A stretch of 64,000 bases of DNA, taken from the NCBI GenBank assembly GCA_031426555.1, contig JANPLN010000025.1, forward strand, positions 32,001 through 96,000. The letters run 5' to 3'. Below, piece by piece: positions 1 to 64,000 of the stretch. A program made the translations under genes and the position numbers. Position 1 is the stretch's first letter; each line of letters opens with the position of its first letter. The stretch is from Bdellovibrionales bacterium. Lineage in GTDB: Bacteria > Bdellovibrionota > Bdellovibrionia > Bdellovibrionales > JAGQZY01. The notes below the pieces were generated by a model, which made no database searches, was not told the DNA's origin, and saw only the letters and a program-made list of their open reading frames with translations.

Positions 1-821
1 TCCATCATCATGCGATCCAGGGGATTCATGCCTTGCAGATCCGAAACGTCTCCATCACACATTGGCAGGAGGACATTCCACGCGGTGTTAAAGGCATTGA
101 GAACCCGACTCGTCTGTCCATCAACGGGTCCGATTTCAAAAATAGCGCGAATGTTTACTGGTGAAATAATCTTTTCGGGCCAAGGACTGTTGGCATCGTA
201 GTAGAGATTGTAAGCGGCGCGCACGCCCTCACCACCGCGCGAGTGACCCATCATCCCTACCCGCGTAAAATCGATTTTGCCTTTGAGATCCAGCCCGACA
301 CTTTCAGGAGTTCCACCCTTTTGATTCCAATGGCTCAACGCTTGAAGATGACTCAGCACCAGTCGGCCTCGGGCCAAGTTTAAACCGAAATCTTCGGTGC
401 CACCGCGACCACAAGTGATTCCGAGGTTGGCATTGATTGATACGACAATCATGCCTTCTTCGGTGAGTTTATCTGCAAGGTAGCCGTAACCCAAGTGATT
501 GGGAGTGACCACGTAGCCTGGAGGGCAACTTCCTGAATTGGTGTAAGCACAGCTGTCGTCGATGCGCGGATTGGAACCATATCCGCAAGTTCCATGATTT
601 CCATGCAGCAAAACAACGAGGGGAGCTGGCTTGCTGATGTTTTGCGGGTAATAAACTTGCGCCCAAATTTCTGTTTTGCGATCCGCTAATATGTCTGGAT
701 ATTTTTGCGCTTGCAGTTTGTACTCACCCTGAGAGGGCCACTGAATTTTGGTGGTTGGTCTGGATGGTTTTGCCGAAGCTATATGGGTAAAAAGAAAAAC
801 AGCACAAAAAAACAATTTCAT
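1..821 (-). CDS. Secreted alpha/beta hydrolase, truncated by the window edge (not in the ORF track)
   Basis: Hand translation: MKLFFCAVFLFTHIASA signal peptide, ...PLVVLLHGNH..., nucleophile elbow MGHSRGGEG. AAGAGGGG RBS 6 nt upstream. The frame stays open toward position 1. Confidence 0.75.
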   Translation of the reverse strand, partial: MKLFFCAVFLFTHIASAKPSRPTTKIQWPSQGEYKLQAQKYPDILADRKTEIWAQVYYPQNISKPAPLVVLLHGNHGTCGYGSNPRIDDSCAYTNSGSCPPGYVVTPNHLGYGYLADKLTEEGMIVVSINANLGITCGRGGTEDFGLNLARGRLVLSHLQALSHWNQKGGTPESVGLDLKGKIDFTRVGMMGHSRGGEGVRAAYNLYYDANSPWPEKIISPVNIRAIFEIGPVDGQTSRVLNAFNTAWNVLLPMCDGDVSDLQGMNPLDRMMM

Positions 822-846
822 GGACATCCCCTCTTATGACGGGGCC

Positions 847-1683
847 TTACTCATCCATCATGCAAACGCGAGAGTACCCCATCTGTAGCATAGAAAACAC
901 GACGATCGGAGCTTGCGGGCCGCGAATCATCACTCTTGCAAAAGAGTCGATTTCGTCTTTTTGCAAGGCAGTTTTTATACCGTAGTTGGGTGAAAAATCC
1001 TCTTTCTTTACGAACTCTTTCCAGCTTTTGTAAATAATGGCTATCTTTTGCCATCCTGCACCTGAAGACATGGGTGGTTTTTTACTTACGTCGATGACAA
1101 AAACAGCATCTTCACGAGAGTGGGCCGGACAAAGAATGGTGCCGACAAGGCGAGGTTCCCAGTAGCGCTGATTTTGCAAAGCCTTCGAAAGTTTTGCCGT
1201 GGCTAAAAAGTTAAAATCCCGCATGGAGCCCAATTGAATGCGCTCTACACCTAGCACCAATAACGACAGGGCCACAGTGCCCTCTTCGCCGTTTCCGCGA
1301 TCGCCGTAGCCCAAAACCACAACATGGGAAAAGGGATTCACTCCCAATAGAGCTAATCGTCGAGCCAATTTTAAAGCTTGGAATTGCAAATCCTCGCCGC
1401 GAGCTTTGCGCAACGAAAATTCTTTGGGATCTACATGAATGGCATTGGGAACACGGGAAATCTGGTAATCAAAAAACGCCCGCACATCCAGCACAACAGT
1501 GTCTGATGTGATTTTAATGGGCCGGCTGCCTTTTTCGAATTGATAAGCGCGATCAATCACGCTGAGGTCTGACTCCGACGTTTTCGACGGAGCAAGAACG
1601 CAGCCCGCTAAACCGAACCCGAAAAGAAAAAGAGAACTAAAAAAACAACTCAGCCTACTGTTCATTCTTATGGGCATTGGCAT
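847..1683 (-). CDS. Rhodanese-domain lipoprotein
   Basis: LAGC lipobox; rhodanese signature VVLDVRAFFDYQISRVPNAIHVD; start codon uncertain. Confidence 0.65.
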   Translation of the reverse strand: MPMPIRMNSRLSCFFSSLFLFGFGLAGCVLAPSKTSESDLSVIDRAYQFEKGSRPIKITSDTVVLDVRAFFDYQISRVPNAIHVDPKEFSLRKARGEDLQFQALKLARRLALLGVNPFSHVVVLGYGDRGNGEEGTVALSLLVLGVERIQLGSMRDFNFLATAKLSKALQNQRYWEPRLVGTILCPAHSREDAVFVIDVSKKPPMSSGAGWQKIAIIYKSWKEFVKKEDFSPNYGIKTALQKDEIDSFARVMIRGPQAPIVVFSMLQMGYSRVCMMDE

Positions 1684-1686
1684 CGC

Positions 1687-3180
1687 TCAGTCTTTGTGCT
1701 TCATCGTCGGAAAAAATAAAATATCGCGAATGCTCGGTCGATCCGTTAACAACATCACAACGCGCTCCACACCAAGGCCCACTCCGCCCGTCGGTGGCAT
1801 TCCCACATCGATGGCATGGATAAAATCCTTATCCATAGGTTGCGCTTCTTCGTCCACCAAACGGCGAGCTTCTTGATCTCTCAGCCGCGCCAACTGGTCC
1901 TCTGGATCGTTCAACTCGGTATAGGCGTTGCCGATCTCCATGCCTGCACAGTAGGGCTCAAAGCGCTCCACAAGGCCGGCCTGCGTGCGATGCTTTTTAG
2001 TGAGCGGCGATACTTCCATTGGAAAGTCCATAATGATCGTTGGATGCCAGAGGTGCTTTTCGACAGCCAGCTCAAAAATCTCCATGACGAGCTCGCCTTT
2101 CGACGCTTTGTCTTTTTCCTCATAATCACTGCCCAAGGATTTTGCTTTTTGGAAAAGCTGTTCTACGGTGGCGGTTTCCGGATCAATATCTGCGTATTCG
2201 CGAACACCGTCGTAAACTTTTAAACGTCGCCACGGGGTTGTGAAGTCCACTTCTTTGCCCTGGTAAGTGAGTTTTGTAGTCCCGCAGACAGTTTGCGCCA
2301 AATGCGCCACGAGGTCTTCAAACTGCTTCATCTGGTAGGTGTAATCCGTGTAGGCCTCGTACCACTCGAGCATCGTAAATTCGGGATTGTGTGAACGATC
2401 GATGCCTTCGTTGCGAAAGTTTTTTCCGATTTCGTAAACTTTTTCAAAGCCGCCCACGATCAGACGCTTTAAATACAACTCCGGACTGATTTTGAGATAC
2501 AGCTTCATATCCAAGGCGCGGTGATGGGTTGAAAACGGATAGGCGGAGGCGCCTCCGTAAATGGGTTGAAGAACTGGCGTTTCCACTTCTAAAAATCCAC
2601 GCTTGTTTAAAAACTGACGAATTTCAGAAATAATTTTGGAGCGCTTTTCAAAAACCAGGCGACTTTCGACGTCGCTGATTAAATCCAAATGGCGGTGGCG
2701 GTATTTGATTTCGATGTCTTGGATTCCGTGAAATTTTTCTGGCAGGGGCTCTAAAGTTTTGCACAGCATTTCAAATTTTGTGCAATGAAGTGAAAGTTCG
2801 CCTTTTTGTGTTTTAAAAACAAAACCCTCAACTCCGATGATGTCTCCAAGGTCCAAAAGGTCAAAAGCTATTTTGTCGTGATCCGAAAGCTCGTCGCGAC
2901 GAAGGTAGCACTGAAGATTTCCCGACTGATCTTGAATATTAAAAAACGCCGCTTTGCCCATGGGCCGCTTGGTCATCAAGCGACCAGCGAGACGGTACAC
3001 CGAACTTTCTTTTTTCTCGCCGGTCTCGAGGTCAGCGAACTGTTCTTTGATCGGAGAGATGGTGCTTGTGCGCTCGAAATTGTGCGGGTACGGATCGTAA
3101 TTCTGAGCTTTGAGCTCATGCAACTTACGGCGTTTCTCGGCACGAATCGGATTTTCGTTTTGCTCAATGTCCGTGCTCAT
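1687..3180 (-). CDS. lysS: Lysine--tRNA ligase (class II)
   Basis: OB-fold N-terminus (RLAGRLMTKRPMGKAAF), FLEVETP, FRNEGID..HNPEFTMLEWY, GMPPTGGVGLGVERVVM. Confidence 0.97.
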   Translation of the reverse strand: MSTDIEQNENPIRAEKRRKLHELKAQNYDPYPHNFERTSTISPIKEQFADLETGEKKESSVYRLAGRLMTKRPMGKAAFFNIQDQSGNLQCYLRRDELSDHDKIAFDLLDLGDIIGVEGFVFKTQKGELSLHCTKFEMLCKTLEPLPEKFHGIQDIEIKYRHRHLDLISDVESRLVFEKRSKIISEIRQFLNKRGFLEVETPVLQPIYGGASAYPFSTHHRALDMKLYLKISPELYLKRLIVGGFEKVYEIGKNFRNEGIDRSHNPEFTMLEWYEAYTDYTYQMKQFEDLVAHLAQTVCGTTKLTYQGKEVDFTTPWRRLKVYDGVREYADIDPETATVEQLFQKAKSLGSDYEEKDKASKGELVMEIFELAVEKHLWHPTIIMDFPMEVSPLTKKHRTQAGLVERFEPYCAGMEIGNAYTELNDPEDQLARLRDQEARRLVDEEAQPMDKDFIHAIDVGMPPTGGVGLGVERVVMLLTDRPSIRDILFFPTMKHKD

Positions 3181-4100
3181 AGAGAGTGTCCAACAAAAGC
3201 ATCCATCACTTTGTGTAAAAGCTCAATGGCTTCGGCCTTGGGTCGTTGAAAGGCGTTGCGGCCCATGATGCTGCCAAAGGCACCGCCCTCTGCAAGCTCC
3301 TTCACCTCGGCTAAAATAGCCTCGGAGGACTTTGCTTCGCCACCGCTAAAAATCACCACGCGGCGACCATTAAAGGCAGATTCCACAACATGCCGAATGC
3401 GATCAGAGAGTTTTTGAATGGGAATATTTTGTTCCGTGTAAACTTTTTTGGCCTCAGGTTGCTCGATGAAGGCTGTTGGTGGTTTTACCTTGATAAAATG
3501 GGCGCCAAGCTGGGCGGCAATTTGCGCGCAGTAAGCGATCACATCAATTCCTGTTTCGCCGTCTTTGCTTAAATGCTCGCCGCGAGCGTAGGCCCAGATC
3601 ACCACGAGAAGGCCGTTCTTCTTTGCGAGGCGCGAAGCTTCGGCGATTTCTTCATACATTTCTTTGCGCAATGAGCTTCCGGGATAAATGGTAAAGCCAA
3701 TTCCCACGCAGCCTAATCGAAGCGCATCTTCCACGCTGCCGGTCAGAGCCGAACACGGACCATTGGTTTTAAAAAGTGTGTCAGAATTATTGATTTTGAG
3801 AATGAGAGGAATTTCGCCTGCGAAATCCCGCGAGACGGCTTCGATAAAACCGAGCGGAGCTGCATAGGCGTTGCAGCCCGACTCCACAGCGAGGCCCGCG
3901 TGATAAAGGGGATCGTAGCCATCTGGATTTTTGGCAAAACTGCGTGCCGGACCGTGCTCAAAACCTTGATCCACCGGCAGAATAACCATCTTGCCCGTGC
4001 CACCTAAACGCCCATGATTTAGCACCCGAGCCATGTTCGTTAGAACACCAGGATTGTCCGAACCATACCAACTCAAAATCTCTCTGACTCTTGGTGTCAT
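3177..4100 (-). CDS. fbaB: Class I fructose-bisphosphate aldolase (DhnA/FbaB family)
   Basis: ILPVDQGFEHGP, AQLGAHFIKVK (Schiff-base Lys), GSIMGRNAFQR; start placed at MTPRV. Confidence 0.92.
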   Translation of the reverse strand: MTPRVREILSWYGSDNPGVLTNMARVLNHGRLGGTGKMVILPVDQGFEHGPARSFAKNPDGYDPLYHAGLAVESGCNAYAAPLGFIEAVSRDFAGEIPLILKINNSDTLFKTNGPCSALTGSVEDALRLGCVGIGFTIYPGSSLRKEMYEEIAEASRLAKKNGLLVVIWAYARGEHLSKDGETGIDVIAYCAQIAAQLGAHFIKVKPPTAFIEQPEAKKVYTEQNIPIQKLSDRIRHVVESAFNGRRVVIFSGGEAKSSEAILAEVKELAEGGAFGSIMGRNAFQRPKAEAIELLHKVMDAFVGHSL

Positions 4101-4213
4101 AAACGCCTCTTTCTCCAATGAAAAACGATCCCATTGATTCGCTTAGAATGATCGCGAAGTCAATGCCCAAGCCCGCGCTTGACCCCTTATAGAATCAAGC
4201 GGACCCTTAAAGA

Positions 4214-5032
4214 ATGTGGAACCGGAAAAAGTTTCTTATCCTCGCTGTTTTTTTAAACTGTATGTACTTTGTCGGAACTTCCGTTCTCGTCAGTCGCCAT
4301 ATAAACAAACACAATCAATTCCAATCAAATCGGTGGATCGAAGCCGGCTCACGAGCAGTTTTAGACAAACTTCTTTTAGACTCAAAACATCGCGAGAGTT
4401 TTTCGCCTGAACTCCAAAATCTCCACTCTAAAGAAGATTTCAAACGTTGGGCTTCTGAAGAAAACATAACGAACGTCGTGGAACTCGAAGAAGAATCCGC
4501 AACCAGCTGGGTGGGCTCAAGGGAGGGTGTGCCATTTCGCAGAACCCATTTAAAATTTTTGGACGACGTTGGATTTTATAAAAATGCAAACTATCTCAAC
4601 TTCAATTACTTTTTAAAGGTGGACAGCAGGCAATTCCTTATCACCCAACAAATCGATGATGTCGATCTGTCAGTGTATCTGGATGCCTACGGTATGGAGG
4701 TCGCCATCGTCGAAAGCGATGGCGAGAACAGTGTCCACTTGCTCTACACAACGCTACCCAAAACTGTGACCGATGATCTTGCACAGAAGATATCTTTTGA
4801 CGAGCAACGCTTGTTGCCAGAATCCATGACTCTCGCGAAGGAAATTTATATGGTCAAAACGGTGGATTTAATTCCCCACGGACCACTGCAACAAAAAATA
4901 GTGTTCACAAAAAAAATGAGCAGTTACGAACTTTTAAAAATTCAAGATGTGCTGATTTTTATTTGGACGTTTTTTTGTATTTCCATCGCCTTAAACGTTG
5001 TGCTTTTTAAATACGCCGATCCGTACCCTTAA
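4214..5032 (+). CDS. Hypothetical membrane protein (two TM segments around a periplasmic domain)
   Basis: 272-aa ORF with hydrophobic N- and C-terminal segments. Confidence 0.6.
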   Translation: MWNRKKFLILAVFLNCMYFVGTSVLVSRHINKHNQFQSNRWIEAGSRAVLDKLLLDSKHRESFSPELQNLHSKEDFKRWASEENITNVVELEEESATSWVGSREGVPFRRTHLKFLDDVGFYKNANYLNFNYFLKVDSRQFLITQQIDDVDLSVYLDAYGMEVAIVESDGENSVHLLYTTLPKTVTDDLAQKISFDEQRLLPESMTLAKEIYMVKTVDLIPHGPLQQKIVFTKKMSSYELLKIQDVLIFIWTFFCISIALNVVLFKYADPYP

Positions 5033-5592
5033 AATGTGCGAACTTTTTGACTGGCTTCGAGGATATCCACAACTTCCTGCTGCAACAATCTCAACATGTC
5101 TTTGGCAAAGACGTCGGCTGTTACACCCAGCTCCTCAAGACTCAAAATCGGAACTGGCGCCCCGGTTTGCAGGCTGTTCACCGCGAAATGAATCAAACAC
5201 GAATTCGCCGATTGTGTGGCGATGGAGATATTAAGTTTTTTATTTTCAAAATACAAATCATCGCCTTTGCGCACCAGGTTTAGCGCCATTGAATTCTTCG
5301 ATTTGTTTTGTAAATACGTTTTTACAATCTCTGCCATGAGTCTTTGCAAACAAACGCCTGCTTTCAAACTCACATCGAAGAGTTCGATCACAAAATGCAC
5401 CATTTGGTCAGCGGCGATGCTTTCTTTGGCTCTCAAGTCTTCGCCGTCGATCATATGCTCAGTCGCCACCGCACAGGGGCCCAGCCAGGCGACCACGGAG
5501 TTACCAAGCAGACCATGCTGTAAATAATTCGTCAGCGGCTTGAGTTGCTCGCCGGTGTAATTTACGTTTTGACTCAAAAACAATGTCTTCAT
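5029..5592 (-). CDS. DUF366 family protein
   Basis: YTGEQL...GNSVVAWLGPC...MIDGED...MVHFVIE...LQRL...GDDLY..KKLNISIA..HFAVN pattern; ATGA overlap with the queC stop. Confidence 0.8.
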   Translation of the reverse strand: MKTLFLSQNVNYTGEQLKPLTNYLQHGLLGNSVVAWLGPCAVATEHMIDGEDLRAKESIAADQMVHFVIELFDVSLKAGVCLQRLMAEIVKTYLQNKSKNSMALNLVRKGDDLYFENKKLNISIATQSANSCLIHFAVNSLQTGAPVPILSLEELGVTADVFAKDMLRLLQQEVVDILEASQKVRTF

Positions 5593-6248
5593 TTTATAAC
5601 TCCTGCTTGCTTCAACGCATTTTGAAAACGCAAACACGACTCACAACTGCCGCACCACTTTTCGCCGGCTTGATAGCAGGGCCACAAATCTTCGATGGTG
5701 AGACCGAGGTCTAAACCTCGCTTGAGGATTTCGGTTTTGTTCATTTGAATGGTGTAACACTTTACGCGGACTTTGTTTTGCGTTGAAAATTGAAAGCTCT
5801 GTTCTAGCGCTTCCTGAAATTCTACGGAATTATCTGGAAAAGTGGTGGCCTCTTCTAAATTAAAGCCCGGAACAATCTCCTGAACTCCCAGGCCTTCTGC
5901 AAAGCCCGCAGCGATGTTTAAAAAAATACCGTTGCGATTTGGCACCCACACCTTTTCGGCGGTGATAAGACTTTTTTCGTAGGATTGAATATTCACCTCG
6001 GAGCCCAGCGGAATATTTTTATCAGCTCGTAGTAGCGAAGACGACGTAAACGTTTTAAAAAACGGTAACTCCACCACACTGTGGGGCACGTTGTGTTTGT
6101 GGCATATCGCTTTTGCGCGCCCGATCTCTTTGTCGGCGGCTTTTTGCCCATAGGAGAAAGTGAGGGCGAGCTTCACGCCACCGTCCTTCAGGGCTTCTAA
6201 AAAATTAACGGTGGAATCCAATCCCGCTGACAGTAAAACCAGCTTCAT
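5589..6248 (-). CDS. queC: 7-cyano-7-deazaguanine synthase
   Basis: PP-loop LSAGLDS, VPNRNGIFL, FPDNS, Zn site CY...CGSCESC. Confidence 0.93.
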   Translation of the reverse strand: MKLVLLSAGLDSTVNFLEALKDGGVKLALTFSYGQKAADKEIGRAKAICHKHNVPHSVVELPFFKTFTSSSLLRADKNIPLGSEVNIQSYEKSLITAEKVWVPNRNGIFLNIAAGFAEGLGVQEIVPGFNLEEATTFPDNSVEFQEALEQSFQFSTQNKVRVKCYTIQMNKTEILKRGLDLGLTIEDLWPCYQAGEKWCGSCESCLRFQNALKQAGVIK

Positions 6249-7954
6249 ACGGTTTCCTTAATGTCTTTGAGCAAAAGCTGGATTCGGCGACTTCCCATAA
6301 ACTCGTTCCATTGGGGTTCACACAAAATCGAAAAGGCCTTCTCCTCACTGGAGGTAAAATAATCTAGCTTCTGCGGAAAAAACCAAACGCATTCCATCAG
6401 AAAACCCTTGGGGTCTGCAAAGGAGATTTTTAAATGGGTGCTCTTCATCGTGGTTACTTTTTGCACTTTCAGACCGTCCACTCGAAACACCGGAGTGCCG
6501 AAGCTTTGGCCAAAGGGCTCCAAGCTGTCCCACGACTTCATAAATCCTTGAATCCCATGGAAGTCGATTTTTAAATCGTACTTTTGCGAGAGGGTCACAT
6601 CTACATTGTGACTGAGTGATTGAATCAGGGCTTTTTCGAAGTCGTCGGCCTTTTCGGGCGAAAGCTCGAAGCCCGCCGCTGCAAGGTGACCACCAAATTT
6701 ATTGAGATGAACACTGGAGTCCTGCAGCGTTTTTAACACACTCACCGAGCTGCCATTGGGTGCACGCGCACTGCCGACAATGACGCCTTTTTTAGTCAAG
6801 GCGCCAACGTAGGCCGGTCTTTGAAAGCGATTCACCAGCTGAGTGGCAAGTAAACCCACCAGTCCCTTATGAAAATGTTCGGACCAAAAAAATAAAACGT
6901 CGGATTGCGAATCGCGAATGGATTTTTGCAGAATCATCGTCTCCAGCAAAGCCTCGGCTTCGTCGAGCAAGGCCACGCGATGCTCATTGTTTTTGAGAAC
7001 CGTTTGCACCATCAGCGCTGCTTTGGCAGGGTCTTCCACCATAAAAATGTCGATGGGTTTTAGCTCCACGTCCAGGCGGGTTAACGAGTTGAGTTTAGGC
7101 ACAAAACGAATGGCCACGTCCTGCGCTCGCAGAACCTTGTCGTTCATCTTTAAGGCTTCCAGCAACATGCGAATGCCCACCATGGAGGTTTTTTCTAAAA
7201 CTTTGAGTCCGTGCTTTACCAGAATGCGATTCTCTTTTACCAACGGAACGAGGTCGGCCACGGTTCCAATGGCAAAACAGTCCAAAAGTGATTTGATATC
7301 AAAATCCTTTTCCAACAAATTTTGCTCTTTAAGATGGCGCCGCAAAGCCATGATTAAATAAAAGCCCACGCCCGTGCCACACAAAAATCCCAAACCGGAT
7401 GTGCACTCTGGCTGATTGGGATTCACGATGCAATAGGCTGGTGGAATCTCATCGAGCACTTGGTGGTGATCCGTTAAAATAACATCCACGCCCAAGGACT
7501 GTACCTTTTTAATGTTTTCAACATCGGTAATGCCCACATCCACCGTGATAAAAACTTTGACGTTATTTTGTTCGATAAATTTTTGCGCGAGGTGATAGTG
7601 AAATCCATAACCATCGGCATGCCGATCGGGCTGACAATAGAAAATTTTTTTAAAGCCGAGGCCTGTGAGACCGCGATACATCAACGCTAGCGCTGGCGTT
7701 CCATCCATATCAAAATCGCCATACACACAAATCGCTTCTTGATTCGTTTTTGCGACGGTTAAGCGCTCGACAGCTTTATCCATGCCCAAAAGTGACAATG
7801 GATCTTTTAAGTTTTTTAAATTATAAAAGAGAAATTCGTGAACAGACTGGGAGTCTTTAAACCCCCGCGTGGCTAAAAATTGAGTCACAACCTCGTCGAA
7901 GCCCTCAATCGAGAGCTTGTTATCTGACTCGCGTTGAGCCCAAATGCTTTCCAT
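6245..7954 (-). CDS. recJ: Single-stranded-DNA exonuclease RecJ
   Basis: YGDFDMDG, ITVDVG, TDHH, GTVADLVPL, GSAR, FGGHLAAAG, LEPFG. Confidence 0.95.
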   Translation of the reverse strand: MESIWAQRESDNKLSIEGFDEVVTQFLATRGFKDSQSVHEFLFYNLKNLKDPLSLLGMDKAVERLTVAKTNQEAICVYGDFDMDGTPALALMYRGLTGLGFKKIFYCQPDRHADGYGFHYHLAQKFIEQNNVKVFITVDVGITDVENIKKVQSLGVDVILTDHHQVLDEIPPAYCIVNPNQPECTSGLGFLCGTGVGFYLIMALRRHLKEQNLLEKDFDIKSLLDCFAIGTVADLVPLVKENRILVKHGLKVLEKTSMVGIRMLLEALKMNDKVLRAQDVAIRFVPKLNSLTRLDVELKPIDIFMVEDPAKAALMVQTVLKNNEHRVALLDEAEALLETMILQKSIRDSQSDVLFFWSEHFHKGLVGLLATQLVNRFQRPAYVGALTKKGVIVGSARAPNGSSVSVLKTLQDSSVHLNKFGGHLAAAGFELSPEKADDFEKALIQSLSHNVDVTLSQKYDLKIDFHGIQGFMKSWDSLEPFGQSFGTPVFRVDGLKVQKVTTMKSTHLKISFADPKGFLMECVWFFPQKLDYFTSSEEKAFSILCEPQWNEFMGSRRIQLLLKDIKETV

Positions 7955-7987
7955 TTCAAAACACGTCGCCGAAGGTGGGTTTAACCA

Positions 7988-8917
7988 TCAGGCAAACTTT
8001 TTAAACAGTTTGTCGGTGATCGGAATTAATGGAGCTGCCACATAGATTGACGAGAACGTTCCTAAAACCACACCAATCAATAAAGTGAAGGCGATGTCTT
8101 GGATCACGCCCGAACCAAACCAAAAGAGACTGAACGCGCTGAGGAGAGTTGTTGTTCCTGTTAATAAAGTTCGCACAAGCATTTCGTTCAGCGATCGGTT
8201 GATCACAAAGCCAAAGCCTTTGTCTTTATAGGTTGGCTCGTTTTCACGAATACTGTCGTAAACCACGATGGTATCATTCAACGAGTAACCGATAAGCGTT
8301 AAAACCCCGGCTAAAACCTGGATGTTCACTTCGCGTCCAAGGATCGAAAAAATTCCAAGAAGAACAATGGTATCATGGAAGAGACAGATCACGGCACCCG
8401 GAGAGTAACGAAAATCAAAACGAAGTCCGATGTACAACAAGATCACCAATAAACTATAAAGAATGGACAAGAGAGCCTGTTTTTTGAGTTCTGATCCCAC
8501 TTGCGGTCCCACGGAATCCACACGCATGATGCCGTTTTCTGGAAGATTCATTTGTGTTTTAAGAGCCGTGGTTAGTTTATCAATTCTCGCCTGATTCAGT
8601 TTATTGGTTTCCTGAAAGGTGGCACCCTTGGCTTGCCCCATGCGAATCAAAACTTCATTGCCGGTTCCGAAGGTTTGAACCGTGGAACCCTCGGCGCCGA
8701 TCTCGTCGAGAATGGTACGAACCTTAGCCACATCCGGTATCGTCGAGAATTGAACTTGCAACTCCGTACCGCCTTCGAAATCAATCCCGTATTGAAAACC
8801 CTTGGTGCTAATCATGATCACAGCTACGATAAAGGTCACCGCTGAGATGACACCCATGATCGGTGCAAGTTTCATAAAATCAAAGCGGCCAAAATCAGCA
8901 AAGTTTTTTGTCGTCAT
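7988..8917 (-). CDS. secF: Protein translocase subunit SecF
   Basis: GIDFEGG, VGPQVGSEL, GYSLNDTIVVYD; start placed at MTTKN. Confidence 0.95.
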   Translation of the reverse strand: MTTKNFADFGRFDFMKLAPIMGVISAVTFIVAVIMISTKGFQYGIDFEGGTELQVQFSTIPDVAKVRTILDEIGAEGSTVQTFGTGNEVLIRMGQAKGATFQETNKLNQARIDKLTTALKTQMNLPENGIMRVDSVGPQVGSELKKQALLSILYSLLVILLYIGLRFDFRYSPGAVICLFHDTIVLLGIFSILGREVNIQVLAGVLTLIGYSLNDTIVVYDSIRENEPTYKDKGFGFVINRSLNEMLVRTLLTGTTTLLSAFSLFWFGSGVIQDIAFTLLIGVVLGTFSSIYVAAPLIPITDKLFKKFA

Positions 8918-8930
8918 AAAGTACCTCTCC

Positions 8931-10622
8931 TTAGATTCTGATTTTCCATTTGAATTTGACAACAAATAGCTCAATCAACGTGCGAGTCATAAAAATAGCT
9001 GTAAACATTGATACCGCAAGTCCGATGGTTAGCGAGATCGCAAAACCGCGAATGGGGCCAGAACCGTAGTACATAAGCACCAAACACGAAGCCACCGTGG
9101 TGACGTTGGAGTCGAAAATCGTCCAGAAAGCCCGGCCAAAACCATCGCGAACCGAAGCCACAAGACCGGCCCCTCGAGCGATTTCGTCGCGCACCTTTTC
9201 GAAAATAATAATATTGGCATCCATGGCCATCCCCACCGTGAGCGCAATTCCCGCAATCCCCGGAAGCGTAATGGTGGCTTTTAACGACGAAAGCACGGCA
9301 AACAATAAGATCATGTTCACAATCACTGCAATGTCGGCAATCAAACCAAAGACTTTATAGTAGGCAAGAATAAACAAAATCACTAGAAGCGATCCGATGA
9401 GCGTCGCCTTTTTTCCTTTAGCAATGGAATCGGCACCGAGCGAAGGCCCCACCGCACGCTCTTCAATGAGTTCCATTGTAACTGGCAAAGCTCCCGAACG
9501 AAGAACCATACTTAGAAGGTTGGCCTCTTGGAGGATTTCCTGAAAGTTTCCTTGACCCAGTTGGATGACACCGTTACCACCAGTGATGGGCGCACGAATT
9601 TGCGGCGCCGACTGAACAATTCCATCGAGAACGATGGCCATTAATTCTTTGGTATGGGCTGTTGTTAATTCGCCAAACTCTTTGGCTCCCTTGTCGTTAA
9701 AATTAAACGCCACTTGGGGAGAGTTGTCATTGGGATCGTTGGTTGTGTAAGCGCCATCCAGGGTGTCTCCGCCCATCATTGCATCCAAACGAAGAAGCAT
9801 GGGGATTTTTCCCATTTCCAAGGTTTTTGCTGTTGGCACTTTCATAAAACGAACCAACGTATTTTTAGGAAGCTTGTCTTTAAGAGTTGTATTCAGTTTT
9901 TCGAGGTACGCTGAATACCGTAAACCCTCTTTGCCTAAAGAAAAGTTTGCGGTCTTTTCAGCTTCATCGATCCACTTTTGCAACTGCTCCGCACTGGTTT
10001 CTTTTTCGACGATCATAAACTCAAGCTTCGCCGTGCGGTTGATCAAGGCCTTTGCGCTTTCGGTATCTGTGACACCAGGTAACTGCACCAAAATGCGATC
10101 ATCACCTTGAACGGTAATCACGGGCTCGGCCACACCGAATTCGTCGATTCGATTGGCGATGACCTCGCGAGCTTTTTCCACCAAGTTTTTCTTAAACTGC
10201 GACAGATAAGCCTCGTAGTACTGAACTTCCACAAAACCCATTCCCGAAGTGAGAACTTGCATGGCGCCGCGGTTGGTCTGATCGATGTAGTCTTCCACGG
10301 GACCTGCAGGGCCTTGAAAAAGAATTTTCAAATGCACAAGATTTGGATCGAGCACTTCGACAGTGGCATCGATTTTTTTATCGGTTTTTAAACCATTCTT
10401 TAAGCTTGCCGATTGTTTGGCGCTTTGCTCTTTCATCGCGGCGGGAACGTCGATCCCTAAACCCAAATGCAGACCGCCCTGAATATCCAATCCGTAATTC
10501 AGTTTTTCTTTGGTCGGCCACCATATTTTGGAAACATCCATAAAATTGGGCGCGATCCAAACTATTCCGATCAGTGTCACCACGAAGCAAGTGATCAATC
10601 GGCCTCTTAAACTTTCAATCAT
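8931..10622 (-). CDS. secD: Protein translocase subunit SecD
   Basis: GLDIQGG, RIDEFGVAEP, LRSGALP, VGPSLG, TLPGIAG, GMAMDANI. Confidence 0.96.
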   Translation of the reverse strand: MIESLRGRLITCFVVTLIGIVWIAPNFMDVSKIWWPTKEKLNYGLDIQGGLHLGLGIDVPAAMKEQSAKQSASLKNGLKTDKKIDATVEVLDPNLVHLKILFQGPAGPVEDYIDQTNRGAMQVLTSGMGFVEVQYYEAYLSQFKKNLVEKAREVIANRIDEFGVAEPVITVQGDDRILVQLPGVTDTESAKALINRTAKLEFMIVEKETSAEQLQKWIDEAEKTANFSLGKEGLRYSAYLEKLNTTLKDKLPKNTLVRFMKVPTAKTLEMGKIPMLLRLDAMMGGDTLDGAYTTNDPNDNSPQVAFNFNDKGAKEFGELTTAHTKELMAIVLDGIVQSAPQIRAPITGGNGVIQLGQGNFQEILQEANLLSMVLRSGALPVTMELIEERAVGPSLGADSIAKGKKATLIGSLLVILFILAYYKVFGLIADIAVIVNMILLFAVLSSLKATITLPGIAGIALTVGMAMDANIIIFEKVRDEIARGAGLVASVRDGFGRAFWTIFDSNVTTVASCLVLMYYGSGPIRGFAISLTIGLAVSMFTAIFMTRTLIELFVVKFKWKIRI

Positions 10623-10623
10623 T

Positions 10624-10962
10624 TTATACCTCTTTGCTCGACATCGCCACAGTGCTACGGAGCACACGGATTCTTACTCCTTGTGCCACTTCAAGCGTTA
10701 CAAACTTTTCTGTCAGACCTTCTATAGTTCCGAAAATTCCACTGGATGTCAAAACCTCATCACCACGTTTTAGTTGCGCCGTAAACTCTTGCTGAGCTTT
10801 TTGCTGTTTTGCCTTGGGACGAATGATAAAGAAAAAGAAAACGAACATGATCGCAATCATCGGAACCATTTGCATCAGAAAGCTTGGTTTTTCGCCGCCT
10901 GAATTTTGAGCAAAAGCAGAAATCGAAAGAAACGTGGTGAGAAAAAACGCGAGACCCTTCAT
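10624..10962 (-). CDS. yajC: Preprotein translocase subunit YajC
   Basis: FFFIIRP...LKRGDEVLTSSGIFGTI; lies between tgt and secD. Confidence 0.93.
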   Translation of the reverse strand: MKGLAFFLTTFLSISAFAQNSGGEKPSFLMQMVPMIAIMFVFFFFIIRPKAKQQKAQQEFTAQLKRGDEVLTSSGIFGTIEGLTEKFVTLEVAQGVRIRVLRSTVAMSSKEV

Positions 10963-11019
10963 GAAACCTCCAGGGATAGACTCTAAAGCCCCAGAGAGAA
11001 CCATTCTTTAAGGTGCGAA

Positions 11020-13139
<2,120 letters not shown>

Positions 13140-13148
13140 GGTTTTAAG

Positions 13149-13177
13149 GTGATAGCTTTAAAGCGATTTTGTGTCTA
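13149..13177 (-). promoter_or_regulatory. Putative sigma70 promoter for the queA operon
   Basis: Minus strand TAGACA-N17-TATCAC, 9 nt before the queA GTG. Confidence 0.4.
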
Positions 13178-13195
13178 GTTGACTTGTAAGAAGGT

Positions 13196-13233
13196 AAAAA
13201 AAATGGGGACTGGCTCTTCACCTGATCCCCCCC
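13196..13233 (-). terminator. Intrinsic terminator of the candidate sRNA
   Basis: Minus strand GGGGGGGAUC...AGUCCCC followed by A-U8. Confidence 0.6.
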
Positions 13234-13362
13234 AACAAATCGCCGAGCTGTCTAGCCAAGGCTTTTCGCCTTCGCGCCTTAGGCTCGGCCGCGTCCGTGC
13301 AACCCCTGAGATTTCATCCTGAAATTCCCTGCTCTCCATTCCTAGAAAGCGTCTCTACAGAC
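13196..13362 (-). ncRNA. Candidate CsrA/RsmA-sequestering small RNA (CsrB/RsmY/RsmZ-like)
   Basis: Minus-strand hairpins gcuuucu-AGGAAU-ggagagc, auuuc-AGGAU-gaaau and gc-ACGGAC-gc, a single-stranded AGGGA, a long gccgagc/gcucggc stem, then a G/C hairpin followed by U8. Confidence 0.6.
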
Positions 13363-13418
13363 ATTGAATGTACTCGAGCTGGTTAGTTTTTGGGCACAAA
13401 TTGATTTTATAGCTGGTA

Positions 13419-13447
13419 TTGACAATTGTTTGGGAATTCAGTTTACT
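13419..13447 (+). promoter_or_regulatory. Putative sigma70 promoter of tRNA-Leu
   Basis: TTGACA-N17-TTTACT, about 40 nt upstream of the tRNA. Confidence 0.5.
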
Positions 13448-13486
13448 GCGCATCCCTCTAAGTAGTTAGATTGTTAGAGCATTCAT

Positions 13487-13571
13487 GCGCGGATGGTGGA
13501 ATTGGTAGACACGTACGTTTGAGGGGCGTAAGCCGAAAGGTGTGGGGGTTCGAGTCCCCCTCCGCGCACCA
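13487..13571 (+). tRNA. tRNA-Leu(GAG)
   Basis: Acceptor stem GCGCGGA/TCCGCGC, D-loop GGAATTGGTAGAC, anticodon loop TT-GAG-GG, long variable arm, GGTTCGAGTCC T-arm, encoded CCA. Confidence 0.97.
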
Positions 13572-13631
13572 AAACAATTCTGTACAGATTTCACCTTGGC
13601 TCTCCCGACTGATTTTGGTAGCCTCAAATGC

Positions 13632-14009
13632 ATGTCCCACGAATTCGACCTTTCCCCCCTGCAAAAAGCTTTGGCAAGTCTCGAAGAGATCTTGCAGCAG
13701 CCCAAAAATAAATTCATTGTTGCCGGAACAGTGCAAAACTTCGAGTTCACTTTTGAACTAAGTTGGAAGGCAATGCAGAGATTTTTAAAACTTCGCGGGG
13801 TCGAAACTGGAAGCCCAGCGCAAGTGCTTCGCTCTGCTTTTCAAGAAAAATTAATTTCTGATCTTGATCTTTGGATGGATTTTCTAAAAAAAAGAAATCT
13901 CACTGTTCACACTTACAATCAAAATGTGGCCGAAGAGGTCTTTCAAGCGGCCCTCATTTTTCCTCTGTCCGTTAAAACCTTAATCACAAAGCTATCCGTT
14001 AGACCATGA
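13632..14009 (+). CDS. HEPN RNase toxin / HI0074-family nucleotidyltransferase substrate-binding protein (HepT-like)
   Basis: QNFEFTFELSWK and the RX4HXY motif RNLTVHTY; start placed at MSHEF. Confidence 0.85.
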   Translation: MSHEFDLSPLQKALASLEEILQQPKNKFIVAGTVQNFEFTFELSWKAMQRFLKLRGVETGSPAQVLRSAFQEKLISDLDLWMDFLKKRNLTVHTYNQNVAEEVFQAALIFPLSVKTLITKLSVRP

Positions 14010-14302
14010 AATTAACATCGCAAGAAAAAGAATTTCTGATCTCCAATCTCAGACTTCATTTCTCTAAAAACATGTACGTGCTTCTGCTCTTTGGGTCGTA
14101 TGCCACCGAAACGGCAAAACCCACTTCGGATATCGACATTGCCATTAAAGGAACGGGGCCACTCGATGCAGCAAAATGGCAAAGGGCCTTGAGTTTTTTC
14201 GAAGACTCCACGTTTGCAAAAAAAGTGGATCTGATCGATTTTCATCGCGTCTCCGCTGAATTTCAAAAAATTATTCTGCAAAATGCGAAAGCTTTGGATT
14301 AG
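14006..14302 (+). CDS. Minimal nucleotidyltransferase antitoxin (MntA-like)
   Basis: GSX10DXD motif (FGSYATETAKPTSDIDI) and KVDL; ATGA overlap with the HEPN gene. Confidence 0.88.
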   Translation: MKLTSQEKEFLISNLRLHFSKNMYVLLLFGSYATETAKPTSDIDIAIKGTGPLDAAKWQRALSFFEDSTFAKKVDLIDFHRVSAEFQKIILQNAKALD

Positions 14303-14344
14303 AACGATCTGACCCTTCGCTCAACACACACCGTAAAAAATGTC

Positions 14345-15006
14345 TTATCTCGTTGAAAAAAAGCCTTTGAGCACCTGACTGAGCTGCTCTGGCTGCTCGT
14401 CTGCCTATCAATGCCCGGTGCCTTTTATAATCTCAGAGCGAATGTTATCGCATAACGGTTCCCACAACATTTTCATGTAAGCCCAGGAACTGGATTCGCC
14501 TCCGGCCACCATCACGGGCATGGGCAGTTTTTTTCGCGCGTGAGTCTTATTGATTTCGGAGTCTTTCCACACCGAGGCATAATATTCGATACCTGCGCGC
14601 AGGGCCCCAGGTTTTAATAAATGGCGATGGTACTCTTCAAAATCTTTCTGGGACACGCAGCAATATTGTAGACCACTCCGGAAACTAGAGCGTAACCCGC
14701 CAGATACACAGGACCCAATTTGAGTTTTTCGATCATTTCGATCACATCTTCGGCCATGGTTTTTTTATCATAGCCCGAACTGGTGATTGTCGGACCACCC
14801 AATCAGCGAAGATCTGGAGCCAACACGTGGTAGTGATCTTTCAATTCGGCCATCACAGTTTTCCAGCTAAGCGAATACTGCGGCCAGCCGTGCAATAAAA
14901 TAACGGGCTCACCTTCGCCCGCACTTAGATAGTGCATGTTGATTTGACTTAATTGAATTTTTCCGTGGGATATTTCGTTTTTTAAAAACTAGTCTTTATT
15001 CGTCAT
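14345..15006 (-). pseudogene. Degraded alpha/beta-fold (epoxide hydrolase-like) hydrolase
   Basis: ATG at 15006, TAG at codon 6, then LLHGWPQ...PDLR*LG (TGA at 14805-14803), GYDKKTMAED, a degenerate nucleophile elbow, a frameshift with apparent internal deletion near 14655, and GTGH**ADEQPE. Confidence 0.85.
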
Positions 15007-15485
15007 TTGGTTTTACCCCCTGTATTTTTTTGAAACCAACTTGGATCCACGTCACCCAAATACTCTCGAAAACTAACAATTTTTCCATTTTGATCATAAC
15101 TCAACTGAATCATGTTCCAGCCCTTGTAGGGATAACCCGACACTGTTCCTTCTGAGTTGAAGCTGAAAACATACTGATTTTTATTTTGAAAGACCACAAT
15201 ACGGGAAAAACTGAGTTTGTTGGGATTTTTTGTTCTTTGCTCGATCAAGGTATTCATTTTCTCTAAGGCCGAAGCCCCGTTAAAAACACCCCTCTCCGGC
15301 TGAACAGGATGGGAGAACTCCAAAAAATTTTCCGAAAGAAGAGATTTAAATAGAGAGTAGTCCCCCGTACTTTCTCCTTTTTCCCAAGCCTTGAAGCCCG
15401 CCTGGGGATCCCATTTTTGCGGACTTGCCAAAACATCCATATTCAAAAGTAGTAAAGCCACAAAAAGTATTATGTTACGAATCAT
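15003..15485 (-). CDS. Secreted SnoaL/NTF2-like protein
   Basis: Signal peptide; helix followed by beta strands ending GKIVSFREY. Confidence 0.7.
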   Translation of the reverse strand: MIRNIILFVALLLLNMDVLASPQKWDPQAGFKAWEKGESTGDYSLFKSLLSENFLEFSHPVQPERGVFNGASALEKMNTLIEQRTKNPNKLSFSRIVVFQNKNQYVFSFNSEGTVSGYPYKGWNMIQLSYDQNGKIVSFREYLGDVDPSWFQKNTGGKTK

Positions 15486-15733
15486 TTGCTGGATCCTCCA
15501 TTTATTTTATTGATTGTATAAACCTGTAAACGAGAAGCCACCGGGCTCACTAATATGACCGTCGGCAGCACAATAACGTATGTTTCTAAAAAGCTTGAGA
15601 TCCAAACTTTTACGAAATCGGCATTTAAGTTTTGAGTCTTTAAGGTCATAATTCCCGAAATAGAAGGTCCCATCAACAAAGTCATATAAAATGCGAAATT
15701 CAACTGCGGATTTTTTAGGAGCCATGATTTCAT
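15482..15733 (-). CDS. Small membrane protein, DUF2798-like
   Basis: Two TM helices; MTLLM..ISGIMT...FVKVWISSF...VLPTVILVSP. Confidence 0.6.
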   Translation of the reverse strand: MKSWLLKNPQLNFAFYMTLLMGPSISGIMTLKTQNLNADFVKVWISSFLETYVIVLPTVILVSPVASRLQVYTINKINGGSSK

Positions 15734-15739
15734 AAAAAA

Positions 15740-16339
15740 TTAAAGCTTGTTTCCCCAGTGACTATTCATTTGATACAGCTCGCCGACCTGCGGACCTTCA
15801 GGAGTTTCCCAATCGCCCATGATCTGCGAAGCTACCGACGCCCAATTTGTCACAACAGCTCCCGCTTGAGTCAACCGCATCATAGCGGCGGTTTCATTCA
15901 GACGAGTATCGGAGCCCGAAACATCCACGATCACGTAGGGCTGGTAACCGTTGTGCAGAAGATCTAGGGCCAAGATGGTAGTACAGATGTCTAAGGAGAT
16001 CCCTCCCATAATAATTTTTTGACGATTAATAGATTTTAATTGCTCGCGAAAAACCGGCTCGTCCCAAGCACTGGGTGTGTGACGAGGAATGGCTATGGCG
16101 TGCTCTGCATGGGCCATCACCTCTGGAAAAAACTTCCCGCGAAAGCCACCCTCCTCGCCAAGTAGTATTGTCGGTAATTTAAAAATCTGCGTCAGCTTGG
16201 CGAAGGCCTCGGCATTTTTCCTGAGAAGAGGGTGATCGATGGTTTTTAATCCTGGTAAAAATCCATCTAAAAAATCAACTAAAATGGCTGCTGTATTTTG
16301 CGGTGTGAGCTTTTCGGTGTGCCAATTGTTTTTTTGCAT
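15740..16339 (-). CDS. Isochorismatase-family (YcaC-like) cysteine hydrolase
   Basis: AAILVD, SAWD, GISLDIC, VIVDVSG, RLTQAGA. Confidence 0.85.
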   Translation of the reverse strand: MQKNNWHTEKLTPQNTAAILVDFLDGFLPGLKTIDHPLLRKNAEAFAKLTQIFKLPTILLGEEGGFRGKFFPEVMAHAEHAIAIPRHTPSAWDEPVFREQLKSINRQKIIMGGISLDICTTILALDLLHNGYQPYVIVDVSGSDTRLNETAAMMRLTQAGAVVTNWASVASQIMGDWETPEGPQVGELYQMNSHWGNKL

Positions 16340-16355
16340 GGATGCTCCTTGATTG

Positions 16356-17078
16356 TTATACTTGCGGCACTTCGGAACCGCTGTTTAAGCGGATTGTTTG
16401 GCCGCGCGCGCTTCGACCCTCCGCTGACGCTAAATAGACCAAGTAGTTGCCAACATCGGTGGCCGAAACTTTTGTGTAGGAATTTTTTGCACGGGCCCGC
16501 GTTTCGATCATGGACGTCACCAATATTGAATTAATGCGAATTTTATTTTGCTGATTTTCTGCGACCAAAACATTTTTCAACATCTCTTGAGCCGCAGCCA
16601 CGATAGACACCGGACCCGATTGAGGCACCGGCATTAAGGCCGCCCCGCCATTAACAAACAAATAAAAGCTATCCGGTTTATCTTTGAGAAGGGGAATGGC
16701 AAAACGCGCCAGGGAAAAATGCGACGTCAATCCACCTTCGATGATTCTCTGCCATAATTCTAAACTGTAATCTTCAATATAGCCTGCGGAATACCAACTT
16801 CCCAGGGAAGCCACAACTCCATCGAGACCATCGAAATGCGTGTTGATCTCCTCGTTCACTTTTCGAACTCCCGGCTCACGATTAATGTCGGCCTCTATCG
16901 TAAGAAGTCGGCCCGAAGTGATCCCCGCCGTTGCTTTTTGAAGTTGTTGAAGTTTTTCAGCAGAACGAGAAGGAACCACGACGTGACTTCCTGCGTTTAA
17001 AAAGCACTTCGTGATCTCTTCACCCACATCTCCAGCACCACCGGCAATTAAAACCGTTTTATGTTCTAAACTTTTCAT
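16356..17078 (-). CDS. SDR family oxidoreductase
   Basis: VLIAGGAGDVG Rossmann motif, IEADI, IRINSI. Confidence 0.85.
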   Translation of the reverse strand: MKSLEHKTVLIAGGAGDVGEEITKCFLNAGSHVVVPSRSAEKLQQLQKATAGITSGRLLTIEADINREPGVRKVNEEINTHFDGLDGVVASLGSWYSAGYIEDYSLELWQRIIEGGLTSHFSLARFAIPLLKDKPDSFYLFVNGGAALMPVPQSGPVSIVAAAQEMLKNVLVAENQQNKIRINSILVTSMIETRARAKNSYTKVSATDVGNYLVYLASAEGRSARGQTIRLNSGSEVPQV

Positions 17079-17152
17079 GCTTTTTTCCTTTGCTAAGACC
17101 ACAGAATATATTTCTATTAAATGTTGTGTAGACCTATTTTTGGATATAATAA

Positions 17153-17166
17153 TTCCAAATATGGAA
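17153..17166. promoter_or_regulatory. Putative LysR recognition site
   Basis: Dyad TTCCA-AATA-TGGAA between the divergent SDR operon and the LysR gene. Confidence 0.4.
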
Positions 17167-17171
17167 ATATC

Positions 17172-18122
17172 ATGGAAGCATCATTAGACCCAAAAGATAT
17201 CGAAGTGTTCGTTGAAATTGCAAAACAGATGTCAGTTTCGAAGGCCGCCACTGTGCTTGGGTTGCCCAATTCCCATGTGTCACGGCGCTTAAAAAGTTTG
17301 GAGAGCAGTCTGGGAATTCGCCTGGTCCATCGAACCACCCGACGCTTTGAATTAACAGAACTTGGCAAAAATTACGCCGATCAGTGCGCCCTGGCTTTTG
17401 GGCAACTGTCTGCCGCCAAAGACTATGTGGAAAGCTTTAAAGGCGAACCCCAGGGTCTGCTTCGGGTGATGGTTCCTTTTGAACTTGGATTTTTTCTTTG
17501 TCAAAAATTTTTTATGTCGTATACGTCGCGTTTTCCTAAAATCAAACTCGATGTGGTTTGCAAAAACAAACCAACGCTGCAGGATTTTTCTTCCCACGAT
17601 GTGGTCATCGAGGTGGGACACGTCATGGCCCCGCAAAGTTATTTTCAAAAACGAGTGCTGCATACTTTTCGAAGATTGTATGCCACTCCGTTTTATTTAG
17701 AAAAACATCCGATTCGCTCGATCGACGACATACAAAACAATCAGATCATCGAACTCATCAGCGAGCGCGAAACAGGTCCTGCAACTGACGCGCTTTTTAT
17801 AAATAAAAAAACCGATGAAAAGCGAATGTTTCAGTTGCAAAGCCAATTGCGTATCAACAGCCTCACTGGAGCTAAGAAGTTAGCCCTGCAAAATTATGGA
17901 TTATGTTTTGTGGCAGCATTTATGTGTCAGAATGAATGTGAAAGCGGCCAGCTTGTGCACGTGCTAGAGGATTGGCAATCCCCTCCCATCGATATCTTTG
18001 CGTCTGTCGACACCAATAAGAGAAGCAGCCCCAAGGTGATCACCTTTTTGCGAGCCATCGAAGAAGTTCAGTTTGGCGAACCCCTCGGCTTTGTTCAAGG
18101 GGCGCAGATATCCACGGTGTAA
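17172..18122 (+). CDS. LysR family transcriptional regulator
   Basis: HTH SVSKAA..LGLPNSHVSRRLKSLESSLGIRLVHRTTR; CrgA-like substrate-binding domain. Confidence 0.92.
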   Translation: MEASLDPKDIEVFVEIAKQMSVSKAATVLGLPNSHVSRRLKSLESSLGIRLVHRTTRRFELTELGKNYADQCALAFGQLSAAKDYVESFKGEPQGLLRVMVPFELGFFLCQKFFMSYTSRFPKIKLDVVCKNKPTLQDFSSHDVVIEVGHVMAPQSYFQKRVLHTFRRLYATPFYLEKHPIRSIDDIQNNQIIELISERETGPATDALFINKKTDEKRMFQLQSQLRINSLTGAKKLALQNYGLCFVAAFMCQNECESGQLVHVLEDWQSPPIDIFASVDTNKRSSPKVITFLRAIEEVQFGEPLGFVQGAQISTV

Positions 18123-19726
18123 CGAGAAAGAAGGTCAATCAGCACGGAGCGCTTCACTGGTTTCGTGAGAAACTCCGTGAATCCAGACTCCAAACACTTC
18201 TGGTGTTCATCCTTAAAAGCATGTGCCGTTAAAGCAACGATGGGTTTCATGTATTTTGCCGTGCGAAGAATTCTTGTCGCTTCATGCCCATCCAGAACAG
18301 GCATTTGAATATCCATAAGAATCACGTCAAACTCGTCGGTCAGCGCACTCTTCACCCCCTGGGCACCGTCAGAAACGATCGTCACTTCTGCGCCCTCTTT
18401 TTCAAGATACGTACGAATCAGAATCTGATTGTCTGGAGAATCCTCCACAACAAGGACCTTCAGACCAACAAGCGCCGCCGCATCTTCACTATAACCTACA
18501 GCGGCGTTGATCATGTGCTTTATGGTATCTCTACCCACCAACTTCGCGTTTGGTAGGAGTGGACAATGGATCTCAATCACAAACGTACTTCCAGCACCGT
18601 CCTTGCTCTTTACGAGTTCTAACTTACCACCCAGCGCTTCCGCGATACGTCGGGACAAAACTAAACCTAAGCCCGTTCCGCCAAACTTTCTGGTTGTAGA
18701 GACATCGGCTTGGCCAAATGGCTTAAAAAGTTTGCACTCTTGTTCCACCGTAATTCCGATGCCTGTATCAACGACGGTAAATCTTAATACCGGATTTTCG
18801 AAGGCTACGATGAGCTCAACTCCACCCTTGGCCGTAAACTTAAGCGCATTGCCGATGACATTATTGAGAACTTGGCGCAAACGCCCGTTATCGATGCTGA
18901 CGAGATCAGGAAGGTGGGTTGCGGTGGTCAATCGAAACGCAATTCCTTTTTCCTCCGCCTTAAAAGTCGTTATTGAAGTGAGCTCCGTTAACATGTCTCC
19001 CAGCGAAAACTCGATGGGATCTATGGCCATCCAACCCGCCTCCGCTTTGGTCAGATCGAGAATGTCATCGATCAGTCGCAGTAGCTGTTGAGAATTTCTA
19101 TCAACAATCACGATGTAATTTTGATTTTCCTCTGCCGTGTTTGCAGGATTCTTCATCAGATCGGAAAACCCAAGGATGGCCCCAATGGGGGTTCTGATTT
19201 CGTGCGACATGTTGGCAAGAAATTGGCTCTTCGAAATATTTGCTCGTTCTGCTTCATTTTTAGAATGGGTCAAACTCTCAATCAGGCCCGCAATTGTATC
19301 CAGCTGATCTTTGAGATCTTTTTTTTGTTTAAAAAGCTCGATAAATACGTTCGCCTTACTTTGAACGGCCTGGGCATCCAGTGGCTTTAATAAAAAATCC
19401 ACCGCTCCACTTTCGTAGCCTTTAAACGAAAAGTTCTGCTGTTTTGCCGTTGCCGTCACAAAAATAATAGGAACATTTTTGGTTTTTTTCGAACCCCGCA
19501 TAAATTCAGCGAGCTGAAAACCGTTCATCCCGGGCATGCGCACATCAAGCACCGCGAGGCAAAAATCATGTTCTAGCATCATCTCGAGAGCCAGTGTCCC
19601 CGACAGAGCTTGGTAAACTTTCACGTCGTCTCTTTCGAGGATGGCATTGAGAGCGAACAAATTCGCTTTCACATCATCGACAATGAGAATTTCATATTTC
19701 GGTGTAATGATCGGAGGCCCCATCAT
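18095..19726 (-). CDS. Hybrid histidine kinase REC-HisKA-HATPase-REC
   Basis: ILIVDD...DVRMP, FLANMSHEIRTP, GNALKFT, DTGIG, GGTGLGL, C-terminal DIQMP; ATGA overlap with the upstream kinase. Confidence 0.93.
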   Translation of the reverse strand: MMGPPIITPKYEILIVDDVKANLFALNAILERDDVKVYQALSGTLALEMMLEHDFCLAVLDVRMPGMNGFQLAEFMRGSKKTKNVPIIFVTATAKQQNFSFKGYESGAVDFLLKPLDAQAVQSKANVFIELFKQKKDLKDQLDTIAGLIESLTHSKNEAERANISKSQFLANMSHEIRTPIGAILGFSDLMKNPANTAEENQNYIVIVDRNSQQLLRLIDDILDLTKAEAGWMAIDPIEFSLGDMLTELTSITTFKAEEKGIAFRLTTATHLPDLVSIDNGRLRQVLNNVIGNALKFTAKGGVELIVAFENPVLRFTVVDTGIGITVEQECKLFKPFGQADVSTTRKFGGTGLGLVLSRRIAEALGGKLELVKSKDGAGSTFVIEIHCPLLPNAKLVGRDTIKHMINAAVGYSEDAAALVGLKVLVVEDSPDNQILIRTYLEKEGAEVTIVSDGAQGVKSALTDEFDVILMDIQMPVLDGHEATRILRTAKYMKPIVALTAHAFKDEHQKCLESGFTEFLTKPVKRSVLIDLLSRYTVDICAP

Positions 19727-22700
19727 TGGACCACCGCCGGCATCCAAACCCGCATCAGTGAAAGCAGCTTTTCTAAATCAACAGGCTTTGAAATATAGTC
19801 ATCTGTCCCAGCTTCGATACACTTTTCTTGATCGTCTTTCATTGCGTTGGCTGTCACTGCTATGATCGGCAGATTGGCAAAGCGCTTTTGTTTTCTAATT
19901 TGTCTGGTGGCTTCATACCCGTCCATCTCTGGCATCATTATATCCATTAAAACTAGATCAATGAGTGGATCGAGTTCAAGTCTTTCAAGGGCTTCGTGTC
20001 CATTTCTACCGACTAGGACTTTAGCGCCTTTTTGCTCGAGGGCGCTCGTAAGGGCAAAGATATTCCTGATGTCATCGTCCACAAGCAGAATCTTTTTACC
20101 TTCAAAAATCTGTTCGCGACTTCGTGCCGACTTAATCATCTGGCGTTGAACTTGCGACAACTTTGCTTCATCGCGGTGTAAAACGAGAATAATTTCATCC
20201 AAAAGACGTTCAGCGGATTTTGCTGTCTTAATGATTAAGTTGTAGGGAACATTTTTTAAAATCTCCTCCAAGGCTGACGATATTTTAGATTCGGAAAAAA
20301 CGATAAGCGTGGGAGGAGATCCCATTTTTTCACCCCTCATCAGCTCCAACAGTTCCAGACAGGACTCACTTTGTGAGGTGATATCAATAACAACGCAATC
20401 AAATAATTTTTCTTTAAGTTGTGTAATGGCCTCGAGGCCTGTGCTCACCTGAATGATTTCTGAGTCCCCATCACCGATAAGTTCTGAAATCATCTTCCAT
20501 TGATTTTCATCAGCTCCAGAAACCAGGATCCGACTGTTTTTTTGCGCCATCTTTGTTTCGAAATATTTGAAAGAGTCTTTAATTGCTTCGCGCTCGACCG
20601 GCTTTTTAAGAAATCCGATGGCGCCCATTTGCAGTGAGGACTTAGCGTAATCGACGATGGAAATGACTTGAACTGGAATATGTCGCGTCTTCGGATTTTC
20701 TTTGAGTCGATCTAAAACCGTGAGCCCAAGATGATCTGGCAGCTTCATATCGAGAAAAATCGCAGACGGAAGGTATTGATTCGCCATTTCGTAACCTTCA
20801 TCCGCACCTTGCCCAATAATGCATTTAAATTTCATCTCGTGCGCGAGATCAAAAACGATCTTCGCAAATTCGATATCATCCTCAATCACTAAAACGATCT
20901 GATCTCCGATATTAATACTGCCACGATCATCTTCGAAAGGAAGGGGTACGATATTTCCAAAATATTTAGTATTCGTTTCGCCATTTCTAAAAACGGGCTC
21001 AGGGATGTGTTCGTTATAACCAATCAGCTCATTGAAAGACTCGGGAAGAATGAGCGTAAAGCAACTTCCCTGGCCTGTAGCACTTTCAACCAAAATACTT
21101 CCACCCAAAAGTTTTGCAAGATCTCGGGATATGGAAAGTCCCAAACCCGTACCTCCGTACTTACGATTTGTCGTCCCATCAGCCTGCCTAAAAGCTTCAA
21201 AAATTATCGACTGCTGTTCTTTTGGAATTCCAATGCCTGTATCTTTGACCTCAAATGCAATCAACCCTTTCGAATATCTGTAGATTCTGATTTTGACAGA
21301 ACCATGCTCGGTAAATTTTAAAGCATTTGAAATGAGATTTTTTAAAATTTGATCCAAGCGCTGACTGTCGGTAAAAAACGCCTGTGGCATGTTGGCTTCG
21401 TGCATGACTTCGAAAACTAGGTTTCTTTGTTGAGCGTTTGATTGAAACGTTTGTTTTAAACTCTCGATGACCTTAAAAACAGGAACTTTTTCCACCCGAA
21501 TATCTAGTTTCCCTGCTTCTACTTTTGAAAGATCCAAAATATCATTAATCAGATTTAGCAGATCGTTGCCTGATGCATAGATAGATGTGGCATATTGAAT
21601 CTGATCGCTTGTCAAATTGGCTTTGTTGTTTTCCATAAGCAGTTTAGCCAAAATTAACGAACTGTTCAGCGGAGTTCGTAGTTCATGGGACATATTAGCT
21701 AAAAATTCTGTTTTATACTGACTGGCGCGTTGGACCTCGTTGGCCTTTTCTTCCAAAAGCACTTGAGCTTTATTTAATGCCTCGTTTTGAATCTGCACCT
21801 TTTTACGAACCTCAGAGGTATTAATAGCAATTCCTATGTTTTCAGAAACATGGCTTAAAAAAGCTCTTTGATGCTCGGTAAATGGATGCAGTGATCCAAG
21901 TTCGATGATTCCAGTGACTTCGTTTTCGTAGAGAATGGGGCAGATCAGCAGTGACCGAGGAACCATTTCTCCGAGGGCCGATTCAATTTTATTAAAGTAG
22001 CTAGGTGGTATATCTTCGATCACTAAAGATCGCTTTTCTAGGGCGACCTGCCCGATGAGACCCTCTCCGAAGTCAATATATTTTTCAATTGTATCGCTTT
22101 TGGAAAGCGCATATCCACTCACACGCTGAAGTTTTTTTTCGTCAGAAACTAAATAAAATGCACCAATTTGGGCGTTCGTAAATGGCACCAAATGGCTCAA
22201 AATACTTTGACCCAGTCGAGAGATGATCTGCTCACCGCGCATTCGTTCAGAAAGCGCGATCTGGCCTTCTCGCAAATAATCCAGTTCGCGAAATTTTTCC
22301 CTGAGCGACGCCTCAGATTGTTTTCGTTCCGTAATATCCCGTTCGGTGGTTGCTATGCCGGTGAGTTTTCCCTTGTCATCGGTGAGCTTTGTGTTCGTCA
22401 GCCAGACGTCAATAATCCGGCCATCTTTGTGTTTTCGTTTTGTTTCTAAATTGATGACCAGCTCGCCGCGCTTCAGCGACGCCAGAAATCCGCGGGCTTC
22501 CTCCTGGTACTCTTCAGGAACTGTATCAACGATATTCATACTCAGGGCTTCGGCCTGGGAATAACCGTAAATAATTTCAGCGCCTCGGTTCCACGCCAAA
22601 ATATTTCCTTCTAAATCCTGAAAGGTGATTGCGTCGTTAGAATCCTGAATAACCGTCGCCATCCGGCGAAACTTTTCTAACGAGCCCATTCGCTCTGTAA

Positions 22701-23136
22701 TATCGCGCTCGGTCGTGGCGATTCCTGTCAACTTGCCCTGGTCATCAGTGAGTTTCGTATTAGTGAGCCAAACATCGATGATTCGGCCATCTTTGTGCTT
22801 GCGCTTGGTTTCTAAATTTGTAACAAGTTCGCCGCGCTTCAGGGACGCCAAAAATCCGCGGGCTTCCGCATGATACTCTTTGGGAACAGTATCAACAATA
22901 TTCATCGAGAGAGCTTCGGCCTCAGAATACCCATACATGATCTCCGCACCACGATTCCACGCTAAGATATTACCGTCTAAATTTTGAAACGTGATCGCGT
23001 CGTTGGAATCTTGAATAACCGTCGCCATTCGGCGAAAATTTCCCAGTGAACCCATTTTTTTTGCACTTGAACTTGGAGATTTTATTTTCGTTGAGTGCTT
23101 TTTGTTTTTTCGAATACGGATTGTCTTGGTCGCCAT
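19723..23136 (-). CDS. Soluble multi-sensor hybrid histidine kinase PAS-PAS-GAF-HisKA-HATPase-3xREC
   Basis: Two PAS/PAC repeats, GAF (GEGLIGQVA), MSHELRTPLN, three receiver domains, the middle one degenerate. Confidence 0.93.
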   Translation of the reverse strand: MATKTIRIRKNKKHSTKIKSPSSSAKKMGSLGNFRRMATVIQDSNDAITFQNLDGNILAWNRGAEIMYGYSEAEALSMNIVDTVPKEYHAEARGFLASLKRGELVTNLETKRKHKDGRIIDVWLTNTKLTDDQGKLTGIATTERDITERMGSLEKFRRMATVIQDSNDAITFQDLEGNILAWNRGAEIIYGYSQAEALSMNIVDTVPEEYQEEARGFLASLKRGELVINLETKRKHKDGRIIDVWLTNTKLTDDKGKLTGIATTERDITERKQSEASLREKFRELDYLREGQIALSERMRGEQIISRLGQSILSHLVPFTNAQIGAFYLVSDEKKLQRVSGYALSKSDTIEKYIDFGEGLIGQVALEKRSLVIEDIPPSYFNKIESALGEMVPRSLLICPILYENEVTGIIELGSLHPFTEHQRAFLSHVSENIGIAINTSEVRKKVQIQNEALNKAQVLLEEKANEVQRASQYKTEFLANMSHELRTPLNSSLILAKLLMENNKANLTSDQIQYATSIYASGNDLLNLINDILDLSKVEAGKLDIRVEKVPVFKVIESLKQTFQSNAQQRNLVFEVMHEANMPQAFFTDSQRLDQILKNLISNALKFTEHGSVKIRIYRYSKGLIAFEVKDTGIGIPKEQQSIIFEAFRQADGTTNRKYGGTGLGLSISRDLAKLLGGSILVESATGQGSCFTLILPESFNELIGYNEHIPEPVFRNGETNTKYFGNIVPLPFEDDRGSINIGDQIVLVIEDDIEFAKIVFDLAHEMKFKCIIGQGADEGYEMANQYLPSAIFLDMKLPDHLGLTVLDRLKENPKTRHIPVQVISIVDYAKSSLQMGAIGFLKKPVEREAIKDSFKYFETKMAQKNSRILVSGADENQWKMISELIGDGDSEIIQVSTGLEAITQLKEKLFDCVVIDITSQSESCLELLELMRGEKMGSPPTLIVFSESKISSALEEILKNVPYNLIIKTAKSAERLLDEIILVLHRDEAKLSQVQRQMIKSARSREQIFEGKKILLVDDDIRNIFALTSALEQKGAKVLVGRNGHEALERLELDPLIDLVLMDIMMPEMDGYEATRQIRKQKRFANLPIIAVTANAMKDDQEKCIEAGTDDYISKPVDLEKLLSLMRVWMPAVVQ
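22324..23055 (-). repeat. Intragenic tandem duplication, 2 x 366 bp (PAS domains)
   Basis: MGSL..FRRMATVIQDSNDAITFQ...ATTERDITER occurs twice, 122 codons apart. Confidence 0.9.
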
Positions 23137-23292
23137 GATAGTTCTCGATTCTGTATTCAGAACATGAAGATGGAACGAAGAGATGCTGAATCACCTTTCG
23201 CTTCGCTTTGGCTATGCCGATACAATAGTCATACACGCAATAGTAACGAACGTCAGTAAATAGAGCCGAGTGAGTCGGTGATCGACATTAAA

Positions 23293-23664
23293 TCAATGCA
23301 ACTTAAAGTTGTGTTCCACAGCTTGGACAATAGCTTTGATACTAAACGGTTTTTGTAAAACATCATTAACGTTCCTAGCTTGCCCTGTGATTTGGAGATC
23401 GTCTTCACCAGACATTAAAACAACAGGAATGTTTTTTAGCATTAAATTCTTTTTTTTAATATTAAGAAAACTTAATCCATCCATGACCGGCATCTGAAGA
23501 TCCAACAGAATCAGATCTGGAAGCACTTCATCGATGCCTAATCGTTTGAGAGCCTCCTCGCCGTTCGAACTGCAATCCACGTGGTAACCTTTTGATTCGA
23601 GGAGGAATCTCAGAAGGATTTGGATTTCGATGCTGTCATCAATAATCAGAACGTTTTTAATCAT
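23293..23664 (-). CDS. Single-domain response regulator
   Basis: VLIIDD, LLDLQMP, LQKPF. Confidence 0.9.
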   Translation of the reverse strand: MIKNVLIIDDSIEIQILLRFLLESKGYHVDCSSNGEEALKRLGIDEVLPDLILLDLQMPVMDGLSFLNIKKKNLMLKNIPVVLMSGEDDLQITGQARNVNDVLQKPFSIKAIVQAVEHNFKLH

Positions 23665-23751
23665 TTGTGATATGTAACATGCATGTAAAGTTTTATCACT
23701 TTAGTTTGGGGAAATTGAATTCTCTTCTCTGTGTCAAGAAAGTAGCCAGCG

Positions 23752-24891
23752 ATGCTCCATGAGTTTTTAGAAAAATACCGAAAAGAAATTTTATTGTTGA
23801 GCGAGGAAAAAACGCTCAAACTCGCCGGTATTCGCGGTGGTTCTGACCAACTCAAATTGGGTCTGCCTTTATTTTATGTTCAACTGATCAGAGTTCTTGA
23901 GCACAAGTTAAGTTCAAATCCACCAGAGGAGCTGCTCGTCGCCGCGGCTGAACACGGCAAAGAGTTTTTGCGCTTAGGATATTCTGTTTCCCATGTCGTG
24001 CACGCCTACGGAGCCATGTGCCAGGCCATCACCGAGCTTGCAACGATTAAGGGTGCGAATATTTCCTCCAGTGAATTTAACATTCTCAACGGCTGTCTTG
24101 ATGTGGCCATTGCGGCTGCTGTGTCTGAGTTTCAGTTTCGCAGCGTGGAAGCCAATGAGGCGCGCGAGGTTCAACACCTGGGATTTTTAGCCCACGAATT
24201 AAGAAACGCACTTTCAAGTGCCACTTTGGCACAGGAAATGATCAAAGCCGGGCTTGTGGGTACCGGCGGCAGCACGGCGGCTGTGCTTGAAGCAAATCTT
24301 TCGCGCATGCGACATTTGATTGATCGATCGTTGTCAGAAGTGCGAATGCGCGCCGACGTTGATCTTTTTGTAGAAAAATTTCGTCTGGTGGATCTGCTCG
24401 ATCAAATTCTAATCACAGCAAAAATCGATGCCGACAAAAAACAGCAGATTTTAACTTGCGAAGCCGATTGGAAAATCGAAATCGAAACCGACCGACAGTT
24501 TATTTTGTCAGCCATTGCCAATCTGATTCAAAACGCCGTCAAATACAGCAAGTCCGGCGGGAAAATTTACCTGAGAGCCAAAACCTCTACCGATCGAGTG
24601 TTGATTGAAATCGAAGACGCCTGCGGTGGAATTGAAGCTGGCAAAATTGATGCTCTTTTTAAACCCTATGTTAAATCCAGTGGAGATCGCAGTGGGCTGG
24701 GGCTGGGGCTCGCTATCACACAACGAGCCGTCTACCTCTGCCAAGGAAAAATTTCGGTCCACAACAATCCTGGTCACGGCTGCGCCATTACCATCGACAT
24801 TCCTCGTAAAATTGTTGTAGATACCAGCCAGAGGTCGAGTGTTCCTGGCGTTAAATCTGTGCAACCCGATTTTACCAAAAAACCTAAATAG
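23752..24891 (+). CDS. Soluble sensor histidine kinase
   Basis: LAHELRNAL, NLIQNAVKYS, EDACGGI, GLGLGL; helical N-terminal domain with HG...GY...VVH. Confidence 0.88.
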   Translation: MLHEFLEKYRKEILLLSEEKTLKLAGIRGGSDQLKLGLPLFYVQLIRVLEHKLSSNPPEELLVAAAEHGKEFLRLGYSVSHVVHAYGAMCQAITELATIKGANISSSEFNILNGCLDVAIAAAVSEFQFRSVEANEAREVQHLGFLAHELRNALSSATLAQEMIKAGLVGTGGSTAAVLEANLSRMRHLIDRSLSEVRMRADVDLFVEKFRLVDLLDQILITAKIDADKKQQILTCEADWKIEIETDRQFILSAIANLIQNAVKYSKSGGKIYLRAKTSTDRVLIEIEDACGGIEAGKIDALFKPYVKSSGDRSGLGLGLAITQRAVYLCQGKISVHNNPGHGCAITIDIPRKIVVDTSQRSSVPGVKSVQPDFTKKPK

Positions 24892-24904
24892 AAATGAAAA
24901 GCTT

Positions 24905-25522
24905 TTATTGAGCCTGCGGAATCTCCAGCCAAATTTCGTTGCGGCGTAAAAACCAAAGCTGAAAGGGTGAGTTAAAGCGCGCAAGCACCGGCTCACCCAA
25001 TGGCTTCACGCCGTTCTTTTTTAACGCCCCTAAAAACTTTGCTAATTTGTTTTGATAACGCTCCTCGGACCATGAACCCGAATAGGAGTAGACCGCCACC
25101 GTGCGCGCTGGAATGGAGCGAAGTTCCACTCGCGCATCATTGGGTGTGGGCAAAGTTTCTAAGGTATAAGTTTTTGGCATGGTAAATTGCACCAAATAGC
25201 CTGATGAAATTTTACTTTGACTCACCGGTGCCGTCATCGCGATTTTTTCGGAAGGAGCAGATGCTGATTGATTCACTGGGGCGGTCATGGCGATTTTTGT
25301 TTTGGATTTATTTCCGCCAAAAATATAATCCGCTAAAATGCGAAAGGCTTTGTTGCCTGCATCTTCAAAACTTGCATCCACCTTGGTCTCGGCCACCAAA
25401 ACGGCTCCGTAACGACGAACTTCGTAGTCTTCTGTCTTCGATACAACTTGGAACTCAGGTTCTTCGATCGCCATGGCAACTCCGCAAATAAAAACGCAAA
25501 AAGATACAATCACAAACTTCAC
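24905..25522 (-). CDS. SOUL family heme-binding protein
   Basis: EEP.FQV...YEVRRY, AFRILADYIFGGN, IAMTAPV (twice), LRRNEIW. Confidence 0.92.
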   Translation of the reverse strand: MKFVIVSFCVFICGVAMAIEEPEFQVVSKTEDYEVRRYGAVLVAETKVDASFEDAGNKAFRILADYIFGGNKSKTKIAMTAPVNQSASAPSEKIAMTAPVSQSKISSGYLVQFTMPKTYTLETLPTPNDARVELRSIPARTVAVYSYSGSWSEERYQNKLAKFLGALKKNGVKPLGEPVLARFNSPFQLWFLRRNEIWLEIPQAQ

Positions 25523-25615
25523 TTATTCTCCGATCTCTCAATCTCACGGGGGTTTCTTGCCTCGCAGTTTTAAAATTCAATTTCAGTTCAAAATATGAAC
25601 CACAAGTCAAAACGA

Positions 25616-25631
25616 AGCAATAGCAAAGCCA
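25616..25631 (-). promoter_or_regulatory. Putative sigma54 (-24/-12) promoter upstream of the SOUL gene
   Basis: Minus strand TGGCTT-TGCTA-TTGCT (GG-N10-GC). Confidence 0.5.
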
Positions 25632-25643
25632 GAGGCAAGCATC

Positions 25644-26189
25644 CTATTGTGAGACTTGATTCTTTCTTAAAAAAATCACTTCCACTTGATTTCTAATACT
25701 TGGCAGACCAGGCACTGTTCCCCCAGCGTCCACGATGTGAACTTCTTTAAATCCATATTCGGCAGCCAGCTTCCCCGACCAGGTTTTTGCTGCTGCCGTT
25801 TGCGGGTTGTCCCCAAGATCTCGAAAAGCGTAATACTGGGAGAGGTTCGTACCACCCATCCAGATTCCTGAAATGCCAATGATATTTTCGGATCCAAATT
25901 GTTGGATCATTTGTGCGTAGAGTTCTCTTCCCGTATAGACGCTGCGGATATGTCGACTTCCAAGGTTTAAGTACGCCTCAATAAATACAATCCCAGCATC
26001 GGTAAGGCTTGCCTCAAAAACGAAACCATAGGTTCTATCCACATAACGAAAAAAGTCTGGGTGTTTTTCGAACTCTTCCACTCCACGCACAACCGCTAGT
26101 GGAGTAAAAAGATTTATGCAACTCATCTTGCTGGATGCCTGCGCGGAAACCAAAAATGATCCAAGGAACCAGCTCATAATCATTGCCAT
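25644..26189 (-). CDS. Secreted hypothetical protein with a polymorphic-toxin-like C-terminal domain
   Basis: Signal peptide plus SCINLF; GI.G.W..GTNL...AAAKTWSGKLAAEYGF. Confidence 0.6.
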   Translation of the reverse strand: MAMIMSWFLGSFLVSAQASSKMSCINLFTPLAVVRGVEEFEKHPDFFRYVDRTYGFVFEASLTDAGIVFIEAYLNLGSRHIRSVYTGRELYAQMIQQFGSENIIGISGIWMGGTNLSQYYAFRDLGDNPQTAAAKTWSGKLAAEYGFKEVHIVDAGGTVPGLPSIRNQVEVIFLRKNQVSQ

Positions 26190-26201
26190 GGGCTGTTGTT
26201 A

Positions 26202-26217
26202 AGCAATTTACAAGCCA
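26202..26217 (-). promoter_or_regulatory. Putative sigma54 promoter
   Basis: Minus strand TGGCTT-GTAAA-TTGCT, 12 nt before the ATG at 26189. Confidence 0.55.
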
Positions 26218-26361
26218 CGAAGGCCCAGCCCTGCAGACTTAAGGTACTTTAATCCTAAAATAATGACAGACCTGCAAAAAAGATCGACAGGACAGGGTCT
26301 CTTTCTTCTTTTTGCTGCCAGTGGATAACTCGTTCATTCCTACAAGGTCGGTACTAAGCCC

Positions 26362-26841
26362 TTAAGGAGGAGGTTTTGTCCTTGGACTTCGAACGGCGTA
26401 AGGTACGATCCCGCTCACTTCACAGTCGTTCAGCAAAATGTAGTCCAACACACTCAAGAAATCTCGCCCACAGGTGACCACCCTTGAATAGGGCATCAAT
26501 ATCCAAACCCCCTTTCCCAACTTTTGAGAAATAACTCCGGTTAGGGATCGAATAAATCCTCTGTACAGCTGTCGATTAGTGATTTTAATACAAAAATGAA
26601 AATGATCTTTCTGCACACTTTCCTTATAAACTTTGACACCAAATCTTTTCGCATAAAAATGAAGAAGTTTACGGAGATGTTTTCGATGGGAATAAAGATT
26701 TGTGCTCTTTTTAGATTTCAAAACAAAATGCAACGGCTTACGACTATCTAAAACTCGCTCTGTTTTACGTTTTCCCTTTGCAGCAAGTGATCCACCAAAT
26801 TCTTTAACCGCTGGTTTAAAAAAACTCATTTGTTTGGCCAT
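26362..26841 (-). mobile_element. Y1 HUH transposase (IS200-like / REP-associated tyrosine transposase)
   Basis: PLHFVLK, HUH motif DHFHF, FIRSLTG, PYSRVV, catalytic helix DYILLN; 159 aa. Confidence 0.75.
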
Positions 26842-27116
26842 CTTTTTTTCTCCTAGAAAAAGAATATACACCAGTTTTTAAAATCCGATTTTTCCATAAA
26901 ATTAAAATTTTAATCTGCTTAGAGCAAATCTCAAACAAGGGGTTTAAAGCTCCCCACAGCTTTGCCCCGATGCGAAGTCAAATCTATCGAGACCGCATGG
27001 TGTGAAATCTTGGAAATCCTTATTAAGGTCGAATTAAAAACTCAAAATTCTCGTCAAGATCTGATATGGAACGTCAAAAAATAAATACTCGCCATTCAAA
27101 ATGCTATCCCCAGAAC

Positions 27117-27197
27117 TAATGATTTGAATCTCAAACAGTAATAATTTGAATCTCGAAAAGTAATGAATTGAACCTCGAAAACTAATGACTCGAATCC
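27117..27197. repeat. 22-bp tandem repeat, about 3.7 copies
   Basis: TAATGATTTGAATCTCAAACAG / TAATAATTTGAATCTCGAAAAG / TAATGAATTGAACCTCGAAAAC / TAATGACTCGAATCC. Confidence 0.85.
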
Positions 27198-27394
27198 AAG
27201 CTCGGCTGATCAGGAAGATCAGACGAAACGGGTTTAAAAGGGCAGCAGCCCTTTTCGTTCAGGATGAACTTATCCGCAAACTGGCTACTTTAGTCAGAAA
27301 GTTCCACGAACCACCCTGCTGGAGTAATTGAGCCGACCTTGATTGCCATTTTACTTAAATAAAACTACGTTGAATCCGTACTTTGGAGGTGCTC

Positions 27395-27739
27395 GTGGTT
27401 TGTCCTAAATGTTCTTCTGATGCCATTTATCCCGATGGCTCGTTGATGATCTGTCCGATGTGTTCCCACGAGTGGGTGCCGGGAGAAGCTTCATCACCTG
27501 CCGAAAATACTCCCGAAGACGCAACTGTGCGCGATGCCAATGGCCTTGCGCTCGAAAGTGATGATTCTGTGGTTCTCACCAAAGATCTTAAAATCAAAGG
27601 CTCCTCAACAACTTTAAAATCTGGTACCAAGGTCAAGTCCATCCGCTTGCAAGAGGATGTGGATGGCCATAATTTAAGCTGCCGCATCGATGGTGTGGGC
27701 TCCATCAATTTAAAGTCCGAATTTGTTAAAAAGGTCTAA
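27395..27739 (+). CDS. yjdM: Zinc-ribbon protein YjdM/PhnA family
   Basis: CPKC...CPMCSHEW, VRDANG..L..DSVVLTKDLKIKG, LKSEFVKK; GGAGG RBS before the GTG. Confidence 0.9.
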   Translation: MVCPKCSSDAIYPDGSLMICPMCSHEWVPGEASSPAENTPEDATVRDANGLALESDDSVVLTKDLKIKGSSTTLKSGTKVKSIRLQEDVDGHNLSCRIDGVGSINLKSEFVKKV

Positions 27740-27841
27740 TAAGTATAATTTTCACGCTGATTATTGAGCACCCTAAAACTTCTTCTGTGCCCGTTGCGAG
27801 TTCGGTGGATAATGAATATATCCTCAGCTTGGGGGCATTCT

Positions 27842-28207
27842 ATGAAACTTTTAATTCTAATAAGTCTTTTACTACCAACATTGCACGCGAAGGCCGATTG
27901 CAAAACTCAACTTGAAAAAATTATTGAAGGCGCAGAGCCCTTAATTCTTGGCAGCGACCTTGATCCCCGCTGCAAAGCCCTGGGCCTCAAGGGTGGAAAA
28001 CAAAATTGCAATCAGGCCACCGACGGAACAATTTGGGAGTTGAAAGCGTTGATGGAGCCCGTTCTCAATCGCGCGCGAAATCATTGCAAGCAAAGTGTAT
28101 GTTCAACCCAAAGGCAAATTTGCTCCGGTCTCCTCCGCAACGAAACCCGACTGGTTAAAGTCGGAATTTACGGGCTACTGGAAGACATCGAAGACGCCAA
28201 CTGGTAA
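27842..28207 (+). CDS. Secreted Cys-rich hypothetical protein
   Basis: MKLLILISLLLPTLHA signal peptide; six Cys. Confidence 0.6.
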   Translation: MKLLILISLLLPTLHAKADCKTQLEKIIEGAEPLILGSDLDPRCKALGLKGGKQNCNQATDGTIWELKALMEPVLNRARNHCKQSVCSTQRQICSGLLRNETRLVKVGIYGLLEDIEDANW

Positions 28208-29056
28208 TTACGTTTTTTGCCCACTGATCACTTGAAACCGTTTTGCCAGCGATGCTTCGAGCTCCTCGGTTTTCAAAACAGTCAAAAGATCAATGCACTT
28301 AAATTCTTTGTCGTAGGCCGGCTGGCAAACGATTTTGGCGCCCATCTTCAAATACATTTTCACTAATGACGGAATTAACTTTTCGGCTTCGAGCTGCTCC
28401 GTATCCGTTAACCCCACTGAGAAAATATGAATCCAAGATTCCATCTGCGGCATATGAAACTCCGCTGTTGGAGCCACCGAGTTTTGCGAAAGCACATGAC
28501 CTTGCTGACGGAGATACTCAAAAACCAGTGCCGCTTCACGCGCGAGATGAACTTTCACGCTGGAGCAGCCAAACAAAGTTTTAGCCTTTGATTGATTCAT
28601 GTATTCTGCGATCCCACGAAATAACAGCGCCATGACGGCACCTTTACGATGGTCCTTGTGAATGCAGGCGCGCCCTAACTCCAAGTAAGGTCCTTGAAAA
28701 TCTTTGAGGTCACTCATGTTAAACTCTTGGGCCGTGTAGGCCTGGCTCAAGCCGTCGGATGCACGTAGGCGATACGTGCCAACCACTGTCTGCGTGGCTT
28801 TATGAACAATGAGTAGATGGTCAAAAGAACGGTCGTGTTTATCGATATCGAGGCCGTAGCGCATGATTTCGCGAAATTCCCTGTGGAAAACTTCGTGACG
28901 CAGGCGGAAGGTTTTTAGCAGTTCATCCACAGTATCGGCTGTTTTTATAAGGTAGGGGCCTAATTCCAAGTTTAACGAAATCATGGGCTTAAACTTACCT
29001 AATCCATTCCAGCGCACTTGAGTTGTTTCTTTGATGTGAGTGAGCAATTTGAGCAT
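28208..29056 (-). CDS. GNAT N-acyltransferase, OlsB-like (ornithine/amino-lipid synthesis)
   Basis: FRLRHEVF, DIDKHD..FDHLLI, VVGTYRL, ELGRACI, LFGCSS, YLKMGA, DKEFKCID. Confidence 0.85.
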   Translation of the reverse strand: MLKLLTHIKETTQVRWNGLGKFKPMISLNLELGPYLIKTADTVDELLKTFRLRHEVFHREFREIMRYGLDIDKHDRSFDHLLIVHKATQTVVGTYRLRASDGLSQAYTAQEFNMSDLKDFQGPYLELGRACIHKDHRKGAVMALLFRGIAEYMNQSKAKTLFGCSSVKVHLAREAALVFEYLRQQGHVLSQNSVAPTAEFHMPQMESWIHIFSVGLTDTEQLEAEKLIPSLVKMYLKMGAKIVCQPAYDKEFKCIDLLTVLKTEELEASLAKRFQVISGQKT

Positions 29057-29183
29057 ACGAACCTCCGCTTTTAAGTAAGTTTAAGACAACAAAGAGAATC
29101 GTTGTGTTTACTTTTGGTTAATAGATGCTGACACAATCTTGATGTGACCTTTTGCCAAAGACCCATCAGGCTAGGGCCACGAG

Positions 29184-29891
29184 GTGATCGTGTCCATTGC
29201 ACTCACTACAGAATTTATCACTCAACTGGGCTTCACGGTCTTAAAAAGCTACTTGCCTTCTTCATCCGTCGAAGATTTACAATGGGACTGGTCACAACGA
29301 ACTCTCGCGAAATTTAAAGTCTCTCTGCAGGTTAAAGGTCAGATTCATCACCAGCGACCCATGATTTTTGTTGGCAACCACATTAGCTACTTTGACATTG
29401 TACTTTTAATGTCGACGGTTCCCGCCGTTTCCTTTGTTGCGAAAAAAGAATTGGCAAACTGGCCTATCTTTGGTCATGCCGCTCGAAAAACGAAAACGAT
29501 TTTTGTGAAACGAGAGAAGGACCAGTCGCGCAAAGAAGCGCGCACCTCCATTTTGCAGGCTCTCACAGACCAGCAGCGTATTTGCGTATTTCCTTCGGGC
29601 ACCACTGGCTTGAATGAAAGCAAAGTATGGAGACGCGGTATTTTTGAAGTGGCACAACAGGCCAATGCACTGGTTCAGCCTTTTCGAGTTTCCTACGAAC
29701 CTTTGCGAGAGATCGCCTACATCGACGACGACTTTTTTCCACTACATCTACTCCGCTTGATGCGACTTAAAAAGATTCGCGCCAAAATCGAATTTCACAA
29801 ACCCGTGCATATTACCAATCCCGAAGCGGATTGTGAAACCTGGAGACAGTGGTCTCAGGACTCAGCTTTTCACAAATCAAACCACGAATAA
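29184..29891 (+). CDS. Lysophospholipid acyltransferase (PlsC/OlsA family)
   Basis: NHISYFD (HX4D), FVAKKEL, VFPSGT. Confidence 0.88.
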   Translation: MIVSIALTTEFITQLGFTVLKSYLPSSSVEDLQWDWSQRTLAKFKVSLQVKGQIHHQRPMIFVGNHISYFDIVLLMSTVPAVSFVAKKELANWPIFGHAARKTKTIFVKREKDQSRKEARTSILQALTDQQRICVFPSGTTGLNESKVWRRGIFEVAQQANALVQPFRVSYEPLREIAYIDDDFFPLHLLRLMRLKKIRAKIEFHKPVHITNPEADCETWRQWSQDSAFHKSNHE

Positions 29892-31786
29892 AGATTGTTC
29901 TGAATCAAACTGTTATTGTAGTACTGGATATACAACTTCATGCGACCTTCCATGGAATGCCGCACGCTCTCGTGGTCGGATATCGGATGCAATTGCTGAG
30001 CATCGGAATTGGCGTAGAGAGTTCCTTTGTGATCTTGATCCGAAAAATGTAAAAAATAATTTTCGCGAACCAACCAGTACCCACCAAAGGTATAAAACAC
30101 CGCTTCCCCCTCTTGGGCTGGATCGAAAACCGACCGACCAAACAGCAAATACGGCTCGTTATCAATTCCCCAAAAATCCAAGATCGTTGGCAAGATGTCG
30201 GAGTGATGGGTGACCTTTAAGGTATTCAGTGCCGATAAATCCTTTGCAGGATGAAAGAGCAAAAGCGGCACTTGGTGCCGACCCACTTGTGTTTCGTTGG
30301 TTTCCGATTCCGACATTTGCGAATGGTCACCAGTGATGATAAAGAGCGTGTTTTTATACCATGGCTGTTTTTTAGCCTCTTCGAAAAACCGTTTCAGCGA
30401 ATAGTCCACATAACCTATGCTCTGGTGAATCTGCATTCGACCGCGCGGGAAAACCTCTTGGTATTGCGTTGGCACATGGTAGGGTTGATGGGAGCTGATG
30501 GTAAAGACTGTGGATAGAAACGGCTGCGGGTGCTCGTTGAGTTTGGTCACCATAAACTGCAAAAAAGGCTCGTCGTAAATTCCCCAGTGCCCATCAAAAT
30601 CAGCTTTTTGTGGATAACTTTCCATGGGGAAGTAATTATCAAAACCCGCCATGGCCGCAATGGCGTCGAAATACATAGTTCCTTTGGGAGCCCCATGAAA
30701 AAAACTAGCATGCACACCCGCACGTTTTGCAATATGGCCAAGGCCATTCCAGCGGTTGCCATAGTAGTTGGTTTTTACGATGGGCGTGGGCACAAAGGAA
30801 GGCACGCCAAAAAAAACAGCTGGGAGTGCGTCGATGGAACGGCGTCCATTGGCGTAATTGTTTTTAAACAAAGCACCTTGTTTTGCCAATGTATCTAAAA
30901 AGGGAGTGAAGCCTCGACCGTCGTTAACACTTCCCCAAAATTCCGCTCCAAAACTTTCTAAAATAATTATAACAACGTTTTGTTTTTGCGAAGGGTTCCG
31001 AAAGGAAGAAGGCATGCGCAATGATTTTTTTTGCGGTTTTAATTGCGCGAATACATCCTGGGTGGAGGCGAAAAAGTTGACGGGCTTTAACGTGACTCCC
31101 CGGCGAGTTTTTAAAAGGGTAAACGAGGAATTCAGCGTTAAAACTCCAAGCTCCGGCGAGGCTCCTGAAGAATAGGCATGTATCGGTTGCAGCGGTTTTG
31201 GCTGAAACCCACCGCGCACACCAAACACGAAGATAAAAACACTTACAAAGAATAGCGTACTAACGCGCAGCGCCCGCGGCCACGGAAGCACATTGAAGGT
31301 TGCGTTCGCCTGCGCGGGTTTTGGAAAAAAACGATACAGCGCAATCAGTGCCGCCAAAGCCAGGCCAAAAAGGTGCCAGTAATGGATTAAAAATTGATCC
31401 AGCTGATGAACAGCTTCGCTGCGAAAAAACAATACGTCTAAATTCATTCGATGCCCAGTAAACTTGTAATATTCCGCGTCCGCCAGATTGGCGAGAACAA
31501 AGGGGAAATTAAATACTAAAAAAACAGCGCGCAAGAAACTCTGATACTGGCGTTGAAGAAAGACTCTTTGTGGAACAAGAACAATACATAAAAAAAGAAA
31601 TAAATTCAGCATTAACAGAGTTGAAAAGTCGAATCGAATTCCATGCAGAAAACTTTTTGCTAGCGACACCGGCGCGTGATGAGCATACACTTTAAAATTG
31701 AGATAAAGAAATGCTGCCCGCATAAGGCTGTACACACTCAAAATCACGATTAAAATTTTCCCTAGATATCGTAAACGCATCCGCAA
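29870..31786 (-). CDS. LTA synthase / MdoB-family phosphoglycerol transferase (sulfatase-like)
   Basis: N-terminal TM block, NVVIIILESF, TPFLD, TISSHQPY, ITGDH, DILPTILD. Confidence 0.88.
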   Translation of the reverse strand: MRMRLRYLGKILIVILSVYSLMRAAFLYLNFKVYAHHAPVSLAKSFLHGIRFDFSTLLMLNLFLFLCIVLVPQRVFLQRQYQSFLRAVFLVFNFPFVLANLADAEYYKFTGHRMNLDVLFFRSEAVHQLDQFLIHYWHLFGLALAALIALYRFFPKPAQANATFNVLPWPRALRVSTLFFVSVFIFVFGVRGGFQPKPLQPIHAYSSGASPELGVLTLNSSFTLLKTRRGVTLKPVNFFASTQDVFAQLKPQKKSLRMPSSFRNPSQKQNVVIIILESFGAEFWGSVNDGRGFTPFLDTLAKQGALFKNNYANGRRSIDALPAVFFGVPSFVPTPIVKTNYYGNRWNGLGHIAKRAGVHASFFHGAPKGTMYFDAIAAMAGFDNYFPMESYPQKADFDGHWGIYDEPFLQFMVTKLNEHPQPFLSTVFTISSHQPYHVPTQYQEVFPRGRMQIHQSIGYVDYSLKRFFEEAKKQPWYKNTLFIITGDHSQMSESETNETQVGRHQVPLLLFHPAKDLSALNTLKVTHHSDILPTILDFWGIDNEPYLLFGRSVFDPAQEGEAVFYTFGGYWLVRENYFLHFSDQDHKGTLYANSDAQQLHPISDHESVRHSMEGRMKLYIQYYNNSLIQNNLYSWFDL

Positions 31787-31789
31787 TAC

Positions 31790-32035
31790 TTAGCGGTGAG
31801 GGATAAGTTGTTTTTTAATAGATCCCGCGAGGAAAACTTTTTTTCCGATGGTTGGCTCCTGCCCCGAAAACCAACTCTGCCGACTCATCACCCATTTTTG
31901 TTTTTTATCCACCGATTGTAAGATAATTCGCGACGAATCATAGCTGTACACAGTATAGGACGAGAGATCGGTTTTGATAGACATTCCTGCAAACGCTGTT
32001 ACGGCAATAAAAAAAATATTAAGTACAAACATCAT
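31790..32035 (-). CDS. Small secreted hypothetical protein
   Basis: Signal-peptide-like N-terminus; tightly packed between co-oriented neighbours. Confidence 0.5.
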   Translation of the reverse strand: MMFVLNIFFIAVTAFAGMSIKTDLSSYTVYSYDSSRIILQSVDKKQKWVMSRQSWFSGQEPTIGKKVFLAGSIKKQLIPHR

Positions 32036-32044
32036 CTTTGCTCC

Positions 32045-32710
32045 TTATTGACCGATGGGAGTGGTGGGCGAACGTGCTGGAGCCGAAGAAGGTGGTGACG
32101 ACGTCGGCAGAGTGACTCCGCAACCGGCAAAATCAACGGCTTGCGGCCGCGACGATGAAACTTTAGACGAAAAATCAACAGTGGGGGTGCTGGCCTGTGG
32201 TTGGTCAAACCCGACGGAGCGAGTGCCCACCATTTTGGCGGCTCGTATTGTGGCGATGGTTCTCCCCTTGTTGTCGCGGATGCCAACGTTCATGGTCATA
32301 ATATCTCCCACCACATTGCAAGTTAGCTGGATGGCGGATTGACCATTCTGCTTCGAAAATAAAGCTGTGGCGCCGGCCGCGCTGTCGCCCATTGCTAACG
32401 GCGTTGGATTTTGTTTTTCGTTTTCATCTGCCGCAATAGGCATTACTTTCTTTAGATCGTCATAGCCGTAATTTTTAACAGTTCCATTCAGCGTAGTGGC
32501 AGCCCCCCAGGAGTAACCACCGGCCTGCTGTTGGCAGCGCAAAGTATTTACCATTCCATCGGGTGTGACGTACTCAAAGCTTTGCGACGTTAAACTGACG
32601 GAATTGAATGGAAATGGTGAATTTTGTAAATTGATTGTTTTGGGAATTTCTAAACAGGCCTCGGCCATGGAAAATCCGCAGAGCAAAAGTAAAATAGCGG
32701 CTATCTTCAT
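32045..32710 (-). CDS. Secreted hypothetical protein
   Basis: GGGGAGGTGAGG RBS, signal peptide, Pro/Ser-rich tail. Confidence 0.6.
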   Translation of the reverse strand: MKIAAILLLLCGFSMAEACLEIPKTINLQNSPFPFNSVSLTSQSFEYVTPDGMVNTLRCQQQAGGYSWGAATTLNGTVKNYGYDDLKKVMPIAADENEKQNPTPLAMGDSAAGATALFSKQNGQSAIQLTCNVVGDIMTMNVGIRDNKGRTIATIRAAKMVGTRSVGFDQPQASTPTVDFSSKVSSSRPQAVDFAGCGVTLPTSSPPSSAPARSPTTPIGQ

Positions 32711-32736
32711 CCTCACCTCCCCTTGTCTTTTGATTC

Positions 32737-33378
32737 TTGCGTTCATCACCGAGGTGGTCAAGCCTTGACTCCGTCCCTTTATTTTTTAATATGGGCCCCG
32801 TGGAAAATCTCTTGCCTCGCGACGGTTCCGTACAGCTCTACGAAAACTTTATTACCACCCACAGGGCAGACCAACTCTTCTCGCAGCTGCTTGTTAACAC
32901 ACCCTGGCGCCACGACTCCATTACCCTTTTTGGCAAGCGAGTTTTGCAACCCCGCCACACCTCGTGGCATGGTGATGCCCAAAAAAAATACACCTACTCT
33001 GGCTTAACACTGGATCCCCAGCCGTGGACCGAGGAGTTGCTTTTTTTACGTGATCAGCTTTTAAAGCGCACTGGGTACGAATTTAATTCCGCTCTGCTAA
33101 ATCTCTACAGAGATCAAAAGGACAGCATGGGCTGGCACCGCGACAACGAAAAAGAGCTGGGGCCAGAGCCGGTCATTGCCTCCTTAAGTTTTGGGCAAAG
33201 TCGAACGTTTTTTCTGCGCCACATGCAGGACAAATCCCTTAAAGTGGGGCTGGAACTGCACCACGGCAGTCTCTTGTTGATGTCTAAAACCACGCAGACT
33301 TTTTGGGAACACTCACTTCCCAAGCGAACCCGGCCCCTCGACCCCCGTATTAATATTACATTTCGAGCAATTTTGTGA
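32737..33378 (+). CDS. alkB: AlkB-family 2OG-Fe(II) dioxygenase (ALKBH2/3-like)
   Basis: QPR, YTYSG, FNSALLNLYRD..DSMGWHRDNE, WEHSLPK, RINITFR; true start may be downstream. Confidence 0.9.
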   Translation: MRSSPRWSSLDSVPLFFNMGPVENLLPRDGSVQLYENFITTHRADQLFSQLLVNTPWRHDSITLFGKRVLQPRHTSWHGDAQKKYTYSGLTLDPQPWTEELLFLRDQLLKRTGYEFNSALLNLYRDQKDSMGWHRDNEKELGPEPVIASLSFGQSRTFFLRHMQDKSLKVGLELHHGSLLLMSKTTQTFWEHSLPKRTRPLDPRINITFRAIL

Positions 33379-33437
33379 CCCCCCCTTGCGCCCGCCGAAA
33401 AAGCTAGATATAGAACTTTATCTTTATTGGGGGGCTC

Positions 33438-34304
33438 ATGAAGTTTTCGTTTTTAATCACACTCGGTATCATCAGTGCTTTTTTAACAGCTTGTGGCGGC
33501 GGGGGTGGTGGTGGTTCCGCACCCAAAGGTGGCGAACTGTTTAAGAAAGACATGGAGTGGCTTTCACGTTCAACATTGATGTCGGCAAAGTCCGTTGATG
33601 GACAAATGAATGGCGCTTTAACCAAAGCCTTCGGCGGTTCAGCCAATTCAGATGTAAGCCTGTTTATCGAAGAACGAATAAAATACGTTTACAACGTTTC
33701 AGAAGCCTTAAACTTTAAAGTTCTTTTCTATAGCTCTGGCTCGTTGCTGGGAACAATGACTATGCGCGATCTTATCGGCGGTGAGACTGATCCCGCGAAG
33801 GATTTCACGGCTGGAATGAATATCGGCACAGGCTTAGCCATGGAAGAGTATAACAATGGCTACGACATCAAAGTTCAACTGCCAGAGGGTCTCGTCGAAG
33901 CAGGTTCCTATCGCATGGGCTTAGTTTTCATCACTAAACATTATTCTGTTCAGCTTGGTGATAAGGGCAAACAGTACACGCGACCTACAGAGGGCCGCGT
34001 GAGTATCCTTGTGCACGAAGCTCGCCACTCCGATTGCCCCAACGGACAGGGAAAAGCCGATTGTGGCTTTGGCCATGGTGAATGCACTTCCGGTGACATG
34101 GCAGGACTCCCTGCCTGCGATAATAGTTTATGGGGCCCCTACGCCATGGGTGCTCTTTATTTAAAAGCCACTCAAAACAACCATCCTTACGATTCCACAG
34201 AGTATCGCATCATCGAATTTATGGCTGACGATGCACTGTCGCGTTTGGATACCGCGCAAAAAAATGCTCTCTATAATTCAGATCCAGAATTAGATTCCAT
34301 TTAG
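33438..34304 (+). CDS. Lipoprotein with an HEXXH motif (putative zinc metallopeptidase)
   Basis: LTAC lipobox plus Gly run; LVHEARH followed by four Cys. Confidence 0.6.
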   Translation: MKFSFLITLGIISAFLTACGGGGGGGSAPKGGELFKKDMEWLSRSTLMSAKSVDGQMNGALTKAFGGSANSDVSLFIEERIKYVYNVSEALNFKVLFYSSGSLLGTMTMRDLIGGETDPAKDFTAGMNIGTGLAMEEYNNGYDIKVQLPEGLVEAGSYRMGLVFITKHYSVQLGDKGKQYTRPTEGRVSILVHEARHSDCPNGQGKADCGFGHGECTSGDMAGLPACDNSLWGPYAMGALYLKATQNNHPYDSTEYRIIEFMADDALSRLDTAQKNALYNSDPELDSI

Positions 34305-34305
34305 G

Positions 34306-34842
34306 ATGAAGCAGAAAATATTTTTTTCTATTGTCCTATTAGTTATCCTTGGAGGTGCCTACTACTGGAACACCCCCGACGGGATCAAAAGTGGAGAGCC
34401 TCAGGTGACGAACACGCCACTCCCCCTCTTTACTTCCACCGAAGCGGTGGAAGAAGGAGCGGCAGCGGTCGCAGGGTCACCCGGCGATACGTTGAATGAA
34501 CCTCTGACTCATAAAATAAAAAACTACAAAGTCGGCAAAGGCGCTGAGTATCGCGCCGAACTCGAAAAAAATCCCCATCAAACCCCCGACACTGCGGTTG
34601 TATCGGCGCTAGAACTGGGCGAGATCTTTGACGGTGTTAAAAACGATACCGACGCTGACCAAGCCTTTCAATTTTTTGCCAACTGCGTGAACAACGAGAC
34701 GGTGGTCTCCCTGCAAACATCCTGTTTGCGCTACGCCAAAAGGCTGAGCGAAAACTACTCTTCTCTCCGTGCGCTTTGGCCCAGTCTTGAAGCCTCGGCT
34801 AGCGACGAGGTCAGAGACGTTCTCAAATTTGATCAGCGCTAG
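34306..34842 (+). CDS. Hypothetical membrane-anchored protein
   Basis: N-terminal TM helix, helical C-terminal domain with two Cys. Confidence 0.6.
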   Translation: MKQKIFFSIVLLVILGGAYYWNTPDGIKSGEPQVTNTPLPLFTSTEAVEEGAAAVAGSPGDTLNEPLTHKIKNYKVGKGAEYRAELEKNPHQTPDTAVVSALELGEIFDGVKNDTDADQAFQFFANCVNNETVVSLQTSCLRYAKRLSENYSSLRALWPSLEASASDEVRDVLKFDQR

Positions 34843-34921
34843 GGTGCATCCCTCATATTAAAAATTGTATCATCAAAACTCGACTTCATTTGGAGCACTG
34901 TCTGTCCGATAGTGAGACGGT

Positions 34922-34948
34922 TTAACTTTTAAAAATAGTCACCGATAA
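34922..34948 (+). promoter_or_regulatory. Putative sigma28 (FliA) promoter
   Basis: TTAA-N15-ACCGATAA versus consensus TAAA-N15-GCCGATAA. Confidence 0.5.
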
Positions 34949-34980
34949 GACTTAGATCGTGTTTCATGGAGGACATAGAA

Positions 34981-35670
34981 GTGGTAAGGCTGCTAACGTT
35001 AGGCATTCTTTTTTCGGTATTGAGCAGTGCCTGCACCCGTGCAGGTCAAGATAGCTCAAACTCCACGCTACGAATACAAACTCCCACCCGCGATCAACTT
35101 TTTAAATCCGGTGTGAATTCCTTCGCTGCACTTCCCACAGACCGACGCCTTTGTTACGGCGTCAGCATCAACGGCCCCGGCATTACGGGCTTTACAGGCT
35201 CGCAGTGCGCTCCTGCCACCGGCACGGTCAGTGGCTTTGTTGAAGAGGGTCAGGCGTTAGAAATTTTTGTCGCTCGCGGCGAAAACCGCAACATCGAACT
35301 CTATATGTACACCATGCCCGTAGGCAGCACAGCGCCTTGCCCGATCATGGGTGCCAACATGCAAGGGACTGGTTTAAAATCCACCTACTTGGTTGGTTCA
35401 AAAACCGGCGTGGCACTATTAAATGATATTGAAACCGTCGAAATCACCTTGGCGTTTCCAGGGCTCAGTACGTCGGTGGCCACGCAACTCAATACGCCGA
35501 TCTCTTGTACTCCCGGTGCGGCACCCGCACCCTTTAGCGGATTTCATGTTTCTTCGGGCGCAGGAACGGTGAATGGAACAGGAATTAAGTTACTCGGTCG
35601 AATCGGTCGTCCACAGTCCGGTACAACAGCGACAGGAACAGGTTTAATTTTGCACGGAAAGATTAAATAA
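34981..35670 (+). CDS. Hypothetical lipoprotein upstream of the fibre gene
   Basis: GGAGG RBS plus GTG, SSAC lipobox, Cys-containing beta-rich domain. Confidence 0.65.
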   Translation: MVRLLTLGILFSVLSSACTRAGQDSSNSTLRIQTPTRDQLFKSGVNSFAALPTDRRLCYGVSINGPGITGFTGSQCAPATGTVSGFVEEGQALEIFVARGENRNIELYMYTMPVGSTAPCPIMGANMQGTGLKSTYLVGSKTGVALLNDIETVEITLAFPGLSTSVATQLNTPISCTPGAAPAPFSGFHVSSGAGTVNGTGIKLLGRIGRPQSGTTATGTGLILHGKIK

Positions 35671-35682
35671 GAGGAAATTAAA

Positions 35683-37965
35683 ATGAAAAAAATATGTTTT
35701 TTATTTGCGACGGCGTCTTTGCTTCCGCTGCACCTCTTTGCTCAAGCCGTTCCACTTCCTCAAGTGCTCAACTTTGACGGGCAACTCATCAACAGTGCAA
35801 CAAACACTCCGATCACAACAACAGTCCCCGTGGAGTTCGAAATTTTCGATGGCAGCGGTACGCCCTATTGTCTGTTGTACAAAGAAACCCAATCCGTCAC
35901 ACCCAACGCCGACGGCGAGTTTAGTGTAAAAATTGGCCCCGGCACGGGGAACACGAGTCCTGCCGACGACGGCGATATCTTATGGCCCGCTATTTTTAGC
36001 AACAACGGACAAGTTCGCGCCCACAACACAACGTTTTGTAACACTGGCTACACGCCAGCGGCTGGGCACGCCCGCAAGCTACGTGTCACTGTCAACGGAG
36101 TCACACTCACACCCGACTACACCATTGCGCCAGTTCCCATGGCAACTGTCGCAGAAACTTTACAGGGCAAAGTGGCCAACGATTTTTTATTATCGGCTCC
36201 CGCGTCTAACACCTCCGTGCTCTCTGGTAATTTGCGTTTGAATAGTAATTTTGGCCTGCAACTTATGAATACTTCCTCGACCAATTTTGTAACACTTCAA
36301 TCCCCTGGTGGATTAACTGCAGACTACTCCCTTGTCTTACCAATGAACGATGGCAACAACGGCGAAGTTTTATCTACTGATGGCAACGGAATTCTCAGTT
36401 GGATCGTGCCCAGCGGCGGCGGAGCTGTCGCCTCTGTTTTTGGTCGCACTGGTACTGTAGTTTCTGCGAGCGGCGACTACACAGCCACGCAAATTACGAA
36501 CACTGCGGCAGGCAATATCGCAGCCGTCACCGTACAAGCCGCCATCAACGAATTGGACAACGAAAAGCTTTCGGCTGCATCTGGCGTTATTTCCAGCGCG
36601 ATGATTGCCACGAGTGCTGTGACCTCGTCACATATTGCCGCCAACACGATCACGAGTGCAGACATCAGCGATGTGAGCATTTCGCAAATCATTAACGGAA
36701 CAGGCCTCTATTTTGGCTATCGACCTAATAACTTGGCCTGCGCCGACGGCGAGATCCTAAAGTGGGATAACACAAACACGCGCTGGATCTGTGCCAGCCC
36801 TTTTGCACTCCCGACGCATGCTGGAAATGCAGGACGCCTTCTAAAAACAGACGGAACTTCCGCTGCGTGGTCGACAAATTTCATTGAAGATGGGTCTGGC
36901 AATATCGGGATTGGAACTGCGGCTCCCGCAACTTTACTCCACATCGTTGCCCCTGTGGCGACTCAGACAATTGAAAGTACAAGCACGTCTCAACCAGGAC
37001 GCTTAATGATTAGCAGTCCTAAGAACAGCGCGAATTTATCGGTGGGTGATATTGTTTTTCAAAATACATCGAATGGAAACTCTTTTGCATCCATCAAGGG
37101 ACTCACTGATACTACCGGGATTGCCAACGGGGCCCTCGTTTTTTCTACGGGCACAACCAGTCCTACGGAAAAAGTACGAATCAACACCGCAGGCTCTATG
37201 GGCATTGGAATCCCTGCGCCAGACACTAGGCTCGATGTCAATGGAACGATCACGTCTCGTCCCCACGGAGTTGCGGCGGGCGAAAGCGGTCGAATCCTCA
37301 TGCGTGAACTTGCGGCCAATGGCATAAACTTCGCGGGAATTCGTGCTCCTGATTCAATATCTGCCGACTACGTTTTAACTTTGCCTACTTCCGCTGGAAT
37401 TACAGGACAGGTGCTACAAACTGATGGCACAGGCGTCTTAAGCTGGATCACTCCGACGTTCCTACCTCCCGTCGACTCCCTAGATTTCATGCATTTTTCA
37501 GACACCATGACCCTGGATGCAAGCACAGATATCGCCGCTTCAGGAACCAACGCCCTTTCAGTCACTAATACTGGGACTGGTGTTTCTTTCAAAGTGAATG
37601 ATGGCGCTGCCGACACATCACCGTTTGTTATCGACGCGAACGGCAACGTTGGCGTCGGTACTGTAGCACCCAATGCAAAATTGGATGTTGCAGGCACTGT
37701 AAAGCTGGGCATTGACGGAACCGCATTCCAGGCAAGCGGAGTGTGCGTAATCACCTCCACGAGTTATTCGCCCGGAAGCGAGCAAACACAAAGTTGTCCG
37801 GGGATACCCGCCGCGACGACGAACGTTGCTGTACATTGTAGTCCGTCTCCGGCTGTTCTTGGATATATCACTGCCCGCGCGACGGGGTCTTTAAATACAA
37901 TTGGTATCACCGTCGGAATCACGGCAACATCGACTACCATGACTTGCATGTGGATGGTACCGTAA
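35683..37965 (+). CDS. Phage-tail-fibre-like surface adhesin (Bdellovibrio MAT-type fibre)
   Basis: Signal peptide; CLLYKETQ N-domain; LP..G..G.VL.TDG.G.LSW repeats; CADGEILKW..RWIC; GNIGIGT/GNVGVGT repeats. Confidence 0.75.
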   Translation: MKKICFLFATASLLPLHLFAQAVPLPQVLNFDGQLINSATNTPITTTVPVEFEIFDGSGTPYCLLYKETQSVTPNADGEFSVKIGPGTGNTSPADDGDILWPAIFSNNGQVRAHNTTFCNTGYTPAAGHARKLRVTVNGVTLTPDYTIAPVPMATVAETLQGKVANDFLLSAPASNTSVLSGNLRLNSNFGLQLMNTSSTNFVTLQSPGGLTADYSLVLPMNDGNNGEVLSTDGNGILSWIVPSGGGAVASVFGRTGTVVSASGDYTATQITNTAAGNIAAVTVQAAINELDNEKLSAASGVISSAMIATSAVTSSHIAANTITSADISDVSISQIINGTGLYFGYRPNNLACADGEILKWDNTNTRWICASPFALPTHAGNAGRLLKTDGTSAAWSTNFIEDGSGNIGIGTAAPATLLHIVAPVATQTIESTSTSQPGRLMISSPKNSANLSVGDIVFQNTSNGNSFASIKGLTDTTGIANGALVFSTGTTSPTEKVRINTAGSMGIGIPAPDTRLDVNGTITSRPHGVAAGESGRILMRELAANGINFAGIRAPDSISADYVLTLPTSAGITGQVLQTDGTGVLSWITPTFLPPVDSLDFMHFSDTMTLDASTDIAASGTNALSVTNTGTGVSFKVNDGAADTSPFVIDANGNVGVGTVAPNAKLDVAGTVKLGIDGTAFQASGVCVITSTSYSPGSEQTQSCPGIPAATTNVAVHCSPSPAVLGYITARATGSLNTIGITVGITATSTTMTCMWMVP

Positions 37966-37984
37966 ATGAGACGCGCTCTGAAAA

Positions 37985-38359
37985 CTACGGCGCAACCGCA
38001 GTGATCCAATCGGAAATAATTTGCAGCTCTGAGGCATCCAGCGCCGGTTGATTGTCTGGCATGTCTTTAGCTCCGCAGGAGCCTGTGCTTCCTTGCAAGC
38101 GACAAAAAACTTTTGAAGTATCTGGGCTGCCTGCAATGACTAAGCCTTCAGCGACAAATTGCGCTTCGGTTTTTGATGAAAAATCACTGTGGCAGCCTCC
38201 GCCAGCGCAACTTCCTACGAACAACGTTTTTGCGGCGATAAATTCGGCCGAGTCACCGGGATTTACTGTGAGACCACCGGCATCACCGGAGCTTGAATCT
38301 TGATTTTCAAAGCAACCAGTAAGCAAAATTAAAAAAATAAAAAAAATGACGTGCTTCAT
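37985..38359 (-). CDS. Monoheme cytochrome c-like lipoprotein (planctomycete cytochrome C type, CX4CH)
   Basis: LTGC lipobox, SCAGGGCH, LVIAGSPDTS, DMP (distal Met), ISDWI. Confidence 0.65.
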   Translation of the reverse strand: MKHVIFFIFLILLTGCFENQDSSSGDAGGLTVNPGDSAEFIAAKTLFVGSCAGGGCHSDFSSKTEAQFVAEGLVIAGSPDTSKVFCRLQGSTGSCGAKDMPDNQPALDASELQIISDWITAVAP

Positions 38360-38364
38360 TTTAT

Positions 38365-38841
38365 TTACCCCTTGGTCGGAAGCTCGATGGAAACTATCAC
38401 TTCGTCTTTGGCTCCCACGCCCATGTAACGAACATCGTTGATTCCTAAATCAGACATTTTCATTTTGAATTGTGCCTTCAATTTGCCGTCTTTGACTTCG
38501 TAGGTGCCAGTCACGTTGTGTTTTTGACCTTTGATTTCCAACGTGGCGGTTCCCTTTCCGCCTTTGCCTTCGGCCTTGATCAGTTTTGCCATGGGAAATT
38601 TTTCTACATTAAGGCGCTCTTTTAAGTGCTTGTCGCGCAAACCGATACCCGTGGTGAGAGATTTTAAATCGATGAGCACACCTTCGGCGCTGGCTTGACC
38701 GCCAGACACTTGCGCTGCACCTTTGATTTTTTTGGTGGTCGCTTGAAAACTTCCCGCTGGGCTTAATTTAACGTCGATCTCTAAACTCTGGGCAAAAACT
38801 GGATGTGCGCAAAAAAGCATGGCCATCAACATGAATCTCAT
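38365..38841 (-). CDS. YceI family lipid/quinone-binding protein
   Basis: DLKSLTTGIGLRDKHL, ATLEIKG, MSDLGI; GAGGAG RBS. Confidence 0.88.
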   Translation of the reverse strand: MRFMLMAMLFCAHPVFAQSLEIDVKLSPAGSFQATTKKIKGAAQVSGGQASAEGVLIDLKSLTTGIGLRDKHLKERLNVEKFPMAKLIKAEGKGGKGTATLEIKGQKHNVTGTYEVKDGKLKAQFKMKMSDLGINDVRYMGVGAKDEVIVSIELPTKG

Positions 38842-38887
38842 AAATCTCTCCTCGTTTATTGAGAACAAGCCGTTATCTGACATTTGC

Positions 38888-38916
38888 TTGCTTCATCTAT
38901 TTATACTAGCTACAAT
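38888..38916 (+). promoter_or_regulatory. Putative sigma70 promoter giving a near-leaderless transcript
   Basis: TTGCTT-N17-TACAAT, 8 nt before the ATG at 38925. Confidence 0.5.
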
Positions 38917-38924
38917 CTTTCGAA

Positions 38925-40088
38925 ATGACACGTATTTGTCTCATCTTAGGACTAGTCATCACGATCTTCGCTATTCACCCGTCGGCGAATGCGTATCCGC
39001 AATTTATTGGCTATAAATATAGCTCGTGCCTCACCTGTCATTATAATGGAAATGGCGGGGGCGCACTTAACGACTATGGTCGAGCTTTATGGTCTGCTGA
39101 AATCGCCGGCAAACTCTTTAATGGTAAAACTTCCGATGAAAAATTAGCGGAGTCTTCGGGATTTTTGGGCAGCACAAAATTGCCGTGGTGGATTCGCCCG
39201 GGAATAAAAGCCCGACAGCTCTATTACATATCAGATATGTCTTCAGACAACGAGCGCACCGACAGTATAACGATGCAAGCAGAGGCCAACGTCGCCATCT
39301 TTTTTGATCGCGATCAAAAATACGCCTTTGTCGGCTCCATCGGTTATGTTCCCGAACCTCTTCGCGCCTCTGCCAATACCGAGTTTGATACAATGATTAC
39401 TCGGGAGCATTACCTCCGCGTGCAAACCACGGAAGCACTCTGGTTATACATCGGCAAAACGGACAAGGTTTACGGCATTCGTCATGTCAATCACACTGCG
39501 TACAGTCGCGCCTTTGTGGGCCTTGCACAAAACGATCAAACCCACGGAGTTATCGCTCACTATGTGAAACCCGAATGGGAATGGAGCGTGCATGCCTTCG
39601 CCGGAAACATGTCGCAGGATTCCGATCGCCGACAAGTGGGGGCATCGACGATGTACGAGTACGAACTCAAACCTGCGTGGCGTCTTGGCGTGTCGGCTCT
39701 GAACTCCACCAATGATTACGTGGCCAATCAGCGCTTTGCCGCGCACTCACGTTACGGCTTTGGCTACGGCTCCGCAATTCTATTTGAAATTGGAAATATT
39801 AAAAACACGCCCGAACGCGGTGCTGGCACCAACGGATACTATGTCTACTCCGAGGCCATCCAAAAAATGGCCCGTGGTTATCATGTGTTTGTGTCGGGGC
39901 AAGCTTACAAAGAAGACATGGTGGCGGAAGAAGCCGACAACTTTAAACTGGCCGTGGGTATGTTGATATTTCCCATGGCGCGCACGGAATTTCGTTTTGA
40001 TCTTGAAAACGTAAGATCAGTCAATCCCGGCGCTGCTGTGGACAACGACTCCTGGAATTTTATGCTACAGGCCCATATTTCTCTTTAG
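38925..40088 (+). CDS. Outer-membrane beta-barrel with an N-terminal CXXCH motif
   Basis: AYPQFIGYKYSSCLTCH...GGALNDYGR; amphipathic strands; ends LQAHISL. Confidence 0.65.
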   Translation: MTRICLILGLVITIFAIHPSANAYPQFIGYKYSSCLTCHYNGNGGGALNDYGRALWSAEIAGKLFNGKTSDEKLAESSGFLGSTKLPWWIRPGIKARQLYYISDMSSDNERTDSITMQAEANVAIFFDRDQKYAFVGSIGYVPEPLRASANTEFDTMITREHYLRVQTTEALWLYIGKTDKVYGIRHVNHTAYSRAFVGLAQNDQTHGVIAHYVKPEWEWSVHAFAGNMSQDSDRRQVGASTMYEYELKPAWRLGVSALNSTNDYVANQRFAAHSRYGFGYGSAILFEIGNIKNTPERGAGTNGYYVYSEAIQKMARGYHVFVSGQAYKEDMVAEEADNFKLAVGMLIFPMARTEFRFDLENVRSVNPGAAVDNDSWNFMLQAHISL

Positions 40089-40096
40089 AGGTTCGA

Positions 40097-40750
40097 ATGA
40101 AAAATGTGTTAGTGCTCAGTATTCTATTGCTCTCCAGCGGATCAGTTTGGGCCCAAGCCACTCAAAGCAAATCGAATCAAGTTAAAACCAAACACTCCAA
40201 AGCTAAAAGTAGCAAATCAAAAACCTTACTTAAAAAAAGTTATTACGACGTGTCTGTTCAGTACTTAGTATGGAACGAACTCATCGAAGCCTCCGGACCG
40301 GGTATCACTGGCGATGGCCGCTTTCAGTTTGCAGGCTATCAGTTTGGGTTAACGCACAACAGACCCTTTAGCGGCATTCGTTGGGTGCGCCAATACGCCT
40401 CCTATCTCACCATTGGAACCGCAAAAGGCGCTGGAATTTCGGGAACTTTTACCGATGAGTTTAAAAACCAACTTTGGGCCGCGCTTTCAGTTTCGGCCGG
40501 CATCACCTATCGCACCACTGCCGTTTCCGAATTGAGTCTGTTTGCTCCCATCTCCGCACGATTTATTAGCTGGGAGCTGGCAAGCAACGCCGCCATCGAG
40601 CTCGACAAAGAAACTTCGTTTTCGGCGGGCCTTGGATTTCAATTTACGCATAGGTTTTCCACACGCTCGGCGATGATGGTTTCTGTGGCCCATCAATTTT
40701 TGTGGGAAGCCACACAGTGGTCCATCGGCTACCAGTATTCCCTGCGCTAG
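40097..40750 (+). CDS. Small outer-membrane beta-barrel-like hypothetical protein
   Basis: Signal peptide, alternating strands, C-terminal IGYQYSLR. Confidence 0.55.
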   Translation: MKNVLVLSILLLSSGSVWAQATQSKSNQVKTKHSKAKSSKSKTLLKKSYYDVSVQYLVWNELIEASGPGITGDGRFQFAGYQFGLTHNRPFSGIRWVRQYASYLTIGTAKGAGISGTFTDEFKNQLWAALSVSAGITYRTTAVSELSLFAPISARFISWELASNAAIELDKETSFSAGLGFQFTHRFSTRSAMMVSVAHQFLWEATQWSIGYQYSLR

Positions 40751-40843
40751 GATTGTCACTCCGCTTCAGTGCCCCCTGAACTTCGCTTGCTAGGACCCCT
40801 TTTCATGCTATGCTCAGGCCGTCCATTTTCTAAGGGGGGTTTT

Positions 40844-41932
40844 ATGAAATGGTTCTTCGCAACAATCGCAACATTCTGTTTATTTTCCGCAAACGCACAG
40901 GGGCCCACACCTCACGGTTTCTCTGACGAGCAACTGGAGTCCATGGCTCTGCAAAATTTGGCGCTGGCACAGCAGGAGCGCTCACTGGGCGTCACGCGCG
41001 CCACAAGTTTGGTGTTGCCGTTTGCCGAGTATCAAACAACTGGCTTTGTCGTATTCAGCGACGACGACTATTACGGAATGGCTGAAGAGATCAAATCCAC
41101 CATTGCCAAAAATTTACCTGCTAATACGATGCTTCTCATTTACACAGACTCTACGAGCAAAAGTTATCAAACACAGTTGTTTAACCAATATTCTAAATAT
41201 ATCGCTGGCGATCGCTTAAAAATTCTTCAGGTTCCGGCCACAGGCTCCAATAATTTTTGGACCCGCGACAACTTGCCACTGCCTGTTTGGGACAACACTC
41301 AGTTTGCCCTGGTGGATGCGCGCTATTATTACAACTTCGAACCCGATGTGTTTTTTAAAAATCTTTTCGGCGTCAGCATGACCGCTCATAAGTATATTTA
41401 CGAAGGTGGAAATTTTATCGCCAACTCCCTGGGAAATTGCATTGTGGTGAACCGTAAAAAATCCTATCCAGGTGGCGTTTCGGATACGGCAGCCATTCCC
41501 GATGATATTTTTAAATCTCTTTATGGCTGTAAAACGTTAACGCGCCTAAAGCATCTTAAAGGTATTGGTCATGCCGATGAGGTGGTTAAATTTATGTCGG
41601 ACACCCTTATCTTCACCGACACTCCCGAGTACGTCACACAACTCAAAAATGCCGGTTTTGACGTGGTGATGCTGCCAGAGCCAGAACTCGACTACGAAAC
41701 GTATATTAACTCTTTACAAGTGAACGACACGATTTTTGTTCCAACCTTTGGCGAATCAGGAGATCAAACAGCCGTTGCAGCCTACAAACAGCTGGGGCTT
41801 AAAGTGATCCCCATTCCCACTCGCGAATTGGCGACTGGTGGACAAGGTGGAATTCATTGCATCACCATGAACTACCCGCCCTCGGCCCTTGCATCCATCG
41901 TGAGCCGCATGGGAGCGCAGATCGTAAAATAA
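40844..41932 (+). CDS. Secreted agmatine deiminase / peptidylarginine deiminase family enzyme
   Basis: Signal peptide; WTRD, EGGN, GHAD, YIN, GGIHCIT catalytic motifs. Confidence 0.88.
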   Translation: MKWFFATIATFCLFSANAQGPTPHGFSDEQLESMALQNLALAQQERSLGVTRATSLVLPFAEYQTTGFVVFSDDDYYGMAEEIKSTIAKNLPANTMLLIYTDSTSKSYQTQLFNQYSKYIAGDRLKILQVPATGSNNFWTRDNLPLPVWDNTQFALVDARYYYNFEPDVFFKNLFGVSMTAHKYIYEGGNFIANSLGNCIVVNRKKSYPGGVSDTAAIPDDIFKSLYGCKTLTRLKHLKGIGHADEVVKFMSDTLIFTDTPEYVTQLKNAGFDVVMLPEPELDYETYINSLQVNDTIFVPTFGESGDQTAVAAYKQLGLKVIPIPTRELATGGQGGIHCITMNYPPSALASIVSRMGAQIVK

Positions 41933-41934
41933 AA

Positions 41935-42606
41935 ATGCGCAAACTGTTTCTTGCTCCGCTCAAAGCGGAATTTTCCATCCTCTCTCATGCTTTTCAACAA
42001 CAATGGAAGCATGAGAGTTTGCAAATCCAATCACACACTGCTTTGTATTTTCCCGAAGTCGATCTCTACTTGGCTGTAGGCGGCTTGGGTAAAGTGGATA
42101 TGGCTATAAAAACTCAGTTTTGGCTTTCGCACATCTCTGATTGCCAACTGATGGCCTGCGTAGGGTCTGCTGGCAGTTTAGATGAGTCACTAAAAATGGG
42201 CGACATCATCGTTGCTAACAAAACGGTGGAGCATGATTTCAAACAGATTTTTTTCAAAAAACCGCTTCCCGAGTTTCCCATGGGCAGCGCATGGATCGAT
42301 GTTTTGCAACTGTCGCAATATCCACACATTCATCACGCCCCCATAGCCAGTGGCGATGAAGACATTTTGAGCTCCGAACGCCGCCAGGAGCTTTTCAAAC
42401 TCACTGGCGCGCCAGCTGTGGCCTGGGAAGGGGCCGGAGCGGCTCGCGCCTGTGCCTTTTTAAAAATTCCGTATTGTGAAATTCGCGGAATCGCCGACGA
42501 TGTGTCTTCAGATCTGTCATCCAACCCGAAGCAAGATTTTACGAAAAATTTAAACCACTCCATGCTTAAGGTGGCCAGTTGGTTACTTCTCGTGTGCGCG
42601 AATTGA
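41935..42606 (+). CDS. MTA/SAH nucleosidase family protein
   Basis: GGLGKV, GSAGSL...GDIIVA...EHD, IASGD, AWEGAG, IRGIAD. Confidence 0.85.
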   Translation: MRKLFLAPLKAEFSILSHAFQQQWKHESLQIQSHTALYFPEVDLYLAVGGLGKVDMAIKTQFWLSHISDCQLMACVGSAGSLDESLKMGDIIVANKTVEHDFKQIFFKKPLPEFPMGSAWIDVLQLSQYPHIHHAPIASGDEDILSSERRQELFKLTGAPAVAWEGAGAARACAFLKIPYCEIRGIADDVSSDLSSNPKQDFTKNLNHSMLKVASWLLLVCAN

Positions 42607-42607
42607 A

Positions 42608-43714
42608 ATGTTTGTAGCCCTGTTTTTTTCTTTGCTAAACGCGAAAACAACGTACTCACCATCCATGTACTTGGAACAAACTAAAGAGTGTCATTTTCCA
42701 AAAAAATCTCCCACCTACAATGACAGCGAGCTGCTACAACTCGACGTGCTTAGCATGCGTCGCCTCTTTCCCCTGTCGAGCCCGCTGATTTCACAAACGA
42801 CGTTCTTACAAAAACTCAGCGAAGCGCTCTATAAAAACGAAGCCGATTGCAAAAATCACAACCTCACGCATTGGGGTAAAAACGAGGAATTTCCATCCTT
42901 GGGACTCATGCACGCAATTTGGTACGGAAAAAGTTCTTCCAAAAAATACGCAGAGCAATTTCCTGAGCTGATTCGTTATCTGCGAAAAAATATCAGAGCG
43001 TCCGACCAGCAAATTTCGTGGCCCGCACTTTTGCAAAAAAATCCATTGCCACCTGCGCCTTGGGAGTCGCAAGCAGAGTTTGCAGACATTAAAAAAGTGT
43101 CGTTGGCCATCGAAAGCGTTAAAGAGTCTGCGCAGTTAGCGCTTATTCAAAAAAACCAAGCAGCGCTTTACAAAGACGCGTACACCTTGTTTGAAATCCG
43201 CCATTTTTTGTCGAATCCAAAAATTCTTCAGCTGCAGGCACAATTTGTGATCGAAAAAACATTTTTATCTCTGCATCGAATTTTAGCCGCCAGCCATCGC
43301 GAATCGCCGCCAGAGGCACAACTTATGTATCGTAAAATTCAACTCCTTTTGAGTTCCCCAGAGGGAGTCTTGTCCATCGTGGATTATTTAAATTTTAAAG
43401 GCGAAGGACTTAAACCCTCCGAACGCACGCCGATTGAAAAATATCCATGGGGTCTAAAAACTGTGCTCGAAATCATGCCTGCGATGGATCCTGCCGACAC
43501 CAATCAACAACCCAATGTGCAATTCACCCAGGCGGCCCTGTGCTCTCTGCAGCGAATGGCCTACCATTCGGGCTCCGCAGACTCCAAAGACCAATTGCAA
43601 CGTTATGCATGGCTCAACGGCGGCTGGAAAACCCGCATCGAAAGTAATTATTTACCCAATACGTTTTCCACTGTTCGTTGCGCACAAACTGTGACACCAT
43701 TGGAAGCACAATGA
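42608..43714 (+). CDS. Secreted conserved hypothetical protein
   Basis: HW.KNEEFPSLG.MHAIWY, DYLNFKGEG, WGL.TVL, GW.TRI motifs; four Cys. Confidence 0.6.
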   Translation: MFVALFFSLLNAKTTYSPSMYLEQTKECHFPKKSPTYNDSELLQLDVLSMRRLFPLSSPLISQTTFLQKLSEALYKNEADCKNHNLTHWGKNEEFPSLGLMHAIWYGKSSSKKYAEQFPELIRYLRKNIRASDQQISWPALLQKNPLPPAPWESQAEFADIKKVSLAIESVKESAQLALIQKNQAALYKDAYTLFEIRHFLSNPKILQLQAQFVIEKTFLSLHRILAASHRESPPEAQLMYRKIQLLLSSPEGVLSIVDYLNFKGEGLKPSERTPIEKYPWGLKTVLEIMPAMDPADTNQQPNVQFTQAALCSLQRMAYHSGSADSKDQLQRYAWLNGGWKTRIESNYLPNTFSTVRCAQTVTPLEAQ

Positions 43715-44124
43715 CGGTGCCATTTATAAAAGATCTTTTTTTTGAATTCGAATTTATCAGCCAGCGAAGCCGGGGTCCGGGCGGCCAAAATGTAAACAAA
43801 ACAAACTCTTCCATTCAATTGCGGTGGAGCTTTTTAGACTCGCAAATTCTTAGCGAAGAACAAAAGTCGATGATTGCCCGAAAACTCAGTGCCATCATCA
43901 GTACAGAAAACGTTTTGTACATTCGCAGCGACGTCCATCGCGATCAAGACATGAACAAAAAAGAAGTTTTGCAAAGACTTCAACAGGCACTCATCAAAGC
44001 TTTTCACAGACCAAAAACCCGCCGCCCCACCAAACCCACAAAAAGCTCCCAACGCAAGCGCGTAGAAACCAAACGCCATAAATCCGAAATCAAAAAATCC
44101 CGCCAAGGCAAATGGACCGACTAG
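43711..44124 (+). CDS. arfB: Alternative ribosome rescue peptidyl-tRNA hydrolase ArfB
   Basis: RSRGPGGQNVNKT; basic tail RRPTKPTKSS.RKR..K..KSEIKKSR. Confidence 0.93.
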   Translation: MTVPFIKDLFFEFEFISQRSRGPGGQNVNKTNSSIQLRWSFLDSQILSEEQKSMIARKLSAIISTENVLYIRSDVHRDQDMNKKEVLQRLQQALIKAFHRPKTRRPTKPTKSSQRKRVETKRHKSEIKKSRQGKWTD

Positions 44125-44134
44125 GGATATTTCC

Positions 44135-44333
44135 GACGGGCAAATTTCCAGGAATTTTTGAGTATTGCGGTTTTCTTTTAAAAAACAAAATAGGTACTTT
44201 TAGGACACGCTCATCCGTGGCTCAACTGTTGTCGCTTCGCGATCGCGTCACGCTCAACAGAGGTCCCAAAAGCACCTATTTTGTTTTTTAAAAGAAAACC
44301 GCAATACTCAAAAATTCCTAAAAATTTCTCGTC
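44135..44333. repeat. REPIN/MITE-like long inverted-repeat element, copy 1
   Basis: Arms of about 70 bp (44135-44206 and 44263-44333); the inner ~55 bp are near-perfect reverse complements around a structured loop. Confidence 0.85.
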
Positions 44334-44362
44334 CTCAATTCAACGCTTGGAGACTATTTTTC

Positions 44363-44562
44363 GACACATTTTCATACCTGGTTACAGTACTTCTCTTCTG
44401 TGTGAGCGCAATCGTGTTGATTGGTGGCGTTTTAATATTGTTGATCCAGACGATGCAATCTCCTTCCGGCGACAACAGTTGAGCCATGGATGAGCATGTC
44501 CCAAAAAGAGAGATTTTAAATCTTGGAGAAAAAAAGAACCCCCCAAATTCGAAAAATGTGTC
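44363..44562. repeat. Degenerate inverted copy 2 of the same element
   Basis: Reverse complement TTTTGGGACATGCTCATCCATGGCTCAACTGTTGTCGC matches the copy 1 core with 3 mismatches; termini GACACATTTT / AAAATGTGTC. Confidence 0.7.
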
Positions 44563-44570
44563 TGTAAACC

Positions 44571-45788
44571 TTAGTTAGGTAGAGTTCGTTCGCGGATGAC
44601 GAGGTAGGATAGCAACAAGGCCGTAAAAGACACAATCACGGCAAGCACTCCCACCCAGCCATAATTGTGTAAAAGTCCATTGGAGTCTCTCGTAACAATG
44701 GCGCCCGCTATCACTGCGCCGAGTCCGGCCATGAGTTGTTGAATGCAGCCGACGAAGCTCATAAATGAGCCACGATACTCTGGACTTGGCACGCTGGAGA
44801 TAAGTGCCAGTGCGGGAACCCAACGGGCATTCACACAAATAAAAAATAATCCGACGATAGTGAGCGTGAGATAGATGGATTGCACTGACAGATGCGTAAT
44901 CCACAAAGTTACAAAAATGGAAGAGATCAAACCGTACTTAAAAACCTTGTGTTTGCCAACTTGATCCGACAGGCGCCCCACAAACGGTCCCGTGATAAAT
45001 GTGAGCGTGCCGCCAACCAGGTAGATAAATGGCAGTTGAGATTCTTTAAGCCCCGCATTTGCAACGAGCGACGGACTTAAAAAGGGAATGATCATAAATT
45101 GTCCCAAAACAAGAAAGCCACCAAAGGCCAAGGCCCAAAGCTGTCCCGGCGTCTTGAATATATGTAGGAGTGGATCTAAAACCGGTTTGCGCACTCGGTT
45201 TTCAACAAGGTGGGAAGATTGTTTCGGTATCCACAAAATGATCATTGGAAATATTAAAAACGAAACTCCGGCTAAAAATAAAAAGCTACTATGCCATCCC
45301 CACAGGTTCGCCAAAAACAAAGCAAAGGGAACACCAGCGATGGACGCTAGCGAAAACGCCGTGGAGATCACACCCATGGCAGTTCCGCGTTTTTCATAGG
45401 GGATGACGTCGCTCACGATGGAAAGAACCACGGAGTTTAAAACCCCACCAAATACGCCCGTTAAAGCACGGGATAGCAATAGGAGCTCGTAGGTAGGTGC
45501 AAGGGCGCATGCAAGGGTGCCAACGCAAAAACCAATAAAAAAGAATATCAGCAATTTCTTGCGATCGTACTGATCCATTATAAACGATGCTAAAAATCCC
45601 GAGATTCCCGCACAAAAGGTGTAGCTTGAAACCAACCAACTAAACTGCGTGGTAGTGATTGAAAAAAGACGCATGAGTTGAGGCCCTAAGGGCATCAAAA
45701 TCATAAAATCAACAATGTGATTGAATTGAATGGCAGCAAGAATAAACAGCAGGATTTTCTCCTGCCGACTGAAGGAGATTTTCACCAA
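44571..45788 (-). CDS. MFS transporter
   Basis: About 12 TM segments, DQYDRK motif A variant, GRLSDQVGK. Confidence 0.92.
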   Translation of the reverse strand: MVKISFSRQEKILLFILAAIQFNHIVDFMILMPLGPQLMRLFSITTTQFSWLVSSYTFCAGISGFLASFIMDQYDRKKLLIFFFIGFCVGTLACALAPTYELLLLSRALTGVFGGVLNSVVLSIVSDVIPYEKRGTAMGVISTAFSLASIAGVPFALFLANLWGWHSSFLFLAGVSFLIFPMIILWIPKQSSHLVENRVRKPVLDPLLHIFKTPGQLWALAFGGFLVLGQFMIIPFLSPSLVANAGLKESQLPFIYLVGGTLTFITGPFVGRLSDQVGKHKVFKYGLISSIFVTLWITHLSVQSIYLTLTIVGLFFICVNARWVPALALISSVPSPEYRGSFMSFVGCIQQLMAGLGAVIAGAIVTRDSNGLLHNYGWVGVLAVIVSFTALLLSYLVIRERTLPN

Positions 45789-45800
45789 GCCAGGATAGAG

Positions 45801-45829
45801 TTGCCGTTCATCTCAGTCAATACTAGAAT
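45801..45829 (+). promoter_or_regulatory. Putative sigma70 promoter giving a leaderless mRNA
   Basis: TTGCCG-N17-TAGAAT, 6 nt before the ATG at 45836; no RBS visible. Confidence 0.5.
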
Positions 45830-45835
45830 CTAAAC

Positions 45836-47122
45836 ATGACGCTGGTTTTTTTGCTTTTCGCAATTTTACACACCCACGCCGCAGAATTTGAGTGGTCTGG
45901 CGAAGTTCGCGGCGAAGGCCATGCGTATGCAAACGAATTGACCTCCCCCACACGTCAGTACGACGGCATCTTACAGAGCATCATGGATTTTGATGTCAAA
46001 TTTAACCGCCGCAGTCGCTTGCACTTTAAACCCAATTTACGCAGCAATTTATCCACCCAACAACATCCCGAAAATCTTTTTTTAAACCTGCAAGAGGCTT
46101 ACTGGGAAATAAAACTTGAACCTTTAAAAATAAAAATTGGCTCCAACACCCATAATTGGGGCGTACTCGACGGCTACAGCACCATGGACGTCATAAACGG
46201 CCGCGTTCTTTTCAATCCACTCTCATCGGAAAAACGCGGGGCCCCCGGCGTTCAGCTCTCCTCGGAGTTTGGTTCCTTGCAAGTGCAAGCCTTGTATATT
46301 CCTTTGCAAGCGCGAACACTCTTTCCCTCCACCGACAGTCGCTGGCTTCCGCGGGAGGTTTTGGTCAATGCCTCTACGGCCGATCAAACCATATTGCTCC
46401 CTTCGTCATTTCGTTACTACTATCCGGGATACCAGGAATTACAAAAGGCCCTGGAAAATAATTACGGCTTCAAATTGGATTATCGCTACAACGATTTTGA
46501 CACCTCGGTGATGTTTTTTGAAGGCACGTCCATCACACCACAAACCCGTATTTTATTTGCCGCCGATGTGGTGTCCATCAATCCCGATGTGTTGCAGGCG
46601 CGCTCGGACATTGGAATTATCCCCGTTTATTTTAAACAAAGAACTGTGGGCTCAAGTATCACGTGGACGCAGGACAGTTTTGTTTTGAAACTCGAATCGA
46701 CCTATGCCGATAGCATTCCCAACGACCCCATTATCCCCCCATGGTCATGGCAAAACGGGATTGGCCTTGAAATCCCCTGGACACTCACCGACACCACAAC
46801 TGCCACGATTTTACTTCAAACGTATTACGGAGAGAATGAAGATGCTCTGGACAATATGATGAGCTCCTCAACGCGCCTCTTCGATCGCAGTGTGCTGTTG
46901 GGACTTCGTGTTTCTTTTTCCACAGAAACCAATTGTACAGCGTCTTTCCTTTATAATTATCGCGACGAGAGTTTTTACGCACGTTTGCAAGCGGAAACCA
47001 AATGGAGCCAAAGCTGGAAGTCGTCACTCACCTTAGACCTGCTCCAGGGCGATGACAGTACGCTGCTGGGAACTTACAACAAAAACGACCGCGCCATGGT
47101 CTCACTGTCGTACTTATGGTAA
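45836..47122 (+). CDS. Outer-membrane beta-barrel of the type found with MMPL/LolA-like systems
   Basis: Signal peptide; LQEAYW, KIG...NWG.LD...DVIN; C-terminal VSLSYLW. Confidence 0.7.
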   Translation: MTLVFLLFAILHTHAAEFEWSGEVRGEGHAYANELTSPTRQYDGILQSIMDFDVKFNRRSRLHFKPNLRSNLSTQQHPENLFLNLQEAYWEIKLEPLKIKIGSNTHNWGVLDGYSTMDVINGRVLFNPLSSEKRGAPGVQLSSEFGSLQVQALYIPLQARTLFPSTDSRWLPREVLVNASTADQTILLPSSFRYYYPGYQELQKALENNYGFKLDYRYNDFDTSVMFFEGTSITPQTRILFAADVVSINPDVLQARSDIGIIPVYFKQRTVGSSITWTQDSFVLKLESTYADSIPNDPIIPPWSWQNGIGLEIPWTLTDTTTATILLQTYYGENEDALDNMMSSSTRLFDRSVLLGLRVSFSTETNCTASFLYNYRDESFYARLQAETKWSQSWKSSLTLDLLQGDDSTLLGTYNKNDRAMVSLSYLW

Positions 47123-47141
47123 AGACCTTGCGGAGCAGGGC

Positions 47142-48626
47142 CTAATTACCAGGCGCATACTCCAGAACAAGCCAGTTTTCGTTGCCTGAAAGGGCCTGGG
47201 GACGCAGTAGCGCCTGGCCTCCCACTTCGATGGCCGGCAACGGGGTGGCCCAACGAAAATCCTTCAGCGACGACGCCATCTGTTGGCCAAAAAAGCTCGC
47301 ACTCAAAAACTGAAATGGCCGAAACGTCTTTAAGTACAAATCACTCCATTTAAATTTTAAATTCATTTTTGGCTGATGAAATCCAAGAGCCAATTTTCCT
47401 TCATAAACCCGCAACCAGGCTTGTGACTGAAAGGGCGACGAAAAATTGCCATACTCACGAGCCCCCACACTCTCCGGTGTTTTTGTCAGTACAGACAGTT
47501 CTGTATTTAAAGAGAACCAAGCACTGCCCTTGTGGAGACTGCTCAGTTTGACCTCTGGTTTTTTCTTCGCGCCGAGTTCGAACGAAAAAGCAGCGTTTTT
47601 TCTAAAGTTGAGCAAATCAGGCCACAAAAAGAACTGAAACAAGCGACTGCGAAACAAGCTGGATAACCCAGGGATCTGTTGCGCAAGGTAGCTCTTGTAA
47701 AAAAAGCCGCTCTCGTGCAGTGACTCCACTAAAGCGGTAATATATTTTTGCGAAACAAAAAAGCCGTTTTGCGAAAGTTGCGAAAACTCTTCTTTGCTCA
47801 GACTGGCTTCGATGTATTTTTGCTCGTCCTTCGAATGTTTGATGTTAGCTTTTACAATACCCGCTAAAAGGAGTTGCCCAGTAACCTCATCCATCTCCAA
47901 GGCTTTCGGAGCGAGCACAACTTCGATGTCAGAATTGAGAGCCATTTGTTTTTCAGCAAACAACTGGGAATGAATGGACGCCACTTTTTTATCGATCTGT
48001 GATTGAAAAGGCTGCGTTAAAACGTCCTGCATTTTTTGCTTGTTGGATATAAAATCGCGCAGCTGTTCTTCGAGCGCTTGCTGATAGCCCTTGGGGCCTT
48101 CACACGCCTCCACACTCATCGTCCATCGTTGCTCGTTTTGCGATTCAAGACCCTGCAAAAACGCTCCCAGAGCCTGGTTCTTAACACCCAAGCGCACGCT
48201 TCCATTCAGTTCTAAGGCGTCCTCTGTGGTGATCACAAGATTGCGGCATTCCCCTTTTAAGTAAATAGTGGCTTGCACGCCACCCACATTTTTTTTGATC
48301 ACTGCGTCGGTTTTGATCTTTCCAATTTTTAAAGATCCCTTTTCTAAACGCAGCACATAACTATACTTGGTGGGTTCGACCGTCGGCTGCAATGTAAGAG
48401 CGTAAGCAAAATCCATCTGGATGTTTTCAGCAGAGGATTGGTATTCGCCTCCGATGTTCCAGGATGGAACGGTAAAACTTTCCGTCCCCATCAAAGGTTC
48501 TTTGAGCAGCGACGCTGTATAGCTCTGTGGCCCCACCGCAAAGTAGAAATCTGATGCTATTTGTACATCCGCTCGACATACGCTCCAAAACAACCAACAA
48601 CTGATAAAGAATAATATTTTAAACAT
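47142..48626 (-). CDS. Secreted hypothetical protein (possibly BPI/TULIP-like lipid-binding)
   Basis: Signal peptide; long beta strands plus a long amphipathic helix in two halves; Cys pair. Fold is inferred. Confidence 0.55.
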   Translation of the reverse strand: MFKILFFISCWLFWSVCRADVQIASDFYFAVGPQSYTASLLKEPLMGTESFTVPSWNIGGEYQSSAENIQMDFAYALTLQPTVEPTKYSYVLRLEKGSLKIGKIKTDAVIKKNVGGVQATIYLKGECRNLVITTEDALELNGSVRLGVKNQALGAFLQGLESQNEQRWTMSVEACEGPKGYQQALEEQLRDFISNKQKMQDVLTQPFQSQIDKKVASIHSQLFAEKQMALNSDIEVVLAPKALEMDEVTGQLLLAGIVKANIKHSKDEQKYIEASLSKEEFSQLSQNGFFVSQKYITALVESLHESGFFYKSYLAQQIPGLSSLFRSRLFQFFLWPDLLNFRKNAAFSFELGAKKKPEVKLSSLHKGSAWFSLNTELSVLTKTPESVGAREYGNFSSPFQSQAWLRVYEGKLALGFHQPKMNLKFKWSDLYLKTFRPFQFLSASFFGQQMASSLKDFRWATPLPAIEVGGQALLRPQALSGNENWLVLEYAPGN

Positions 48627-48761
48627 GCGCAGTTATCGGCAGGAAACTTCTGGACTAAAGTATCCGCCGAAGATTCCGTTAAGAACCTGACTCTAATACA
48701 AAAGGACAGCGTTCTGAAAACTATATGCACAAAAATTATTAAAAGAATCGGTAAAAGCAAG

Positions 48762-51700
48762 GTGTCAGCCATCGCTGTCTTCCTTTTGTTCATTATTCTG
48801 AACGTTTTCTTTTTTCAAAAAGTATTAAATATAAAAAGTCACTACTCCCTGGATCAGTTCCAACCCAAGGAGCACCCGCTCCTCACCATGGATCACAACG
48901 TCCGTGAGCGTTTTAAAATTTCTAATTCCTTACCTTATTTAGTGCTGTTACGTTCCACCACCGGCAAAAGTTGGATTCATGGGCAGTATATGGACGAACT
49001 TTCTCGTCTCACAAAGGAAATCAAAAAAATTCCCCAAGTTAAAAGTATTTTGAGTTTGGCAAATATCGAAACCGCTCTCACCGACGAAAGCAGTTTTAAT
49101 GTGGGGCGAATTAAAGACATCACGCAAAACGCCCAGCAACGGCAGCAATTCTTAAAAGACCCACTCCTTGCCCCGCATTTGATTTCGAACGACGGAAGAC
49201 ACACAGCTCTGGTCATCGAAACCAAAACCCTTTCGTTTAAAGAACAGCTTGTTTTTATGGACAAGATGAAAACAGTCACTTCAAGCAAACCGTCATTTTA
49301 TAATTCTGAAATTGGCGGTCCTCCAGCCATCAGCGCGCAGATGGCCAATTTGTTAGGTAGCGAGATCACCCTTTATTCTGCTCTTTCTTTATTTATTTCC
49401 CTGACGATACTTTTTGCAATTTTTAGAAATCCCAGCGTGTTAGTCATTAGCTTTGTGATCATTGTGACGTCGAACATCGTTGCGGTAGGGCTTCTTTCCT
49501 ACCTTGGCATTTCGTTAACGGTCCTCTCGAGCACGGTTCCCATCATCGTCACCCTCACGGCTCTCTCCATGACAACGCAGACCCTGTCTCGACTGGCCGA
49601 CTTTAAAGACAAGGTGCTCGAAAAGCATCGCCGCCTTGTGGTTTTTAAGGTGATGAAATCTCTACTGGGTTCGCACGTGATTGCAACAGTGACCACAATC
49701 ATGGGCTTTGCCACTCTGATCAGCTCCAAAATTCCAATTATCTCAGATTACGGAATCAGCGTGACGATTTCTATTTTGGCCACGGCCATCGTTTGTTTAT
49801 CATTACTCACTTTTTGTACGCTGATGTTTCCAATTCCCATTAAACGCAAAGCTCGTTTCTCTACCGACAGCATCGTGGAAGCCATGCTTGTTTACAGAAA
49901 GCCTTTATTTTGGGGAATTGCGTCGCTATCCGTCTGCGGTGGTATTCTTGGCGCCTATCTCAATTGGGCAACGCTTCTGTTTGACGATCTCCCAAAGCAG
50001 CATCCGGTAAAAGTCGCAACACTCTCGGCCGAAAAAAAGCTAGGAGGAGTGATCCCCCTCGAAATTTCTGTGGGCAGCACCACTTTAAAAGAACCCTGGA
50101 AACGGGCCGACAACATTCATAAACTTGATCGGTTAATCAAACAATGGAGACAACTGCCTGGTGTGGGCGGAGTGATTTCCTATTCGGACTTTATAAAGGC
50201 TACCAACCACAAACGTCAGATTGCTTCAAAAAACGAATCCATTGCGCAGACGTTGTTTATCTATTCTATGTCGAACAACAATCCCCTGGAACATTTCACA
50301 ACTCTCAACAATCAGTTCGTGCGCGTCTCCTTGCGAATTAAAGATATTCCCTCGGATCAAGTGCAACTGATGATTCAAGGTATAGTGAGCCAGCTGAACG
50401 AGTCCTTTCCAAAGATGGACGTTGAAACTTCGGGTCTCGCCGCCACCGTGCATCCCATCAACCAAAGCCTTTCCATGGATTTGATTTACGGTTTTTACAC
50501 GGCCATGCTCTGGATTATTTTGATGTTAATCTTCGTTTTTAGATCAGTGCGCTGGGCTCTAGTGTCGGCCATTCCAAATCTCGTTCCACCAGCACTGTTA
50601 CTGGGAATTCTGTCACTCACCAACACTCCCATTAAACCGGGAATCGCCATTATTTTTGCCATCTCTTTAGGAATTGCTTTTAACAACACGGTTTATATTT
50701 TAGGCAAGCTTAAAAAGATGACCAAAGATCTGACTTTTCGCGAACTCCCCATCGAACAACTGATGAAGGAAGAATTTGCCCCTTGTCTCCTCTCAAGCCT
50801 CGCCGTTATGGCAGGGTTCTCGGTATTTTTATTTTCCTATTTCAATATGAATCAGCTGTTTGGAACGTTTATGCTCCTTTCAGTTGTTGCAGGACTTTTG
50901 GGTGATCTAGTTCTTTTGCCAACCATGCTGTCTCTCTTCCCTGCGCTGCTATTAAAACCGATAATGAAAGAAACCCTATTCACATCTGCGAGGCTGTTCA
51001 TGCTCAAAAAACAAAAATACATTGTTGGTTCGTTTATCGTCTGTTGCGTTCTTGTCTACGGAAGTATTACCAAAGCAGCAACCCCTGATGCCATGGACAT
51101 TTTAAATAAGGTGGCAAAAGCTGGCACCACTGCCAACGAGCAGGCCGAAATTAAAATGAAAATCCAAGAGCCCGATGGCTCCGTTCGCGAACGCAGTTTG
51201 CTGATTAAAAAGAAACAACAAAAAGCCATGGTCAAACTGCTTAGCCCCTCTGACTTAAAGGGCGTGGGTCTGTTAACCGTTTCCAAGCAGGCCAACGACG
51301 AAGACCAATGGCTCTACTTGCCCACGGAAAAGCGCTCCCGCCGAATCACGGGCTCCAACAAAAAAGGACGCTTCCTCGACTCAGAACTCAGCTTCGAAGA
51401 CATGAGTGTTTCCACTTACAAAAATTTTACGAACACCGTTCTTGAGACAAAAAAACAAGGCGATAAAACCATCGCTCTGATTGAAAGCAAAGCCAAAAAG
51501 CAATCAGACTCCACTTATAGCAAGATTAAAACCTGGGTTGATATCACGCAGTACCGTATTTTAAAAGCCGAATACTACGATGAAGACGGCGAGCTGCTAA
51601 AGATTATGACGTTTAATAACTACAAAAAGTATCAATCATCGTGGCGCGCGCAAAACGTGACGGTGAAGAATGTGAAAAAGAACCGCGGGACCACTCTCGA

Positions 51701-51767
51701 GATAAAAAACATCTCCATGAAGAAGCTGCCCGATAGCGAATTCACCATCAGCGCCCTCGAGGAGTAA
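48762..51767 (+). CDS. MMPL/RND-family exporter fused to an outer-membrane lipoprotein-sorting (LolA-like) domain
   Basis: Two MMPL repeats (GFATL, NLVP, GDLVLLP), then F/L.SP.DLKG.GLL...DQWLYLP..KR.RRI...FLDSELSFEDM. Confidence 0.85.
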   Translation: MSAIAVFLLFIILNVFFFQKVLNIKSHYSLDQFQPKEHPLLTMDHNVRERFKISNSLPYLVLLRSTTGKSWIHGQYMDELSRLTKEIKKIPQVKSILSLANIETALTDESSFNVGRIKDITQNAQQRQQFLKDPLLAPHLISNDGRHTALVIETKTLSFKEQLVFMDKMKTVTSSKPSFYNSEIGGPPAISAQMANLLGSEITLYSALSLFISLTILFAIFRNPSVLVISFVIIVTSNIVAVGLLSYLGISLTVLSSTVPIIVTLTALSMTTQTLSRLADFKDKVLEKHRRLVVFKVMKSLLGSHVIATVTTIMGFATLISSKIPIISDYGISVTISILATAIVCLSLLTFCTLMFPIPIKRKARFSTDSIVEAMLVYRKPLFWGIASLSVCGGILGAYLNWATLLFDDLPKQHPVKVATLSAEKKLGGVIPLEISVGSTTLKEPWKRADNIHKLDRLIKQWRQLPGVGGVISYSDFIKATNHKRQIASKNESIAQTLFIYSMSNNNPLEHFTTLNNQFVRVSLRIKDIPSDQVQLMIQGIVSQLNESFPKMDVETSGLAATVHPINQSLSMDLIYGFYTAMLWIILMLIFVFRSVRWALVSAIPNLVPPALLLGILSLTNTPIKPGIAIIFAISLGIAFNNTVYILGKLKKMTKDLTFRELPIEQLMKEEFAPCLLSSLAVMAGFSVFLFSYFNMNQLFGTFMLLSVVAGLLGDLVLLPTMLSLFPALLLKPIMKETLFTSARLFMLKKQKYIVGSFIVCCVLVYGSITKAATPDAMDILNKVAKAGTTANEQAEIKMKIQEPDGSVRERSLLIKKKQQKAMVKLLSPSDLKGVGLLTVSKQANDEDQWLYLPTEKRSRRITGSNKKGRFLDSELSFEDMSVSTYKNFTNTVLETKKQGDKTIALIESKAKKQSDSTYSKIKTWVDITQYRILKAEYYDEDGELLKIMTFNNYKKYQSSWRAQNVTVKNVKKNRGTTLEIKNISMKKLPDSEFTISALEE

Positions 51768-51784
51768 ATAGGTCCTGGCACCGC

Positions 51785-52648
51785 TTAGAAGTAAAACGTA
51801 GAGCCAATCGAATAGCGGGTTGTTTGCGAATCGTAGGTGAACAATTCGTAACGACCATCGATAATATAATTGTCGCCTTGCGAGTATCCCAAATACATAC
51901 CAAACTTGTCGGTGAAGGAATAATTCGCCGATAGATCAATGCTGTAGCGGCCACCCGGGTTTTCTTCAACCCACCCATTAAAGTTGGTGCTGGTGTCGTA
52001 CTCGCTGGCGGATTCATTCACGACGGAATACGAAAGGGTGGCGTTGAGTGAAAAGTTGTCTGTGACGTTGTAAGAGTTCACCATCGTTACACCGTACAAA
52101 AACAGCGCGAGCGGCCTCCCGCCTAGTTCGCCTTCTCCCGTCACATTGTAACGATACCAATTGTACCGATAGAAGGGTCGCAAGCTCACAAGCATCTTGC
52201 CGCGAATCATCGTGTTGATTTGCACCGTCTGCCCCACGGTCAGATACTTTTGATTGTCTTGAGATTCGATGGAGGTTGGTAAATTAAGCACGTTCACTAA
52301 ACGGAAGCGTGTTCCCGTCTGTTCAACCGTCCACGGCATGTTCCAAAAATGCGAAACAATGGTGTCTGACGGCGACCATTCATTTTCTCCCCGAGTTCCG
52401 CCCACTTCATAATTTTTGGTCGGTGCCTGTAGCACCCGAAGTGAGTGTTGTTGATTGAGCTGATAGTCAAAAAACGTCGTTATGTCCGTCGCAGCAAATT
52501 GATCATCTCGGGCGGCAGGCTGATGGTTCACATCAAAAAGAATATGCCATTTTTTCGCCTGCGCCTGGTTGGTCACATCACTCGTCGCCACATTCGCAGC
52601 TTGAGCGATGGATCCCAACAAAAATAAAACGCAAAAACTTCTTATCAA
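51785..52648 (-). CDS. Outer-membrane beta-barrel hypothetical protein
   Basis: Signal peptide; aromatic alternating strands; C-terminal IGSTFYF. Confidence 0.65.
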   Translation of the reverse strand: MIRSFCVLFLLGSIAQAANVATSDVTNQAQAKKWHILFDVNHQPAARDDQFAATDITTFFDYQLNQQHSLRVLQAPTKNYEVGGTRGENEWSPSDTIVSHFWNMPWTVEQTGTRFRLVNVLNLPTSIESQDNQKYLTVGQTVQINTMIRGKMLVSLRPFYRYNWYRYNVTGEGELGGRPLALFLYGVTMVNSYNVTDNFSLNATLSYSVVNESASEYDTSTNFNGWVEENPGGRYSIDLSANYSFTDKFGMYLGYSQGDNYIIDGRYELFTYDSQTTRYSIGSTFYF

Positions 52649-55600
52649 AGCAGTCCCCCGCTCATGATAGAGTAGATGTAATAAAGCTCTTGGAGATCTA
52701 GCTTTCCTTCAACCGTTGAAAGTTGGGAATCTTCATCCTGTTTGATTCCTTTATAGATATCAAATGCGTAAGGGCTGCCCTGCTTGGAGAACATATAGTA
52801 ATTGGAATTCACTCCAACAATAGCCACTTCCTCGCCCGGTTTAAAATCAAAATCCTTCGACGTTTTTAATGTGACAAGGTTGGCTACTTTGTCATTCTCG
52901 TTTTCAAACTTGTAATCAAAGTAATCAGCCAGCTCTAAAATCGTGAAGCGCTTGATTTTGATTTTCTCGATAAAGCTTTCCATGGCTCGGTTTGAAAAAT
53001 TCATCGCCGACTGCGCGTACAATTGACGTCCGTAGGAAATAAACCATGGCTCCATATCCACCCGCTGAGTCACAATGTTCTCCAACACCTTATGCATCAA
53101 CGATTCAAACTCAGGATGATTGATATACGTCATATACGAAGCATACAGCTGCACACGATTTGGGTTGTAATAAATCTGATCATCGCCCGCCAAAAAGTAC
53201 ATGGCTGCCAATTTATCATTAGCAATACCCATTCTTTGTAAAGCTCCAGAGCCCAACTCATAAACACTGCGATACGGTTTATCGGTGTTCTTTTGTGTGA
53301 GCACTGACTGGAAAAACGCGATGGCCAACTTATTCGCTTGTTTAAGCTCTCGATCAAAAGAGATCAAGATGTCATCTTGCTCAAACTTGTTGTTAATGTT
53401 CATTTCTTTTAGAACATCTTTTACGTTGGTATCGTAAAATGCTCCCCGCCACATGGGTAGGAACTCCTTCATCTCTTTCATCAGAGTCAAAATGCCGCGC
53501 ATGTAACCCGAGGTGTACCAGTACTGGCGATCAAAACGGTAGTTCCGAGTGTAGTATCCGTCTTCGTAGGTGTCGATCAACGACATCATGATTTCTGTTG
53601 GCGTTGATCCGATGTCGAAGCGATTGCAAACTGCACTGGTGATCGTGTGCTCATCCGAGCAGTACAAGTAATGCTTTTTATCAAAATCATCGATTTTGCC
53701 AGAGCTGTAGGCGAAGGCGAGAGCCGCCACGTCGTAGGGCTCCCAATCTTGCGTTGTGAAGAACTCATCTTGCAAACGAAGATAGTCCATCACCGACGAA
53801 GAAACTGTGGGCCAGTAAACAGGATTTCCGCTGCCATCAACAACGCCAACCGTTTTTTCGATAATCGGGCGACCATCTTCGAGCTTCAAACTGCCATCCG
53901 CTTTTTTCGCAAACACCGCTTCAAATTTAGGTACAGAAGGCTGCAAAAAGTTTTTCTTATCCACAGATCCGTAAAAATTATGGCGAAGATTCAGGTTGTG
54001 ACCCAACTCATGAATAGATGTGCGGTAAATAATATTTTCCGCAATTTTATCCGTTGAAAAACCATGAATAAAATACTGCTCAACGCCAGCAAAGGAGCCT
54101 TCCATGGAAAGCTTGCAATGGCCGCGATAGTTTTGGCGCACTGATTCTAACTCATGCTTTTCGTACTCACCCATCTCGTAAGTGAGCTGTTTTAGAGCGT
54201 TCACATCCAAACTTTTTAAATGAGCTGGGAGATTTTTGTTCAACACAGAATCTTCGATGGCTGTGTAGCTGATAATTCCCGATGGTGGCTGGAGAGTCAT
54301 AGACTGCTCGAGTTCCGTCTTCATCATTTCGTTGAGTTTGTGGGGAAGAAGATGCTTTTCGATCCCCTTCACACCCATAAGACCCTGCGGTGTTAACTTT
54401 TGTTCAACAAAACCATCTTCGCTGGGAGTATCGACAACCACTTCGACCGGGCCCACTGTGCCCTGGGTAAACATATTCCAACCTGGGTATGTGTACACAG
54501 TGTGAGTCATCATTTTGTCGTACACTTTATCCAAAGTGGCGCTGCCCCACTCCGATGTGGCCCACTGTGAAGGATCTGGTTGCTCTAAAAGTTCCTTCAT
54601 GTCTTTGTAGAGAGTGGACGTATTCCATTTCAATTGCGATTGTAGATCAGCTTCCGAAGCGTCGCGGAAATAGCTGAGTTCTAAACGGCGCAGATAATTC
54701 GTGATCATACCCGACCACACGTTGAGATTCGCCGAAATGATTTCCCCAGTGAATGGATCCGCATCTGATGGGCCATAGCCCAGTGGTGCACTTGGATCCA
54801 GCTCTTCCACCAAGTTTACAAATGAGTAACGAAGATCGCCGAATTCTTTCGCTACGCCTGTGCGAGCTTCTGTTTTGGGATCAAAATCGTTCTCTTTGAC
54901 ATAGAAACGTATTGGCAAGCCTTTGTTAATAAAGACCTGATTTGTTTTCTTGAAGATATCTTCAAAAATATATTTGTATTTTTGGGGGAAATCTTTGGTG
55001 TAGTAAAAATAGTGGGCTTTTTCAGGATGCCAGCGGTTCACCAAAAACAGGTTTCTTTTCTCGCCATTGACAAGCTCTTCCTTGGTGGACTGAAAGTATC
55101 CATACTTGCGCATCCGTGGATCTTGCTCCCCCGCGTAAACCATGGGCTCGTAATCCGTTTTTTCGACTTTGCGGAAAGAGTATCTGTATTGAACCGAATA
55201 GTTGATCTGCCCGTTGATGGAGTTGTCTACAGAGGGGCACGAACGTTTATAAAGCACCTCAACCACAAAACTAATGTAGCCCGGCTCCATGGTATAAGTG
55301 TTGTCAACACGGCGACGGGTCTGCTCTTCCCAGCATCGCCCAAGGTCGCCAATCAAAGCGCCCTCTTCGGTAACGTCTGCCACAGCGAAGTCGATTTTAA
55401 TAAAGTTTTTTTGATCCCATTTTTTAATATCGTCTTCGATTTCCTTGTTGATGGTCTTTCCATCAACTTGTTGAAGAGCCGCTTGGTGATGCGTGATGGG
55501 CCACGAATACACAATGGGACTCCCAGTGAGCGATGTTTCCCGGCCTCGATAAGCGCCTTGAATGCTCTTAAAGAGAAGGTTTTTTTCGGTAAAATCAAAA

Positions 55601-55836
55601 TATCCTACGCGCAGATCCGATTGGTAGCCGGCAAAAATAAAACCGCCATCCAAAGAGTTTTGCACAACTGTGATTTTTGAATAGTAGGCATCGCGTGTGT
55701 CCGATGTCGTTCCCAAAAGAGAGTTTTTCGAAACCCAGTCTTTTTTAATTTCGGGACGTAGACCATCCACTCCACGATTTCGCGAGCAGGCAACAAAAGA
55801 TAAACCAATGAGTAATAGAAGACCTAAGTTTTTCAT
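52645..55836 (-). CDS. Zinc-dependent metalloprotease lipoprotein (metzincin, EcxA/DUF4953-like)
   Basis: FVAC lipobox, GDLRYS, GYGPS.ADPFTGEIISA, HELGHNLNLRHNF, Met-turn SSVMDY. Confidence 0.88.
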   Translation of the reverse strand: MKNLGLLLLIGLSFVACSRNRGVDGLRPEIKKDWVSKNSLLGTTSDTRDAYYSKITVVQNSLDGGFIFAGYQSDLRVGYFDFTEKNLLFKSIQGAYRGRETSLTGSPIVYSWPITHHQAALQQVDGKTINKEIEDDIKKWDQKNFIKIDFAVADVTEEGALIGDLGRCWEEQTRRRVDNTYTMEPGYISFVVEVLYKRSCPSVDNSINGQINYSVQYRYSFRKVEKTDYEPMVYAGEQDPRMRKYGYFQSTKEELVNGEKRNLFLVNRWHPEKAHYFYYTKDFPQKYKYIFEDIFKKTNQVFINKGLPIRFYVKENDFDPKTEARTGVAKEFGDLRYSFVNLVEELDPSAPLGYGPSDADPFTGEIISANLNVWSGMITNYLRRLELSYFRDASEADLQSQLKWNTSTLYKDMKELLEQPDPSQWATSEWGSATLDKVYDKMMTHTVYTYPGWNMFTQGTVGPVEVVVDTPSEDGFVEQKLTPQGLMGVKGIEKHLLPHKLNEMMKTELEQSMTLQPPSGIISYTAIEDSVLNKNLPAHLKSLDVNALKQLTYEMGEYEKHELESVRQNYRGHCKLSMEGSFAGVEQYFIHGFSTDKIAENIIYRTSIHELGHNLNLRHNFYGSVDKKNFLQPSVPKFEAVFAKKADGSLKLEDGRPIIEKTVGVVDGSGNPVYWPTVSSSVMDYLRLQDEFFTTQDWEPYDVAALAFAYSSGKIDDFDKKHYLYCSDEHTITSAVCNRFDIGSTPTEIMMSLIDTYEDGYYTRNYRFDRQYWYTSGYMRGILTLMKEMKEFLPMWRGAFYDTNVKDVLKEMNINNKFEQDDILISFDRELKQANKLAIAFFQSVLTQKNTDKPYRSVYELGSGALQRMGIANDKLAAMYFLAGDDQIYYNPNRVQLYASYMTYINHPEFESLMHKVLENIVTQRVDMEPWFISYGRQLYAQSAMNFSNRAMESFIEKIKIKRFTILELADYFDYKFENENDKVANLVTLKTSKDFDFKPGEEVAIVGVNSNYYMFSKQGSPYAFDIYKGIKQDEDSQLSTVEGKLDLQELYYIYSIMSGGLL

Positions 55837-58025
55837 TATTGAACCTCGTTGTTCGGTGCGTAGATTGTGGCAGAAACCATCTCTTCTTGATCAAATCCGA
55901 TACGCAAACGGTCGTTGGGGAAGTAGACGTTCACCAATCGACCATTTCCGCCGGTGTCTTTTTTGCTCAAGTAAACACAACCTGGAATTTTTGCTAACTC
56001 TGCAATAAATTTAGAACTGTTCATCCCAAACTCGGGGGCAAATTTTTGCCCACAAAGGTCAAGAATTTTTGTGCTATTTAACTGAGTCGTCACACTGACA
56101 ACTTTGTAAATACGCGTCGGAGGAAAGGCTTCTTCTTTCACAAGCTTCATTCCCACACCGATGTTAAGACTTCCAAAATTCGCATAGGCCACATCTTGAG
56201 GCATTTCTTTCTCGGGGCTAAAGGACACATCAATGGTGGCACGATCACTGTAACCCGCGCGCACTTTAGGATAAAATAACAGTAGGTCCTCATCTCTTTT
56301 CATGCCGCTTTGAACTTCAATACTGGCTTCGCTGCGTCCCAAGTCCCAATCGGTCACATTCACTTGGTCGCCAATAGCCACTCCAGAAAGTTCTGTAAAT
56401 GTGGATAGCTTGCCAGGCACCATCACTGGTGACCCGTCGGGGTTCTTTAATTCTTTACCGGTTACAGCTGAAATTGCAGGGACCACGCCTGTGACCTTTT
56501 CGATGGGTGATGCAATCTCACCAAAAATTAACGGATCCAGTGCATTGAACTCACCACCCAGTTTGATCATTATAAAACTGGTTAGATTTCCTTGCTCTTC
56601 TTCGGCACCGAACTGAATAAACAAACCATCATTGGCCGTTTTGTCGTAGACGATAATATTTGCCGTGTATTCTTTAATCTCTGGTCGTTGAAAAGCCCCT
56701 ATAAAGCGCGTCACCACGACGGCGCTGGGATAGGTTGTCTTCATCTCTGCAGCGATCAAGTCTTTGAGTTTTTCAACAAAAGAACGAACGTTTTTGGGGT
56801 TCAGACCGAGGCTGATTTTTAAGGGTTGTTCTCGGCGATCCACAGTTTCTTGAAACGACGTGATCTCGCCCACCGCTGACGCTCGGACCTCCACACCACT
56901 CGCGGTCTCTGTCACCACGATCTGGCGATTTCCTAAAGTGATCGCATTTGGGTAGCCACTCCAAACCTGAATCACATTCATCTTATCGCTGGCTAAGGGT
57001 TGTAAAGCGCTGCGATCAAAAACAGTTTTTTGATAAGCCAAAGCTGTACCGTTATAGCTGCGACTGAAAGAGTCATAGGACACGCTGGTTTTAACTCTCT
57101 GGAGCACCAAAGGATCTGCAATAAGATCCGAAATTTTTTGTTCGATATCAGCATAGGTCTGACCTAGCTCGATGGTCGCGGCAACCGGCGTCGGAGTTGC
57201 TGCTTGATTGGGTATGAGCAAACTACCGGTCAAAAGATTTAAATCAAAAGCGAGCGTGGGTTTAGGATCTAACAGTCGCGATATGTAGACAACGAAGCGA
57301 TCTTTGCTGATCAGCCAAGACATTTTTCCAGAAATCGAAAACACAAAATCTTTTTGCGATTTATTACCCCAGATAACTTGGCATGTGTTCTCGGAAAGAC
57401 AATTATAAGTCTCCGAGGTTTTTTCCATGATTCTGTAATAATCGACCGCGATCTCTTGGGCACCTTCGAGAGTATCCACTTTGTAACCAAGTCGGCCAAA
57501 ATCAAAACCCATTTTGATCGGTTGTAACGGTGTTGGCATTGGAATTTCGCCTAGATAATCTTGCTGAGTTTGAATAAAAATCGGCGTGCGTGGAGTTTCT
57601 TCGCGCCATACAATATAGAGTCCTTCGTAGTAAAGGGCATTCCCGTTCACATCGGGACCATAGCTGGCGCGCGATAGCAACTTCTTCTCTTCGACTTCGT
57701 CCAGAGTTGTATCAAAGGTAATTCCACCGGCACCTTTGCCGTAAAGAATCGGCAGCGACGATGTGGCTTTGATTTTTGCATCGTAGGCAAATCCGCCTTC
57801 GGCATCTTCCGTCGAAATCGGCATTTCCAAAAGATCTTTTGCCGAAACTTGTTTGCCATTCACTTCGATCACTAAAGCTTTTTCATATTGCTGATCGGTA
57901 GGAACAGCCTTCTCAAGCACTATCGGAGCTGGAGTCGGTGCTTTGGTGTCGTACGCTTTCGGCGATTTTGAGCAAGCGGCAAGACTCGCCAACGCAAAAA
58001 ACAGAAATATTGATTTTATAGACAT
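55836..58025 (-). CDS. Large hypothetical lipoprotein
   Basis: LAAC lipobox; 729 aa; stop overlaps the protease start. Confidence 0.7.
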   Translation of the reverse strand: MSIKSIFLFFALASLAACSKSPKAYDTKAPTPAPIVLEKAVPTDQQYEKALVIEVNGKQVSAKDLLEMPISTEDAEGGFAYDAKIKATSSLPILYGKGAGGITFDTTLDEVEEKKLLSRASYGPDVNGNALYYEGLYIVWREETPRTPIFIQTQQDYLGEIPMPTPLQPIKMGFDFGRLGYKVDTLEGAQEIAVDYYRIMEKTSETYNCLSENTCQVIWGNKSQKDFVFSISGKMSWLISKDRFVVYISRLLDPKPTLAFDLNLLTGSLLIPNQAATPTPVAATIELGQTYADIEQKISDLIADPLVLQRVKTSVSYDSFSRSYNGTALAYQKTVFDRSALQPLASDKMNVIQVWSGYPNAITLGNRQIVVTETASGVEVRASAVGEITSFQETVDRREQPLKISLGLNPKNVRSFVEKLKDLIAAEMKTTYPSAVVVTRFIGAFQRPEIKEYTANIIVYDKTANDGLFIQFGAEEEQGNLTSFIMIKLGGEFNALDPLIFGEIASPIEKVTGVVPAISAVTGKELKNPDGSPVMVPGKLSTFTELSGVAIGDQVNVTDWDLGRSEASIEVQSGMKRDEDLLLFYPKVRAGYSDRATIDVSFSPEKEMPQDVAYANFGSLNIGVGMKLVKEEAFPPTRIYKVVSVTTQLNSTKILDLCGQKFAPEFGMNSSKFIAELAKIPGCVYLSKKDTGGNGRLVNVYFPNDRLRIGFDQEEMVSATIYAPNNEVQ

Positions 58026-58097
58026 TAAATTTTCCCCCTGAAATCATTGTAGAATCCCGAGCAAGTTAAACTGTTTTGTGAGCACTTAGTCAATATT

Positions 58098-58115
58098 GTG
58101 TCAGGGCGGTGACAC
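58098..58115. promoter_or_regulatory. Perfect dyad, putative regulator or enhancer-binding site
   Basis: GTGTCA-GGGCGG-TGACAC. Confidence 0.45.
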
Positions 58116-58188
58116 TTCTTGTAAAAATGATAGTTTTTGTAAGATTTGATTATTAACTCGAATCTACAGGCGATTGAGTGATTTTCGT

Positions 58189-58204
58189 TGGCTTGGCGCT
58201 TGCT
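58189..58204 (+). promoter_or_regulatory. Putative sigma54 promoter (rightward)
   Basis: TGGCTT-GGCGC-TTGCT. Confidence 0.4.
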
Positions 58205-58259
58205 ACTGCTTATGGTAGGTATTAATAAGTTTTGGGGAGTATTTAAGATGATGTTAGTT

Positions 58260-58286
58260 TTATCGGCAGTGTTTTCCTTGGTTTTC
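58260..58286 (-). promoter_or_regulatory. Putative sigma28 (FliA) promoter for the lipoprotein-metalloprotease-barrel operon
   Basis: Minus strand GAAA-N15-GCCGATAA (perfect -10 element). Confidence 0.55.
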
Positions 58287-58386
58287 ATCGTATCGACTGA
58301 ATCTTTGGCGGCAGGAATTCTCGCGTCGTCGCTATGGATCTTAGCCTCTTTTATGATGTTTTAAGCGTTTTTAAGGATTCAGCTTC

Positions 58387-59397
58387 GTGAAAATACTAAT
58401 TATTCGACTCTCTAGTTTTGGGGATATTCTCCAGGCGCAAGCCTGCCTACAAAACATCTACGACCACAATCCCAATGCGATGATCGCCCCTTCAATCGAT
58501 TGGCTCGTGCGCTCGGACTTTAAAGACCTTCTGCGAGAACAACCCCTGAATCACGTTTTCGCCCTCGAGCGCAAAGGTGGATTCATTGCTTTGCTTAAGA
58601 TGATCCGGCAAATGAGCGATACGCCCTACACGCACATTTATGATGCCCACAATAATTTACGTTCCTTCTGGGTGCGCTTTCTTCTGCCGCTTTTTATTTT
58701 TTTCCGCCACGGTCTTCTTCCCCGCGTTTTGGTTCGCAGCAAAAATCGCTGGCGGCGGTTTTTATTTTTTAAACTTCGACAGCCCGTGTTTCAAATGCCG
58801 TTTCGCGGGAGTTGTTCGTTTTTAACTCCCTTAGCAAACTGGGGAATGTCTCCAGAGTTTCAACAGCGCGCCCATTGGAAGACCACCACTAAAGTTCCGG
58901 TCCATCTTAACCCGCGTTTTATCGCCATTGCTCCGTCTGCCGCGTGGAAAACCAAACGCTGGCCCGTGGGCTTTTGGAAAAAACTCGTTGAGCTTTTGCC
59001 CAATGAATCCTTCGTGGTGCTCGGCGGGCCCGATGATACCTTTTGCGAGGAAATTGCTCGCACAGCACCTCATCGCGTGTTTAACTCTGCAGGCAAATTT
59101 TCGCTGCTTGAAAGCTGTGCCGCTGTTCGCGATGCGCAGTTGACCATCTCCGGCGACACCGGGATCCTGCACGCTGCAGATCAGATGCGGAGACTCAATA
59201 TTGGCCTGATCGGCCCCACTGCCTTTGGTTACACGAGCCAAAACCTCTCCGTGGTTCTCGAAACCCAGCTGCCTTGCAAACCGTGCAGCAAAGACGGGCG
59301 CGATCCATGTATAAATACGGTTTTTCAAAAATGCATGATCGAAATCACCCCCGAAAAAGTGGCCCACGCCGCAAAACTTTTGTTGGGACCGCAATGA
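58387..59397 (+). CDS. Glycosyltransferase family 9 (LPS heptosyltransferase-like)
   Basis: KILIIRLSSFGDI, APSAAWKTKRWP, ISGDTGILHAA, C.PC...C...C. Confidence 0.9.
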   Translation: MKILIIRLSSFGDILQAQACLQNIYDHNPNAMIAPSIDWLVRSDFKDLLREQPLNHVFALERKGGFIALLKMIRQMSDTPYTHIYDAHNNLRSFWVRFLLPLFIFFRHGLLPRVLVRSKNRWRRFLFFKLRQPVFQMPFRGSCSFLTPLANWGMSPEFQQRAHWKTTTKVPVHLNPRFIAIAPSAAWKTKRWPVGFWKKLVELLPNESFVVLGGPDDTFCEEIARTAPHRVFNSAGKFSLLESCAAVRDAQLTISGDTGILHAADQMRRLNIGLIGPTAFGYTSQNLSVVLETQLPCKPCSKDGRDPCINTVFQKCMIEITPEKVAHAAKLLLGPQ

Positions 59398-60641
59398 CCT
59401 TTGCCTACCGAATGATTTATTTTGTCGTTGTGCGGATGCTATTACCGCTGCTCCATGGCGTGAACGATAAGGTGGCGCGCGGATACCAACTGCGCCAACC
59501 ACAAAATGGCAAACTCCCCTGGCTCGCCACTCCAAAAGCGCTTCGCCCCCTTTGGATCCACTGTGCCTCGGGCGAGTTCGAATACGCGCTGCCGGTGATT
59601 CGCGAAATTAAAAAAAACAATCCTTTGCAAAAAATCCTCGTGAGTTATTTTACTCCCACCTATGCGGAGCGAATGAAGGCCGAGCCCCTGGTGGACTTTG
59701 TTGTTCCCGCCCCCTGGGATGAGCCCGGAGTCATCAAAGAATTTATCGATCACCATCAGCCCACCGCGCTGTTGTTTGCGCGAACGGACTTGTGGTTTGA
59801 AATGAGTCGCCAGTGCTCGCTCCGTAAAATTCCGGTGATTGTATTTTCGATGACCTTTCAAAAAAAAATAAATCTTATGTTACAGATTTTTTTGCGCTGG
59901 CGCTGGCAGTTTGTGGATCATTTTTGGGTGGTGTCGGAGACAGATGCCGCGCAATTAAAAAAGCTTCTTCCCCAGGCGCAAACTGAAGTGGCTGGCGACA
60001 GCCGCTACGACCAATGCCTTTACCGACTTTCGCAAAACAAAACACTGCCTTTTACAATTGCACAAAGCCCTCGCAAACTTATCATCGCTGGCTCCACCTG
60101 GCCCGAGGACGAAGCGGTTGTAATTCCCGCCATCAAAAAAACCACCGATTTGAGATGGATTGTTGTTCCCCACGAGAACACACCCACTCATTTGTCGCAG
60201 CTTGAGCAAAAGCTAAACGCCCAACAGATCGATTTTGTGCGATCAAGTCGCATCTCCGCCTGGGATGGAATGCAGGTTCTCGTCGTGGATCAGGTGGGAT
60301 TTTTAGCCGAGCTGTATGGGTTCGCTGATATGAGTTTTGTAGGTGGATCGTTTCGCAAGCAAGTGCACTCGGTGATGGAATCCTTGGCCTGTGGCTGTTT
60401 GACCTTCGTCGGACCGTTTTACAAAAACAATCGCGAGGCTATTGAATTTTCGTCGGAATTTTCGTCTGAATCCTCACCTGGTTCGCAACCGGCGGCGGTG
60501 CAGGTGGTGACGTCGTCAGACCAACTCACTCGCGGCATTCAGCACTTTGCGACCCAGTGGACAGCCTCCCATAGCAATGAGCTGCGGACGCGATTTGTAC
60601 AAAAAACTGGCGCCAGTAAGAAAATTGCCGCCAAAATTTAA
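59394..60641 (+). CDS. waaA: 3-deoxy-D-manno-octulosonic acid (Kdo) transferase
   Basis: LWIHCASGEF, GDSRYD, AGSTW, FVGGSF...HSVME; ATGA overlap with the GT9 gene. Confidence 0.88.
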   Translation: MTFAYRMIYFVVVRMLLPLLHGVNDKVARGYQLRQPQNGKLPWLATPKALRPLWIHCASGEFEYALPVIREIKKNNPLQKILVSYFTPTYAERMKAEPLVDFVVPAPWDEPGVIKEFIDHHQPTALLFARTDLWFEMSRQCSLRKIPVIVFSMTFQKKINLMLQIFLRWRWQFVDHFWVVSETDAAQLKKLLPQAQTEVAGDSRYDQCLYRLSQNKTLPFTIAQSPRKLIIAGSTWPEDEAVVIPAIKKTTDLRWIVVPHENTPTHLSQLEQKLNAQQIDFVRSSRISAWDGMQVLVVDQVGFLAELYGFADMSFVGGSFRKQVHSVMESLACGCLTFVGPFYKNNREAIEFSSEFSSESSPGSQPAAVQVVTSSDQLTRGIQHFATQWTASHSNELRTRFVQKTGASKKIAAKI

Positions 60642-60668
60642 CGATAGTTTGGGCGCTCTTCCCGGGTC

Positions 60669-61202
60669 TTACAACTTTTGAATAAAAATAATAATTTCGC
60701 CGATGCGGATTCCAAACTTGGACATCACAGCGCGATTGATGAGATTCTTTTCGTCCACCAAAAACATGGAATCATCAAACGGCACATTGTAAACCGTTCC
60801 ATCCACAGGAATTTTTAGAGTGTATTTCCAGTTCATCGCAAAACCGCTGGTCCCGCCATAGCCTGTTCCCTCAACATCGCTGGCGGTGCCTTCGTATTTA
60901 TTATCGGCGGTTTTTTTAATCTTCCACTCGCGCTTTTGAATTTCCTTGTTATCAAAAAGAAATTCTTCCTTAAGAGTTCCCAGATTGCCGTTCCATTCGC
61001 CTTTCAATGTAGCAGTAAAGCGACGAGTGACCACGTGCGACCGACTCATCACCACTCCCCATGCCTTCATTTCACCGTTAAAAAAGCGATCCAACTCCAA
61101 ACGAGGTCCTTTGTCTTTGTACGAATCCAGTGATGTAGCACAAGCACTCAACATAAATACTCCTAATAGATACTTCATAAAATGCATCATTTTGCGGTTC
61201 AT
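60669..61202 (-). CDS. DUF3833 family lipoprotein
   Basis: LSAC lipobox, FFNG..KAWG...RRF, L.E.F, GTASDV.G, NRA.MSKFGIR.GE. Confidence 0.85.
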   Translation of the reverse strand: MNRKMMHFMKYLLGVFMLSACATSLDSYKDKGPRLELDRFFNGEMKAWGVVMSRSHVVTRRFTATLKGEWNGNLGTLKEEFLFDNKEIQKREWKIKKTADNKYEGTASDVEGTGYGGTSGFAMNWKYTLKIPVDGTVYNVPFDDSMFLVDEKNLINRAVMSKFGIRIGEIIIFIQKL

Positions 61203-61669
61203 TTTAAAAGGGCCTTTCGCAAGCGCGGCTCAGAGGTTTTTTCACTCAACCAGATCCCAAAAAAATAGTCTGCGAATTCTGGATCATCCACTTGGCCTAA
61301 AAAGCGACCGCCTAAACAAAACAAACTTTTTTTATCTTTGCCGACAAATCCAACCAGCGCATCACCAGACTTTACATCGGGAATAATTTTTTTAAGCTGT
61401 TCAATCCAGACCGTTAACTTTTGAACCGGCCCTCCCAGCTTCTTGATTTCTTTTTCCGTGGCCTCCACGATTTTCGCGCCGGCAATTTCGCGTTTGTACT
61501 CTAATTTCAGTTGATACGGAGGCAAGGGGTAAGTTTCGTTGTAGCTGTAAGTGATGTCGTAGATATGAAAGCCCCAAACCTTAAAGGCGGCCTGGGCCTC
61601 TTTTTGAAGTGTTGTATGAGGACACTCCGAGGCCCAGGCATTAAAAATAAAAAGGAGTTTAACTAACAT
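61199..61669 (-). CDS. Chalcone isomerase-like protein
   Basis: VWGFHIYD, L.LEYKR, PDVKSGD, FFGIWLSEKTSEPRLRKALL; start placed at MLVKL. Confidence 0.8.
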   Translation of the reverse strand: MLVKLLFIFNAWASECPHTTLQKEAQAAFKVWGFHIYDITYSYNETYPLPPYQLKLEYKREIAGAKIVEATEKEIKKLGGPVQKLTVWIEQLKKIIPDVKSGDALVGFVGKDKKSLFCLGGRFLGQVDDPEFADYFFGIWLSEKTSEPRLRKALLK

Positions 61670-61729
61670 CAGACAATAGGGTATAATAAGTTTACGAAGT
61701 TGTAAACAATTATTTATTTGGAGCTCATA

Positions 61730-63082
61730 ATGAAAATTCTCATCACCGGCGGCACTGGTCTCATCGGAAAAAAACTTGGCATCGCGTTGGTTAAAAAAGG
61801 CCACACTTTGGTCGGTATTACCCGCAGCGCCAATCAGGCAAAAATTAGTGCTCCCTACCCTGCCACCTGGATCGAATGCGACCTCAACACCACTGTGCCC
61901 GACCTGAAGGATCACGACATCGACGGTGTTATCCATCTGGCTGGCGAAAACGTGGGCGAAAAAAATTGGTCCCCCGAACAGAAGGAAAAAATCCTACAGT
62001 CGCGCAAAAAAGGCACAAAAAATCTGCTCGCGGCAGTCAACGTTAAAAAAATACAGTTTTTCGTTGGCGCCTCGGCTGTGGGAATCTACGACTGGAGCAC
62101 CGATGATTCGATGCGCACCGAGGACAGTGCCCCGGCGTCGCACTTTCTGGCCGAAGTGACGCGGGCGTGGGAGCAAGAGAGCTTAAACTGCAAAGCTCGC
62201 ACGGTGCTGTTTCGCATTGGCGTTGTGCTTTCCACCGAAGGCGGTGCTTTGCCTAAAATGGTGTTTCCTGCACAAGTATTTGCTTCAAGCCCCCTTGGCA
62301 GTGGCCAGCAATGGATGAGCTGGGTACATATTCACGATGTGGTCGGCGCCATGGTTTTTGCCATTGAAACAGCGTCGATGAACGGTGTTTACAACCTTGT
62401 GGCTCCTGAAACCGCTCGCCAAAAGAAGATCGCGCAACAGATCGCAAAACAGCTCAACAGTTTTTACGGACCTCCGGTGCCGCAGTTTATGCTCAAACTG
62501 ATTCTTGGTGAACAGGCGGCCCTGGCGATCAATTCTTTAAACGTGAGTTCGCAAAAGTTAGTGAACGCAGGTTACCGGTTTCACTTTTCAAATGTGGACG
62601 CCGCCCTAGAAGATTTGCTGTCGACTTGGAAAAATGGCGTGGCTGTGAAGATCTATCAACAGTACTTTCCCCTTCCCAAAGATAAAGTTTTTGCTTTTTT
62701 CGCCGATGCGAAAAACCTTGAGCAAATAACGCCTAAAACTTTGAACTTTCAAATTACAAAAATGTCCACGGAACGTATTCAAAAAAACACAACGATTGAT
62801 TATAAGCTTAAAATCCATTCCGTTCCCGCCCGCTGGCGAACCCACATCGACACATGGGAGCCAAATACATCCTTCTCGGATTCTCAAATGAAAGGTCCCT
62901 ATTCTATTTGGCACCACACGCATACTTTCGAGCAGCTAGGTTCAGGCACACTGATGACGGATATCGTTCGGTATAAACTGCCAGCTGGACTTGTGGGTCG
63001 GTTGGCCGCGCAGGCGTGGGTGGACTCGGACGTGGAGAAAATTTTTGCCTATCGACGGGAATCCGTGGGCGTCCTGATTTAA
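61730..63082 (+). CDS. TIGR01777 (YfcH-like) NAD-binding protein fused to a C-terminal SRPBCC domain
   Basis: ITGGTGLIG, HLAGE, SAVGIY, RIGVVL, SWVHIHD; then FAFF.D..NL..ITP, F.D.Q.KGPY..W.H.H.F. Confidence 0.88.
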   Translation: MKILITGGTGLIGKKLGIALVKKGHTLVGITRSANQAKISAPYPATWIECDLNTTVPDLKDHDIDGVIHLAGENVGEKNWSPEQKEKILQSRKKGTKNLLAAVNVKKIQFFVGASAVGIYDWSTDDSMRTEDSAPASHFLAEVTRAWEQESLNCKARTVLFRIGVVLSTEGGALPKMVFPAQVFASSPLGSGQQWMSWVHIHDVVGAMVFAIETASMNGVYNLVAPETARQKKIAQQIAKQLNSFYGPPVPQFMLKLILGEQAALAINSLNVSSQKLVNAGYRFHFSNVDAALEDLLSTWKNGVAVKIYQQYFPLPKDKVFAFFADAKNLEQITPKTLNFQITKMSTERIQKNTTIDYKLKIHSVPARWRTHIDTWEPNTSFSDSQMKGPYSIWHHTHTFEQLGSGTLMTDIVRYKLPAGLVGRLAAQAWVDSDVEKIFAYRRESVGVLI

Positions 63083-63148
63083 GACGTTTTTGCAAAAATA
63101 CTTTCAGGCGTTTCCCATCCCCTCTAGAATGAAAATATCTCCTGAGGG

Positions 63149-64000
63149 GTGTATTTGGGGTCTCATTTTAAGTCTCACTTTAAAACGGTGGCGCAATCAC
63201 TTATAATTCTGTTTTGCGTGTCTGGCTTTATGCTTTTTCAAAATTGCGACTCTTACTATTCCGTAGGGCAACGCTCTGGAGAGAGCATTGCAGGCTTTAC
63301 CTTGGACTCCAAAGCGCAAACTATCCTGAGTCAAAACTGCTATGCCTGCCACACCGACACGCAAAGTGCTGGTGGAGTTTCGCATCTCGATAACACAAAC
63401 CTCATGGTGGATGACGGAGTCATTGTCCCGGGAAATTCAGAAACCTCACCTCTGATCAACGCCCTCGAAAGCAGTTCCATCCCCGAGCACGCACTCTCCG
63501 AGCAGAGCATGTCCATTTTGCGTGATTGGGTTGTCAGCTTAAACGATCGCTTCTCTCCGCCCGATGTCACGCAACCTCCAACGTGCACATTGACTGTTGA
63601 TAAAGCGGCCATCCTGCTTGGCGAAACTGTTACCGCCACGTTACAAATTACAGGAAAGGCGATCTCGGCTCGCATCCATGGTTTACCGGTAAATCCCGAC
63701 GGAGCCGCGCGAATGATTTCGCCCACAGCCACAGGCACCATTCAGGGCCAAGTGAGCAACGCGGCTGGAACGTCGCTTTGTCAAAGCGCTTCGGTTCAAG
63801 TCACCACAACTCCGGTGGAGCCGGGAAGTTTAGTTCCACGCTGTGCACTGTTAGCAAGCACCACCTCGGCAGTGCCAGGTGACACTGTCACTCTCGAGTT
63901 AAGCATTACGGGAATTGCTACCAGCGCTTCCATTAACAGCGTAGCGGTCGCAATCCCCGGAGGAGGAGTTTTTCCCTCGGTTGTTGTGAGGCCGATCAAT
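63149..64000 (+). CDS. Cytochrome c-domain lipoprotein with Ig-like repeats, truncated (not in the ORF track)
   Basis: Hand translation: FMLFQNC lipobox, ILSQNCYACH, VIVPGNSETSPL, ILRDWV, then P.C.L....G.TVT repeats; open to the window end; start GTG 63149 or TTG 63155. Confidence 0.75.
   Translation, partial: MYLGSHFKSHFKTVAQSLIILFCVSGFMLFQNCDSYYSVGQRSGESIAGFTLDSKAQTILSQNCYACHTDTQSAGGVSHLDNTNLMVDDGVIVPGNSETSPLINALESSSIPEHALSEQSMSILRDWVVSLNDRFSPPDVTQPPTCTLTVDKAAILLGETVTATLQITGKAISARIHGLPVNPDGAARMISPTATGTIQGQVSNAAGTSLCQSASVQVTTTPVEPGSLVPRCALLASTTSAVPGDTVTLELSITGIATSASINSVAVAIPGGGVFPSVVVRPIN

Follow-up and report, generated by a model that had tools for sequence, protein, structure and literature searches.

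Does the gap between queA and a divergent tRNA-Leu gene in a Bdellovibrionales genome encode a small RNA that sequesters the translational repressor CsrA? RNA decoys of CsrA are documented in Gammaproteobacteria, where CsrB, RsmY and RsmZ carry repeated A(N)GGA loops. Bacteria that possess FliW are described as using a protein antagonist instead (PMC7652899, PMC4894983), and our search of the literature found no Csr-type sRNA described for Bdellovibrionota. If the locus does encode a decoy, then CsrA RNA decoys would have arisen independently outside the Gammaproteobacteria and without GacS/GacA; the principle would have evolved more than once and could coexist with FliW. Even without CsrA, the locus would represent a structured RNA family that is so far uncatalogued, has covariation behind it and carries a conserved promoter of an unusual kind.

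We analyzed a 64,000-nt stretch of DNA (positions 32001-96000 of contig C25), referred to below as the window. The original prediction assigned it to a Bdellovibrio-like lineage, and the organism is indeed a Bdellovibrionales MAG (3.14 Mb in 72 contigs), whose QueA protein has other Bdellovibrionales MAGs as its nearest named relatives (96% and 88% identity). The RNA element lies on the minus strand inside a 347-nt gap between queA and tRNA-Leu(GAG). The queA gene (13139-12120, minus strand, GTG start at 13139, Pfam PF02547) is followed consecutively by tgt and yajC, all on the minus strand. The divergent tRNA-Leu(GAG) gene occupies 13487..13571 on the plus strand and, as read from the sequence, has a likely promoter consisting of TTGACA (13419-13424), 17 nt and TTTACT (13442-13447), with the counterpart TTGACT, 17 nt, TTAACT in a relative from another genus (G010). 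As predicted, queA also has its own promoter on the 3' side of the RNA terminator: TAGACA, 17 nt and TATCAC (13149..13177, minus strand) lie between the terminator and the queA GTG codon. This promoter is kept in the genus of the analyzed genome (g1) and in G010, and the homologous locus of a third genus (G009) retains TATCAC with TTGCAT as the -35 element.

The segment had been described as free of ORFs. A 54-aa ATG ORF is in fact listed at 13339-13175, but it is not a gene. The ORF has no Pfam match, and by sequence reading the relatives shorten it, shift its frame or lose its start codon; we therefore rejected the small-protein reading.

Structure and distribution of the RNA

The RNA is about 157 nt long in this genome and about 113 nt in relatives that lack a 46-nt insertion. 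A 176-nt region folds with a predicted energy of -64.8 kcal/mol (z = -2.4 against dinucleotide shuffles). From 5' to 3' on the minus strand, the RNA begins with H1 (13331..13350), an 8-bp hairpin with a GGAA loop, and continues with H2 (13308..13329), which displays the loop AGGAU at 13320-13316 and is predicted to be CsrA site 1. A single-stranded AGGGG linker (13303..13307) leads to H3 (13289..13302), whose hexaloop ACGGAC at 13298-13293 is predicted CsrA site 2. The 3' portion (13196..13240) consists of an AUUUGUU linker and a G-rich terminator hairpin (13230-13205) followed by U8 (13203-13196). All three GGA-loop hairpins that had been proposed for the minus strand are thus found in the sequence, but the GGA in the H1 loop varies in relatives. 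The proposed G/C terminator ending in U8 is also present as described; a simple promoter/terminator scan did not list it and gave no sigma-70 promoter.

Two further elements of the proposed architecture have to be revised. The supposedly unpaired AGGGA contributes its GGGA to the 5' strand of the lower H2 stem, which covaries. The long gccgagc/gcucggc stem is present, but it belongs to a 46-nt palindromic insertion between H3 and the terminator (13243..13288, minus strand), outside the conserved RNA. This insertion folds by itself (-26.3 kcal/mol), has a copy at G000:C2:131366-131405 in the same genome that is 90% identical over 41 nt, and has five look-alikes in another genome, G031. The insertion is strain-specific: none of the six other homologues has this stem.

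The queA gap contains the element in four of five other species of the genus, and it is unmatched in the fifth (G005, 97% complete). G010, which belongs to another genus, has the same order of parts: tRNA-Leu is followed by an upstream block that is nearly identical, then by a body some 110 nt long with its terminator, and finally by a promoter and queA. A metagenome contig (L104) carries a further variant from the genus of the analyzed genome and was the sole additional locus recovered when metagenomes were scanned with the promoter block. We built a covariance model, R1, from six sequences with a structure set by hand, and this model found a seventh homologue outside the model-building set. 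The seventh homologue is in G009 (63 bits, E 2e-17) and lies directly upstream of queA without an adjacent tRNA-Leu. All homologues found in the three genera are located just upstream of queA.

Searched against the family (26 genomes including the one analyzed), R1 gave strong matches in three of six genera, namely g1, g5 (one of two genomes) and g6 (one of one). There were none in g3 (three genomes) or g2 (one genome) and none at E < 1e-3 in the 13 genomes of g4; four weak family matches (E 0.004-0.04) appear to be due to chance. Across 151 genomes of the order, R1 produced no additional strong match, with four of the five weak ones inspected. The element is also missing from the queA loci of B. 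bacteriovorus and at least 10 other Bdellovibrionales (read from L017-L034). We inspected 13 weak R1 matches with E-values from 1e-6 to 0.04, and all but L121-L124 resemble chance. L121 corresponds to the 3' end of a gene with its terminator, and L122 is an unrelated-looking intergenic GGA/G-rich RNA candidate; both were set aside.

Comparison of the intergenic regions revealed conservation in three genera with four covarying helices. In an alignment of seven homologues that was fitted to the structure of the model itself, with five of the sequences coming from one genus, 94.3% of cells were paired across the four helices (H1, H2, H3 and the terminator). In this small set, 17 of the 29 base pairs have changed on both sides, and none of 500 column shuffles reached any of five covariation measures. 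Sliding the partners by one to three columns reduced pairing to 31-60%. The H3 register is partly misaligned in G004 and G010, which lowers H3 pairing to 85%. The terminator helix is paired in 98% of cells with four of nine pairs changed on both sides, and its start, GUUG(G)GGGGGGAU, is kept in all three genera. Left out of these tallies were G001, which is truncated by a contig end and equals G003 over its 101 nt, and L015 and L016, which are the same contigs as G002 and G003.

An Rfam search assigned the RNA to no family at gathering score, related or unrelated, and found no Csr/Rsm model at E ≤ 10 in the window. The only window match at E ≤ 10 was int-alpA (13.8 bits, E 3.2), and it falls on the inserted palindrome rather than on the conserved RNA. 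At the loci of five relatives, the only non-tRNA match at E ≤ 1 was CsrB on G002 (20.9 bits, E 0.018), for which the gathering score is 71. The locus combines upstream motifs at fixed spacing, a terminator, covarying helices and a separate queA promoter. From this comparative evidence, we are confident that the element is very probably a real, independent gene for a structured sRNA of a new family.

Promoter and transcription

Three conserved features precede the RNA on the minus strand. The most distal, ATAAAATCA (13402..13410), is invariant in genera g1, g6 and g5 and may serve the sRNA promoter as an UP element or an activator site. Because this motif is kept in G009, which has no adjacent tRNA-Leu, it is part of the sRNA side rather than of the tRNA promoter. 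Next come GTGCC, 7 nt and TAACCA (13380..13397), with TAACCA (13385-13380) as the putative -35 element. Both motifs and their 7-nt spacing are kept in three genera, and the bases between them vary. A search of 384 genomes of the order located the exact block in g1 (four of five genomes plus the one analyzed) and g6 (one of one) and in no other genus. The putative -10 element, GTCTGTAG (13355..13362), has a GTC core and begins 17 nt after TAACCA (16 nt in G004), separated from it by a spacer of variable sequence.

Promoters of ECF sigma factors have an AAC...GTC layout, and the arrangement of TAACCA, 17 nt and GTCTGTAG looks like an ECF-sigma-like promoter. We infer that the RNA starts at about 13354-13348, just before H1. 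The TACATT sequence that had been proposed as the -10 element (13372-13367) sits instead in the variable promoter spacer, and neither G010 nor G009 has it. We also considered reading the block as a sigma-54 or sigma-70 promoter and rejected both options, since either the spacing is not constant among genera or the hexamers lack their invariant positions. When the genome was searched for the pattern TAACC-N17-19-GTCT, it gave 13 strict matches, none of which is convincingly upstream of a sigma-factor gene, and together these matches form no recognizable regulon.

The upstream activating palindrome of GacA/UvrY is TGTAAG-N6-CTTACA. At up to three mismatches, this box has 17 matches in the window (20 expected), none of them within 13363-13500. 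The FliA-type attack-phase promoter is given as TTAAG-N16-CCGATA in PMC3627812; by sequence reading, this pattern does not occur in the conserved upstream block. The suggestion that the RNA times the switch between attack and growth phases is unsupported. The same source counts APsRNA1 of B. bacteriovorus HD100 among the attack-phase sRNAs whose function is unknown (PMC3627812).

Sequences from RNA-labelled libraries also cover the locus. One transcriptomic run contains a single 189-nt contig over 13313-13491 at a depth of 2.4, with ends and strand that are not readable and a template that may be DNA. A 2133-nt metatranscriptome contig from a relative spans the whole locus and is subject to the same limits on ends, strand and template. 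The four RNA-labelled runs consist of assembled contigs, mostly over the tRNA.

GGA loops and CsrA

The GGA loops of H2 and H3 are retained on stems that change. H2-type loops contain GGAU in all nine copies, comprising those of seven genomes and two extra copies in G002, where the module is tandemly triplicated. These loops are carried on six different stems and take the form AGGAU in g1, ACGGAU in G009 and AUGGAU in G010. The H3 loop contains GGA in six of seven genomes, again on differing stems; it reads ACGGAC or ACGGAA in g1, AAGGAA in G004 and AGGAUA in G010, and G009 has AAGAU instead. The linker between the two hairpins reads C[A/U]GGGG in all seven genomes. H1 behaves differently. Its stem is kept, with six of eight pairs changed on both sides, but the loop is variable: GGAA in three genomes, CGAA, AUGAUG or UUCG in three others, and no H1 at all in G010. 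H1 thus provides an internal control for loop retention in H2 and H3, and retention of these two loops but not of the H1 loop is the pattern expected from a loop-reading protein. Judged by this comparison, the H2 and H3 loops are under selection.

We compared the number of such loops with shuffled sequences. The RNA has three A(N)GGAX loops directly on stems against a mean of 0.12, and a count of three was reached by only 1 of 1000 mononucleotide shuffles. The seven RNAs carry 3, 3, 3, 2, 5, 2 and 1 loop sites, compared to about 0.1 in shuffles, and for six of the seven the observed count was reached by at most 2 of 1000 shuffles. Raw GGA trinucleotides are not enriched (6 versus 4.5 expected, with 276 of 1000 shuffles reaching 6), nor are they in G009, where one GGA loop is left. 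Counting GGA-loop hairpins loosely across the genome did not set the locus apart: more than 3000 segments scored as well, those at the top were mostly coding, and we discarded this count as not discriminating. A strict scan of crudely defined intergenic DNA in the 3.14-Mb genome, which required an A(N)GGAN loop and a stem of 4 bp or more, yielded 136 sites. Only 10 pairs of these sites lie 12-45 nt apart genome-wide, and the locus is one such pair.

The genome encodes a canonical csrA gene (G000:C1:44917-45075; PF02599, 90.1 bits), and fliW lies directly downstream of it in a flagellar cluster. Thus, both of the genes that the original prediction suggested looking for are present and adjacent. 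The closest solved relatives of this 79-aa CsrA are those of B. subtilis and Geobacillus. By alignment reading the protein has L4 and R44, the importance of which is stated in the review PMC7652899. CsrA of B. bacteriovorus represses a hag reporter, assayed in a B. subtilis csrA fliW double mutant, according to a 2026 report that describes its regulation as little known (PMC13443453).

The form of the loops agrees with published CsrA sites. Duss et al. (2014) define a high-affinity site by an ANGGAX hexaloop that sits immediately on a stem, with pentaloops lacking the N still bound but more weakly, and ACGGAU is the loop of the hcnA hairpin that was solved with RsmE (PMC4005645). The H2 loop of G009 is identical to the hcnA loop, and several H2 and H3 copies are exact ANGGAX hexaloops. 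H2 also resembles the CsrA SELEX consensus RUACARGGAUGU, which the review reports to occur mostly in 6-nt loops on stems of no more than four contiguous pairs (PMC7652899). The same review states that one CsrA dimer can occupy two sites of a single transcript (PMC7652899); the GGA of H2 (13319-13317) and the GGA of H3 (13296-13294) are 23 nt apart.

Based on the conserved loops, we consider CsrA binding to be their best explanation, at about even chances of being correct. The further step, that the element is a small decoy RNA titrating CsrA, is a tentative reading whose chances we place slightly below even. In such a mechanism, the RNA would be transcribed from the ECF-sigma-like promoter, beginning just before H1. 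One CsrA dimer would span the loops of H2 and H3 and possibly contact the CAGGGG linker as well. The bound protein would be unavailable to its targets, for example flagellin and other leaders in which a GGA hairpin is combined with a Shine-Dalgarno sequence, and the FliW-CsrA partner switch would thereby gain a signal-dependent RNA input. Duplicated modules, as G002 has them, would give the RNA a higher capacity. As a small RNA with two loops to mutate, it would make a clean test object.

Several observations argue against a decoy. There are only two conserved sites, compared to the 5-22 sites carried by known Csr sponges, and G009 has a single GGA loop. Neither a GacA box nor a Csr/Rsm Rfam model at gathering score was found. 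Moreover, fliW adjoins csrA, so a protein antagonist already exists, and the review describes an anti-correlation between fliW and BarA-UvrY, the system behind the expression of Csr sRNAs (PMC7652899). Because the RNA is missing from most of the family (g4 and G005), it cannot be the general CsrA control of this group. The proposal of a stand-alone CsrA-sequestering RNA survives in part: the RNA appears to be stand-alone, structured and terminator-ended and keeps the H2 and H3 GGA loops over changing stems, but the H1 loop, the AGGGA, the long stem and TACATT are not conserved.

Known CsrA antagonists offer several points of comparison. The queA-adjacent RNA shares two hallmarks of Csr/Rsm sponges, namely conserved A(N)GGA motifs in loops (one to five per RNA, two of them conserved) and csrA in the genome, and it lacks two others, a match to an Rfam clan model at gathering score and the GacA/UvrY palindrome. 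Like RsmZ/RsmY/RsmX and CsrB/CsrC (CL00106), it would be a stand-alone sRNA with A(N)GGAX loops on short hairpins, a G-rich linker motif, a Rho-independent terminator and a varying number of modules, in a genome with CsrA. It differs from them in falling outside their models, in its two conserved sites, in having an ECF-like promoter rather than a GacA/UvrY box and in a Bdellovibrionales host that also has FliW. McaS of E. coli has two CsrA sites. Both McaS and GadY are base-pairing sRNAs that have been proposed to antagonize CsrA, according to the review (PMC7652899). The queA-adjacent RNA is similarly small with few GGA sites, which would give a capacity of roughly one CsrA dimer per RNA; however, it has no sequence relation to either, and neither base-pairing nor Hfq dependence is evidenced for it. 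By analogy, the queA-adjacent RNA would work like a minimal Rsm/Csr or McaS-type CsrA binder without being a member of those families.

In the FliW-CsrA-flagellin switch of B. subtilis and C. jejuni, the flaA mRNA leader titrates CsrA. The analyzed genome is similar in having csrA-fliW in a flagellar cluster and GGA hairpins in some flagellin leaders. In contrast to that switch, the sites described here are on a dedicated non-coding RNA that is unlinked to flagellar genes.

Other readings of the loops and related GGA hairpins

We considered three explanations that do without a CsrA decoy. In one, the RNA is a trans-acting base-pairing sRNA with an ECF-sigma-type promoter, and its G-rich stretches (the GGAU loops, CAGGGG and GUUGGGGGGGAU) pair with pyrimidine-rich mRNAs with no involvement of CsrA. 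MicA and RybB are sigma-E-dependent sRNAs that act by base-pairing, and the conserved upstream motifs with their fixed 17-nt variable spacer have an ECF-like layout. The most conserved segments of the RNA are short G-rich tracts, and one genus has only one GGA loop. Nevertheless, the conserved nucleotides are in small hairpin loops of CsrA-site form rather than in an extended single-stranded seed, and tandem duplication of H2 fits protein titration better than a seed. In a crude search made without annotation or an energy model, perfect complements (10 nt or longer) of the linker and of the terminator's 5' arm were scattered and, on inspection, unclustered at gene starts. We therefore consider base-pairing unlikely. 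An even less probable reading, in our view, makes the RNA a cis-acting leader or attenuator of queA-tgt-yajC that controls read-through, for example by sensing a queuosine precursor. In its favor are the position of the element immediately 5' of queA in the three genera, the co-directional order queA, tgt, yajC, and a faint likeness of part of the conserved block, CCCAAAAACUAA, to the A-rich tail of preQ1-I aptamers. However, a conserved promoter separates the terminator from queA in every genome, no alternative antiterminator pairing is evident, and neither the window (E ≤ 10) nor the loci of the five relatives (E ≤ 1) matched a preQ1 or other riboswitch model. Together with the many Bdellovibrionales queA loci that lack the element, including that of B. 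bacteriovorus, these results make a queA leader very improbable.

The third possibility retains the loops as the functional sites and changes their reader. The GGA loops could be recognized by another RNA- or DNA-binding protein, or by the 30S subunit through Shine-Dalgarno mimicry, which would group the RNA with this genome's other GGA-hairpin elements. Such elements exist: at least eight copies of a repeat carry twin A(N)GGAU hairpins 27 nt apart, and the flgI-flgJ spacer RNA has three GGA-loop hairpins and a terminator. In addition, H2 together with CAGGGG resembles a translation-initiation region. Against this, the AGGAU loop is by sequence reading not complementary to the CCUCC core of the anti-Shine-Dalgarno sequence, and we found no candidate for an alternative protein. 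To our knowledge, CsrA is the only documented reader of ANGGAX hexaloops on short stems. Loops of exactly this kind are documented as CsrA sites in two publications (PMC4005645, PMC7652899), and a reader other than CsrA seems to us rather improbable, somewhat more so than base-pairing and much less so than a queA leader.

CsrA binding can also be considered in light of leaders with a similar layout. The two weak R1 matches L123 and L124, from two genomes of a Bdellovibrio-group genus, were rejected as sRNA homologues because they were identified as an mRNA leader, that of a gene for a secreted trypsin-like protease. In this 5' leader, an H2-like hairpin is followed by AGAGGGG and then by a GUG start codon. 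Such a layout resembles a classic CsrA-repressed leader, and by analogy H2 with CAGGGG may mimic a leader of this type. The homologue of the L123 protease in the analyzed genome is without an H2-like leader. Of five flagellin leaders examined, at least two place a GGA-loop hairpin ahead of the Shine-Dalgarno sequence.

If the queA-adjacent RNA does bind CsrA, Bdellovibrio-like predators might use two kinds of CsrA antagonist at once, FliW and several unrelated small RNAs, although we regard this broader proposal as doubtful. FliW would report flagellar assembly, and the RNAs would respond to other signals by titrating CsrA. The candidate set would comprise the ECF-sigma-driven queA-adjacent RNA, the flgI-flgJ spacer RNA and possibly the twin-GGA-hairpin repeats. 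The flgI-flgJ spacer RNA resembles the queA-adjacent RNA in its GGA loops and terminator and as a candidate CsrA-binding RNA; it differs in lying at another locus, where R1 has no match. Together with the twin-hairpin repeats, this spacer RNA makes a multi-RNA CsrA network conceivable, and some other reader of such loops may also exist. In the twin-hairpin repeat, a conserved core sits on top of a long variable stem.

Flanks of the sRNA gene

Two small ORFs lie immediately 3′ of tRNA-Leu, at window positions 13542-14302 on the plus strand. Their products carry the Pfam domains NTase_sub_bind (HEPN-like) and Polbeta/NTP_transf_2 (nucleotidyltransferase), and the genes resemble a toxin-antitoxin pair of the HEPN/MNT type, in a site flanked by a tRNA. 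Because the listed start at 13542 overlaps tRNA-Leu, the true ORF start is probably later.

On the other side of the sRNA gene (window 13139-13154, minus strand), just 9 nt separate the end of the queA -10 box, TATCAC, from the GTG start codon. No Shine-Dalgarno sequence was visible when the queA start was read from the window sequence over the same positions, and this arrangement of bases suggests that queA may be transcribed with little or no leader.

Repeated elements in the genome

A small palindromic element (window 13243-13288, minus strand) sits inside the sRNA in this strain only. The genome holds two copies, the second at G000:C2:131366-131405 (locus L009), and five look-alikes (L008 and L011-L014) were found in G031, a genome from another family. 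The likeness of the element to the Rfam family int-alpA was weak and insignificant.

A separate repeat family has at least eight copies in G000, every one of which lies outside the window (C15:240046, plus strand; C24:65766 and C24:8165, minus; C25:128330, plus; C25:127999, C37:7116, C65:32415 and C65:1315, minus). Its core is kept across copies: twin A(N)GGAU hairpins, spaced 27 nt apart, that stand atop a long stem, whose arms vary in sequence from copy to copy while retaining complementarity. The outer inverted repeats that form the edges are conserved. Three readings are possible: the copies may form a structured RNA family, belong to a MITE-like element, or serve as CsrA-binding units.

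GGA-loop hairpins at other loci

The flgI-flgJ spacer, which belongs to the same flagellar cluster as csrA and fliW, spans about 210 nt (L105:2575-2787, equivalent to G000:C1:40853-41065) and contains three GGA-loop hairpins and a terminator-like end. In G059 and G060, a hairpin near-identical to H2, the sRNA hairpin with loop AGGAU, and bearing the same loop, lies in the 5′ leader of a gene for a secreted trypsin-like protease (L123:1501-1580; L124). This hairpin is followed by AGAGGGG and then the GUG start, and the protease mRNA of this Bdellovibrio-group genus is a candidate for repression by CsrA. Upstream of queA in Pseudobdellovibrio and "Bdellovibrio sp." MAGs (L018, L020 and L021, positions ~1150-1400), a distinct cluster of GGA-loop hairpins, with loops such as AAGGAC, UAGGAUG and AGGA, precedes a small ORF that itself lies before queA.

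The covariance model R1, built from six sRNA homologues, also gave weak matches. One (29 bits, E = 8e-6) is intergenic in a genome from another family (L122:1501-1617, minus strand; G125:C1:2316473-2316589), where hairpins containing GGA occur together with a G-rich terminator. This match may be due to chance or mark a distant analogue. Another is common to two species (L117, G000:C72:21365-21524, minus strand; L118, G003:C24:2172-2303), and comprises an AAAUUU/AAAUUU hairpin with loop AAGGAAG and an adjoining second G/C hairpin.
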